NCBI GenBank assembly: GCA_945872855.1
Contig: CAMCAW010000003.1
Coordinates: forward strand, 7,140-71,139
DNA: 64,000 nt
From: Rickettsia typhi
GTDB taxonomy: Bacteria > Pseudomonadota > Alphaproteobacteria > Rickettsiales > UBA1997
Direction: 5' to 3'
Part shown: one piece after another, positions 1-64,000 of the stretch
Layout of the letters: each line of letters opens with the position of its first letter
Position numbering within the stretch: position 1 is the stretch's first letter
Notes under the pieces: generated by a model
The model's database searches: none
What the model was told of the DNA's origin: nothing
Seen by the model: only the letters and a program-made list of their open reading frames with translations
Translations under genes and position numbers: made by a program

Positions 1-8720: not shown

Positions 8721-9476
8721 CTACAGGCGCACAGGTAAATTCTGCTCCGCCAAAAACTCTTTCGCTTGCTTTATTGAAAATTCTTTGAAGTGAAAAATAG
8801 ACGCTGCCAAAACAGCATTAGCGCCAGCTTTTAAGCCATCTGCAAGATGCTCTAACTTTCCTGCTCCACCAGATGCAATAAGTGGAATTGTAAGTTGTGA
8901 AGTGAATTTTTTGAGCAATTCTAAATCATATCCAGCCTTGGTGCCGTCTTGATCCATAGCGGTTAACAAAATTTCTCCTGCGCCTAATTTTTGCGCTTCT
9001 AATGCCCATGAAAGTGCGTCAATTCCTGTGGCGTTTTTTCCACCATGAGTAAAAACTTCGTATTTTTCGCTAGAATTTTTCTTAACATCAATTGCTACCA
9101 CAACGCATTGCGCCCCGAATTTATTGGCCGCGTCACTAATGAGCTGCGGATTTTTTATCGCCGCACTATTAACAGAAATTTTATCTGCACCGCAAAGCAA
9201 GAGTTGCTGAAAATCGCTTATTTCTCTAACACCACCACCAACCGTAAGCGGAATAAAGCACACTGTTGCAACTTTTTTTATCACATCAAGAATAAGAGGG
9301 TGATTTTCTGAGGATGCAGTGATATCTAAGAAGCACAGCTCATCGGCTCCTTCTTCATAATAGAATTGAGCTTGCTTTGCGGGGTCGCCAGCATCAACCA
9401 AATTTTCAAAATTCACGCCTTTTACAACGCGGCCATTTTTAACATCGAGGCAGGGAATTATACGATTTTTTAACAT
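8721..9476 (-). CDS. hisF: Imidazole glycerol phosphate synthase cyclase subunit.
   Basis: N-terminus [21 protein letters not shown], plus the [11 protein letters not shown] and IASGGAG motifs. Confidence 0.9.
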
Positions 9477-10006
9477 TAGAACATCCTTTTCAAAACATCA
9501 TTTTCAGGCTTGTCGAAGAATCTGTGCTTCAATGCGCCCGCAACATGTAATGCAATTGCGCCTATGAGCGCGTAGGCTGTATATTTATGGGCCATTGCAA
9601 AATATCCTCCAATTTCAGGCTGCGCCGCAACTAAATTTGGCATTTGAATTGTAAAAAAATGCACAGGAAATCCATAAATGTTAGACATTAAATATCCAGA
9701 AAGCGGGACCAAAATCATTAAAGCATAAAGCGCAAAATGAACCGCGTGAGAAGTAAATTTTTCGATTGCTGGCAAACCTTGTGGAAGCTCTGGGGCAGGG
9801 TGTGCAAAGCGGTTTATGATTCTAACAAAAACCAAAATTAAAATCATTACCCCAAGAGACTTGTGGAGATCGTAAATTTGAAACTTATTAGCAGAATCGC
9901 TTGGCATAAAATCGGCCATATAAATGCCAAGAGCAAGCATTCCTATAACTAGCAAAGCCATAAGCGCGTGAAGAATTCTTGATGAAAGGTGGTATTTTAT
10001 TGTCAT
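9476..10006 (-). CDS. Cytochrome b561 family membrane protein.
   Basis: There are four hydrophobic helices and conserved His positions ([26 protein letters not shown]). Its stop overlaps the hisF start (TAATG). Confidence 0.7.
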
Positions 10007-10065
10007 AGAATATTTTAATTTAAACCTGTGAAGCGTCCCTTATGTAAGGCCGCCCACAATAAGAA

Positions 10066-12612
10066 TTATAATGAACGTTTTTGTTCAACAACTTCATAGC
10101 ATTCAATAATATCACCTTCTTTGATATCATCAAAATTTTCAATTGAGAAGCCGCATTCAAATCCGCTTTTTACTTCTTTAGCATCTTCTTTGAAGCGTTT
10201 TAAAGTTTTTAGAATTCCGTCATGAACAACAACGTTATCGCGCAATAAGCGAACTTTAGCGTTACGCTTAATGACGCCGTCCGTAACCGAAGCGCCCGCA
10301 ATTTTGCCAGAGCTAGAAATTTTGAAAACTTGGCGAATTTCAGCTTTGCCTAAATATTCTTCATTTTGTGTTGGTTCTAACATGCCAGAAAGCAGCAATT
10401 TCAAGTCATCAACGATGTTGTAAATGATTGAATAATAGCGAACATCAACGTTTTTTGCCTTAGCAAGTTCTATCGCTGCAGAATTGCCGCGAACGTTGAA
10501 ACCAATAATGATAGCGCCAGAAACCGCAGCAAGGTTAACGTCGCTTTCAGTGATGCCGCCAGCGGCTTGGTGAATAACTTTGATCGCCACTTCATCAGTG
10601 TTTAATTTTATAACAGCGCCACAAATTGCCTCAACCGAGCCGTGAACATCAGCCTTAAGAATGATGTTAAGATTTTTGATGCGACCCTTTCCAGATTCGC
10701 GGAAGATATCGCCAATTGAGCGCGCGGCATTTTTCATCGATTTTTCTTCTCGTTCTTTTCTTTCGCGATAAAGAATAATTTCGCGCGCATGTTTTTCTTC
10801 ATCAACTTCGAAGAATTTATCGCCCGCATTTGGCGCTTGATTTAAGCCGAGAATCTCGACAGGGATTGATGGCGTAGCAATTTTAATATTCTTGCCATTA
10901 TCATCAGACATTTTGCGTACGCGGCCAAATGAAGTGCCAACAACAATAAGATCGCCAATATTTAGCGAGCCTTTTTGCACCAACAAAGAAACCACAACAC
11001 CTTTCGATTGATCAATTTTAGATTCAATTACAACGCCAGAAGCCTTACCTTCGTATGGCGCTCTTAAATCAAGAACTTCTGCTTGTAGTAAAATTGCTTC
11101 TTCAAGTTTGTCAAGATTTAGTTTTTGTTTTGCAGAAACCGAAATAAACATTACATCGCCACCTAAATCTTCGGAAATAATTTCGTGAGAGAGGAGCTCG
11201 TGCTTAACGCGCTCAGGGTCTGCACCGGGTTTATCGATTTTATTCACGGCAACAATGATTGGAACTTTTGCCGCTTTCGCATGGCTAATCGCTTCAACTG
11301 TTTGCTCTTTAACACCATCATCTGCCGCAACAACCAGCACCACAATATCGGTTACGTTAGCACCACGTGAACGCATCTCTGTAAAGGCTTCGTGGCCGGG
11401 AGTATCTAAGAAAGTGATAAATTTTCCGCCAGAAGTTTTGATGCGTGAAGCGCCAATATGCTGCGTAATTCCACCAGATTCACCATCGACAACTTTAGTT
11501 GTGCGAATTGCATCAAGCAAGGAAGTTTTGCCGTGATCAACGTGTCCCATGATGGTAACAACGGGTGCGCGCGGTGTTTTTTCTAGATCAGAATCATCTT
11601 CACCACCTAATACGCTTTCAACATCGGAATGCGAAACGCGTTTAGCAATATGGCCAAATTCAGAAATAATAAGCTCGGCAGTATCAGCATCAATAACTTG
11701 ATTCGATGTAGCAACCATGCCCATCGAGAACAATTTTTTAACTACATCGCCAGTTTTTTCAGCCATGCGATCAGATAAATCGGCAACGGTGATAAGTTCT
11801 GGCAAATCAACTTCATGAATAATTTTTTTATATTCTTTTGGCTGCTGCTGAACATGCTGATCGCGTGATTTTTTTCTTCTACGAAAGCCGCGGCCATCGT
11901 CAGAATCTTCATCTATGATATAAGTTAATTTGCGTGTATTAACTTTATTGTCTTTAAAAGTGTCTTTAAAAGCGGGTTTTTTCTTTTGATTAGCGCTATC
12001 AAAATCATCGGTAAATTTTTTGCTTTTGGCGCGTGCTTCTTTTTCTTTTTCAAGCTTTTCGCTTTCTTGTTTGCGGCGTTCTTCTAGCAATTTTTCGCGT
12101 TCAGCTTTTTGGCGATTTGAAAGTTCTAGGCTTTGTTGAATTTTATCGCGAACGTTGAAGGCGTCTATCTCGCGAGGCTTCTGAGCTTCTTTGATAGGAA
12201 GTTTTATTTCTTCAACAATTTCTGGCGTTTCGGCAGCTTCTTTTTCCTCAACTTCAGTTTCAATTTCGTCGCTAACGACTATTTTTTCTTCAGCCTCTTT
12301 AGCTTGTTGCTGCGCAGTGATTTTGGTGAGTTTATCAAGCACGTTGTGATTGTCGTCAACGCTTGCAGCAGCGGTGTTAGAGATGGCTTTCATTCTAGCC
12401 TCAAACTCGCTTTTGCTAAGGCCTTGATGCAAAGCCGAATCTGATGCGGTTGAAGATTTTCTGCCTTTAATTGTAACCTGAACCGCGGTAGAGCTTCTTT
12501 TTTCGGCAACCTTTGGCGCAGCAGGCTTGGTTGCATCTAGGGTTATTTTTGGACTAAGCTTTAGAGTAAGCTTTGAGCGCGAGGCTGTAGAGTTTTCTGT
12601 CGTTTCGGTCAT
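10066..12612 (-). CDS. infB: Translation initiation factor IF-2.
   Basis: GTPase motifs [17 protein letters not shown] and NKID are present, with a Lys/Glu-rich N-terminal region. Length is 848 aa. Confidence 0.95.
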
Positions 12613-12728
12613 TGAAGAAACTTTAATTTTTTAAATTCTGAATCCAGAATTTATATGATAATTACGAAAAGCGGCAATTATTAAAGCCGCTAAGCTAAAG
12701 AAATGCTATATCAACAAGTTGATAATGC

Positions 12729-14015
12729 TTAAGCTATTTTTTGCAAATATTCCTCAGCTCTTTTCTTGATTTCTTTCGCTACATCTTCATCAAATCCTTC
12801 GATTGATCCGATTTCGCTAATCTCTGCCGAAGCAAGATCTTCAACGCTCAAGAAGCCTTCAGAAGCAAGAAGATTCGCAATCATGTCTTCCACATCAAGC
12901 GCTTCAACAAACAATTTAGAAGCTTGATTGAATTCAGTTGTGCGACGAGTTGATTCTTCTTCTTCGGTGATTACATCGATTTTGTAGCCGACTAATTTCG
13001 AAGCAAGTTTAACGTTTTGTCCGCCACGGCCAATCGCAAGGCTAAGTTGATTTTCTGCAACCACAACTTCAATGAGGTTATTTTCTTCGTCAACGATAAC
13101 CTTGTTAACCTTTGCTGGAGTAAGGCCATTGATGATAAATTCAGCAATATTTGGTGACCATTTGATAATATCGATTTTTTCACCACGTAATTCGGCACTA
13201 ACAGCTTGAACGCGGCTACCTCTAATTCCAATAAACGAACCGATAATATCGATATCGTCGCGGCGAGAATAAATCGCGATTTTCGCGCGCGAACCAGCAT
13301 CTCGAACAACAGACTTAACTTCAATATTGCCTTCGTAAAGCTCTGGAACTTCTTGCTCAAACAACTTAACCAAAAATTGTGGATGCGTGCGTGACAAGAA
13401 AATTTGCGCGCCAAACGGTTCTTTTTTAACGTCTTCGATATAAACGCGAACTCGATCGCCAACTCTTAAAGTTTCTTTCAAGATCAATCCGCTTTCATGA
13501 ATTACAGCTTCATAACCTTCAACTTCCATGACGATATTTTTCAAGCCAACCTTCTTAACCGAAGCGCTGACGATATCGCCAACGCGATCTTTGAATTCGT
13601 TATATTCTTTATTTTTCTCAGCTTCTTTAACTTTTTTGATGATCTCGTTGCGCGCAACTTGAGCAACGATGCGGTTTAGATCGATTGGGGGAAGTTCTTG
13701 TTTAACTTCATCGCCAATTTTAATTGTAGGATTTTTTTGCTTCGCATGAGCCAAAGTGATGTGCAATTTTGGATCGAAATCTTCCGTGTCATTTTCGACA
13801 ACTTTTAGCGAATTGAACAATTTGATTTGTCCAGATTTTTTATCAATTGTGCATTCGATTGATAAATTATGGCCGTATTTTTTCTTCGCAGCAGCCTTGA
13901 TGCCTTCTTCCATTGCATGAACAATTTCTTGCAGAGAAATGCCTTTTTCATGGGCGATATTTTCGGCAACTAAAAGTATTTCTTTATTTCCCATTACGGT
14001 CAAATTGCTAGCCAT
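12729..14015 (-). CDS. nusA: Transcription termination/antitermination factor NusA.
   Basis: It has an S1/KH architecture with AIGRGGQNVKLASKL. It lies directly upstream of infB. Confidence 0.9.
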   Translation of the reverse strand: MASNLTVMGNKEILLVAENIAHEKGISLQEIVHAMEEGIKAAAKKKYGHNLSIECTIDKKSGQIKLFNSLKVVENDTEDFDPKLHITLAHAKQKNPTIKIGDEVKQELPPIDLNRIVAQVARNEIIKKVKEAEKNKEYNEFKDRVGDIVSASVKKVGLKNIVMEVEGYEAVIHESGLILKETLRVGDRVRVYIEDVKKEPFGAQIFLSRTHPQFLVKLFEQEVPELYEGNIEVKSVVRDAGSRAKIAIYSRRDDIDIIGSFIGIRGSRVQAVSAELRGEKIDIIKWSPNIAEFIINGLTPAKVNKVIVDEENNLIEVVVAENQLSLAIGRGGQNVKLASKLVGYKIDVITEEEESTRRTTEFNQASKLFVEALDVEDMIANLLASEGFLSVEDLASAEISEIGSIEGFDEDVAKEIKKRAEEYLQKIA

Positions 14016-14133
14016 CGGTAAAATTTTTATTGTTAATAATTACTCACGATCATTGGTTTTCAAAGCGACTTCAACTTGAATTTATAGATTATTTTTTAAG
14101 GAGAGATCAGCTTTGTGAGAGTGATGATTTAGG

Positions 14134-14161
14134 ATTGTAGAGCGCATAGTTTTTAAATCAA
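14134..14161 (-). promoter_or_regulatory. Candidate sigma70-type promoter for nusA-infB.
   Basis: The minus strand reads TTGATT, a 16-nt spacer, then TACAAT, about 115 nt upstream of the nusA start. Confidence 0.35.
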
Positions 14162-14197
14162 TAGGTTTGTTTTGTGGTGTTTTAAAATGAATTTTTT

Positions 14198-14497
14198 CTA
14201 CAGAGGCAAGTTATCGCTTTCGCTTTTTGACACTTTTATTTTGCGATGACTTTTCCAGTTAGTGACGGTGTTTTTGATGATATTTCGTGAAAGCAAAAGC
14301 AGGCCAAGCGCAAGACCGAGTAAGAAGCAAGAGATCATCATTACAAATACTCGCGTTTCAATTGTGAAAGGCAGCGGAAAGATATGAATGGTGATTTGCT
14401 CGCGATTACTCACCATAAAAGTGATGATAAAAATTAGCGCAAGGCCTATGATGACTAGCTTGGCGGTATGTAGGGTGGACTTGATTATTTTAAACAT
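14198..14497 (-). CDS. Small two-TM inner-membrane protein, LapA/DUF1049-like.
   Basis: A 99-aa protein with two hydrophobic helices and a basic tail. The assignment rests on size and topology only. Confidence 0.4.
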   Translation of the reverse strand: MFKIIKSTLHTAKLVIIGLALIFIITFMVSNREQITIHIFPLPFTIETRVFVMMISCFLLGLALGLLLLSRNIIKNTVTNWKSHRKIKVSKSESDNLPL

Positions 14498-14500
14498 AAT

Positions 14501-15391
14501 TTAATCTTTAGATTGTTTTATTAAAAATTCTAACAATTTGTTGTTAATTTCGGCTTTATGATGAAACCAGCTTTCAAAGCCAATAGCGGCTTGAAAGGCC
14601 AGCATTCCTATTCCTGTAACGATTTTGTTTCCCTGTTTTTCAGCGTTTTTTAGAAGTTCGGTCATTAATGGCTTGTAAACAATATCATAGACAATCGCCG
14701 ATTTTTGCAAGTTTTTTAAATCTAGTTGCAGCGAGTGCTGGTTGATCATGCCGAGCGAGGTTGAGTTTATTAACAGGTCGCAATTTGAGAGGTTTTCTTG
14801 AAAAGAATTTTTATCGAGAAATTTTAAATTTGTGTTGAATAATTTACGGTAATCTTTGCGCTGTTCATAAAGCTCAGAATAAATTAAATCGAATTTATCT
14901 TTTGTGCGATTTGTAACAAAAATATTTTGAACTTTAGCATCTTCAAATAGGCCGTGGATTATTGCCCTTGCTGCTCCGCCAGCGCCAATAATAAAAGCGC
15001 TCTTTCCTTTAAAATCGATGTTTGGATGTGCTGATTTAAGATTATTTAAAAAACCCTCGCAATCAGAATTATGTCCATAAAGCGCGCCATTTTCTTTAAT
15101 TACAACTGTATTCACAGCCTTTGCAGCAAAGGCAGAGCGAGTTAGTTCTCCACCTTGTTTATTAATAAGCTGGAAGATTTTTTCTTTATGCGGAATTGTA
15201 ACGTTAAACCCAGAATATCCTTCTTGAATTAGCCATTTTACATTACTCTCAAGGTCTTCTGCCTTAACTTGCAGCGCTTCATAACTGCCGCTAATTTTAT
15301 ATTTTTCTAGCCAAAAATTATGCAATTTAGGCGAGAGCGAATGACTAATTGGATCGCCGATTACCGCGGCTTTTAAGATTATTTTTGACAC
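14501..15391 (-). CDS. aroE: Shikimate dehydrogenase.
   Basis: Motifs VIGDPISHSLSP.LHN, NVTIPHK and GAGGAARA are present. Confidence 0.85.
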   Translation of the reverse strand: MSKIILKAAVIGDPISHSLSPKLHNFWLEKYKISGSYEALQVKAEDLESNVKWLIQEGYSGFNVTIPHKEKIFQLINKQGGELTRSAFAAKAVNTVVIKENGALYGHNSDCEGFLNNLKSAHPNIDFKGKSAFIIGAGGAARAIIHGLFEDAKVQNIFVTNRTKDKFDLIYSELYEQRKDYRKLFNTNLKFLDKNSFQENLSNCDLLINSTSLGMINQHSLQLDLKNLQKSAIVYDIVYKPLMTELLKNAEKQGNKIVTGIGMLAFQAAIGFESWFHHKAEINNKLLEFLIKQSKD

Positions 15392-15422
15392 TTTACAATT
15401 CTTCGATTATAAAAAATATTTA

Positions 15423-17321
15423 CTAACTTTCATCAGTTTTGCCCTCAATCACGCCAAGCACTTGGCCTCCATCATTATCGCTTGCGCCATCTTCAGAAGA
15501 AGATCCAACTTTGCCCTCTTGCGAAGGAGGGGAGTTTTTAGTGTCGTCACCGCCTTTTTTGCCAGTATGATTTGGCATATAAGGAATTTGATGCGGAATA
15601 TCGATCTTTGGAAGTAATCGACTAGTGAAAAGTCTCTCTTTAAAATAGATAATTTTTTTGCATCTGATTGGTGGCTGCGACTCGATTAAAATAATTTCAT
15701 CGGCGCGATCAAGTTGGATAACCTCTTGCGGCAGTAAGAGTGCGCGCTGCGTTCCAGAAACGTGTAACGAACGTGCGCCGGGGTTTAAATCTAAATATTT
15801 TGGCTTGTTATAAGAAACTTGTTCAGCAGTTTTGTTGCCTAATAATTGCGAAATTAAATTGGCCGTTTCCATGTTGTTTGCCGAGAAAGTGATGCGGAAA
15901 GTAGAGTTAGAAAGGAATGAGTTCATGCCGCTTTCTTCGTAAATTCCTTTAAGTTGCTCGGTATCTTGAATGATAAGGAAAAGCCGCACGCGATAACCGC
16001 GGAAGTATGCAATACCTGCTTGAAACTGCTCCATCTTGCCAAGAGTAGGAAACTCGTCCATTAGCATTAACACGCCAAATTTTTCATGTTTTTGTGGCAT
16101 TTTTGAAGTGAAAAACGCGGCCGCTTGTTGATAAAACATATTCATCAAAGGCTTGAGACGACTGATGTTATCTGGTGTTAGGCCGATATAAGCAGTGTGC
16201 GGTTCGGTTTTAAATTTGTGCAAGTTGAAATCGGAGGTGGCAGTTGTAGTATCGATTAGTGGGTTGGCCCAAAGCTCTAGAGAAGAGTTGGCTGTAGAGG
16301 TTACAGAGCCGCGTTCTTTATCGGGTTTTTGCAGATAAGAGGCGATGTTCATGTATGAAACGGGGTGGATTTTTTTGCCCATAGTATCAAGCACAACCGC
16401 GAGGTTGTAGACCACGTCGTCGCTTCGCAGAGTGCGCACAACTTCGCCAAGAGTTGCGGGCTTAGATTCATCGGCCACCAAATAAAGCATGATTCCTGTA
16501 AGTAGTGCACGAGCTTCATTCTGCCAAAATTCTTGTTCAGGCAAAAGAAAGCTGGCGATTTTTTGCACGTCATCAACCATTTGACCGGGTTTCTTACTGA
16601 TCCAATCCATAGGGTTGTAGCAGTGAGACACGCCATCAGGATCGGCTGGATTCCACAAAAACACCTTTTGCTTCAAGTTTTTTTTGCGCCAGCCCGAAGT
16701 TAATTCATAGTTTTCGAGCTTAATATCATGCACAATTACCGAATCGCGCCAGAATAATAAATTGGGAATTACGAAGCCCACACCTTTACCAGAACCAGTT
16801 GGAGCGAATAGTAGTAAATGTTGATAGCCATCGGCAACGAGAAAATTGCCCTGATATTTTCCGAGCAAGAGGCCGTGTTTACTGCGCAAACCCATCTTTT
16901 TTATGTCGCGCATAACGGCCCATCGCGATTCACCAAATACTGATTCGGGCTTTTTAAAAGGGCGCCAATCCATGATCGGTGCACGAAAAATAAAACCGAT
17001 AACGAACAAGACAGAGTAGGGCAGAAGCGTGCTGATCAATAATTTTGTCGAGAAATGATTATAGCTATCGGCATTAATTTTGCTGTAATTTTTGATGTAA
17101 AATTCCCAATAAGTGGTGATGGTTTTGGCAAGATAGATAAATTGCTTGTCGATGGATAATTTTCCGTAGGCTTCAATTACTTTCCAACTGCCGCTGATAC
17201 TTACAATAACTAGGGTTCCCGTGATGTAAAAACAAAGCGCCAAAAGGAAGACGGCAATGAATGCCATGATGCCGAAGTTTCGTAGATTTCGTACTAATGG
17301 ACTATCTTGAGTTCCTGCCAT
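15423..17321 (-). CDS. virD4: Type IV secretion coupling protein VirD4/TraG family.
   Basis: It has N-terminal TM helices, the Walker A motif APTGSGKGVGFVIPNLL, LMLMDEFPTLG (Walker B-like) and an acidic C-terminal tail. Confidence 0.85.
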   Translation of the reverse strand: MAGTQDSPLVRNLRNFGIMAFIAVFLLALCFYITGTLVIVSISGSWKVIEAYGKLSIDKQFIYLAKTITTYWEFYIKNYSKINADSYNHFSTKLLISTLLPYSVLFVIGFIFRAPIMDWRPFKKPESVFGESRWAVMRDIKKMGLRSKHGLLLGKYQGNFLVADGYQHLLLFAPTGSGKGVGFVIPNLLFWRDSVIVHDIKLENYELTSGWRKKNLKQKVFLWNPADPDGVSHCYNPMDWISKKPGQMVDDVQKIASFLLPEQEFWQNEARALLTGIMLYLVADESKPATLGEVVRTLRSDDVVYNLAVVLDTMGKKIHPVSYMNIASYLQKPDKERGSVTSTANSSLELWANPLIDTTTATSDFNLHKFKTEPHTAYIGLTPDNISRLKPLMNMFYQQAAAFFTSKMPQKHEKFGVLMLMDEFPTLGKMEQFQAGIAYFRGYRVRLFLIIQDTEQLKGIYEESGMNSFLSNSTFRITFSANNMETANLISQLLGNKTAEQVSYNKPKYLDLNPGARSLHVSGTQRALLLPQEVIQLDRADEIILIESQPPIRCKKIIYFKERLFTSRLLPKIDIPHQIPYMPNHTGKKGGDDTKNSPPSQEGKVGSSSEDGASDNDGGQVLGVIEGKTDES

Positions 17322-17323
17322 GG

Positions 17324-19006
17324 TTAGTTTTGTTGTAAAATTTTTGCCGCTGCAAGCGCTTCACCAGTGATCTCTTCGCCAGAAATCATGCGCGCAATTT
17401 CATGAATTTTTTCTTCGGCGGATAATTTTTTAATCACAGTTTTTATTTTGTTACTATCTTGTATTTTATTGATTCGAAAATGTAAATCAGCTTTTGCCGC
17501 AATTTGCGCTTGATGAGTTACAACAAAAATTTGTAACTTCTGCGATAAAATTTTAAGGCGCTTTCCAACCGCGTCAGCTGTGCTTCCGCCAATTCCAGTA
17601 TCTATTTCATCAAAGATCATTGTTGGTGCAGATTTTATTTCCATCAGTGCAACTTTTAGTGCAAGCATAAAGCGCGAAAGCTCTCCACCAGAAGCGATTT
17701 TTGCAATATCGTCAAAATCATTTTTGTTGATCGAGGCGCAAAATTTAACTTTGTCATAACCGTTGGGGCTGTAGTCTTCTGCTTTGGTGAAATCTACGTG
17801 GAATTTTACATTTTCCATTTTCAAAAACTGCAATTCTTCCTCAACTTTTTTCGCTAATTTTAGCGCGGATTTTTTCCTTTTTTCGCTTAGTTGGTCTGCG
17901 ATATTTTGATATTGTAAAAATAATGCTTCGCGCTCTAAAGCTAGACTGTGCGCTGCTTCACTCTCATTTTCAAGGATGAATAATTTTTCTTGAGCATCAG
18001 AAATTATTTTTGGCAATTCGTTTATAGTAACGCTAAATTTGCGCGCCAAACTGCGAAGATGAAAAAGTCTTTCTTCAATTTCATCAAGATTTTCATCGCT
18101 GTTTTTTAGGCTTTTCTCTAGCGCTTCAATATCAGTGATAGAGCGGTCTAGCGAGCCATTTTGACGGTCAATTTCTTCATTTAATTTATCGAAATCTTCC
18201 TGTTTTTCTGATAAATAATTTGTGATAATATTTTGCCCGCGCAACAAAATTTTTTGCGCCTTCACTAAATTTGAATTCGACTCAAGTAAATTTGCCTTAA
18301 GATCGCTAACAAAATTTAATATTTTTTCTTTGCCAGTGAGCTGATCTTTTTTGGCAACTAAAATATCTTCTTCGCCCTCTTGAATATTGCTGTCTTCAAG
18401 CTCCTTGATGATATAAGAAAGGTAATCTTTTTCGCGCAAAGCCTGCGCTTTTTTTTCTGCAAATTCAGCTATTTTTTTATCGCAGTTTTTTAGTTCTTCA
18501 TAAACTTTTTTTATCTTGCCAAGCAATTCAGAATTGCTAGAAAATTCATCTAAGATAACACTGTGAAATGCTGGATTTAAAAGGCCGCGCTGATCATGTT
18601 GACCATGAATTTCAACAAGAGTTTCTCCAATTTCGGCAAGTAAATTCACGCCAATTACCTGATCATTCACATAAACTTTGCTGGAAGAATTTTCTTGTAT
18701 AAGCCTGCGGATCCGCAATTCGCTAGGGTTTTCGGCATCGAGCAAGTTGTGTTCTTGCAAAATATTGCGACAGATTTTGTTATCTGAAATATCGAACTCA
18801 GCGCTTACCGAGGCTTTATTTTCATGGCTTCCGATCAATCTTAAGTTAGAGCGAAAACCGATTGCCAAGCCAAAAGCATCAAGCAAAATCGATTTTCCTG
18901 AACCAGTTTCGCCCGTTAAAATGCAGAGGCCAACGGGTATTTCAGAAAAATTAATTTCAGCTTTATCGATTAAAACAATGTTTTGGATTGTTAGAGATTT
19001 AAGCAA
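17324..19006 (-). CDS. recN: DNA repair protein RecN.
   Basis: It has N-terminal GETGSGKSILLDA, a long coiled coil and the C-terminal SGGELSR signature. Confidence 0.9.
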   Translation of the reverse strand: MLKSLTIQNIVLIDKAEINFSEIPVGLCILTGETGSGKSILLDAFGLAIGFRSNLRLIGSHENKASVSAEFDISDNKICRNILQEHNLLDAENPSELRIRRLIQENSSSKVYVNDQVIGVNLLAEIGETLVEIHGQHDQRGLLNPAFHSVILDEFSSNSELLGKIKKVYEELKNCDKKIAEFAEKKAQALREKDYLSYIIKELEDSNIQEGEEDILVAKKDQLTGKEKILNFVSDLKANLLESNSNLVKAQKILLRGQNIITNYLSEKQEDFDKLNEEIDRQNGSLDRSITDIEALEKSLKNSDENLDEIEERLFHLRSLARKFSVTINELPKIISDAQEKLFILENESEAAHSLALEREALFLQYQNIADQLSEKRKKSALKLAKKVEEELQFLKMENVKFHVDFTKAEDYSPNGYDKVKFCASINKNDFDDIAKIASGGELSRFMLALKVALMEIKSAPTMIFDEIDTGIGGSTADAVGKRLKILSQKLQIFVVTHQAQIAAKADLHFRINKIQDSNKIKTVIKKLSAEEKIHEIARMISGEEITGEALAAAKILQQN

Positions 19007-19299
19007 GTTTTGGTTAAAAAAATTAGAGAGATTCTAAATAAAAAAGAACTTTATAAGATATTTCATTTTTGTAAATGATAACAAGGATTGGAATAATAAT
19101 TTTTTTGCATCAAGATTTTTTACTTGACAGATAAATTTTATAGCTCAGAATGACTCGCATCTTTGCCAAAATTTATAAAATGACAAAAAACAGAAGTTTT
19201 CACAACGCTGCGCTTATCACTCGAATGTAGGTTTACCTACTTATCATATCTTCCTGCCTCTTATTTTTTGTGTTTTTAACTTCTCTTTTTAAGAATTTT

Positions 19300-20050
19300 A
19301 TGTCATTCAATAATTTAAATATTTCTTCGGCTTCATTTGAGTTTTTTCCACCAGATCAAGAAAAAGACTATCATGATTTGGCGGTAAAAATCTCTAATTT
19401 ACTCTCATATCCCATGTGCCAAATTCATATCAATAACCTATGGAGCTTCAGGTTCCAAACAGGATCGTAGCATCAAATTTGCGCGTTATTTAATTTCTTA
19501 TAATCCTAATTTTGCATCCAAAATTGCTTTGCACGTTACTTGTGTTGGCAAAAGCAAAGATGCTATTTTGTGGATTATAGGAGAATTTTATAATATCGGA
19601 GTCCGCCAGTTTGTAGCGGTACGCGGTGATGGAGAAATTTTACCAGAAGGATTTTTCTATGCTTCGGATTTAATCGCAGGAATTCGTAAAAAGTTTTTTG
19701 ATGTGGCAATTTATGTGGCGGGATATCCAGAGAACCCCGCTGATCTATGCTTTTTGCGCAATAAAATTTCTTACGGAATAAATGGAATTATAACGCAAAT
19801 TTGTTTTGATGCAAAGGCGGTAGAAGATTTTTCCTATGGTCTAAATATTTCAATTTTTCCGGGAGTTGTGCTGCCTAGTGAGCGAAGCCTGTCTTTCGCT
19901 CAAAGATTAGGAATTAATGTTCCTAATAAAATTTCTGATCCCAAAACTTTTCTTAAAAATCAAGTGCAGAGCCTTATAAATTATGGCTTCAAGCATATTC
20001 ATTTCTACACCTTAAATAACGTCGATAATTTATTATTTTTACTAACTTAA
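19300..20050 (+). pseudogene. metF: Methylenetetrahydrofolate reductase, split by a +1 frame change near 19388-19421.
   Basis: The first frame gives MSFNNLNISSASFEFFPP...ISNLLSY. The next frame gives PCAKFISITYGASGS...HVTCVGKS...AVRGD...GYPE...HFYTLN. Together they reproduce the MetF motif order (SFEFFPP, FVSVTYGA, HLTC, ALRGD, AYPE, FHFYTLN). Confidence 0.75.
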
Positions 20051-20065
20051 AGAATTTACAAATAT

Positions 20066-22279
20066 ATGTCTCAAAAAATTAAAACTGCGTCGCTTGGATT
20101 TTCTCGCATTGGCTTGAAACGTGAATTAAAGTTTGCCTTAGAGCAATTTTGGTCGCAAAAAATTTCTTATGAAGAGCTAGAAAGAGTTGCCAAAGATATT
20201 CGTCTCAAGAATTGGCAGGCCCAGAGTAAGCTTTATTTTATTCCATCGGGAGATTTTTCTTACTATGACCATGTGTTGGATTTGTCATTTGAATTTGGCA
20301 ATGTGCCAAGTAAGTTTAGTGTAATTAAAGATGAGGCGGAAAGATATTTTGCTCTGGCACGCGGCTATCAAAAGGACGGGAGCGATTTTCATGCTTTAGA
20401 ATTATCAAAATGGTTTAACACTAACTACCATTATATTGTTCCAGAATTTCATTCTGATATTAAGTTAAAATATGATCCGAAAAAATTTGTACAACATTTT
20501 CTGGAGGCAAAGTCTTATGGCCTGAATACTCGTCCTGTATTGGTTGGGCCTATTTCTTATTTGTTGTTGGGTAAGGAAAAAACTTGCAGCAGAAAAGAAA
20601 TTTTACCAGATTTATTAAAATGTTACATCGATCTTTTATCTGATTTGAAGGCCAATGGTTGTAGAGATATTCAGCTAGATGAGCCATTTTTAGCAACTGA
20701 ACTTGAAAGTGACTGGAAAGATACTTACCACCAAGCCTATCAAGAGCTATCAAAGGTTGGCCTGAACATCCATTTAGTTAGTTATTTTGATGAATTGAAG
20801 GAAAATGTTGATCTAGCTTTTGATTTGCCAGTTACTTCAGTTCATTTTGATGTTAGTGAATTTGCTTTGCCAAAATTACCTAGTGGTGATAAGACAATTT
20901 CGGTTGGCATTGTGAATGGTCGTAATATTTGGAAAAATGATTTAGCGAAGTCGGCGGCTCTTTTAAAATCAATCTCTGATCGCAATATTATTATTTCTTC
21001 TTCTTGTTCATTATTGCATGTGCCAGTTTCTTTAAGTGAAGAAAATAAGCTTGAGGGATCAATCAAAGAGCGCCTTGCTTATGGTTATGAAAAAATTGCT
21101 GAAATTGTGCAGCTTAAAGAAATTTTAGATGGTGATAAAAAAGTTGAAAATATCACATCAATAAAATTGCCGCAAGCCAATGATTTAGTGGTGCAAAGGC
21201 TCGCGGCTTTATCAGAAAATATTGGTAGAAAATCAGCGTTTAAAATTCGCAAGAAAAAGCAAGAAATTTTAGAAATTCCGCTATTTCCAACTACGACCAT
21301 CGGTTCTTTTCCCCAAAGCGAAGACGTTAGAAAAAATCGTTCTGATTTTAAAAGGGGTTTAAAAACGGAGGAGTCCTATAAAGATTTTTGCCGTCAAAAA
21401 ATCGCACAATGTATTAGCGAACAAGAGGCTTTAGAGCTTGATGTTTTGGTGCATGGAGAGTTCGAAAGAAATGACATGGTAGAATATTTTGGCGAAAATT
21501 TTGACGGTTTTGTCTTTACGCAAAATGGTTGGGTGCAAAGTTATGGCTCGCGTTGCGTGAAGCCGCCAGTAATTTATGCCGATGTTTCTCGTCTTAAAGC
21601 AATTACGGTTGAGTGGTCGAAATATGCACAAAGCCTAACCAAAAAGCATGTAAAGGGAATGTTGACTGGGCCAGTTACAATTTTGAAATGGAGTTTCGTG
21701 CGCGATGATATTCCTTTGGAAACAGTGTGTAAACAAATTGCGATTGCTCTGCAAGATGAGGTGAGAGACCTTGAAGCTGTGGGTATTAAGATCATTCAAA
21801 TTGACGAGCCAGCAATTCGCGAAATTCTTCCATTGCGAAAAGCAAAATGGAATGATTATTTAAACTGGGCAGTTGATTCCTTTAAAATTTCATGCCTCGG
21901 TGTAAATGACGAAACGCAAATTCATACCCATATGTGTTATTCTGAGTTTAACGATATCATCAATCATATCCTTAGACTTGATGCTGACGTTATCTCAATC
22001 GAAGCTTCACGCTCTGATTTAGAGGTGTTGGCGGCGTTAAATAATTTTGGCTACAGCAATGATATTGGGCCGGGCGTTTGGGATATTCACTCGCCAAGAG
22101 TTCCGACAGTTGCAGAAATCAAAACTGTGATTGAGAAATCGCTAAAATATTTGCAACCAGAGCAAATTTGGGTTAATCCAGATTGTGGCTTAAAAACTAG
22201 ACAAGCACGTGAGGTTAATTCTTCATTAAAAAATTTAGTTGTGGTGGCAAAAGAATATAGGCAAAAATTTAAGAAATAG
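20066..22279 (+). CDS. metE: Cobalamin-independent methionine synthase.
   Basis: The 737-aa two-domain protein has TTTIGSFPQ, GEFERNDMVEYF, IQIDEPA and HTHMCYS motifs. Confidence 0.95.
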   Translation: MSQKIKTASLGFSRIGLKRELKFALEQFWSQKISYEELERVAKDIRLKNWQAQSKLYFIPSGDFSYYDHVLDLSFEFGNVPSKFSVIKDEAERYFALARGYQKDGSDFHALELSKWFNTNYHYIVPEFHSDIKLKYDPKKFVQHFLEAKSYGLNTRPVLVGPISYLLLGKEKTCSRKEILPDLLKCYIDLLSDLKANGCRDIQLDEPFLATELESDWKDTYHQAYQELSKVGLNIHLVSYFDELKENVDLAFDLPVTSVHFDVSEFALPKLPSGDKTISVGIVNGRNIWKNDLAKSAALLKSISDRNIIISSSCSLLHVPVSLSEENKLEGSIKERLAYGYEKIAEIVQLKEILDGDKKVENITSIKLPQANDLVVQRLAALSENIGRKSAFKIRKKKQEILEIPLFPTTTIGSFPQSEDVRKNRSDFKRGLKTEESYKDFCRQKIAQCISEQEALELDVLVHGEFERNDMVEYFGENFDGFVFTQNGWVQSYGSRCVKPPVIYADVSRLKAITVEWSKYAQSLTKKHVKGMLTGPVTILKWSFVRDDIPLETVCKQIAIALQDEVRDLEAVGIKIIQIDEPAIREILPLRKAKWNDYLNWAVDSFKISCLGVNDETQIHTHMCYSEFNDIINHILRLDADVISIEASRSDLEVLAALNNFGYSNDIGPGVWDIHSPRVPTVAEIKTVIEKSLKYLQPEQIWVNPDCGLKTRQAREVNSSLKNLVVVAKEYRQKFKK

Positions 22280-22336
22280 TTACTGCAAAAGATTGATTTA
22301 ATTTATATAAAATTAATCTGCAGAGTAGCTAATATT

Positions 22337-22374
22337 CTAGGTTGAGCAGGGTTTATAAAATCTGCTCAACCTAG
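22337..22374 (+). terminator. Perfect 13-bp stem with a 12-nt loop, downstream of metE.
   Basis: ctaggttgagcag (22337-22349) pairs perfectly with ctgctcaacctag (22362-22374). There is no clean U-tract, so it could instead be a protein-binding palindrome. Confidence 0.45.
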
Positions 22375-22450
22375 TAAGATAGTAATTTTTGTTGCAGTTG
22401 AAAGTAGAAATCGCTAGGTTCAAAATCATTATTATTACAAATTGATTCCA

Positions 22451-22852
22451 ATGTTTGAGCTAGATAAAAATCTTGCCGCCGACAGTTTTTTTATCACAGA
22501 TTTAAAAATTTGTCGCGTGTTGTTAATGAATAACGCAAATTTTCCATGGCTTATTTTGGTGCCAAGAGTTGTTGGCGCTGTAGAGTTAACAGACTTGCCA
22601 TTTGCAACGCAAAATGAGATTCTTCAAGAAATAAATTTGGTAGCAAAACTTTTGCAGAAAAATTTTAAGCCGCACAAGCTCAATATTGGCGCACTCGGAA
22701 ATATTGTGAGGCAGCTTCATATTCATATAATTGCGCGCTTTGAAAATGACAAATCCTTTCCGCGTCCAGTTTGGGGTGCTGAAGTAGAAAAATACGATGA
22801 AAAAACAGCGAGTGATTTAATCGCGCAAATTAAAAAAATGATTATTCAATAA
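22451..22852 (+). CDS. HIT-family (histidine triad) protein.
   Basis: The triad LHIHIIARF is present. The ATG at 22451 is preferred over the TTG at 22442. Confidence 0.7.
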   Translation: MFELDKNLAADSFFITDLKICRVLLMNNANFPWLILVPRVVGAVELTDLPFATQNEILQEINLVAKLLQKNFKPHKLNIGALGNIVRQLHIHIIARFENDKSFPRPVWGAEVEKYDEKTASDLIAQIKKMIIQ

Positions 22853-22911
22853 TTGTGCCGCTTTAGTGCTAATATGCTGTAAGCTTGAAGCTAAAATAAT
22901 TATCTAAAAAA

Positions 22912-23196
22912 ATGACAATAGAACTATTGGAAAAAGATACTCTGGCAAAGCAGCTGCTCTATCGCTCAATCCACCGTGGCTGTAAGGAAACAGACTTTCT
23001 TATTGGTGAATTTGCGAAGGAAAAAATCATCTCTTTTGATGGCGAACAATTGCAATTATTTGGTGATTTTATTGTTGAAGATGATTTGTTGATTTATGAT
23101 TGGATTTTGGCAAAATGTGCGGTGCCCGAGAAATATATTGAGCTAATTAAAAGTATTAGAGAATTTCATAAAATGGCTGATTTCACGTCACTGTAG
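22912..23196 (+). CDS. sdhE: Succinate dehydrogenase flavinylation factor SdhE/SDHAF2 family.
   Basis: A 94-aa protein with LLYRSIHRGCKETDFLIG (RGxxE motif) and the ..DDLLIYDW pattern. Confidence 0.7.
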   Translation: MTIELLEKDTLAKQLLYRSIHRGCKETDFLIGEFAKEKIISFDGEQLQLFGDFIVEDDLLIYDWILAKCAVPEKYIELIKSIREFHKMADFTSL

Positions 23197-23213
23197 GGCG
23201 GAATGGTTTTTGT

Positions 23214-23858
23214 TTATTTTTTATCAACCTCGACTTGCTTCAATTTTTCATGGAAAATATACCATGCAAAAAGAACTTTAACTTTTAAAATTGATGGGTT
23301 TTTTCCTAGCGAAATATTGATAAAATCTTCTTGATTATATTTACGAGATTTAGTCATTTCGATTGAAGAGATGACAGTATAGCCGGGTAGTTTATTAAAA
23401 AATTCACTAATAAAAGCTAGCGCTTTAACGTCGCTCAAAGCATCGAATGATAGGGTTACGCTGCTATAAGATACGTTAATGGTTTTTCGCTGAAAAACTC
23501 CCGCATCTAGATTTTCTGGCAACACAACTTGTATCGATGGAGCATAAAGATTGTATTTGTCAGCCAGATTTCCGATTATTTTATTAACATCGTCCATTCT
23601 AATTCCGCGCGTGCTTTTTTTGTTGTCGCTAAGCGTTTTCCATACCTCTTTATATTTTCTAGCTTGACTAGTTTGGCTTTCTAATTCTTGAGTTTGGCTC
23701 CTAATTACGCTGGCCTCTCTATGAATTTGATCAATTTCTTGATCGCTATATTTTTGTTTATTTGAAATATAAAAGGCAACGATAGCGGCAGCGGCAAGTA
23801 ATGCCACTGAGGCTATAAAATTAATGGCAATTTTGCGACGAAGCTGTTGTATTTTCAT
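23214..23858 (-). CDS. Bitopic membrane protein with GspM/PilO-like topology; hypothetical.
   Basis: It has an N-terminal TM segment (INFIASVALLAAAAIVAFYI), a coiled-coil segment, then a ~120-aa alpha/beta-looking domain. Its ATG shares one nucleotide with the upstream TGA stop (TGATG at 23856-23860). Confidence 0.45.
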   Translation of the reverse strand: MKIQQLRRKIAINFIASVALLAAAAIVAFYISNKQKYSDQEIDQIHREASVIRSQTQELESQTSQARKYKEVWKTLSDNKKSTRGIRMDDVNKIIGNLADKYNLYAPSIQVVLPENLDAGVFQRKTINVSYSSVTLSFDALSDVKALAFISEFFNKLPGYTVISSIEMTKSRKYNQEDFINISLGKNPSILKVKVLFAWYIFHEKLKQVEVDKK

Positions 23859-25420
23859 CAATTATTGCTTAGTGAAAAATTGATCGGAAAATCATAATAT
23901 TTTTTGGTAAAATCTATGTTGCGAGGCAATTCGGAGTAGGTCAGTTTATTTTTATCGAATGTTTTTTTGAATTGAGATGTGAGGCCGTCGAATTCGGTGA
24001 ATAAATCTTCGATATCGCCGCTACGATTTGAAATTTCGCCGCTTAGAGAGATTTTATAATTAACATTATTAGTGGGCGCTTTATAAGTAAAATTTGTGAG
24101 CGTATAAGAAAATCCATTCAACTTTGCGCCATATTCTTTGATGAATTTTAGTTTAATATAAACCTCGGGAATGCTTGCCCCTACTGATCCAATAGCATCA
24201 TTGATTCTGCCAATATCAAGTATGCGATCTATTTCTACTGTCTCGTTAGCATCAGTGAAAATTTCGCCATCAAGTGCGGCGCTTTTAACTTTGCTAAGAG
24301 ATTGTGCGGCGGAAAGGCGATCAATTTCAGCGATAGATTTTATTTCAGCAATATTGTTTTGGCTGTTGATAGCGAAGAGGCAAGTGGCGCCAATTAGCAT
24401 TAACAGCAATAAATTTAGATAATATGACGAGCGAATTATCAGAAATAATTTTTCGAATGTAGAAATCGCCGCTGTGGTAAATTTTAGGAGCTTTTTTTTG
24501 CTGCTGGCAAAAACTTTTGCAATTAATAAATCGCAAAATTCACTATCTTTAGGAATTAGATTATTGTATCCCGCACCAGAAGCAGCTTGGAACGGAGTAT
24601 AATTTACGAAATGAAAATCGATGTTGGTAATGCTATTTAGTTTTGCTAAAATTTTGGTTGGAAAAATATTGATAATATCGAGCTCGCTAATGTGCAAATC
24701 GGGAAAAAGTCGCTTCAAATATTCGAAAGTGCTATGAATATCTTGCTCGTATTTTTCTAAAAAATCGGGTTCTTCAAAGTTATAATTTACGACGCGAGTA
24801 AAAATAATTCCATCATTTGAGAACACGGTTTGCCTGATTCCGCTAACTTTATTTTGCAAAAGCAGGCAATATAAATCGTTTCTTTTATTTTTAATTTGAG
24901 AAGAAGATTTGATGTTTAGTTTTAGTAATTTAAACAAAGAAAATGTCTCAATTGGCGACATATAAATGCCCGATACGCGATTAGGCATTTCAAGGGCGAA
25001 ATTTATCCAAGCGTTAGTTGTTTCAGAGTTTGAGGAGGATACAAACAGGCATTCCCATTTTTTTTGCGAGGCAGGGGTGCCTTTGGGATATTTTCCATCG
25101 CCCAAAATAATGTAATTTTTCAGGCTTTCTTTATCGGCGTCATTGGCAATATCGCGTTTTATCAGGTGAATTAAATCGCTTTTTCGAACATAAGGATAGG
25201 TTTTTTTCTTGTAGCTTTGATCTACGGTATCTAGAAGAAAATGGATTGGTGTCGATTTATATTTAGTGAATAATTCTTGTAAACTTTTTTTGTTTTCTTC
25301 GGTGAATGAATCAAAAAAAATTGTTTGTTCTATATTTTTTCCATTGTGTAAAGTGACCACTGAGCCATAATTTCCGATCGTAACAACAAAATTGCTTTCT
25401 GAGATTATTTTGGTAATCAT
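23858..25420 (-). CDS. Membrane protein with GspL- or PilM-PilN-fusion-like topology; hypothetical.
   Basis: Of 520 aa, about 330 form a cytoplasmic N-domain. One central TM follows (YYLNLLLLMLIGATCLFAI), then a ~160-aa periplasmic domain. I recognise no catalytic motifs. Confidence 0.45.
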   Translation of the reverse strand: MITKIISESNFVVTIGNYGSVVTLHNGKNIEQTIFFDSFTEENKKSLQELFTKYKSTPIHFLLDTVDQSYKKKTYPYVRKSDLIHLIKRDIANDADKESLKNYIILGDGKYPKGTPASQKKWECLFVSSSNSETTNAWINFALEMPNRVSGIYMSPIETFSLFKLLKLNIKSSSQIKNKRNDLYCLLLQNKVSGIRQTVFSNDGIIFTRVVNYNFEEPDFLEKYEQDIHSTFEYLKRLFPDLHISELDIINIFPTKILAKLNSITNIDFHFVNYTPFQAASGAGYNNLIPKDSEFCDLLIAKVFASSKKKLLKFTTAAISTFEKLFLIIRSSYYLNLLLLMLIGATCLFAINSQNNIAEIKSIAEIDRLSAAQSLSKVKSAALDGEIFTDANETVEIDRILDIGRINDAIGSVGASIPEVYIKLKFIKEYGAKLNGFSYTLTNFTYKAPTNNVNYKISLSGEISNRSGDIEDLFTEFDGLTSQFKKTFDKNKLTYSELPRNIDFTKKYYDFPINFSLSNN

Positions 25421-25503
25421 CTATAAAAAATGTAAATTATAAAAAGCGAATTAACGGCTAATTTTTAAAGCTTTAGCGCATAATCAACAATAGAAATTTT
25501 AAA

Positions 25504-25908
25504 ATGATTTTAGGAATTGGAATTGATTTGGTAAGTGTGAGTCGCATCGAAGATTTAATGCGTAGATTTGGACAAAAATTCACACAAAAAATCTTCACTG
25601 TAACAGAAATTGCCAGAGCCGAAAAAATTGCCTTCAACGATAATTTTGCTCCAAGAGCAATCTTCTACGCCAAAAGATTCGCCGCCAAAGAAGCCTTCGC
25701 TAAAGCTTGTGGATTAGGCATCGGACGCGGTATCGATTTTTGTGATATTGAAGTTAGCAACGATAAATTAGGTAAGCCAATCATCAAAATTTTAAACGAC
25801 AAAGAAAAGTTTTTGCATGAATTATTCAAGATAGAAAAATTCACAATTCATCTATCCCTAACCGACGAACAGCCATTAGCGCAAGCAATGGTGTTGCTAG
25901 AAGGGTAG
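25504..25908 (+). CDS. acpS: Holo-[acyl-carrier-protein] synthase.
   Basis: N-terminus MILGIGIDLV...RI plus FAAKEAFAKA. Length is 134 aa. Confidence 0.85.
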   Translation: MILGIGIDLVSVSRIEDLMRRFGQKFTQKIFTVTEIARAEKIAFNDNFAPRAIFYAKRFAAKEAFAKACGLGIGRGIDFCDIEVSNDKLGKPIIKILNDKEKFLHELFKIEKFTIHLSLTDEQPLAQAMVLLEG

Positions 25909-25923
25909 GTAAAGAAAGAAAAA

Positions 25924-25996
25924 GCCGCTTCCCGATATGCTTCGAACCGAGTTCGGCGTTCTGGTGTCTGATGGGCGAAGTATGTCGGGAGGTGGC
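25924..25996 (+). terminator. Very long hairpin (21-bp stem, 31-nt apical region) flanked by an A-run and a T-run. It is either an acpS terminator or a small structured RNA.
   Basis: gccgcttcccgatatgcttcg (25924-25944) pairs with cgaagtatgtcgggaggtggc (25976-25996). Four of the pairs are G-U, which are valid only on the + strand. It is flanked by aaaaa and ttttt. Confidence 0.45.
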
Positions 25997-26044
25997 TTTT
26001 TCGAGGACAAGAACTATATATTTAAGCTTTAAAACAAAATTAAA

Positions 26045-27442
26045 ATGAACTACATAATCTACGGCCTAGGCATCTCTGGCCTCGCAACCGCCAAATACCT
26101 AATCAAAGCCAACCAAAAAGTAACAATCACCGACGACAATGAAAGCGCCATAGAAGCTGCTCGCAGCAAGCTCGCAGAAGAAATATCTCAACATCAAGGC
26201 AATATAAAATTTACAAAATCATCAGAAATAGAATGCTCTGCAGACACTTCAGTAATCTTCGCTCCCGGCATTCCACTTTATTACCCCAAGCCCCATAAAA
26301 TTCTAGAAATCGTCAAAAAATCTGGCGCAAAATTATTATGCGATGTTGAGTTGTTTTATTTATTGAACGGCGATAAAACTTTTTTAGGAATCACTGGAAC
26401 CAACGGCAAATCTACAACCACAGCGCTCACAGGCTTTATTTTTGACGAGCTAAAAGTGAGTGCGCAAATTGGTGGAAATATCGGCGTGCCTTGTTTTGCA
26501 ATGCCAAAAGCCAATAATTATGTTTTCGAAACCTCATCTTATCATTTAGATTTGATGGAAAAAACTCATTTCAAAATCGCTGCGCTTACAAACATAACGC
26601 CAGATCACATTGATCGTCATGGTTCTTTCGAAAATTATGTTGCGATAAAAAAGAAAATTTTTGCCAACCAAACCGCCGCAGACTACGCAATTATTGGGGT
26701 TGATAATGAGTATTCTAAAAATATTCTTATCGAATTAGCGGGCGATAAAAGCTTCAAAGCCACGTTAATCGCGGTTTCAACGCAAAAAATTTGTGCAGGC
26801 GGAGTTGCAATTATTGACGGAATTTTGCACAATAAAATTGATGAAGCGGCGTCAGACCTATCTCTAGAAGGCATTGTTTTAAAAGGCGAACATAACATGC
26901 AAAATATCGCCGTGGCTTTTGCTAGCACTTATTGCTCGCTTTATAAAATTATGGAGCCAAAAGAATTAGAGCAAAAGATTATTGCCGCAATCAAGAAATT
27001 CAAGGGTTTGCGTCATCGTATGCAGCTTCTTGGAAATGTTGAGGGTGTAAATTTTATCAATGATAGCAAGGCTACCAACGCCGAATCCACCGAAAACGCT
27101 CTTAAATCTTATGAAAATATTTTTTGGATTTTAGGCGGAAAGCCCAAGGAGGGTGGAATATCAAGCTTGCAGCCTTACTTTAAAAAAATCACCAAAGCTT
27201 ATTTGATTGGAGAGGCCTCTGATCAATTTGCTGAAGTTTTGCAAAAAAATAATGTTGAATTTGTAAAATGTGTCGATTTAAAAAATGCCTTTAACCAAGC
27301 TTTTCTAGGCGCAAAAAAATCTAGCTTAAAAGAAAAAAATATTCTACTTTCTCCTGCTTGCGCCTCTTTCGATCAATGGAAAAATTTTGAAGAGCGCGGC
27401 GATTATTTCTGCAAAGAATTTGATGAAATTAACAAGATTTGA
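26045..27442 (+). CDS. murD: UDP-N-acetylmuramoylalanine--D-glutamate ligase.
   Basis: It has a GLGISG N-terminus and the GITGTNGKSTT P-loop. Length is 465 aa. Confidence 0.9.
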   Translation: MNYIIYGLGISGLATAKYLIKANQKVTITDDNESAIEAARSKLAEEISQHQGNIKFTKSSEIECSADTSVIFAPGIPLYYPKPHKILEIVKKSGAKLLCDVELFYLLNGDKTFLGITGTNGKSTTTALTGFIFDELKVSAQIGGNIGVPCFAMPKANNYVFETSSYHLDLMEKTHFKIAALTNITPDHIDRHGSFENYVAIKKKIFANQTAADYAIIGVDNEYSKNILIELAGDKSFKATLIAVSTQKICAGGVAIIDGILHNKIDEAASDLSLEGIVLKGEHNMQNIAVAFASTYCSLYKIMEPKELEQKIIAAIKKFKGLRHRMQLLGNVEGVNFINDSKATNAESTENALKSYENIFWILGGKPKEGGISSLQPYFKKITKAYLIGEASDQFAEVLQKNNVEFVKCVDLKNAFNQAFLGAKKSSLKEKNILLSPACASFDQWKNFEERGDYFCKEFDEINKI

Positions 27443-37334: not shown

Positions 37335-38642
37335 ATGGCTACATTAATTACCATTCTATTTTTAATTATTCTCAACGGCTTTTTCTCTTTGTCAGAAATG
37401 GCCATTGTCTCTTCAAGCAAGCCAGTATTGCGTGCAATGGCAAGGCGCGGCGATAAAGGTGCGGTCAATGTTTTGAAGCTGCTTGAAAATCAAGGCAAGT
37501 TTCTATCGACAATTCAAGTGGGCATAACAACCGTTGGCACACTTACAGCCGCTTATGGTGGTGCCACTATCGCATTTTCTCTCGGTGAAATTTTAAACAA
37601 GATTTATTTTGTTGCGCCCTACGGCGGAATGATCGCAATAACTCTCGTAGTATTTTCTATCACTTATTTTTCAGTGGTGATTGGTGAATTAATCCCAAAA
37701 CGTATCGCTTTAAGAAATCCTGAATATATCTCAACTTTGGTTGCGCAACCAATGATTTCGCTCTCTTACATCTTTTTTCCGCTCGTAAAAGTTTTTGATG
37801 TTTCGGCAGAAGTGGTGATGAAGTTTTTTGGAATTTTTGCAGCCGCAGAAGATAAAGTTACTGAAGCTGACCTTAGAGCCATAATAAGCGAGGGCGCTGA
37901 AAATGGTGTAATTGAAAAGTCTGAGCATGAAATGATGCAGCGAATTTTTCGTCTCGATAATCGTGATGCAAAATCAATAATGACGCATATCTCAGAAGTT
38001 ACTCTCATCAAAACCGATGACTCAATCGATGAAATAAGAAGAAAAATTCGCGAAGCTGGCCATTCAAAATATCCAGTAATTGACAGTGCTACGCAAAAAA
38101 TTATCGGTGTAACGCAAACAAAAGAAATGCTTTCTGATGTGATGCTGTTAAACACAATCGATATTAGAAATCATTTAAAAGAAGTTCATTTTATTTCTGA
38201 AAATACCAATTGCTTGAAGTTGTTAGAAATGTTCAAGAGCTCGTCAATCCACTTGGCTGTAGTGATTGACGAATATGGCGAAGTTGAAGGAATTGTCACC
38301 GATTCTGATGTTTTTGAAGCGATCGTCGGTTTGCTCCCTTCAAATTATGATGAAAAAGATTTTGTGATGATTACGCAAAGAGACGATAAATCTTGGTTGG
38401 TTGAAGGAATGACGCCAATCGACGAAATCAATATTTTAATTGGAATCGAAGAAATTAACAGCGAAGGCCGCTTCGACACTATTGCGGGCTTTTTGCTAGA
38501 CCACATAAACAAAGTGCCACAAGAAGGCGACAAAGTCATCAAATATGGTTATAGTTTTGAAATTATCGATATGGATGGAATGAGGGTCGATAAAATATTG
38601 ATCACTAATTTAAATGCGATGAGTAATTTATGCGCAAATTAA
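37335..38642 (+). CDS. tlyC: CNNM/DUF21-CBS-CorC_HlyC family protein (TlyC-type 'hemolysin').
   Basis: It has four N-terminal TM helices, a CBS pair and a C-terminal CorC/HlyC-like domain. Length is 435 aa. Confidence 0.75.
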   Translation: MATLITILFLIILNGFFSLSEMAIVSSSKPVLRAMARRGDKGAVNVLKLLENQGKFLSTIQVGITTVGTLTAAYGGATIAFSLGEILNKIYFVAPYGGMIAITLVVFSITYFSVVIGELIPKRIALRNPEYISTLVAQPMISLSYIFFPLVKVFDVSAEVVMKFFGIFAAAEDKVTEADLRAIISEGAENGVIEKSEHEMMQRIFRLDNRDAKSIMTHISEVTLIKTDDSIDEIRRKIREAGHSKYPVIDSATQKIIGVTQTKEMLSDVMLLNTIDIRNHLKEVHFISENTNCLKLLEMFKSSSIHLAVVIDEYGEVEGIVTDSDVFEAIVGLLPSNYDEKDFVMITQRDDKSWLVEGMTPIDEINILIGIEEINSEGRFDTIAGFLLDHINKVPQEGDKVIKYGYSFEIIDMDGMRVDKILITNLNAMSNLCAN

Positions 38643-39703
38643 TCACGGTCTTTTTATTGCTCATCTTCACTTTTTCTGCTCAAGCAAAAACCTCTAAGCC
38701 AAAAAATATTATTTTTCTAATCGGTGATGGAATGGGTTTGGCGCAAATCACCTACGGAATGCTGCATAATCGCGATGCTTCAAATTTTATGCGCTTCAAA
38801 AATATTGGCCTAATAAAAACTTATTCAGCGAGCGAAGATATAACAGATTCTGCCGCTGCAGCCACAGCCTTCTCAACTGGCAATAAAACTTATAATGGCG
38901 CAATTGCTGTTGGTTTAGATAAAAAACCGCTAACAACAATTTTAGAGCTGGCTGAAAAACGCGGATTAGCAACTGGCTTGGTTTCTACTTGCTCGGTCAC
39001 TCACGCAACTCCCGCTGCTTTTATTGCTCATCAATCTTCGCGTGATTCATATGAAAATATTGCTGCAGATTTTTTGAAAACCGATATAGATATTTTTATT
39101 GGCGGTGGTTTAAATTATTTTAATCAACGCTCCGATGGTGCAGATTTAACAAAAAAATTACAACAAAAGGGCTATAAAATTTATACCAATGAAAAAGATT
39201 TATTTTCTGATAAATATAATGGAAAAACAGCGGCCCTATTGGCTCTAGACCATTTACCAAAAATACAAAATGATCGTAAAAATTATGAAGAACGAGCTTT
39301 AGAAAAAGCGTTAAAAGTTTTGTCGCAAAATAAAAAAGGATTTTTTCTGATGGTTGAGGGATCGCAAATTGATTGGGGCGGCCATCAAAATGACGAAGAA
39401 TATATCAAGCAAGAAGTGATTGATTTTGACAAGGTAATTGGCAAAGCCCTAGATTTTGCTGCGCAAGATAAAAACACTTTAGTAATAGTGACGGCAGACC
39501 ATGAAACAGGAGGTTTGGCGCTCACTGGAAAAAACAATTCTAAAACCGAAAACTATGGCGCAATCACGCCAAAATTTACTTCTAAAGGCCACTCAGCAAT
39601 GATGGTTCCAGTTTTTGCTTATGGTGTTGGCGCTGAAGAGTTTATGGGTATTTATGAAAATACCGAGATTTTTTGGAAGATGAAAAAGTTGCTGAAGATT
39701 TGA
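38630..39703 (+). CDS. Alkaline phosphatase (PhoA family), secreted.
   Basis: It has a signal peptide (LLLIFTFSAQA), IFLIGDGMG, the active-site Ser region DSAAAATAFSTG, and ADHETGG. Confidence 0.85.
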   Translation: MRKLITVFLLLIFTFSAQAKTSKPKNIIFLIGDGMGLAQITYGMLHNRDASNFMRFKNIGLIKTYSASEDITDSAAAATAFSTGNKTYNGAIAVGLDKKPLTTILELAEKRGLATGLVSTCSVTHATPAAFIAHQSSRDSYENIAADFLKTDIDIFIGGGLNYFNQRSDGADLTKKLQQKGYKIYTNEKDLFSDKYNGKTAALLALDHLPKIQNDRKNYEERALEKALKVLSQNKKGFFLMVEGSQIDWGGHQNDEEYIKQEVIDFDKVIGKALDFAAQDKNTLVIVTADHETGGLALTGKNNSKTENYGAITPKFTSKGHSAMMVPVFAYGVGAEEFMGIYENTEIFWKMKKLLKI

Positions 39704-39705
39704 AG

Positions 39706-40761
39706 TTATTTCAACAACAAAAAATCTGCCAAAACACAAGCCAGCATTGCTTCGCCAACAGGCACGGCGCGAATTCCAACGCAAGGATCGTGCCTTCCTT
39801 TGGTAATAATTTCAGTATTATTTCCGTTAATATCGATGGTGCGACGCGGAATTAAAATTGAACTTGTCGCCTTCACCGCAAAACGAACCACAAGATCTTG
39901 CCCCGAAGAAATGCCGCCAAGCACGCCACCAGAGTGGTTTGCCGAGAATTTCACTTTACCATTTTCCATCCACATTTCGTCGGCAAGCTCGCTGCCTTTG
40001 CGTGATGCAGCGCCAAATCCATCGCCAATTTCAACGCCTTTCACTGCGTTAATTCCCATCATTGCTGCAGCAATTTGAGCATCAAGTTTGTTATAAATTG
40101 GCTCACCCAAGCCAATTGGAACATTGCGTGCAACCAGCTCTATCACCGCTCCAACAGAGTCTCCACTTTTGCGAATTTCACTTAAATAATCGGCAAAATT
40201 TGCGGCGGCAATTTTATCGGGGCAGAAGAAATCATTATTGCTAATTTCAGCAAAGTCAATGTTGGCGCGGTCAATTTGCTTCTCGCCAATTTGCGTTAAA
40301 TAGCCAATGATTCGGATGTTATCTTGCGCGATAATTTTTCGTGCCACAGCACCTGCAGCCACGCGCATAGCGGTTTCACGAGCAGAAGATCTTCCGCCAC
40401 CGCGATAATCACGAATGCCATATTTTTGAAAATAGGTGTAATCGGCGTGCGAAGGGCGAAATTTATCTTTAATCTCAGAATAATCGGCGCTTTTTTGATC
40501 CTCATTTTCAATAATCATAGAGATCGGCGTGCCAGTGGTGACGCCATCAAACACCCCAGATAAAATTTTTACCTGATCAGATTCTTGGCGCTGCGTTGTA
40601 AATTTTGATTGCCCCGGACGACGTTTATCCAAAAAAGGCTGAATATCACTTTCGTTTAATTCAATTAACGAAGGACAGCCATCAACCACACAGCCAATTG
40701 CCTCGCCATGACTTTCTCCCCAAGAGGTAAAAGAAAATTTTGTGCCAAATTTGTTACTCAT
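39706..40761 (-). CDS. aroC: Chorismate synthase.
   Basis: Motifs [18 protein letters not shown] and GRHDPCV are present. Confidence 0.9.
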
Positions 40762-41182
40762 TATCAGTTTTATTTAAAATTAAGACTGGATTTTGTGAAA
40801 ACACTAAATGATTACCTTCGTCGTTTATAACCAATTTTCCTGCAGTGATATTTCCCGCTTCTCCCGTGGCATAAACATCAAATAAAGTTACCTCTTCATC
40901 ATCTTTATGAGCAGCCTTTTTAGCCTTGATAGTGTAGATCTGGTTTTCAGTATATTGAAATTTAATCCGCGGATTAATCATGATTTTTTCGACCTGATAT
41001 TTTTCAGGATTTTTTTGATAATCAGAAACCAATTTATATTTTTGATTATCTTTGTTTAGGGCGTAAAAAATATAAACAAAAATTCCTGCAATAATTAAAA
41101 AATAGCACAAAATTGTGAGGTATTTTTTAACTTTTATATGTAGATTTATGCGGCGGAGAGCGAGCGCGGTTCTAAGGTCCAT
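40754..41182 (-). CDS. Membrane-anchored hypothetical protein (possibly LptC-like).
   Basis: It has a single N-terminal TM and a ~100-aa beta-rich periplasmic part. There is no lptA or lptB nearby, so the function is a guess. Confidence 0.35.
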
Positions 41183-41183
41183 A

Positions 41184-41537
41184 TTATTTCTTTCTTTCTT
41201 GCGATAAGGTGATTGAGAAGGATTCTACATTTTCAACAATTCCAACTTTATCAATTTCTACTTCGCATTTTTTTACTCTTTCATCTTCCATAATTAAATC
41301 TAGAGTTTGCTGAACCATTTCTTCAATCAGTTTAAATTTTTTACTGGTTAATAAGTTTTTGATTTTCACGATCAATTCGTGATAATCAATGGTATCTTTT
41401 ATGCTGTTAGTAAAGCGCGCAAGATCGTAGTCGGTTTCAATTATCGCATTGATAATTATTGTGCGCTCAACCGTTTCCTCCCATTCATAAATGCCAAGAA
41501 TGGTAGTAAATTTGAAATTTTTAATTTTAATAATCAT
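41184..41537 (-). CDS. folB: Dihydroneopterin aldolase.
   Basis: The pattern I.I..F.F..ILGIYEWE...ER.I.I......D is present, with TIDY and KLIE motifs. The start is taken at MIIKIKN. Confidence 0.65.
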   Translation of the reverse strand: MIIKIKNFKFTTILGIYEWEETVERTIIINAIIETDYDLARFTNSIKDTIDYHELIVKIKNLLTSKKFKLIEEMVQQTLDLIMEDERVKKCEVEIDKVGIVENVESFSITLSQERKK

Positions 41538-41606
41538 AAAATGGGTGATAATAAAATTATCTACATAGATAAATTTAAACAATCTAAACAAAAAAAGGAG
41601 CGTAAG

Positions 41607-42161
41607 ATGCTTTTTCTCGTTATTGCCGCTGGAATCACTGTTGGCTTGGTTGTATGGAATTATTACGTTGCAAATGTTGCGCGTTTTGATGTTAAAATTC
41701 CGCCATCAAAGAATATTACTTTTAACAATGAGCAAGTATTGGCAATGACCACAGCACAAATTGCTAACGAGTTTGAAAAATATGACAATAAGCCAATTTT
41801 GCTTTATCTTTATACAACTTGGTGTGAAAGTTGTAAGAAAAATTTTTCAACTTTTAACGAAATTGCACAAGAATTTCAAGAAACAGAGCTTCATATAATT
41901 GCGTTGGCAATTGATCGCGACTTAACGCAATCTGTGCTGCAGGCAGATTTAAATCAACATGGAGCAATTTATTTTCAGCCACGTTTTTTAGCTTTCAAAG
42001 AAGGGTTTAAAGAATTTTTAAAACAAAAACAGATTAATTATGAAGGCCGTATTCCCTTTACAGTATTGATTGCGCGTGATGGGAAGGTGGTCGTGAAATA
42101 TGTTGGAGTGAAAAATAAAAATTATCTGCGCAACAAAATTGTTCGCGAGCTATATTTATAA
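41607..42161 (+). CDS. Membrane-anchored thioredoxin-fold protein (TlpA/ResA-like thiol:disulfide oxidoreductase).
   Basis: An AAGGAG RBS at 41595-41600 lies 6 nt before the ATG at 41607. The protein has an N-terminal TM and a WCESC (CxxC) motif. Confidence 0.65.
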   Translation: MLFLVIAAGITVGLVVWNYYVANVARFDVKIPPSKNITFNNEQVLAMTTAQIANEFEKYDNKPILLYLYTTWCESCKKNFSTFNEIAQEFQETELHIIALAIDRDLTQSVLQADLNQHGAIYFQPRFLAFKEGFKEFLKQKQINYEGRIPFTVLIARDGKVVVKYVGVKNKNYLRNKIVRELYL

Positions 42162-42165
42162 ATAA

Positions 42166-42828
42166 TTACGGGGTTTTTAAAGTAGCAGGAACCTCTAAAT
42201 CTGTGCCAGTGCAGCTTGTTTCTGCGGCTATTTTCTGCTGTTTTTCCTTAGTTTTTAAATCAGTGTAAACGCCGTTGGTTAAAGGCTCATTAGGATCATG
42301 AGGAGTATTTTTCTTCAGCTCAATTAAATCATTCACTAGCAAATTTCTAATATTTAGCGCGGCAATTTTTACGAGATTTGAGCGCGCATAATCTTCTGCC
42401 ACATAGGTTCCGTAACGGTTTACTTGCACGTCGTAGTTATCATTCACTACTGTTGAGCCAATTGAAACAATCTCGCCAGTTTTTGCATCTTTAAGTTGAT
42501 AGTCGATTGTAAGGTTAACTCTGTTACGCCCCGAGGCGCCAGTGGCCGTTATAAAGGTGCCGCCAACACCCTTTACCATATTTAAAACCAAAATATATTT
42601 AGGTTCTTCCTCAATATAATCGGGGTTGAAAGTGTCTTTTAGAGCGTTTCGTAATTCTTGTGTTAGGCGCCCGCTATCCTTTTGTATTCTGATTGTAGCG
42701 AGCTCTTGCTCGTAAGAAGTTTTGTTATCAGCTTCGCCCTCGCGATAAATTACTTGAAAGCCGCAAGAAGAAATTATTAAGCAAAAAAGTAATGCGAGGA
42801 GAGTTTTTTTAGCCATTTTTCTGATCAA
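42166..42828 (-). CDS. Lipoprotein, LptE-like.
   Basis: It has a lipobox (IISS-CGF), with CGF as in the LptE mature N-terminus, and a size of about 200 aa. The assignment is tentative. Confidence 0.4.
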
Positions 42829-44446
42829 GCATAGCCTTGATAAACGAGACGAATAAAGGGTGCGCCGCGAAAGGCCGAGATTTTAATTCGGGGTGAAATT
42901 GTACGCCGATAAAAAATGGATGATCTTTTATTTCGACAATCTCGGTTAATTTGCGGTCTGGCGACATTCCAGAAAATTTCAAGCCAGCTTTTTCTAATTT
43001 ATCTTTGAAGTTGATATTAACTTCAAAGCGATGGCGGTGACGTTCATTGATTGCTGTTGCTTTGTAAACTTTATTAGCGAGAGATGCCGCGGCAACGTTG
43101 CATTTGTAAGAACCAAGACGCATAGTTCCGCCTAAATCTTTTTCTGCCTTATGAACTTTTTTACCAGATTTTTCTAGCCATTCATTCATTAAACCGATAA
43201 CGAAAGTGCCTTTTTTGGCAATTTCACTAGAGGTGGCATCCTTTATGCCTAGCACGTTGCGGGCATATTCGATAACGGCCATTTGCATGCCAAAACAAAT
43301 GCCTAAATAAGGAATTTTATTTTTACGCGCATATTCAATCATCGCAATTTTACCCTCGGTGCCATCTTCGCCAAACCCGCCGGGAACTAAGATAGCATTG
43401 ACTTTCTTCAAGCTTGCCAAATTTTTCTCGCTGATATTTCGAGCATTAACCCAAGTTATATTCGCTTTAACTTTAAGAGAAAAAGCTGCGTGATCAATGG
43501 CTTCGAGTAGCGATTTATATGAGTCGCGATATTCTGTATATTTTCCGACAATGGCAATATTTACTTCATCTTGCGGATTTTTAATAGCATCTTGAATCTT
43601 GAGCCACTTAGAGAGATCTGGCTTCTTTTGATGGTCAAGACCAAAGAATTTTAGTAATTCGGTATCAAGGCCGTTGGCATGATAAACTAGAGGAACGGAG
43701 TAAATATTATCAACGTTAGGTGCTGCAATCACCTGATTTAAAGGTACCGAGCACATTTTAGCAATTTTTTCAAGGTGAGACTTTTCAATTTTTCTTTCAG
43801 CGCGACATAGCAAAACAGTGGGCTGAATGCCAATTGAGCGCAATTCTTTAACCGAATGTTGTGTTGGTTTTGTTTTTAGTTCATGGGCGCTCTCAATGTA
43901 TGGTAGTAGGGTTAGATGTAAGAAGGCGCAACGATTTCCCATCTCAAAACCAAGTTGACGAATAGCTTCGAAGAATGGCAAGGCTTCAATATCGCCAATG
44001 GTTCCGCCAATTTCGCAAAGAGCAAAATCTACATCTTCAATATCATTTAAAATGAATTTTTTGATGAGATCGGTAACGTGCGGAATCACTTGTACCGTGC
44101 CTCCGAGATAGTCGCCCTTGCGTTCTTTCGATAATAATTTTGAGTAAATTTGACCAGCGGTAACGTTATCAGAGCGCTTGGCATCTACGCCGGTGAATCG
44201 TTCATAATGGCCGAGATCGAGATCTGTTTCGGCGCCATCTTCAGTGACAAAAACCTCGCCATGCTGTGTGGGGCTCATTGTGCCCGGATCTATGTTGAGG
44301 TAGGGATCGAGTTTGCGCAAGCGTACAGAATAGCCGCGAGTTTGCAGCAAGGCAGCGAGAGAAGCCGCCGCCAAGCCCTTGCCAAGTGAAGAAACTACGC
44401 CTCCAGTGATGAAAATGAATTTGGTTTTGCTATTATTTATTTTCAC
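42809..44446 (-). CDS. pyrG: CTP synthase.
   Basis: It starts [16 protein letters not shown] and has the glutaminase motif GICFGMQ. Confidence 0.95.
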
Positions 44447-44460
44447 GAATTTTATTCTTT

Positions 44461-45867
44461 TTATTTACCTTGCATGATTCTTTCAACTAACTGTCCGATA
44501 GTTGGAACGAAGCCATTAGCATAATAAGGATCGGTTGCGAAGCGATATGCAGCGTGGCCAGAGAACATTAATTGATGATCCATATCGATGCCATTACGCA
44601 CATCTTGCAAAGTTTTTTGAATGCAAAAACTGCGTGGATCTGCCTTGCGACTTGTTGTATAATTCATTTCTTCTTTATCAGACCAATTGCTGAAGCGGCA
44701 TTGACTCAAGCAGCCCATGCAATTGATTTGGTCGGTAACAATTTGTGTTGATTTTGATTTATCGACAAACATCAGCGTTTCATCTGGTGTTTTCATGCCT
44801 TCAGTGAAGCCAGCATTAGTCCATTCATCAACGTTAGCTTTATCTATAGGTCTAATGTAAACAACGCGGCCCCTTTGTCCAAAAGGAATGCTGATGTTAA
44901 ATTCACCTTCAGCTTTGGCGCGATATTCTACTTGTCTGATCTCGCGCTCTTTTAATTCGCGAATGAAAGAATTTTCGATAGCAGAAGAGTAGAAGCCTGT
45001 AGGGCTGAAGCGGTTAAGATAAATATCGCCTTTTTTCAACGTAAGAAGTTTTTGCTTCCATTCAAGTGGCACGGGATATTCTTGCGTAAGGATCGGGCGC
45101 GTTCCAAATTGAAAAACGATTGGTCCGATTTCGGGGTTATCGAGCCAATGCTCAAATTCTTCAATGTTCCAAACGCCACCAGCCATGATGATTGGGGTTT
45201 CGTTCAAGCCAATTTCATTCATGAATTTGCGCAATTCTGCAACGCGTGGATATGGATCTTGAAATTCATCTGGGCTTTCAGCGTTAGATAGGCCGTTATG
45301 TCCGCCAGCGCGCCATGGACATTCATAAACTACGCCACCAAGTAAATCTTTGGCTTTGTGATAACTGCGCTTCCACAAAGCACGAAAGGCGCGCATGGAA
45401 GAGACAATTGGGTAATAGTAAACCTGATATTTTTCAGCAATTTCAGCTAAGCGATAAGGCATGCCTGCGCCGCAAGTAACGCCATGAATCAAGCCTTTAG
45501 CGCCTTCAAGAATACCGTGTAAAACGCGTTCAGCGCCGCCCATTTCCCAGAGCACGTTCATGTGAATTCGGCCATGTCCACCAGCAACATCATGGGCAAT
45601 TTTCGCTTGAGAAATGCCGCCTTGAATGCTGTAATTGACTAGCTCATCGTGCTTTTCGCGGCGCGTATGAGTTTTATATTCAAGCGGAATTAATTTGCCG
45701 TTATGATCTAGATAATCTGCGTTCACGCCAGAAAAAGTGCCCACAGCACCAGCCTTTGCAAAATGACCCGCAGTTATACCGTTAGTGATTCCGATACCTT
45801 TTCCACCTTCAACAATTGGCAAGCAATTAACGCCAGAAATATTCAGCGATTTCATTGATTTAAGCAC
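44461..45867 (-). CDS. Nitronate monooxygenase / FabK-like FMN oxidoreductase family protein, long form.
   Basis: An AGGAG RBS lies 6 nt before the GTG start at 45867. It has TIM-barrel NMO-like motifs ([21 protein letters not shown]) and a C-terminal extension with CMGCLSQC. Confidence 0.6.
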
Positions 45868-45893
45868 GAGTTTCTCCTAAGTAAATATAATAA

Positions 45894-45974
45894 TTCAATC
45901 AAAAATTCCGATCTCAATCTGACTCAAAATTGAGCGAGGTTATTGAGCTATTTAGATCAGAATTTTTGATTGAA
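45894..45974. repeat. An 81-bp nested inverted repeat in the GT2/NMO intergenic region.
   Basis: ttcaatcaaaaattccgatc (45894-45913) pairs with gatcagaatttttgattgaa (45955-45974), 19 of 20 positions. The 41-bp core contains CTCAA/TTGAG half-sites at 45913, 45923, 45930 and 45943. Confidence 0.6.
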
Positions 45975-46004
45975 CCAGATTAATAAAGCGGAATATGTTA
46001 CTGA

Positions 46005-46787
46005 TTATTTTTTGGTTGTAAATGATTTGTTGGTAGCGCTGAATTTCTTAACAAAGTGCCGCGCGATCAATTTCAACAGGCCTCGCGAGTTTTGTAAAAT
46101 TTTTAACTTACTTTCGCCAATTTTCTTTCCATAGTCATAAATTAAAGGTAATTCATCGATGCGTGCATTTATTTGCGCGAGGTTTAATAAGATTTCGCAA
46201 GTATAAATAAAATCTTTTTCGGTAATAAATTTATCTTGATGAATTTGATAAAGTTCTCTCAATTTTTTTGCACTATAGGCGCGATAACCGCTGCTGTAGT
46301 CTTGAATCTTGCCGCCAGAAATTTTTTTGATAGGAAAAATAGTTTGCAAAACTAATGATGTGATTTTGCTAATGCATTTTCGATAAAATGGAAAATCATT
46401 TGTGACGCTTGCTGTGCAAAATCTGGAAGCGATTGCGAGATCAAGCTTTTCCTGCTGGCAAAGTTGAACGAGGTCGTTAATCTGTGAGGGATTATGCGTG
46501 TTATCGGCATCGAGCGAAATTATTAAATCGTCATCAGTGCAATTTTTTATAATATCGAGAAAAATTCTTTTATAGGCGAGGCCAAGCCCGCATTGGTTTT
46601 GCGGCTCTAAAATTTTTATGGGATAAGATAATTTTGCAATTAGTTGCGGCGTTTCATCATAGCCGCCATCTAGGCAAAGAATTATTTCATAATCGTTGGT
46701 TATTTTTTTAACTTCACGATTAATATTAGGTAATAATGTTTTTAAATTTTGCGCCTCATTAAAAGCGCAAAGAATTATTTTTATCAC
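46005..46787 (-). CDS. Family 2 glycosyltransferase (Dpm1/polyprenol-phosphate sugar transferase-like).
   Basis: The N-terminus I.C.FNEA.NL and the LDADNTH (DxD) motif are present. Confidence 0.75.
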   Translation of the reverse strand: MIKIILCAFNEAQNLKTLLPNINREVKKITNDYEIILCLDGGYDETPQLIAKLSYPIKILEPQNQCGLGLAYKRIFLDIIKNCTDDDLIISLDADNTHNPSQINDLVQLCQQEKLDLAIASRFCTASVTNDFPFYRKCISKITSLVLQTIFPIKKISGGKIQDYSSGYRAYSAKKLRELYQIHQDKFITEKDFIYTCEILLNLAQINARIDELPLIYDYGKKIGESKLKILQNSRGLLKLIARHFVKKFSATNKSFTTKK

Positions 46788-46846
46788 AAGCTTTTAAAAT
46801 TTAATTCAGAATTTTTTAGGATAAATTTTTGGAATACTGTAATTTA

Positions 46847-48634
46847 ATGACAAATTTAGAACTAACAAGAAAACAATTTGACTTGATTGTAATTGGCTCG
46901 GGAGGTGCTGGTTTAATGGCGGCAATTACGGCTTATGACGCTGGAGTAAAAAATATCGCCATAATCAGTAAGGTCATTCCAACCAATAGCCACACGGTTG
47001 CAGCCAAGGGTGGAATTAATGCAGCATTAGGAAATGTGATTGAAGACGATTGGAAATGGCATGCCTTCGACACAATAAAAGGCTCCGATTATTTGGCCGA
47101 TGCTAATGCTGTAGAGCTGCTCTGCAAGGGCGCTGCAGCGGCAATTATCGAGCTAGAAAAAATGGGCGTAGTTTTCTCTCGCGATGCTGAAGGAAAAATT
47201 GCGCAGAGGGCCTATGGCGGCCAAACCACCGACTTCGGCAATGGTGGCGTTGCCTATCGCGCCTGTTATTCTAAGGATAAAACAGGGCAGACGATTCTTC
47301 ATACACTCTACTCTGAGGCGCTGCGAAGGGGTATAACATTTTTCAGTGAATTTTTTGTTACAGATTTATTGATAGAAGATTTATCGACTACACAAAATCA
47401 GGGTGAGACCTTGGCAAAGCAATGCCACGGCTGCTTAGCAATAGATTTAAATCAAGGTCAATTAGTGCTTTTTGAAAGCGCGCAAAATATAATTGCAACT
47501 GGTGGTTACAGTCAAATTTATCGCAATACCACTTCATCTTTAATTTGCACAGGAGACGGCGGAGCCTTGATTCTAAAGGAAGGACTGCCATTGCAAGATA
47601 TGGAATTTGTACAATTTCATCCGACTGGAATTTCTAATCAGGGATTTTTAATCAGCGAGGCTGCAAGAGGTGAGGGCGCATATTTATTGAACGCGCAGGG
47701 TGATCGCTTCATGAAAAACTACGCGCCAAAAATGATGGAACTATCTTCGCGCGATGTCATTTCTCGTGCAATTGCTACAGAAATTATTGAAGGCAGAGGA
47801 TGTGGGCCACAAAAAAATTACATCAATTTAGATTTGCGGCATTTAAGCGAAGAAATATTGCTACAAAAGCTTCCGGGCATTGTTGAAATTGCTAGAAATT
47901 TTGCGAAAGTCGATGTGCGTAAAGAGCCGATTCCAATTGCGCCAACTGCTCATTACACAATGGGCGGAATTCCTACAAATATTGATTGTGAGGTTTTGGA
48001 TTTTGCCAATCATGAGGTTGCAGGCCTTATGGCTGTAGGTGAAGCGGCTTGTATTTCGGTGCATGGCGCCAATCGCTTGGGCTGCAATTCTTTGCTGGAT
48101 TTAATTATTTTTGGAAAAATTGCAGGGAAAAAATCAGCAGAAAAAATTCGTAACTTTGATTTGTCGGTTCGCACTAAATCTGCCGCAAAAATAACTCGAA
48201 TTGCTGAAGAGAGGGTTGCTCGGCTACAAAATTTGTTAAAGAAAAATTCAGAACAAATAAAAACTTTGCCACAAATTAAAATAGAATTACAAAATATTAA
48301 CGAAAAACATCTTGGGGTTTTTCGTAATCAAGAACTTCTAGAGCAAGCTGTGATAAGGCTTGATGAGTTATTCAAAATTTTTAAAAATCTTGCAATCAAA
48401 AATAAATCTTTTTTATGGAATGAAGAATTAGTGGGATATTTTGAACTAGAAAATCTCTTCCTAAATTCTTTCGCGGCAATTGCTTCGGCCTTAGAGCGCA
48501 AAGAAAGTAGGGGCGCTCACTATCGCGATGATTTTCCTGCAAAAGATGATGAAAATTGGCTATTTCATAGTTTGGTGAAATATGATTCTAGTTCTTTAGT
48601 GAAGGCGTTATTTTTAAAGAAAAATGTCTGCTAA
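46847..48634 (+). CDS. sdhA: Succinate dehydrogenase (or fumarate reductase) flavoprotein subunit.
   Basis: Motifs VIGSGGAGL, SHTVAAKGGINAALGN (FAD-linked His), HPTG and RGEG are present. Length is about 595 aa from the ATG at 46847. Confidence 0.85.
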   Translation: MTNLELTRKQFDLIVIGSGGAGLMAAITAYDAGVKNIAIISKVIPTNSHTVAAKGGINAALGNVIEDDWKWHAFDTIKGSDYLADANAVELLCKGAAAAIIELEKMGVVFSRDAEGKIAQRAYGGQTTDFGNGGVAYRACYSKDKTGQTILHTLYSEALRRGITFFSEFFVTDLLIEDLSTTQNQGETLAKQCHGCLAIDLNQGQLVLFESAQNIIATGGYSQIYRNTTSSLICTGDGGALILKEGLPLQDMEFVQFHPTGISNQGFLISEAARGEGAYLLNAQGDRFMKNYAPKMMELSSRDVISRAIATEIIEGRGCGPQKNYINLDLRHLSEEILLQKLPGIVEIARNFAKVDVRKEPIPIAPTAHYTMGGIPTNIDCEVLDFANHEVAGLMAVGEAACISVHGANRLGCNSLLDLIIFGKIAGKKSAEKIRNFDLSVRTKSAAKITRIAEERVARLQNLLKKNSEQIKTLPQIKIELQNINEKHLGVFRNQELLEQAVIRLDELFKIFKNLAIKNKSFLWNEELVGYFELENLFLNSFAAIASALERKESRGAHYRDDFPAKDDENWLFHSLVKYDSSSLVKALFLKKNVC

Positions 48635-48644
48635 ATATTTGCAA

Positions 48645-51140
48645 TTATTTTTTCTTACTTTTTACAAACCTCTTCCTTCCGCCGCCGGCCGCAGCTTTTA
48701 GCGCCGCGGTTGCGATCAAATCAACTGCGCGATTCAAGCCAACATCTAAAACGTTATCTTCTTTAAGCGACACATATTTGCCATCATGCGCTAAATAAGG
48801 GCCATAAGGGCCAATGCTCGCTACAATTTTTTTGCTAGTTTCGGGGTGAAAGCCAACTTCGCGAGGCAGAGAAAGCAAGCCCAGAGCAGCTTTAAGCTCA
48901 ATCAATTTCGGATCTAAATTTTTGGGAATCGAGATTCTCTTTGGCTTCAAAACCTTTGGTTTCTTGGGCTTGGGCTCTTTCTTCGGTTTTTTAGCTTTGC
49001 TGGTTTTAGAAGTTTTTGCTGCAGGTTTTTTCTCCTCAATAATTTCAGGAATAACTGCAGGTTCTTCGCCACCACTTCCAATCAACTCTAAGTAGGGGCC
49101 GTAAGGTCCAATTTTAACCATAACTTCGAAGCCAGTTTTGGGATCGATACCCAAACTGCGCGGTTCAAACATTGGTTTGCCGCTTGAAGGCTCGCCATCA
49201 GGGCCTTCTTCGCCCTTGTCAAAAATTTGCATCGTGTGTTTGCACTCTGGATAATTCGAACATCCAATGAAAGCACCGAACTTGCCAAGCCTTAGCCCAA
49301 GCGTTCCCTTGCTGCATGTTGGGCAAGTATTTTTTGCTTTTCCCTCTTCGTCAACGCCAAAAATTTGTCCACCAATTTTTTGATTTAATATTTCGAGAAC
49401 GTCGCCAAATGGCTTCTCGCCTACTTCGAGGCATGTTGCGTTAAAATCATTCCAGAAATTTTTTAGGAAAATTCTCCAGTTTAATTTTCCATCAGAAATT
49501 ATATCAAGCTCGTCTTCAACAGAGGCGGTGTAGCCAAATTCTACATATTTCGCGAAAAATTCTTTGAGGAAAGTTGTAACCACGCGACCACGCTCTTCGG
49601 GGAAGAATCTTTTGCGATCTAATTTAACATAACCGCGATCTTGTAATACCGAAATAATCGAGGCGTAAGTAGATGGGCGGCCGATTCCTAGCTCTTCCAT
49701 TTTTTTGACCAAGCTCGCTTCAGAATAACGTGGGGGCGGCTCGGTAAAATGTTGCGCTGGCTTCACATCGATCAGGGCTAGAGACTCGCTTGGCGCTAGC
49801 TCTGGCAATTGTTGCTTGCCTTCGTCTTCGTCTTTTTCATCATCTTTATCTTCGTTGTAAATTTTGTAAAAACCATCGAATTTAATAACAGATCCAGTGG
49901 CACGAGCCTTTGCATAAGTAGGAACGGTAACAATATCAACTACAACTTGATCAAAAATTACATCAGCCATTTGTGAAGCAATTGTGCGCTTCCAAATTAA
50001 TTCATAAAGGTTGAATTGATCGCTATCTAAATAACGTTTTACGCTTTCTGGGGGGAAGGCAAAATCGGCTGGGCGTATGGCTTCATGGGCTTCTTGCGCG
50101 TTTTTAATTTTGCTCTTAAAAATATTGGCGCTTTCAGGTAAATATTTTGCGCCATAAGTTTTATCGATGTAAACTCTTGCTGCTGTAATGGCTTCAGGGG
50201 TCATGTCGATTGAATCAGTTCTCATATAGGTGATGAGACCTTGGTTATTGCCGTCAATTTCTGTGCCTTCATAGAGCCTTTGGGCAAGCATCATGGTCTT
50301 GCTTACAGAATAGCCAAGCTTGCGCGCAGCCTCTTGCTGCAAGGACGAAGTGATGAATGGCGGATAAGAGCGACGCTTAGTTTGCTTCTTTGTAATATCA
50401 ACAACTTGATATTTTTTATCCTCAAGAAGCTTAGTGATTCTAGTGGCGGCGTCTTTGCTGGTGATTGAAAATTTCTCAAGTTTTTTGCCTTCAACTTCAA
50501 CTAGCGAAGCGGTGAAAGCCATGTGTTTCAAGCTCTCAAGGTCAATTTTAATGTCCCAGTATTCTTGGCTTTTGAAGGCCTCAATTTCTTCTTCGCGATC
50601 GCAAATAAGGCGCAAAGCTACAGACTGAACGCGCCCCGCCGATCTACTTCCTGGGAGTTTTTTCCACAAAATTGGCGAGAGGGTGAATCCAACAAGGTAA
50701 TCTAAGGCGCGGCGGGCTTGTTGCGCATCAACTAAATCCATATCAATTTGGCGCGGATGTTTTATTGCTTCCAAAATTGAGCTTTTGGTGATGGCATTGA
50801 ACACTACGCGTTCAACCTTTGTCGAGGCTTTCACCGCCTTCTTTTGCTTCAAAACTTCAAGCACGTGCCAAGCGATAGATTCACCTTCGCGGTCAGGATC
50901 GGGAGCGAGAATAATCTTGTCACAACCCTTTGCTGCATCAACAATTGTCTTCACATGCTTGGTAGATTTTGGCGAAATTTCGTAATGCATGTTGAAATTA
51001 TTGTTCGGCTCAACAGATCCATTTTTGCTTGGCAAGTCGCGCACATGGCCGAACGAAGCCACTACAGAATAATCTTTTCCAAGATATTTTCCGATGGTTT
51101 TAGCCTTGGCGGGAGATTCAACGATCAATAAATTTTTCAT
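48645..51140 (-). CDS. topA: DNA topoisomerase I.
   Basis: It has a Toprim N-terminus (LLIVESPAKAKTI), the active-site region ITYMRTDS, a Zn-ribbon (CPTC...CSNYPEC) and a Lys-rich C-terminal region. Confidence 0.95.
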   Translation of the reverse strand: MKNLLIVESPAKAKTIGKYLGKDYSVVASFGHVRDLPSKNGSVEPNNNFNMHYEISPKSTKHVKTIVDAAKGCDKIILAPDPDREGESIAWHVLEVLKQKKAVKASTKVERVVFNAITKSSILEAIKHPRQIDMDLVDAQQARRALDYLVGFTLSPILWKKLPGSRSAGRVQSVALRLICDREEEIEAFKSQEYWDIKIDLESLKHMAFTASLVEVEGKKLEKFSITSKDAATRITKLLEDKKYQVVDITKKQTKRRSYPPFITSSLQQEAARKLGYSVSKTMMLAQRLYEGTEIDGNNQGLITYMRTDSIDMTPEAITAARVYIDKTYGAKYLPESANIFKSKIKNAQEAHEAIRPADFAFPPESVKRYLDSDQFNLYELIWKRTIASQMADVIFDQVVVDIVTVPTYAKARATGSVIKFDGFYKIYNEDKDDEKDEDEGKQQLPELAPSESLALIDVKPAQHFTEPPPRYSEASLVKKMEELGIGRPSTYASIISVLQDRGYVKLDRKRFFPEERGRVVTTFLKEFFAKYVEFGYTASVEDELDIISDGKLNWRIFLKNFWNDFNATCLEVGEKPFGDVLEILNQKIGGQIFGVDEEGKAKNTCPTCSKGTLGLRLGKFGAFIGCSNYPECKHTMQIFDKGEEGPDGEPSSGKPMFEPRSLGIDPKTGFEVMVKIGPYGPYLELIGSGGEEPAVIPEIIEEKKPAAKTSKTSKAKKPKKEPKPKKPKVLKPKRISIPKNLDPKLIELKAALGLLSLPREVGFHPETSKKIVASIGPYGPYLAHDGKYVSLKEDNVLDVGLNRAVDLIATAALKAAAGGGRKRFVKSKKK

Positions 51141-51258
51141 GAATATTTTTGTTGTGAAAAAAAATTATAGCTTTGAGGGAGCAAGTATTTATGAGCTTTA
51201 AAACGAAAAGTCAAATTTTGTTATGAGGCATTTTGCATGACGGCGGGGCAAAAATAGG

Positions 51259-51663
51259 CTATTTAACTTTGGTAACGCAACTAAAAATCGCCTCATTGCA
51301 ATCAGATTCAGACTCTAAAGTGATAATGCCGTAGAAGCTTTCTACGTTAGCAATGCGGGTGTTTTTAAAAGTGATTATCGCTTCATAATTTTCATATTTG
51401 CGAGGCAGAAAAAAACTGAGCAACGGAACATAGGATAATGTTCCAAGTTTTCTTTCGCTATGACTGTAGCTTTTAACTACATTGCCTTTTGCGTCAATCC
51501 ATTCAACCTTTGTGCGTTCGTGATGTTGCAGAAGGCTTTCTTCGTTTGCAGAAAATTTTTCAGGATCACGCATTATAGAATCGTGAAATTGCTTTGATGA
51601 TTGATATGAATTCGGGGCGCAGCAGGATAGTAAAAATAAAATTAATATTGATAAAATTTTCAT
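51259..51663 (-). CDS. Hypothetical lipoprotein.
   Basis: It has a signal peptide plus lipobox (LFLLS-C). Length is 134 aa. Confidence 0.55.
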   Translation of the reverse strand: MKILSILILFLLSCCAPNSYQSSKQFHDSIMRDPEKFSANEESLLQHHERTKVEWIDAKGNVVKSYSHSERKLGTLSYVPLLSFFLPRKYENYEAIITFKNTRIANVESFYGIITLESESDCNEAIFSCVTKVK

Positions 51664-51695
51664 TTTTATAAGAGTTTCCTGTGGAGGGAAGAATT

Positions 51696-53165
51696 TTAAA
51701 ATCCTAACATAGTTTGAATAAGCGCCAGTAAGGGTTTTAAGAATGCAATGAACAGCAAGTTGAAAGCCGCAACAAAGGCAATTACAATTTTTGGATTAAC
51801 TCTGTTGACAAACTCTAGCTGACGATCCTCTTTAACTGCATCAAAATACATAACTTTTACCACGCGCAAATAATAAAAAGCACTGATAACGCTAAATAAA
51901 ACCGCTATAATCGAAGTGATGATATAGCCCGATTTTACTGCGGCGCCAATCACATAAAACTTAGAGAAAAACCCTGCTAACGGCGGAATTCCTGCGGTTG
52001 AAAACATGAATATTGTGAGAAAGGCGGCCATTATGGGGTTAGTTTTTGCAAGGCCTGAGAAAGATGAAATATCGAAAATTTTATTATCCAATTCATCGCT
52101 AGAGCCAGCGGGATTCGCGCTATTTTTTAAGCCAAAAATTAGGTTTAAAAATCCGAAGTTTCCTAGTGATAAAATTGCGTAAATGATCATATAAATTACG
52201 CAGGCTTTAATGCCTTCGGGGCTTAGAGCTGAAAGGCCAAACATTACAAAACCAACATGTCCAATAGAGCTATAAGCCAACAAGCGCTTGATGTTATTTT
52301 GCCTGATTGCACCAAAACTTCCAACAGCCATTGAGGCTAGAGCCACAAGGATCAAAACCTTATCCATTCCTACCCAGCTTGGCGATAAATCTAAAAATAA
52401 ACGCACTAAAACCATGACGGCAACAAATTTTGTAACGGTGGCGAAGAAGGTTGTGACGATTGAGTTCGAGCCTTCATACACATCTGGTGTCCACATGTGA
52501 AATGGTGCAGCAGAAATTTTAAAGAACATTGCAATCACGATTAAGAGAAAGCCTAAAATAACTGCTGGAGGCACTGGATTAGTGCTGTAAAGATAGGTTG
52601 CAACATCAAAATTTGTTGTTCCTGAAAAGCCATAAAATATTGAAATGCCTAGAAGCAGTAGGCCAGAAGCCACTGATCCTAAGATAAAATATTTCATACC
52701 ACTTTCAGAAGATCTGGCAGATTTGCGATTTATTGCAGCAAGCAAATATAGTGGCAAAGCTTGTAGCTCTAGGCCTAAATAGAATGTTAGAAAATCGTTG
52801 GCTGAAATTAAAAACATGCCGCCACAAGTTGAAATCATTAGCAAAGCTAAAAATTCGGCACTGATTTCTTTTTCTTTAGCGAGAAATTCTAGCGATAAAA
52901 TCATCACAAAAATCAACAAAGTAACGGCGATAAATTTGATGAAGCAGGTGAAGGAATTAACAAAAAACATGCCATGGAAAAATGATCCAACCATGAAGGT
53001 GTTGTGCGTTGTGAAATACAGGGAGGCAAAGCAGGAGAGTAGGGCGATCAGATAAGATGCGCGGAAAAATTCTGGCTTATTTTTACCAAAAAAAACATCG
53101 TTAAGTAAGATTATCAATGCGCCGCAAAATAGCGCCAATTCTGGATAGATTGATGGTAAAAACAT
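51696..53165 (-). CDS. nuoN: NADH-quinone oxidoreductase subunit N.
   Basis: It is polytopic, with LELQALPLY...ESGMKYFILG as the NuoN signature. Confidence 0.85.
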   Translation of the reverse strand: MFLPSIYPELALFCGALIILLNDVFFGKNKPEFFRASYLIALLSCFASLYFTTHNTFMVGSFFHGMFFVNSFTCFIKFIAVTLLIFVMILSLEFLAKEKEISAEFLALLMISTCGGMFLISANDFLTFYLGLELQALPLYLLAAINRKSARSSESGMKYFILGSVASGLLLLGISIFYGFSGTTNFDVATYLYSTNPVPPAVILGFLLIVIAMFFKISAAPFHMWTPDVYEGSNSIVTTFFATVTKFVAVMVLVRLFLDLSPSWVGMDKVLILVALASMAVGSFGAIRQNNIKRLLAYSSIGHVGFVMFGLSALSPEGIKACVIYMIIYAILSLGNFGFLNLIFGLKNSANPAGSSDELDNKIFDISSFSGLAKTNPIMAAFLTIFMFSTAGIPPLAGFFSKFYVIGAAVKSGYIITSIIAVLFSVISAFYYLRVVKVMYFDAVKEDRQLEFVNRVNPKIVIAFVAAFNLLFIAFLKPLLALIQTMLGF

Positions 53166-53180
53166 GAGTGTTTAATTTAG

Positions 53181-54650
53181 TTAAAACAAAGCAACTAAGG
53201 AAATTGCTGGTTGTATAAAATAGCTTAAAAGTAAATTTGGCATTACGCCTAACAAGACCACAAGTGCTGCAAGGGTGCTAAGCGAGACTAATTCTACAGC
53301 GTTTAAATCTTTTAATTTTTCGATTTTGGTATTGATAATTTCGCCGAATATTACGCGCTTATAAAGCCACAACATATAACAAGCTCCAAGAACTACGCCT
53401 AGAGTAGAAAGGATCGCGACGATTTTATTTGCTTGAAAAGTTCCGATAATTGCTAAAAATTCTCCAACAAAACCGCTAGTTCCAGGAAGGCCAACTGAGC
53501 CCATAGTGAAGATCATTGCGAGCAAAGCGAAGTTTGGCATTTTTTGCACGATGCCGCCTAGATCAGCTATTTGCTTGGTGTGAAGGCGATCATAAATTAC
53601 GCCAACGCACATGAATAATGCAGCAGAAACCAAGCCGTGGCTGATCATTTGCATTATTGCGCCATCAATTCCTTGGCGTGTAAAACTGAAAATTCCCATA
53701 GTAACAAAACCCATGTGAGCTACGGAAGAGTAGGCGATCATCTTCTTCATGTCTTCTTGCATTAACGCCACGAGAGACGCATAAATGATAGCAATAATGC
53801 TGAGTGTAAAAACTAAATTCGCGAAATGCTCGCAAGCCGCAGGAAAAAACGGTAGCAAGAAACGCAGCATTGCGTAGGCGCCAAGCTTGATTAAAATTCC
53901 CGCCAAAATTACTGAGCCAGCTGTAGGTGCCTGAACGTGGGCATCGGGAAGCCAAGTGTGAAATGGAAACATCGGCACCTTAATTGCAAAAGAGATGAAG
54001 AAGGCCAGCCAGAGCCACTTTTGATGCGCTAAAATAAGGCTTGGCAGAACTTGCTTCAGAACATTAATGTCTGTCGAGCCAGTGGTTGCATATATGTAGA
54101 TGATGGCCACCAAAAATAAAACCGAGCCAAAAAGTGTGTAAAGGAAGAATTTGTAAGAGGCGTAAATTCGTTGTTGGCCGCCCCAAATACCAATGATTAA
54201 GAACATCGGAATTAGCATCGCTTCGAATAAAACGTAAAATAATAATAGGTCGATTGCGCAAAATGAACCAATGGTGAAGCCTTCTAGTAGTAGGAAGTAG
54301 ATGACATATTCTTTGACGCGATTAGTTACAGAATTAATACTGATTGCCAAACAAATTGGGATTAAAAAAGTGGTGAGAACAATTAACAAAACCGAAATTC
54401 CATCAATGCCCATATGATATTTGAAGCCTTGGCCTTCTAGGATTCTGAGGATTTCAACAAATTGAAAATCAGTGCTGGATTTGTCAAAAGAAAATAGTAG
54501 TTTTATCGACAAGACAAAGGTAACGAAGCTGATTAAAAGCCCAAAATTATAAAAGTTTTTGGGGTTTTTGCTGCTAATTGGCAACAGCAAAATCGCGGCT
54601 ACAATTGGCAAAAAAGTGATTAGCGATAAAATAGGGAAATTATTGATCAT
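53181..54650 (-). CDS. nuoM: NADH-quinone oxidoreductase subunit M.
   Basis: It is polytopic, with GIDGISVLLIVLT, WLPDAHVQAPTAGS and AYSSVAHMG motifs. Confidence 0.85.
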   Translation of the reverse strand: MINNFPILSLITFLPIVAAILLLPISSKNPKNFYNFGLLISFVTFVLSIKLLFSFDKSSTDFQFVEILRILEGQGFKYHMGIDGISVLLIVLTTFLIPICLAISINSVTNRVKEYVIYFLLLEGFTIGSFCAIDLLLFYVLFEAMLIPMFLIIGIWGGQQRIYASYKFFLYTLFGSVLFLVAIIYIYATTGSTDINVLKQVLPSLILAHQKWLWLAFFISFAIKVPMFPFHTWLPDAHVQAPTAGSVILAGILIKLGAYAMLRFLLPFFPAACEHFANLVFTLSIIAIIYASLVALMQEDMKKMIAYSSVAHMGFVTMGIFSFTRQGIDGAIMQMISHGLVSAALFMCVGVIYDRLHTKQIADLGGIVQKMPNFALLAMIFTMGSVGLPGTSGFVGEFLAIIGTFQANKIVAILSTLGVVLGACYMLWLYKRVIFGEIINTKIEKLKDLNAVELVSLSTLAALVVLLGVMPNLLLSYFIQPAISLVALF

Positions 54651-54723
54651 TTTATGATTACTTCGTTAGAATGGCAATTGTCGGGGCGATGATAAAAATA
54701 TAAATTTACGAATCAATTTAAAA

Positions 54724-55794
54724 GTGCTTCAGAATAAAAAAATTATCTTAGATTCAGCGCAAATAAAATTGCAGCAAAAATTACAAAATCTTGCTTTTAG
54801 TTTAGAAAATAAACATGCGGGGTTTTTAAATAATTTATTTGCTGCAAAAAAAATGCTGCTGCAAGGGCTTTATATCTACGGTTCTGTAGGTTGCGGCAAA
54901 ACTACACTGATGCAAGGTTTTTATGATTCTCTTGTTAAAACGCCGAAAATTTATTTTCATTTCAACAGCTTCATGCGCTCTATTCACGAGGCTTTGCGCA
55001 ATATTCGCCATGAGAAGAAAAAATATAAAGATGAATTAATTGAAGCAGTAAAAAGAGTTGTTGGCGATAAAAAAGTTTTATGTTTCGATGAGTTTCAAGT
55101 GCTTGATATTGCTGATGCGATGATCTTGGGGCGAATTTTTTCTTATTTATTTACGCGGCAAACTATTGTGATTTTTACCTCTAATGCCGCACCGCACGAG
55201 CTCTACAAAGACGGGCTTCAGCGCGAAGTTTTTCTTGAATTTGTTGATAAAGTTTTGCTGAAATATTGCGAAACTATTAAGTTGGATAATGGCGTAGACT
55301 ACCGCGCTCTATATCGCCAGAGCCTCACTAAAAGATATTTTATTTCTAACAAAAATAACCGCGCAGAAGTTCAAGAAATCATTGGCAATTTAACCAAGCA
55401 AGAGCCGCTTAAGCCTAGAAAAATCAAGGTTTGGGGCCGTGAAGTAAAAATTAAAAAAACCTTCGAGAAAATTGCTGTAATTAATTTTGATGATATTTGC
55501 CGCACAGAACTTGGCGCTTCAGATTTTCAAGCTATTGCTAAAGAATTCGATTTAATATTTTTGTTAAAATTGCCAATCCTAACTAAGCAAGATCGCAACG
55601 AGTCGCGCCGTTTTACGCTTTTTATCGATGAGATTTATGAGAATAAAACTGCGCTAATAATTTTGGCGAAAACAGCGATCGAAAAAATCTATGGTGATGA
55701 GGCTGGAGAACATTATTTTGCGCGGACAATTTCACGTTTAAAGGAAATAAAATCTGATGAATATTGGCTAGCCAGTAAAATAAAAAACGCTTAA
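54724..55794 (+). CDS. zapE: AFG1/ZapE-family ATPase.
   Basis: It has the Walker A motif GSVGCGKTTLM and the Walker B motif LCFDEFQV. Confidence 0.8.
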   Translation: MLQNKKIILDSAQIKLQQKLQNLAFSLENKHAGFLNNLFAAKKMLLQGLYIYGSVGCGKTTLMQGFYDSLVKTPKIYFHFNSFMRSIHEALRNIRHEKKKYKDELIEAVKRVVGDKKVLCFDEFQVLDIADAMILGRIFSYLFTRQTIVIFTSNAAPHELYKDGLQREVFLEFVDKVLLKYCETIKLDNGVDYRALYRQSLTKRYFISNKNNRAEVQEIIGNLTKQEPLKPRKIKVWGREVKIKKTFEKIAVINFDDICRTELGASDFQAIAKEFDLIFLLKLPILTKQDRNESRRFTLFIDEIYENKTALIILAKTAIEKIYGDEAGEHYFARTISRLKEIKSDEYWLASKIKNA

Positions 55795-55911
55795 GATTTT
55801 TTAAATTGAGTATTTTATTAATGTTGTGCCAAACTATTGAAATTGCTCGTTTTAAAGCTTTTTTTACCAAGAATTAATAAATGCAAAATTTATTATCAAA
55901 ACAAAACTAAA

Positions 55912-57423
55912 ATGCCCATTTTAAATTGGTTAAATCGCGATAAATCTATTAAAAAAGCTGCAAACGCGCCCTATCGCTTGCTTGAAGCTGATGATGTTTT
56001 TTCTTACGGCGATCAAAATTCGCAAAATTTGTTGATTCAAGGCGATAATTTAGAGGCTTTGAAGGCTCTCTTACCTTATTATGCGGGCAAAGTGAAATGT
56101 GTTTATATTGACCCGCCTTACAACACTGGCAGCGCTTTTGAGCATTATGATGATAATTTAGAACATTCTAAATGGTTAGAAATGATGTATCCACGGCTTG
56201 AATTGTTGCGTGAATTGCTGGCAGAAGATGGTAGTATTTGGATTTCGATTGATGATGATGAGGGGCATTATTTGAAGGTGATTTGTGATGAGATTTTTGG
56301 GAGAAAAAACTTTGTTGCAAATGTTGTTTGGCAGAAAAAGTATTCGCCACAAAATGATGCTAAATGGTTAAGTGATAGTCATGACCATATAATTATTTTT
56401 GCAAAGAATAAATCGGTTTGGAGGCCGAATTTACTTATTAGAACAGAGGAGATGAATGACAGATATAAAAATGTAGATAATGATATAAGGGGAGTTTGGA
56501 AATCTGGAGATATGTCTGTGAAAAGAGAGACCGCTAAAGATATCTACGAAATCACAACCCCATCAGGAAGAAAAGTTTTGCCACCAAAAGGCAGAAGCTG
56601 GGTTTTTTCTAAAGAAAAATTTGCAGAAATGTTGGCTGATAATCGTATTTACTTTGGCCCAAAAGGAAGTAATGTTCCATCGGTAAAAAGATTCCTCTCC
56701 GAAGTAAAAGACGGCGTAACCCCAATGACTCTGTGGACCTATCAAGAAGTTGGCCATAATCAAGATGCAAAAAAAGAAGTAAAAGAATTAAATTTAGGCG
56801 AAGTTTTTGGCACACCAAAACCAGAAAAACTAATCCAGAGAATAATTCAACTTGCCACCAACGAAAACGACCTAGTTCTCGACTCATTTCTTGGCTCTGG
56901 CACCACCGCAGCAGTTGCCCACAAAATGAATCGTCGCTATATAGGAATTGAAATGGGAGAACATGCAAAAACCCATTGCGCCTTGCGCCTAAAAAAAGTA
57001 ATTGATGGCGAGCAAGGCGGAATCTCGCCAAGCCTTAATTGGCAAGGTGGCGGAGGTTTTCGTTTTTACAATCTTGGCGAAACAATTTTTGATGAAGAAG
57101 GAAAAATAAATCCAAAAATAAAATTTCAACATTTAGCCGCTCATATTTGGTTTAGTGAAACCCTAGAGCCTCTAGGGCAAAAAGCCAATTCACCCTTATT
57201 AGGAATTTATAAAAACACCGCCTATTATTTGCTTTATAATGGAATTCTTGGCGACAAAACCATTAGCGGCGGCAATGTTTTAACCAATAAAATTTTAAAA
57301 TTATTGCCAAAATTTAGCGGCGAAAAAGTAATTTATGGCGAAGCGAGCCGCCTTGCCCCAAGCATTTTGCAAGAAAATAAAATCACCTTCAAGCAAACTC
57401 CTTACGACATTAAAGCAAGATAA
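55912..57423 (+). CDS. mod: Type III restriction-modification methyltransferase (Mod), beta-class N6-adenine/N4-cytosine MTase.
   Basis: The catalytic motif IDPPYNTG precedes the AdoMet motif DSFLGSGTT. The start is taken at MPILNWLN (55912). Confidence 0.85.
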   Translation: MPILNWLNRDKSIKKAANAPYRLLEADDVFSYGDQNSQNLLIQGDNLEALKALLPYYAGKVKCVYIDPPYNTGSAFEHYDDNLEHSKWLEMMYPRLELLRELLAEDGSIWISIDDDEGHYLKVICDEIFGRKNFVANVVWQKKYSPQNDAKWLSDSHDHIIIFAKNKSVWRPNLLIRTEEMNDRYKNVDNDIRGVWKSGDMSVKRETAKDIYEITTPSGRKVLPPKGRSWVFSKEKFAEMLADNRIYFGPKGSNVPSVKRFLSEVKDGVTPMTLWTYQEVGHNQDAKKEVKELNLGEVFGTPKPEKLIQRIIQLATNENDLVLDSFLGSGTTAAVAHKMNRRYIGIEMGEHAKTHCALRLKKVIDGEQGGISPSLNWQGGGGFRFYNLGETIFDEEGKINPKIKFQHLAAHIWFSETLEPLGQKANSPLLGIYKNTAYYLLYNGILGDKTISGGNVLTNKILKLLPKFSGEKVIYGEASRLAPSILQENKITFKQTPYDIKAR

Positions 57424-57424
57424 A

Positions 57425-64000: not shown

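What the first reader, a model, noticed from the sequence alone, without database searches (positions are those of the whole stretch)
27423..33113. Giant (~1,900 aa) Cys-rich secreted protein of unknown family in a housekeeping neighbourhood
This is one uninterrupted 5.7-kb ORF. Its N-terminus is a hydrophobic signal or anchor segment (ACLSVLLITLVIVFSHKPYAQS). Cys residues are spread along the whole length, often as close pairs (CxC, CxxxC, or C 2-5 residues from the next C). I could recognise no enzymatic motif, beta-barrel autotransporter end, RTX, Rhs/YD, FhaB or T9SS signature. Extracellular disulfide-rich mosaic proteins of this size are typical of eukaryotes and rare in bacteria. In a host-associated bacterium this would be a prime candidate for a host-interaction or surface-layer protein. 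The last ~130 aa are a distinct Gly/aromatic-rich module ending in IAWWD (CDIGDGTGELNDHGGDGGVDYGFH...SWGGGEDYRGASYSNGGKYKNKYGKDSIFGIAWWD).
Basis: partly seen in the sequence, partly recalled or inferred. Interest (0 to 1): 0.75.

Follow-up and report, generated by a model that had tools for sequence, protein, structure and literature searches.

The report
Giant disulfide-rich Sushi-array protein, Gamibacteraceae
This gene encodes a real, conserved 200-kDa exported protein found only in an uncultured group of water-dwelling Rickettsia relatives; it joins a large cysteine-rich region unlike any described protein to seven 'Sushi'-type modules and a fast-changing tip, which makes it a good candidate for how these bacteria attach to a partner cell.

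Summary
Window 27423-33113 (+) is one intact ORF of 1,896 aa with a Sec-type signal peptide. It has 87 Cys (4.6%, against 0.96% in 25 neighbouring ORFs), and the Cys count is even in every region of the mature protein.

It is not an orphan. About 146 cluster representatives exist among 1.84 billion proteins. All are unnamed proteins from MAGs labelled Rickettsiales or Alphaproteobacteria, including the three named 'Candidatus Gamibacteraceae' genomes. About 80% of 53 related loci keep the order murD-giant-purE.

The architecture is:
- A signal peptide.
- A 1,050-aa Cys-rich body (56 Cys) with no Pfam, PDB-sequence or significant Foldseek match.
- Seven oversized CCP/Sushi-like modules. These are supported by their Cys/Trp pattern, profile-profile repeat detection, Pfam Sushi/Ephrin_CRD/HRM hits in homologues, and Foldseek matches to herpesvirus complement-control proteins.
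- A hypervariable ~125-aa tip.

No outer-membrane barrel, RTX or two-partner-secretion (TPS) feature is present.

The best reading (confidence about 0.45) is a disulfide-stabilised envelope or surface contact fibre, meaning an adhesin-like protein. A periplasmic structural role is the main rival. It is a new, uncharacterised family. Only the Sushi-like part is of a known kind.

The parts
26045..27442 (+). murD (UDP-N-acetylmuramoyl-L-alanine--D-glutamate ligase). Its 3' end overlaps the start of the giant gene by 20 nt. It is the conserved upstream neighbour.
   Evidence: NCBIfam TIGR01087, 354.9 bits. Found directly upstream of the homologue in 44 of 53 loci.
27423..33113 (+). Giant ORF of 1896 aa plus stop. 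The mature protein is ~200 kDa with pI ~5.5.
27423..27596 (+). Sec-type signal peptide (aa 1-58): a long basic n-region, the h-region, and a probable cleavage site YAQS|LPNC.
   Evidence: Only one hydrophobic segment in the protein. The same layout appears in the homologues printed. The cleavage site is inferred; no SignalP run was possible.
27597..30752 (+). N-terminal Cys-rich 'body' (aa 59-1110) with 56 Cys. It starts with short (P)GxNC...(LP)LC hairpin-like motifs and is followed by a beta-rich core (aa ~495-955).
   Evidence: Pfam gives nothing for 41 of 42 family members and one marginal TIL_2 hit. No PDB sequence hit. AlphaFold2 mean pLDDT is 69, with the core mostly 70-90. Foldseek against PDB gives no match at E<=1e-3. 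No internal repeats were found and no CCP-like modules.
30279..30419 (+). Predicted helical hairpin with two Cys on each helix (aa 953-999; C954/C961 and C988/C996), inside the body.
   Evidence: AlphaFold2 helices at 898-918 and 924-944 of the segment, pLDDT 83-88. All four Cys are invariant. That the Cys staple the two helices is inferred.
30759..31079 (+). CCP/Sushi-like module 1 (aa 1113-1219; Cys 1113, 1181, 1202, 1219; Trp 1211), with a long insertion.
   Evidence: Invariant Cys and Trp. hhalign against CCP3 gives 92.9% probability.
31092..31394 (+). CCP/Sushi-like module 2 (aa 1224-1324; Cys 1224, 1278, 1311, 1324; Trp 1317).
   Evidence: (96.9% against CCP4, 96.2% against CCP3)
31407..31655 (+). 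CCP/Sushi-like module 3 (aa 1329-1411; Cys 1329, 1379, 1398, 1411; Trp 1404).
31665..31961 (+). CCP/Sushi-like module 4 (aa 1415-1513; Cys 1415, 1453, 1492, 1513; Trp 1506).
31971..32225 (+). Degenerate CCP-like module 5 (aa 1517-1601; Cys 1517, 1587, 1601; Trp 1594). The second Cys is missing.
   Evidence: Pattern in the sequence. Only weak hhalign links, <=51%.
32235..32468 (+). Degenerate CCP-like module 6 (aa 1605-1682; Cys 1639, 1659, 1682). The first Cys and the Trp are missing. Its odd Cys may pair with the odd Cys of module 5 (inference).
   Evidence: hhalign 69.8% against CCP4
32481..32726 (+). CCP/Sushi-like module 7 (aa 1687-1768; Cys 1687, 1723, 1750, 1768; Trp 1760). This is the position that matches Pfam Sushi/Ephrin_CRD/HRM in the homologues whose hit coordinates were shown.
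   Evidence: (92.8% against CCP3)
32733..33110 (+). Hypervariable C-terminal tip domain (aa 1771-1896; 4 Cys; a conserved C-x-D-G core; ends IAWWD). It is predicted to be all-beta.
   Evidence: Column identity 0.11-0.26. 21 BLAST clusters among 41 tips. No Pfam hit. pLDDT 55-85.
33151..33618 (+). purE, the conserved downstream neighbour.
   Evidence: NCBIfam TIGR01162. Directly downstream in 41 of 53 loci.

Best explanation
The gene encodes a family-specific, Sec-exported protein of about 200 kDa. It is oxidised in the periplasm to carry up to 43 disulfides (86 Cys in the mature chain) and forms a rigid, elongated, modular molecule. This molecule has a conserved 1,050-aa Cys-rich body of unrecognised fold, a stalk of seven oversized CCP/Sushi-like modules, and a small hypervariable distal domain. 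I take it to be an envelope or surface contact fibre, that is, an adhesin-like or receptor-binding protein of Gamibacteraceae-type Rickettsiales. On this reading the body is the conserved base, the Sushi array is the spacer, and the variable tip binds a partner that differs between lineages, probably a protist host surface.

Shown: the ORF, the signal peptide layout, the Cys conservation, the domain map, the Sushi-like repeats, the tip variability, the restricted taxonomic range and the synteny.

Inferred: cleavage of the signal peptide, actual disulfide formation and pairing, surface exposure, the export route across the outer membrane, and the binding function.
For: Real and constrained:
- 93 homologues (87 of them over 1,800 aa) at 31-59% identity.
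- 146 representatives in 1.84e9 proteins.
- Most Cys are invariant.
- 42 of 53 loci carry an intact ORF over 1,800 aa.

Exported: a single N-terminal hydrophobic segment and a conserved signal-peptide layout. The even Cys counts per region fit disulfide bonding.

Sushi array:
- Four-Cys plus Trp pattern with 3-4-aa linkers.
- Module profiles recognise each other at 82-97% probability, while controls score about 0.
- Pfam Ephrin_CRD in 18, Sushi in 14 and HRM in 5 of 43 members.
- The C-terminal model has pLDDT 83.
- Its top Foldseek BFVD hits are gammaherpesvirus Sushi/complement-control proteins, probability 0.90-0.99 over ~320 columns.
- The best PDB hit is the EphA4 ectodomain.

Facing outward or meeting a variable partner:
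- The tip is far more variable than the rest.
- The tip type does not follow overall similarity. The closest homologue, P0002, has a tip with no BLAST similarity, while more distant proteins share the window's type.
- Lineage-specific insertions of beta/gamma-crystallin and Gly_rich_2 domains, and extra N-terminal repeats.

Clade biology: Gamibacteraceae are sister to the ectosymbiont Deianiraea and are proposed to be extracellular symbionts. They lack flagella and keep type IV pili, T4SS and FhaBC (PMC9352585; PMC10847448).
Against: - No device for crossing or anchoring in the outer membrane was found. There is no beta-barrel, TPS, RTX/T1SS, lipobox or sorting motif.
- A protein with about 43 disulfides folds in the periplasm, and the Rickettsiales secretion survey read here mentions no type II secretion. 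Surface exposure is therefore unproven.
- The body is as conserved as the stalk, which would also fit an internal structural role.
- There are no expression data.
- The host association of the clade is itself only inferred.
- The window protein's own modules do not reach any Pfam threshold.
- The N-terminal model is only moderately confident (pLDDT 69, pTM 0.43).
Confidence: 0.45

Rival explanations
1. It is a periplasmic or envelope structural protein. A large, disulfide-cross-linked scaffold stays between the two membranes, possibly tethered by an uncleaved signal anchor, and stiffens or organises the envelope. This would be functionally analogous to the Cys-rich outer-membrane-complex proteins (OmcB/OmcA) of Chlamydia.
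For: - A Sec signal is the only targeting feature, and no outer-membrane export module was found.
- Extreme, conserved Cys content.
- Stable position next to murD with overlapping reading frames, and no predicted terminator between murD, the giant gene and purE.
- High conservation of the body.
Against: - No peptidoglycan-binding or membrane-anchor domain was detected.
- The hypervariable, apparently shuffled tip and the lineage-specific domain insertions are hard to explain for a protein that meets only conserved self components.
- Neighbours such as acpS, purE and a GST show the neighbourhood is not a functional envelope cluster.
- There is no sequence relation to chlamydial Cys-rich proteins (no Pfam hit).
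Confidence: 0.3
2. It is a secreted toxin or effector-like binding protein that acts on a host or prey cell at a distance. It would be released from the periplasm through a secretin or a T4SS, as pertussis toxin is by the Ptl system.
For: - Sec-dependent, disulfide-rich proteins can be exported from the periplasm by a VirB-type T4SS. This is established for Bordetella pertussis Ptl and rests on my own knowledge.
- The clade keeps an rvh T4SS and type IV pili, and virD4 lies 10 kb upstream in the window.
- Weak, non-significant Foldseek hits to Tc-toxin A subunits appear for both models.
Against: - No catalytic, pore-forming or toxin domain was found in any of about 85 sequences scanned.
- The Tc-toxin hits have probability <=0.11.
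- The gene is not linked to T4SS genes in the related loci.
- The uniform single-gene architecture looks structural rather than enzymatic.
Confidence: 0.12
3. It is a non-functional or decaying long ORF, or an assembly artefact.
For: A few related loci carry a frameshift or stop (L036, L044, L053) or a shorter gene (L035). All the data come from MAGs.
Against: - 42 independent MAG loci hold intact ORFs of 1,836-2,565 aa.
- Cys, Trp and Gly positions stay invariant across sequences at 32-58% identity.
- The synteny is conserved.
Confidence: 0.01

Closest known systems
Eukaryotic and viral CCP/Sushi (SCR) arrays, such as complement regulators (factor H, CR1), herpesvirus and poxvirus complement-control proteins, and the Sushi part of the Eph-receptor cysteine-rich domain
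   Same: - Tandem small beta modules, each with four Cys and a Trp between Cys III and Cys IV.
- Linkers of 3-4 residues between Cys IV and the next Cys I.
- Family members hit Pfam Sushi, Ephrin_CRD and HRM.
- The model matches viral Sushi proteins in Foldseek.
- The likely role is a rigid protein-binding or spacer array.
   Different: - Modules are 78-107 aa rather than ~60 aa, with extra helical or loop insertions.
- Two of the seven modules lack one Cys.
- The window protein itself reaches no Pfam threshold.
- The protein is bacterial, fused to a 1,050-aa unrelated Cys-rich body, and shows no sign of recent transfer from a eukaryote (identity 14-16% in structural alignments).
Giant bacterial adhesins: T1SS RTX/BIg adhesins such as SiiE and LapA, T5SS autotransporters including rickettsial Sca proteins, FhaB/TPS, and inverse autotransporters (intimin/invasin)
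   Same: - Size.
- A modular stalk of small beta domains.
- A variable distal domain.
- Occurrence in a lineage thought to attach to host cells.
- A layout of conserved base, repeat stalk and tip, as in intimin/invasin.
   Different: - No beta-barrel, TPS domain, RTX repeats or C-terminal T1SS signal.
- It has a Sec signal and 86 Cys in the mature chain, whereas those adhesins are Cys-poor because they cross the outer membrane unfolded.
- The stalk modules are Sushi-like, not BIg, cadherin or beta-helix.
Chlamydial cysteine-rich envelope proteins (OmcB/OmcA)
   Same: A Sec-exported, very Cys-rich envelope protein in a host-associated bacterium. It could provide disulfide-based rigidity and possibly adhesion.
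   Different: - No sequence or domain relation.
- About four times larger.
- Modular, with Sushi-like repeats.
- The Cys counts are even per module, which suggests intramolecular rather than intermolecular bonds.

Membership tests
Sushi / CCP / SCR domain (Pfam PF00084 and related Ephrin_CRD, HRM) | Four conserved Cys per module (I-III, II-IV pairing) with a conserved Trp between Cys III and IV | tested here: met
   Five of seven modules have four invariant or near-invariant Cys. Six of seven have the Trp (in CCP7 the Trp is W1760 in the window; the aligned family column is W in 37/41). Modules 5 and 6 each lack one Cys. The disulfide pairing itself could not be tested because no coordinates were available.
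Sushi / CCP / SCR domain (Pfam PF00084 and related Ephrin_CRD, HRM) | Match to the curated profile above its gathering score | tested here: inconclusive
   The window protein has no hit, even at E<=10 on isolated modules. Among 43 family members, Sushi matches 14 (best 3.4e-6), Ephrin_CRD 18 (best 3.1e-10) and HRM 5. The individually shown hits (P0002, P0012, P0024) fall in the last one or two modules.
Sushi / CCP / SCR domain (Pfam PF00084 and related Ephrin_CRD, HRM) | CCP fold, arranged as tandem 'beads on a string' | tested here: met
   The AlphaFold2 model has pLDDT 83. Its top three Foldseek BFVD hits are herpesvirus Sushi/complement-control proteins, probability 0.90-0.99, E 3e-4 to 6e-4, ~320 aligned columns. 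Against PDB only a weak EphA4 hit appears, E 2.6e-3. The repeats recognise each other in hhalign. No domain-wise search was possible.
Sushi / CCP / SCR domain (Pfam PF00084 and related Ephrin_CRD, HRM) | Module length of about 60 residues | tested here: not met
   The modules are 78-107 aa with inserted helices or loops. I therefore call them 'CCP-like' rather than canonical Sushi.
Type V autotransporters, including rickettsial Sca proteins | C-terminal (or, for the inverse type, N-terminal) outer-membrane beta-barrel translocator | tested here: not met
   No Pfam or NCBIfam autotransporter hit. The C-terminal 126 aa form a small Cys-containing domain. The N-terminal body carries 56 Cys and gives no barrel match in Foldseek.
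T1SS RTX / BIg giant adhesins | No Sec signal, a C-terminal secretion signal with Gly-rich nonapeptide repeats, and a Cys-poor chain | tested here: not met
   A Sec signal peptide is present. There are no RTX or BIg hits. Cys content is 4.6%.
FhaB-type two-partner secretion exoproteins | N-terminal TPS (haemagglutination activity) domain and a beta-helical shaft | tested here: not met
   No Pfam hit in the N-terminal 1,120 aa for 41 of 42 members, with one marginal TIL_2 hit.
The family itself (giant Cys-rich protein of Gamibacteraceae-like Rickettsiales; unnamed) | Full-length collinear homology (signal peptide, LPDC start, Cys-rich body, CCP-like array, variable tip), usually between murD and purE | tested here: met
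   The named Gamibacteraceae MAGs UBA2645 (L024), RIFCSPLOWO2_01_FULL_40_26 (L004) and C-132 (L044) all carry it.

The most novel reading that the evidence does not exclude
This protein is the defining host-contact organelle of an ectosymbiotic branch of Rickettsiales. It would be a new class of bacterial surface fibre that folds with about 43 disulfides in the periplasm, uses complement-control-type (Sushi) modules as its stalk, and carries a diversifying receptor-binding tip. It would reach the surface by a route not used by known giant adhesins, such as a type IV pilus secretin or a Ptl-like use of the rvh T4SS. Its 1,050-aa body would contain protein folds not yet represented in the PDB.
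Probability: 0.25. Interest if true: 0.8.

Novelty: new variant of a known kind. Interest (0 to 1): 0.6.

Why it matters
Gamibacteraceae and their relatives sit at the point in Rickettsiales evolution where extracellular host association is thought to have preceded intracellular life. Nothing is known about how they contact hosts beyond FhaBC homologues and pili.

This protein is a single, very large, lineage-restricted, vertically inherited exported protein with eukaryote-type binding modules and a fast-evolving tip. That makes it an obvious handle: a marker gene for the clade, a target for antibodies or FISH-coupled localisation, and a candidate determinant of host range.

It also adds a well-populated bacterial example of CCP/Sushi-like arrays. 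In addition, it provides about 1,000 residues of conserved, disulfide-rich sequence with no detectable relatives, which is of interest for fold discovery.

If the protein proves to be only periplasmic, it would instead be an unusual example of a disulfide-based envelope scaffold outside Chlamydia.

Tried and rejected
- Pfam, NCBIfam and PDB sequence searches with the whole protein and with a 41-sequence profile found nothing.
- Pfam on the isolated Sushi-like modules and tip of the window protein at E<=10 gave only noise.
- A profile of the CCP region against PDB sequences found nothing.
- Foldseek against PDB with the whole N-terminal model gave no hit at E<=1e-3. The weak list is dominated by beta-propeller proteins (WD40, sialidases, DPP-IV, sema domains, paramyxovirus attachment proteins) at probability <=0.11. 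I treat this only as a lead that aa ~495-955 might be propeller-like.
- A search for internal repeats in the N-terminal body (325 window pairs, hhalign) found none above 40% probability. A search for cryptic CCP modules in the body found none.
- Pfam on distant 2,400-4,800-aa relatives, aimed at finding an informative extra domain, gave only weak Sushi/Ephrin_CRD hits.
- A second word-seeded search with the CCP-region profile, meant as a test for eukaryote-like domains, returned only three family fragments and was uninformative.
- A first local MAFFT run timed out.
- Rfam and tRNA scans of the window found nothing.
- The promoter and terminator scan gave no clear operon boundary.
- A lipoprotein reading was rejected. 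The Cys in the window's h-region is not conserved, and LPDC is not a lipobox.
- Recent horizontal transfer was rejected despite the slightly higher GC of the gene (0.42-0.435 against 0.35-0.39 in the flanks), because the synteny is family-wide.
Full report
OBSERVATION

The window holds one uninterrupted ORF at 27387..33113 (+), 1908 aa from a TTG. The ATG is the better start. The closest homologues begin MKLTR(F/V/A)EK at that position. The upstream extension appears in some gene calls only because it overlaps the conserved end of murD in another frame.

The protein has a single hydrophobic segment (windows at aa 29-56) and none elsewhere. Nearly all of the 60 homologues whose N-termini I printed share one layout: a basic n-region, a ~20-residue h-region, a few small residues, and then usually the motif LP(D/S/N)C. 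This is a Sec signal peptide, probably cleaved at AQS|LPNC. The cleavage is inferred.

Cys makes up 4.59% of residues (87 Cys), against 0.96% in 25 other ORFs of the same window (p = 7e-32). The mature regions hold 56, 26 and 4 Cys, all even numbers. Pfam, NCBIfam and PDB sequence searches with the window protein return nothing.

WHO HAS IT

A word-seeded search found 93 homologues at 31-59% identity, 87 of them longer than 1,800 aa. All come from metagenomes or MAGs, and none has a name other than 'hypothetical'.

An exhaustive profile search with the N-terminal 1,120 residues, run against 1.84 billion cluster representatives, found only 146 proteins at E<=1e-3. All belong to the same family. 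They include more distant relatives of 2,400-4,800 aa. Wherever those relatives carry a name, they are again '[Rickettsiales bacterium]' MAG proteins.

A scan of one genome per GTDB species gave 53 loci, all in MAGs labelled Rickettsiales or Alphaproteobacteria from lakes, aquifers and sea water. Several of these records are evidently mislabelled as 'Rickettsia typhi', 'Rhizobium sp.' or 'Lentimonas sp.'. Three loci are the named members of 'Candidatus Gamibacteraceae': UBA2645, RIFCSPLOWO2_01_FULL_40_26 and C-132.

That family is sister to the ectosymbiont 'Ca. Deianiraea vastatrix'. It lacks flagella and the ATP/ADP translocase. It keeps most biosynthesis, type IV pili, the rvh T4SS and FhaBC, and is proposed, though not shown, to live extracellularly on protists (PMC9352585; PMC10847448). 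The window fits this picture. It carries virD4, an RP854-like gene, and many biosynthetic and housekeeping genes.

SYNTENY AND INTEGRITY

murD lies directly upstream of the homologue in 44 of 53 loci, and purE directly downstream in 41 of 53. Identity between window and locus proteins is 41-82% for MurD and 66-81% for PurE, against 28-66% for the giant protein (best segment per locus; the highest values come from short N-terminal fragments). The gene is thus vertically inherited and evolves faster than its neighbours, but it is clearly constrained.

In the window the gene overlaps the murD stop by 20 nt. No convincing terminator separates murD, the giant gene and purE.

Forty-two loci carry intact ORFs of 1,836-2,565 aa. 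One locus has a frameshift (L036), one has an in-frame stop (L044), one is split (L053) and one is shorter (L035). The remainder are cut by contig ends.

A distant 2,454-aa relative sits in a different context. Two loci have murD and purE adjacent, with the giant gene further downstream.

ANATOMY

A 41-sequence full-length alignment shows conservation from residue ~60 to ~1770 and a sharp drop over the last ~126 residues.

(1) Body, aa 59-1110
- It holds 56 Cys, nearly all invariant.
- It opens with short (P)GxNC...(LP)LC motifs. Some lineages have multiplied these (L027).
- Scanning the 42 family members one by one gave no Pfam hit for 41 of them and one marginal TIL_2 hit.
- No internal repeats were found, and no hidden CCP modules.
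- AlphaFold2 with a 25-sequence alignment gives mean pLDDT 69 and pTM 0.43. It shows a reasonably confident beta-rich core (aa ~495-955) and a helical hairpin with two Cys on each helix (aa 953-999).
- Foldseek against PDB finds nothing at E<=1e-3. The weak list is rich in beta-propeller proteins, which I record only as a lead.

(2) Stalk, aa 1113-1768
- By eye the sequence repeats C...C...C..G.W....C, with only 3-4 residues between the last Cys of one unit and the first Cys of the next. This is the CCP/Sushi signature.
- I delimit seven modules of 78-107 aa. Five have four invariant Cys. Six have the Trp. Modules 5 and 6 each lack one Cys and may share an inter-module bond, which is an inference.
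- Profiles of modules 1, 2, 3, 4 and 7 recognise one another at 82-97% hhalign probability. Modules 5 and 6 link more weakly. Two control segments score about 0.
- Scanning 43 family members individually, Pfam Ephrin_CRD matches 18 (best 3.1e-10), Sushi 14 (best 3.4e-6) and HRM 5. All three are Sushi-type folds.
- The window's own modules stay below every threshold.
- The AlphaFold2 model of aa 1020-1896 is confident (pLDDT 83).
- Against PDB the best Foldseek hit is the EphA4 ectodomain (E 2.6e-3).
- Against BFVD the top three hits are gammaherpesvirus Sushi/complement-control proteins, with probability 0.90-0.99 over ~320 columns.
- I conclude that these are CCP-like modules. They are larger than canonical ones and carry inserted helices and loops.

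(3) Tip, aa 1771-1896
- It has four Cys, a conserved C-x-D-G core, and a predicted all-beta structure of lower confidence.
- Its sequence is hypervariable: 41 tips fall into 21 BLAST clusters.
- The window's closest homologue has a tip with no BLAST similarity, while more distant proteins share the window's IA(W/V)WD type.
- Some lineages insert beta/gamma-crystallin or Gly_rich_2 domains.

MECHANISM

What the data show is an exported, disulfide-rich, elongated modular protein with a conserved base, a Sushi-like stalk and a variable distal domain, confined to one lineage of probable ectosymbionts.

The best-supported reading is a contact or adhesion fibre whose tip meets a partner that differs between lineages (confidence about 0.45).

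The main weakness is topology. There is no barrel, TPS domain, RTX signal, lipobox or other device to cross or attach to the outer membrane. A protein with about 43 disulfides must fold in the periplasm. Export would then need a secretin (type IV pilus machinery is present in the clade) or a Ptl-like use of the T4SS. Both are speculative.

The main rival (about 0.3) is a periplasmic or envelope scaffold, functionally comparable to chlamydial Cys-rich envelope proteins. It explains the missing export device and the conserved body, but not the shuffled, hypervariable tip. A secreted toxin or effector (about 0.12) lacks any supporting domain. An artefact or pseudogene is excluded by the conservation.

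COMPARISON AND NOVELTY

The stalk is of a known kind (CCP/Sushi), though atypical in size, and it only partly passes the curated profile. The protein is not a member of the autotransporter/Sca, RTX/BIg, FhaB or chlamydial Omc families, because their defining features were tested and not met. The 1,050-aa body has no detectable relatives outside the family.

No paper in the searchable library combines the terms sushi, Rickettsiales and cysteine-rich. The passages I read in the Gamibacteraceae papers, which discuss adhesion and secretion, do not mention such a protein.

I rate it a new, uncharacterised family that is a new variant of a known kind: a bacterial modular exported protein with eukaryote-type modules. 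Interest is 0.6.

Noticed in passing
window 23858-25420 (-): A 520-aa ORF with no Pfam or NCBIfam hit. It is conserved in the closest relatives (80% in L001, 79% in L046, 47% in L002) and lies two genes upstream of murD. It is another lineage-specific unknown.
   Followed up: partly
window 15423-17321 (-) and 23214-23861 (-): A VirD4-type T4SS coupling protein (Pfam T4SS-DNA_transf, 474 bits) and a weak RP854-like protein. Both are Rickettsiales hallmarks and support the taxonomic placement of the window.
   Followed up: partly
window 55837-57423 (+) and 57335-60037 (+): A DNA methylase (N6_N4_Mtase) followed by an overlapping ResIII helicase-type ORF. This is probably a type III restriction-modification pair within an otherwise housekeeping stretch.
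   Followed up: no
loci L001, L009, L018, L027, L030, L038, L043, L045 ('Rickettsia typhi'); L010, L011, L015 and others ('Rhizobium sp.'); L032 ('Lentimonas sp.'): Public MAG records that carry this family have organism names implausible for lake MAGs with this gene and synteny. They look like taxonomic mislabelling or mis-binning in the source records.
   Followed up: no
L027:5697-13391 (2,565-aa homologue); P0024 and P0025; P0072: Lineage-specific elaborations of the family. L027 has two or three copies of the N-terminal (P)GxNC repeat region. P0024 has a beta/gamma-crystallin match, and the corresponding stretch is also visible in the P0025 sequence. P0072 has a Gly_rich_2 domain.
   Followed up: partly
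L043:1352-6330 and L053:2933-8526: In these two MAG contigs murD and purE are directly adjacent, and the giant-protein homologue (partial) lies downstream of purE. This is an alternative gene order. L006 and L016 come from one MAG, which implies two copies or a mixed bin.
   Followed up: partly
window 28000-34000: The giant gene has a higher G+C content (0.42-0.435) than its flanks (0.35-0.39). This probably reflects its Gly/Cys/Ala-rich composition rather than foreign origin, given the family-wide synteny.
   Followed up: partly
window 19529-20050 (+): The ORF matches only positions 75-276 of the MTHFR profile, directly upstream of metE. Either the start is mis-called by the mechanical ORF list or metF is truncated.
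   Followed up: no
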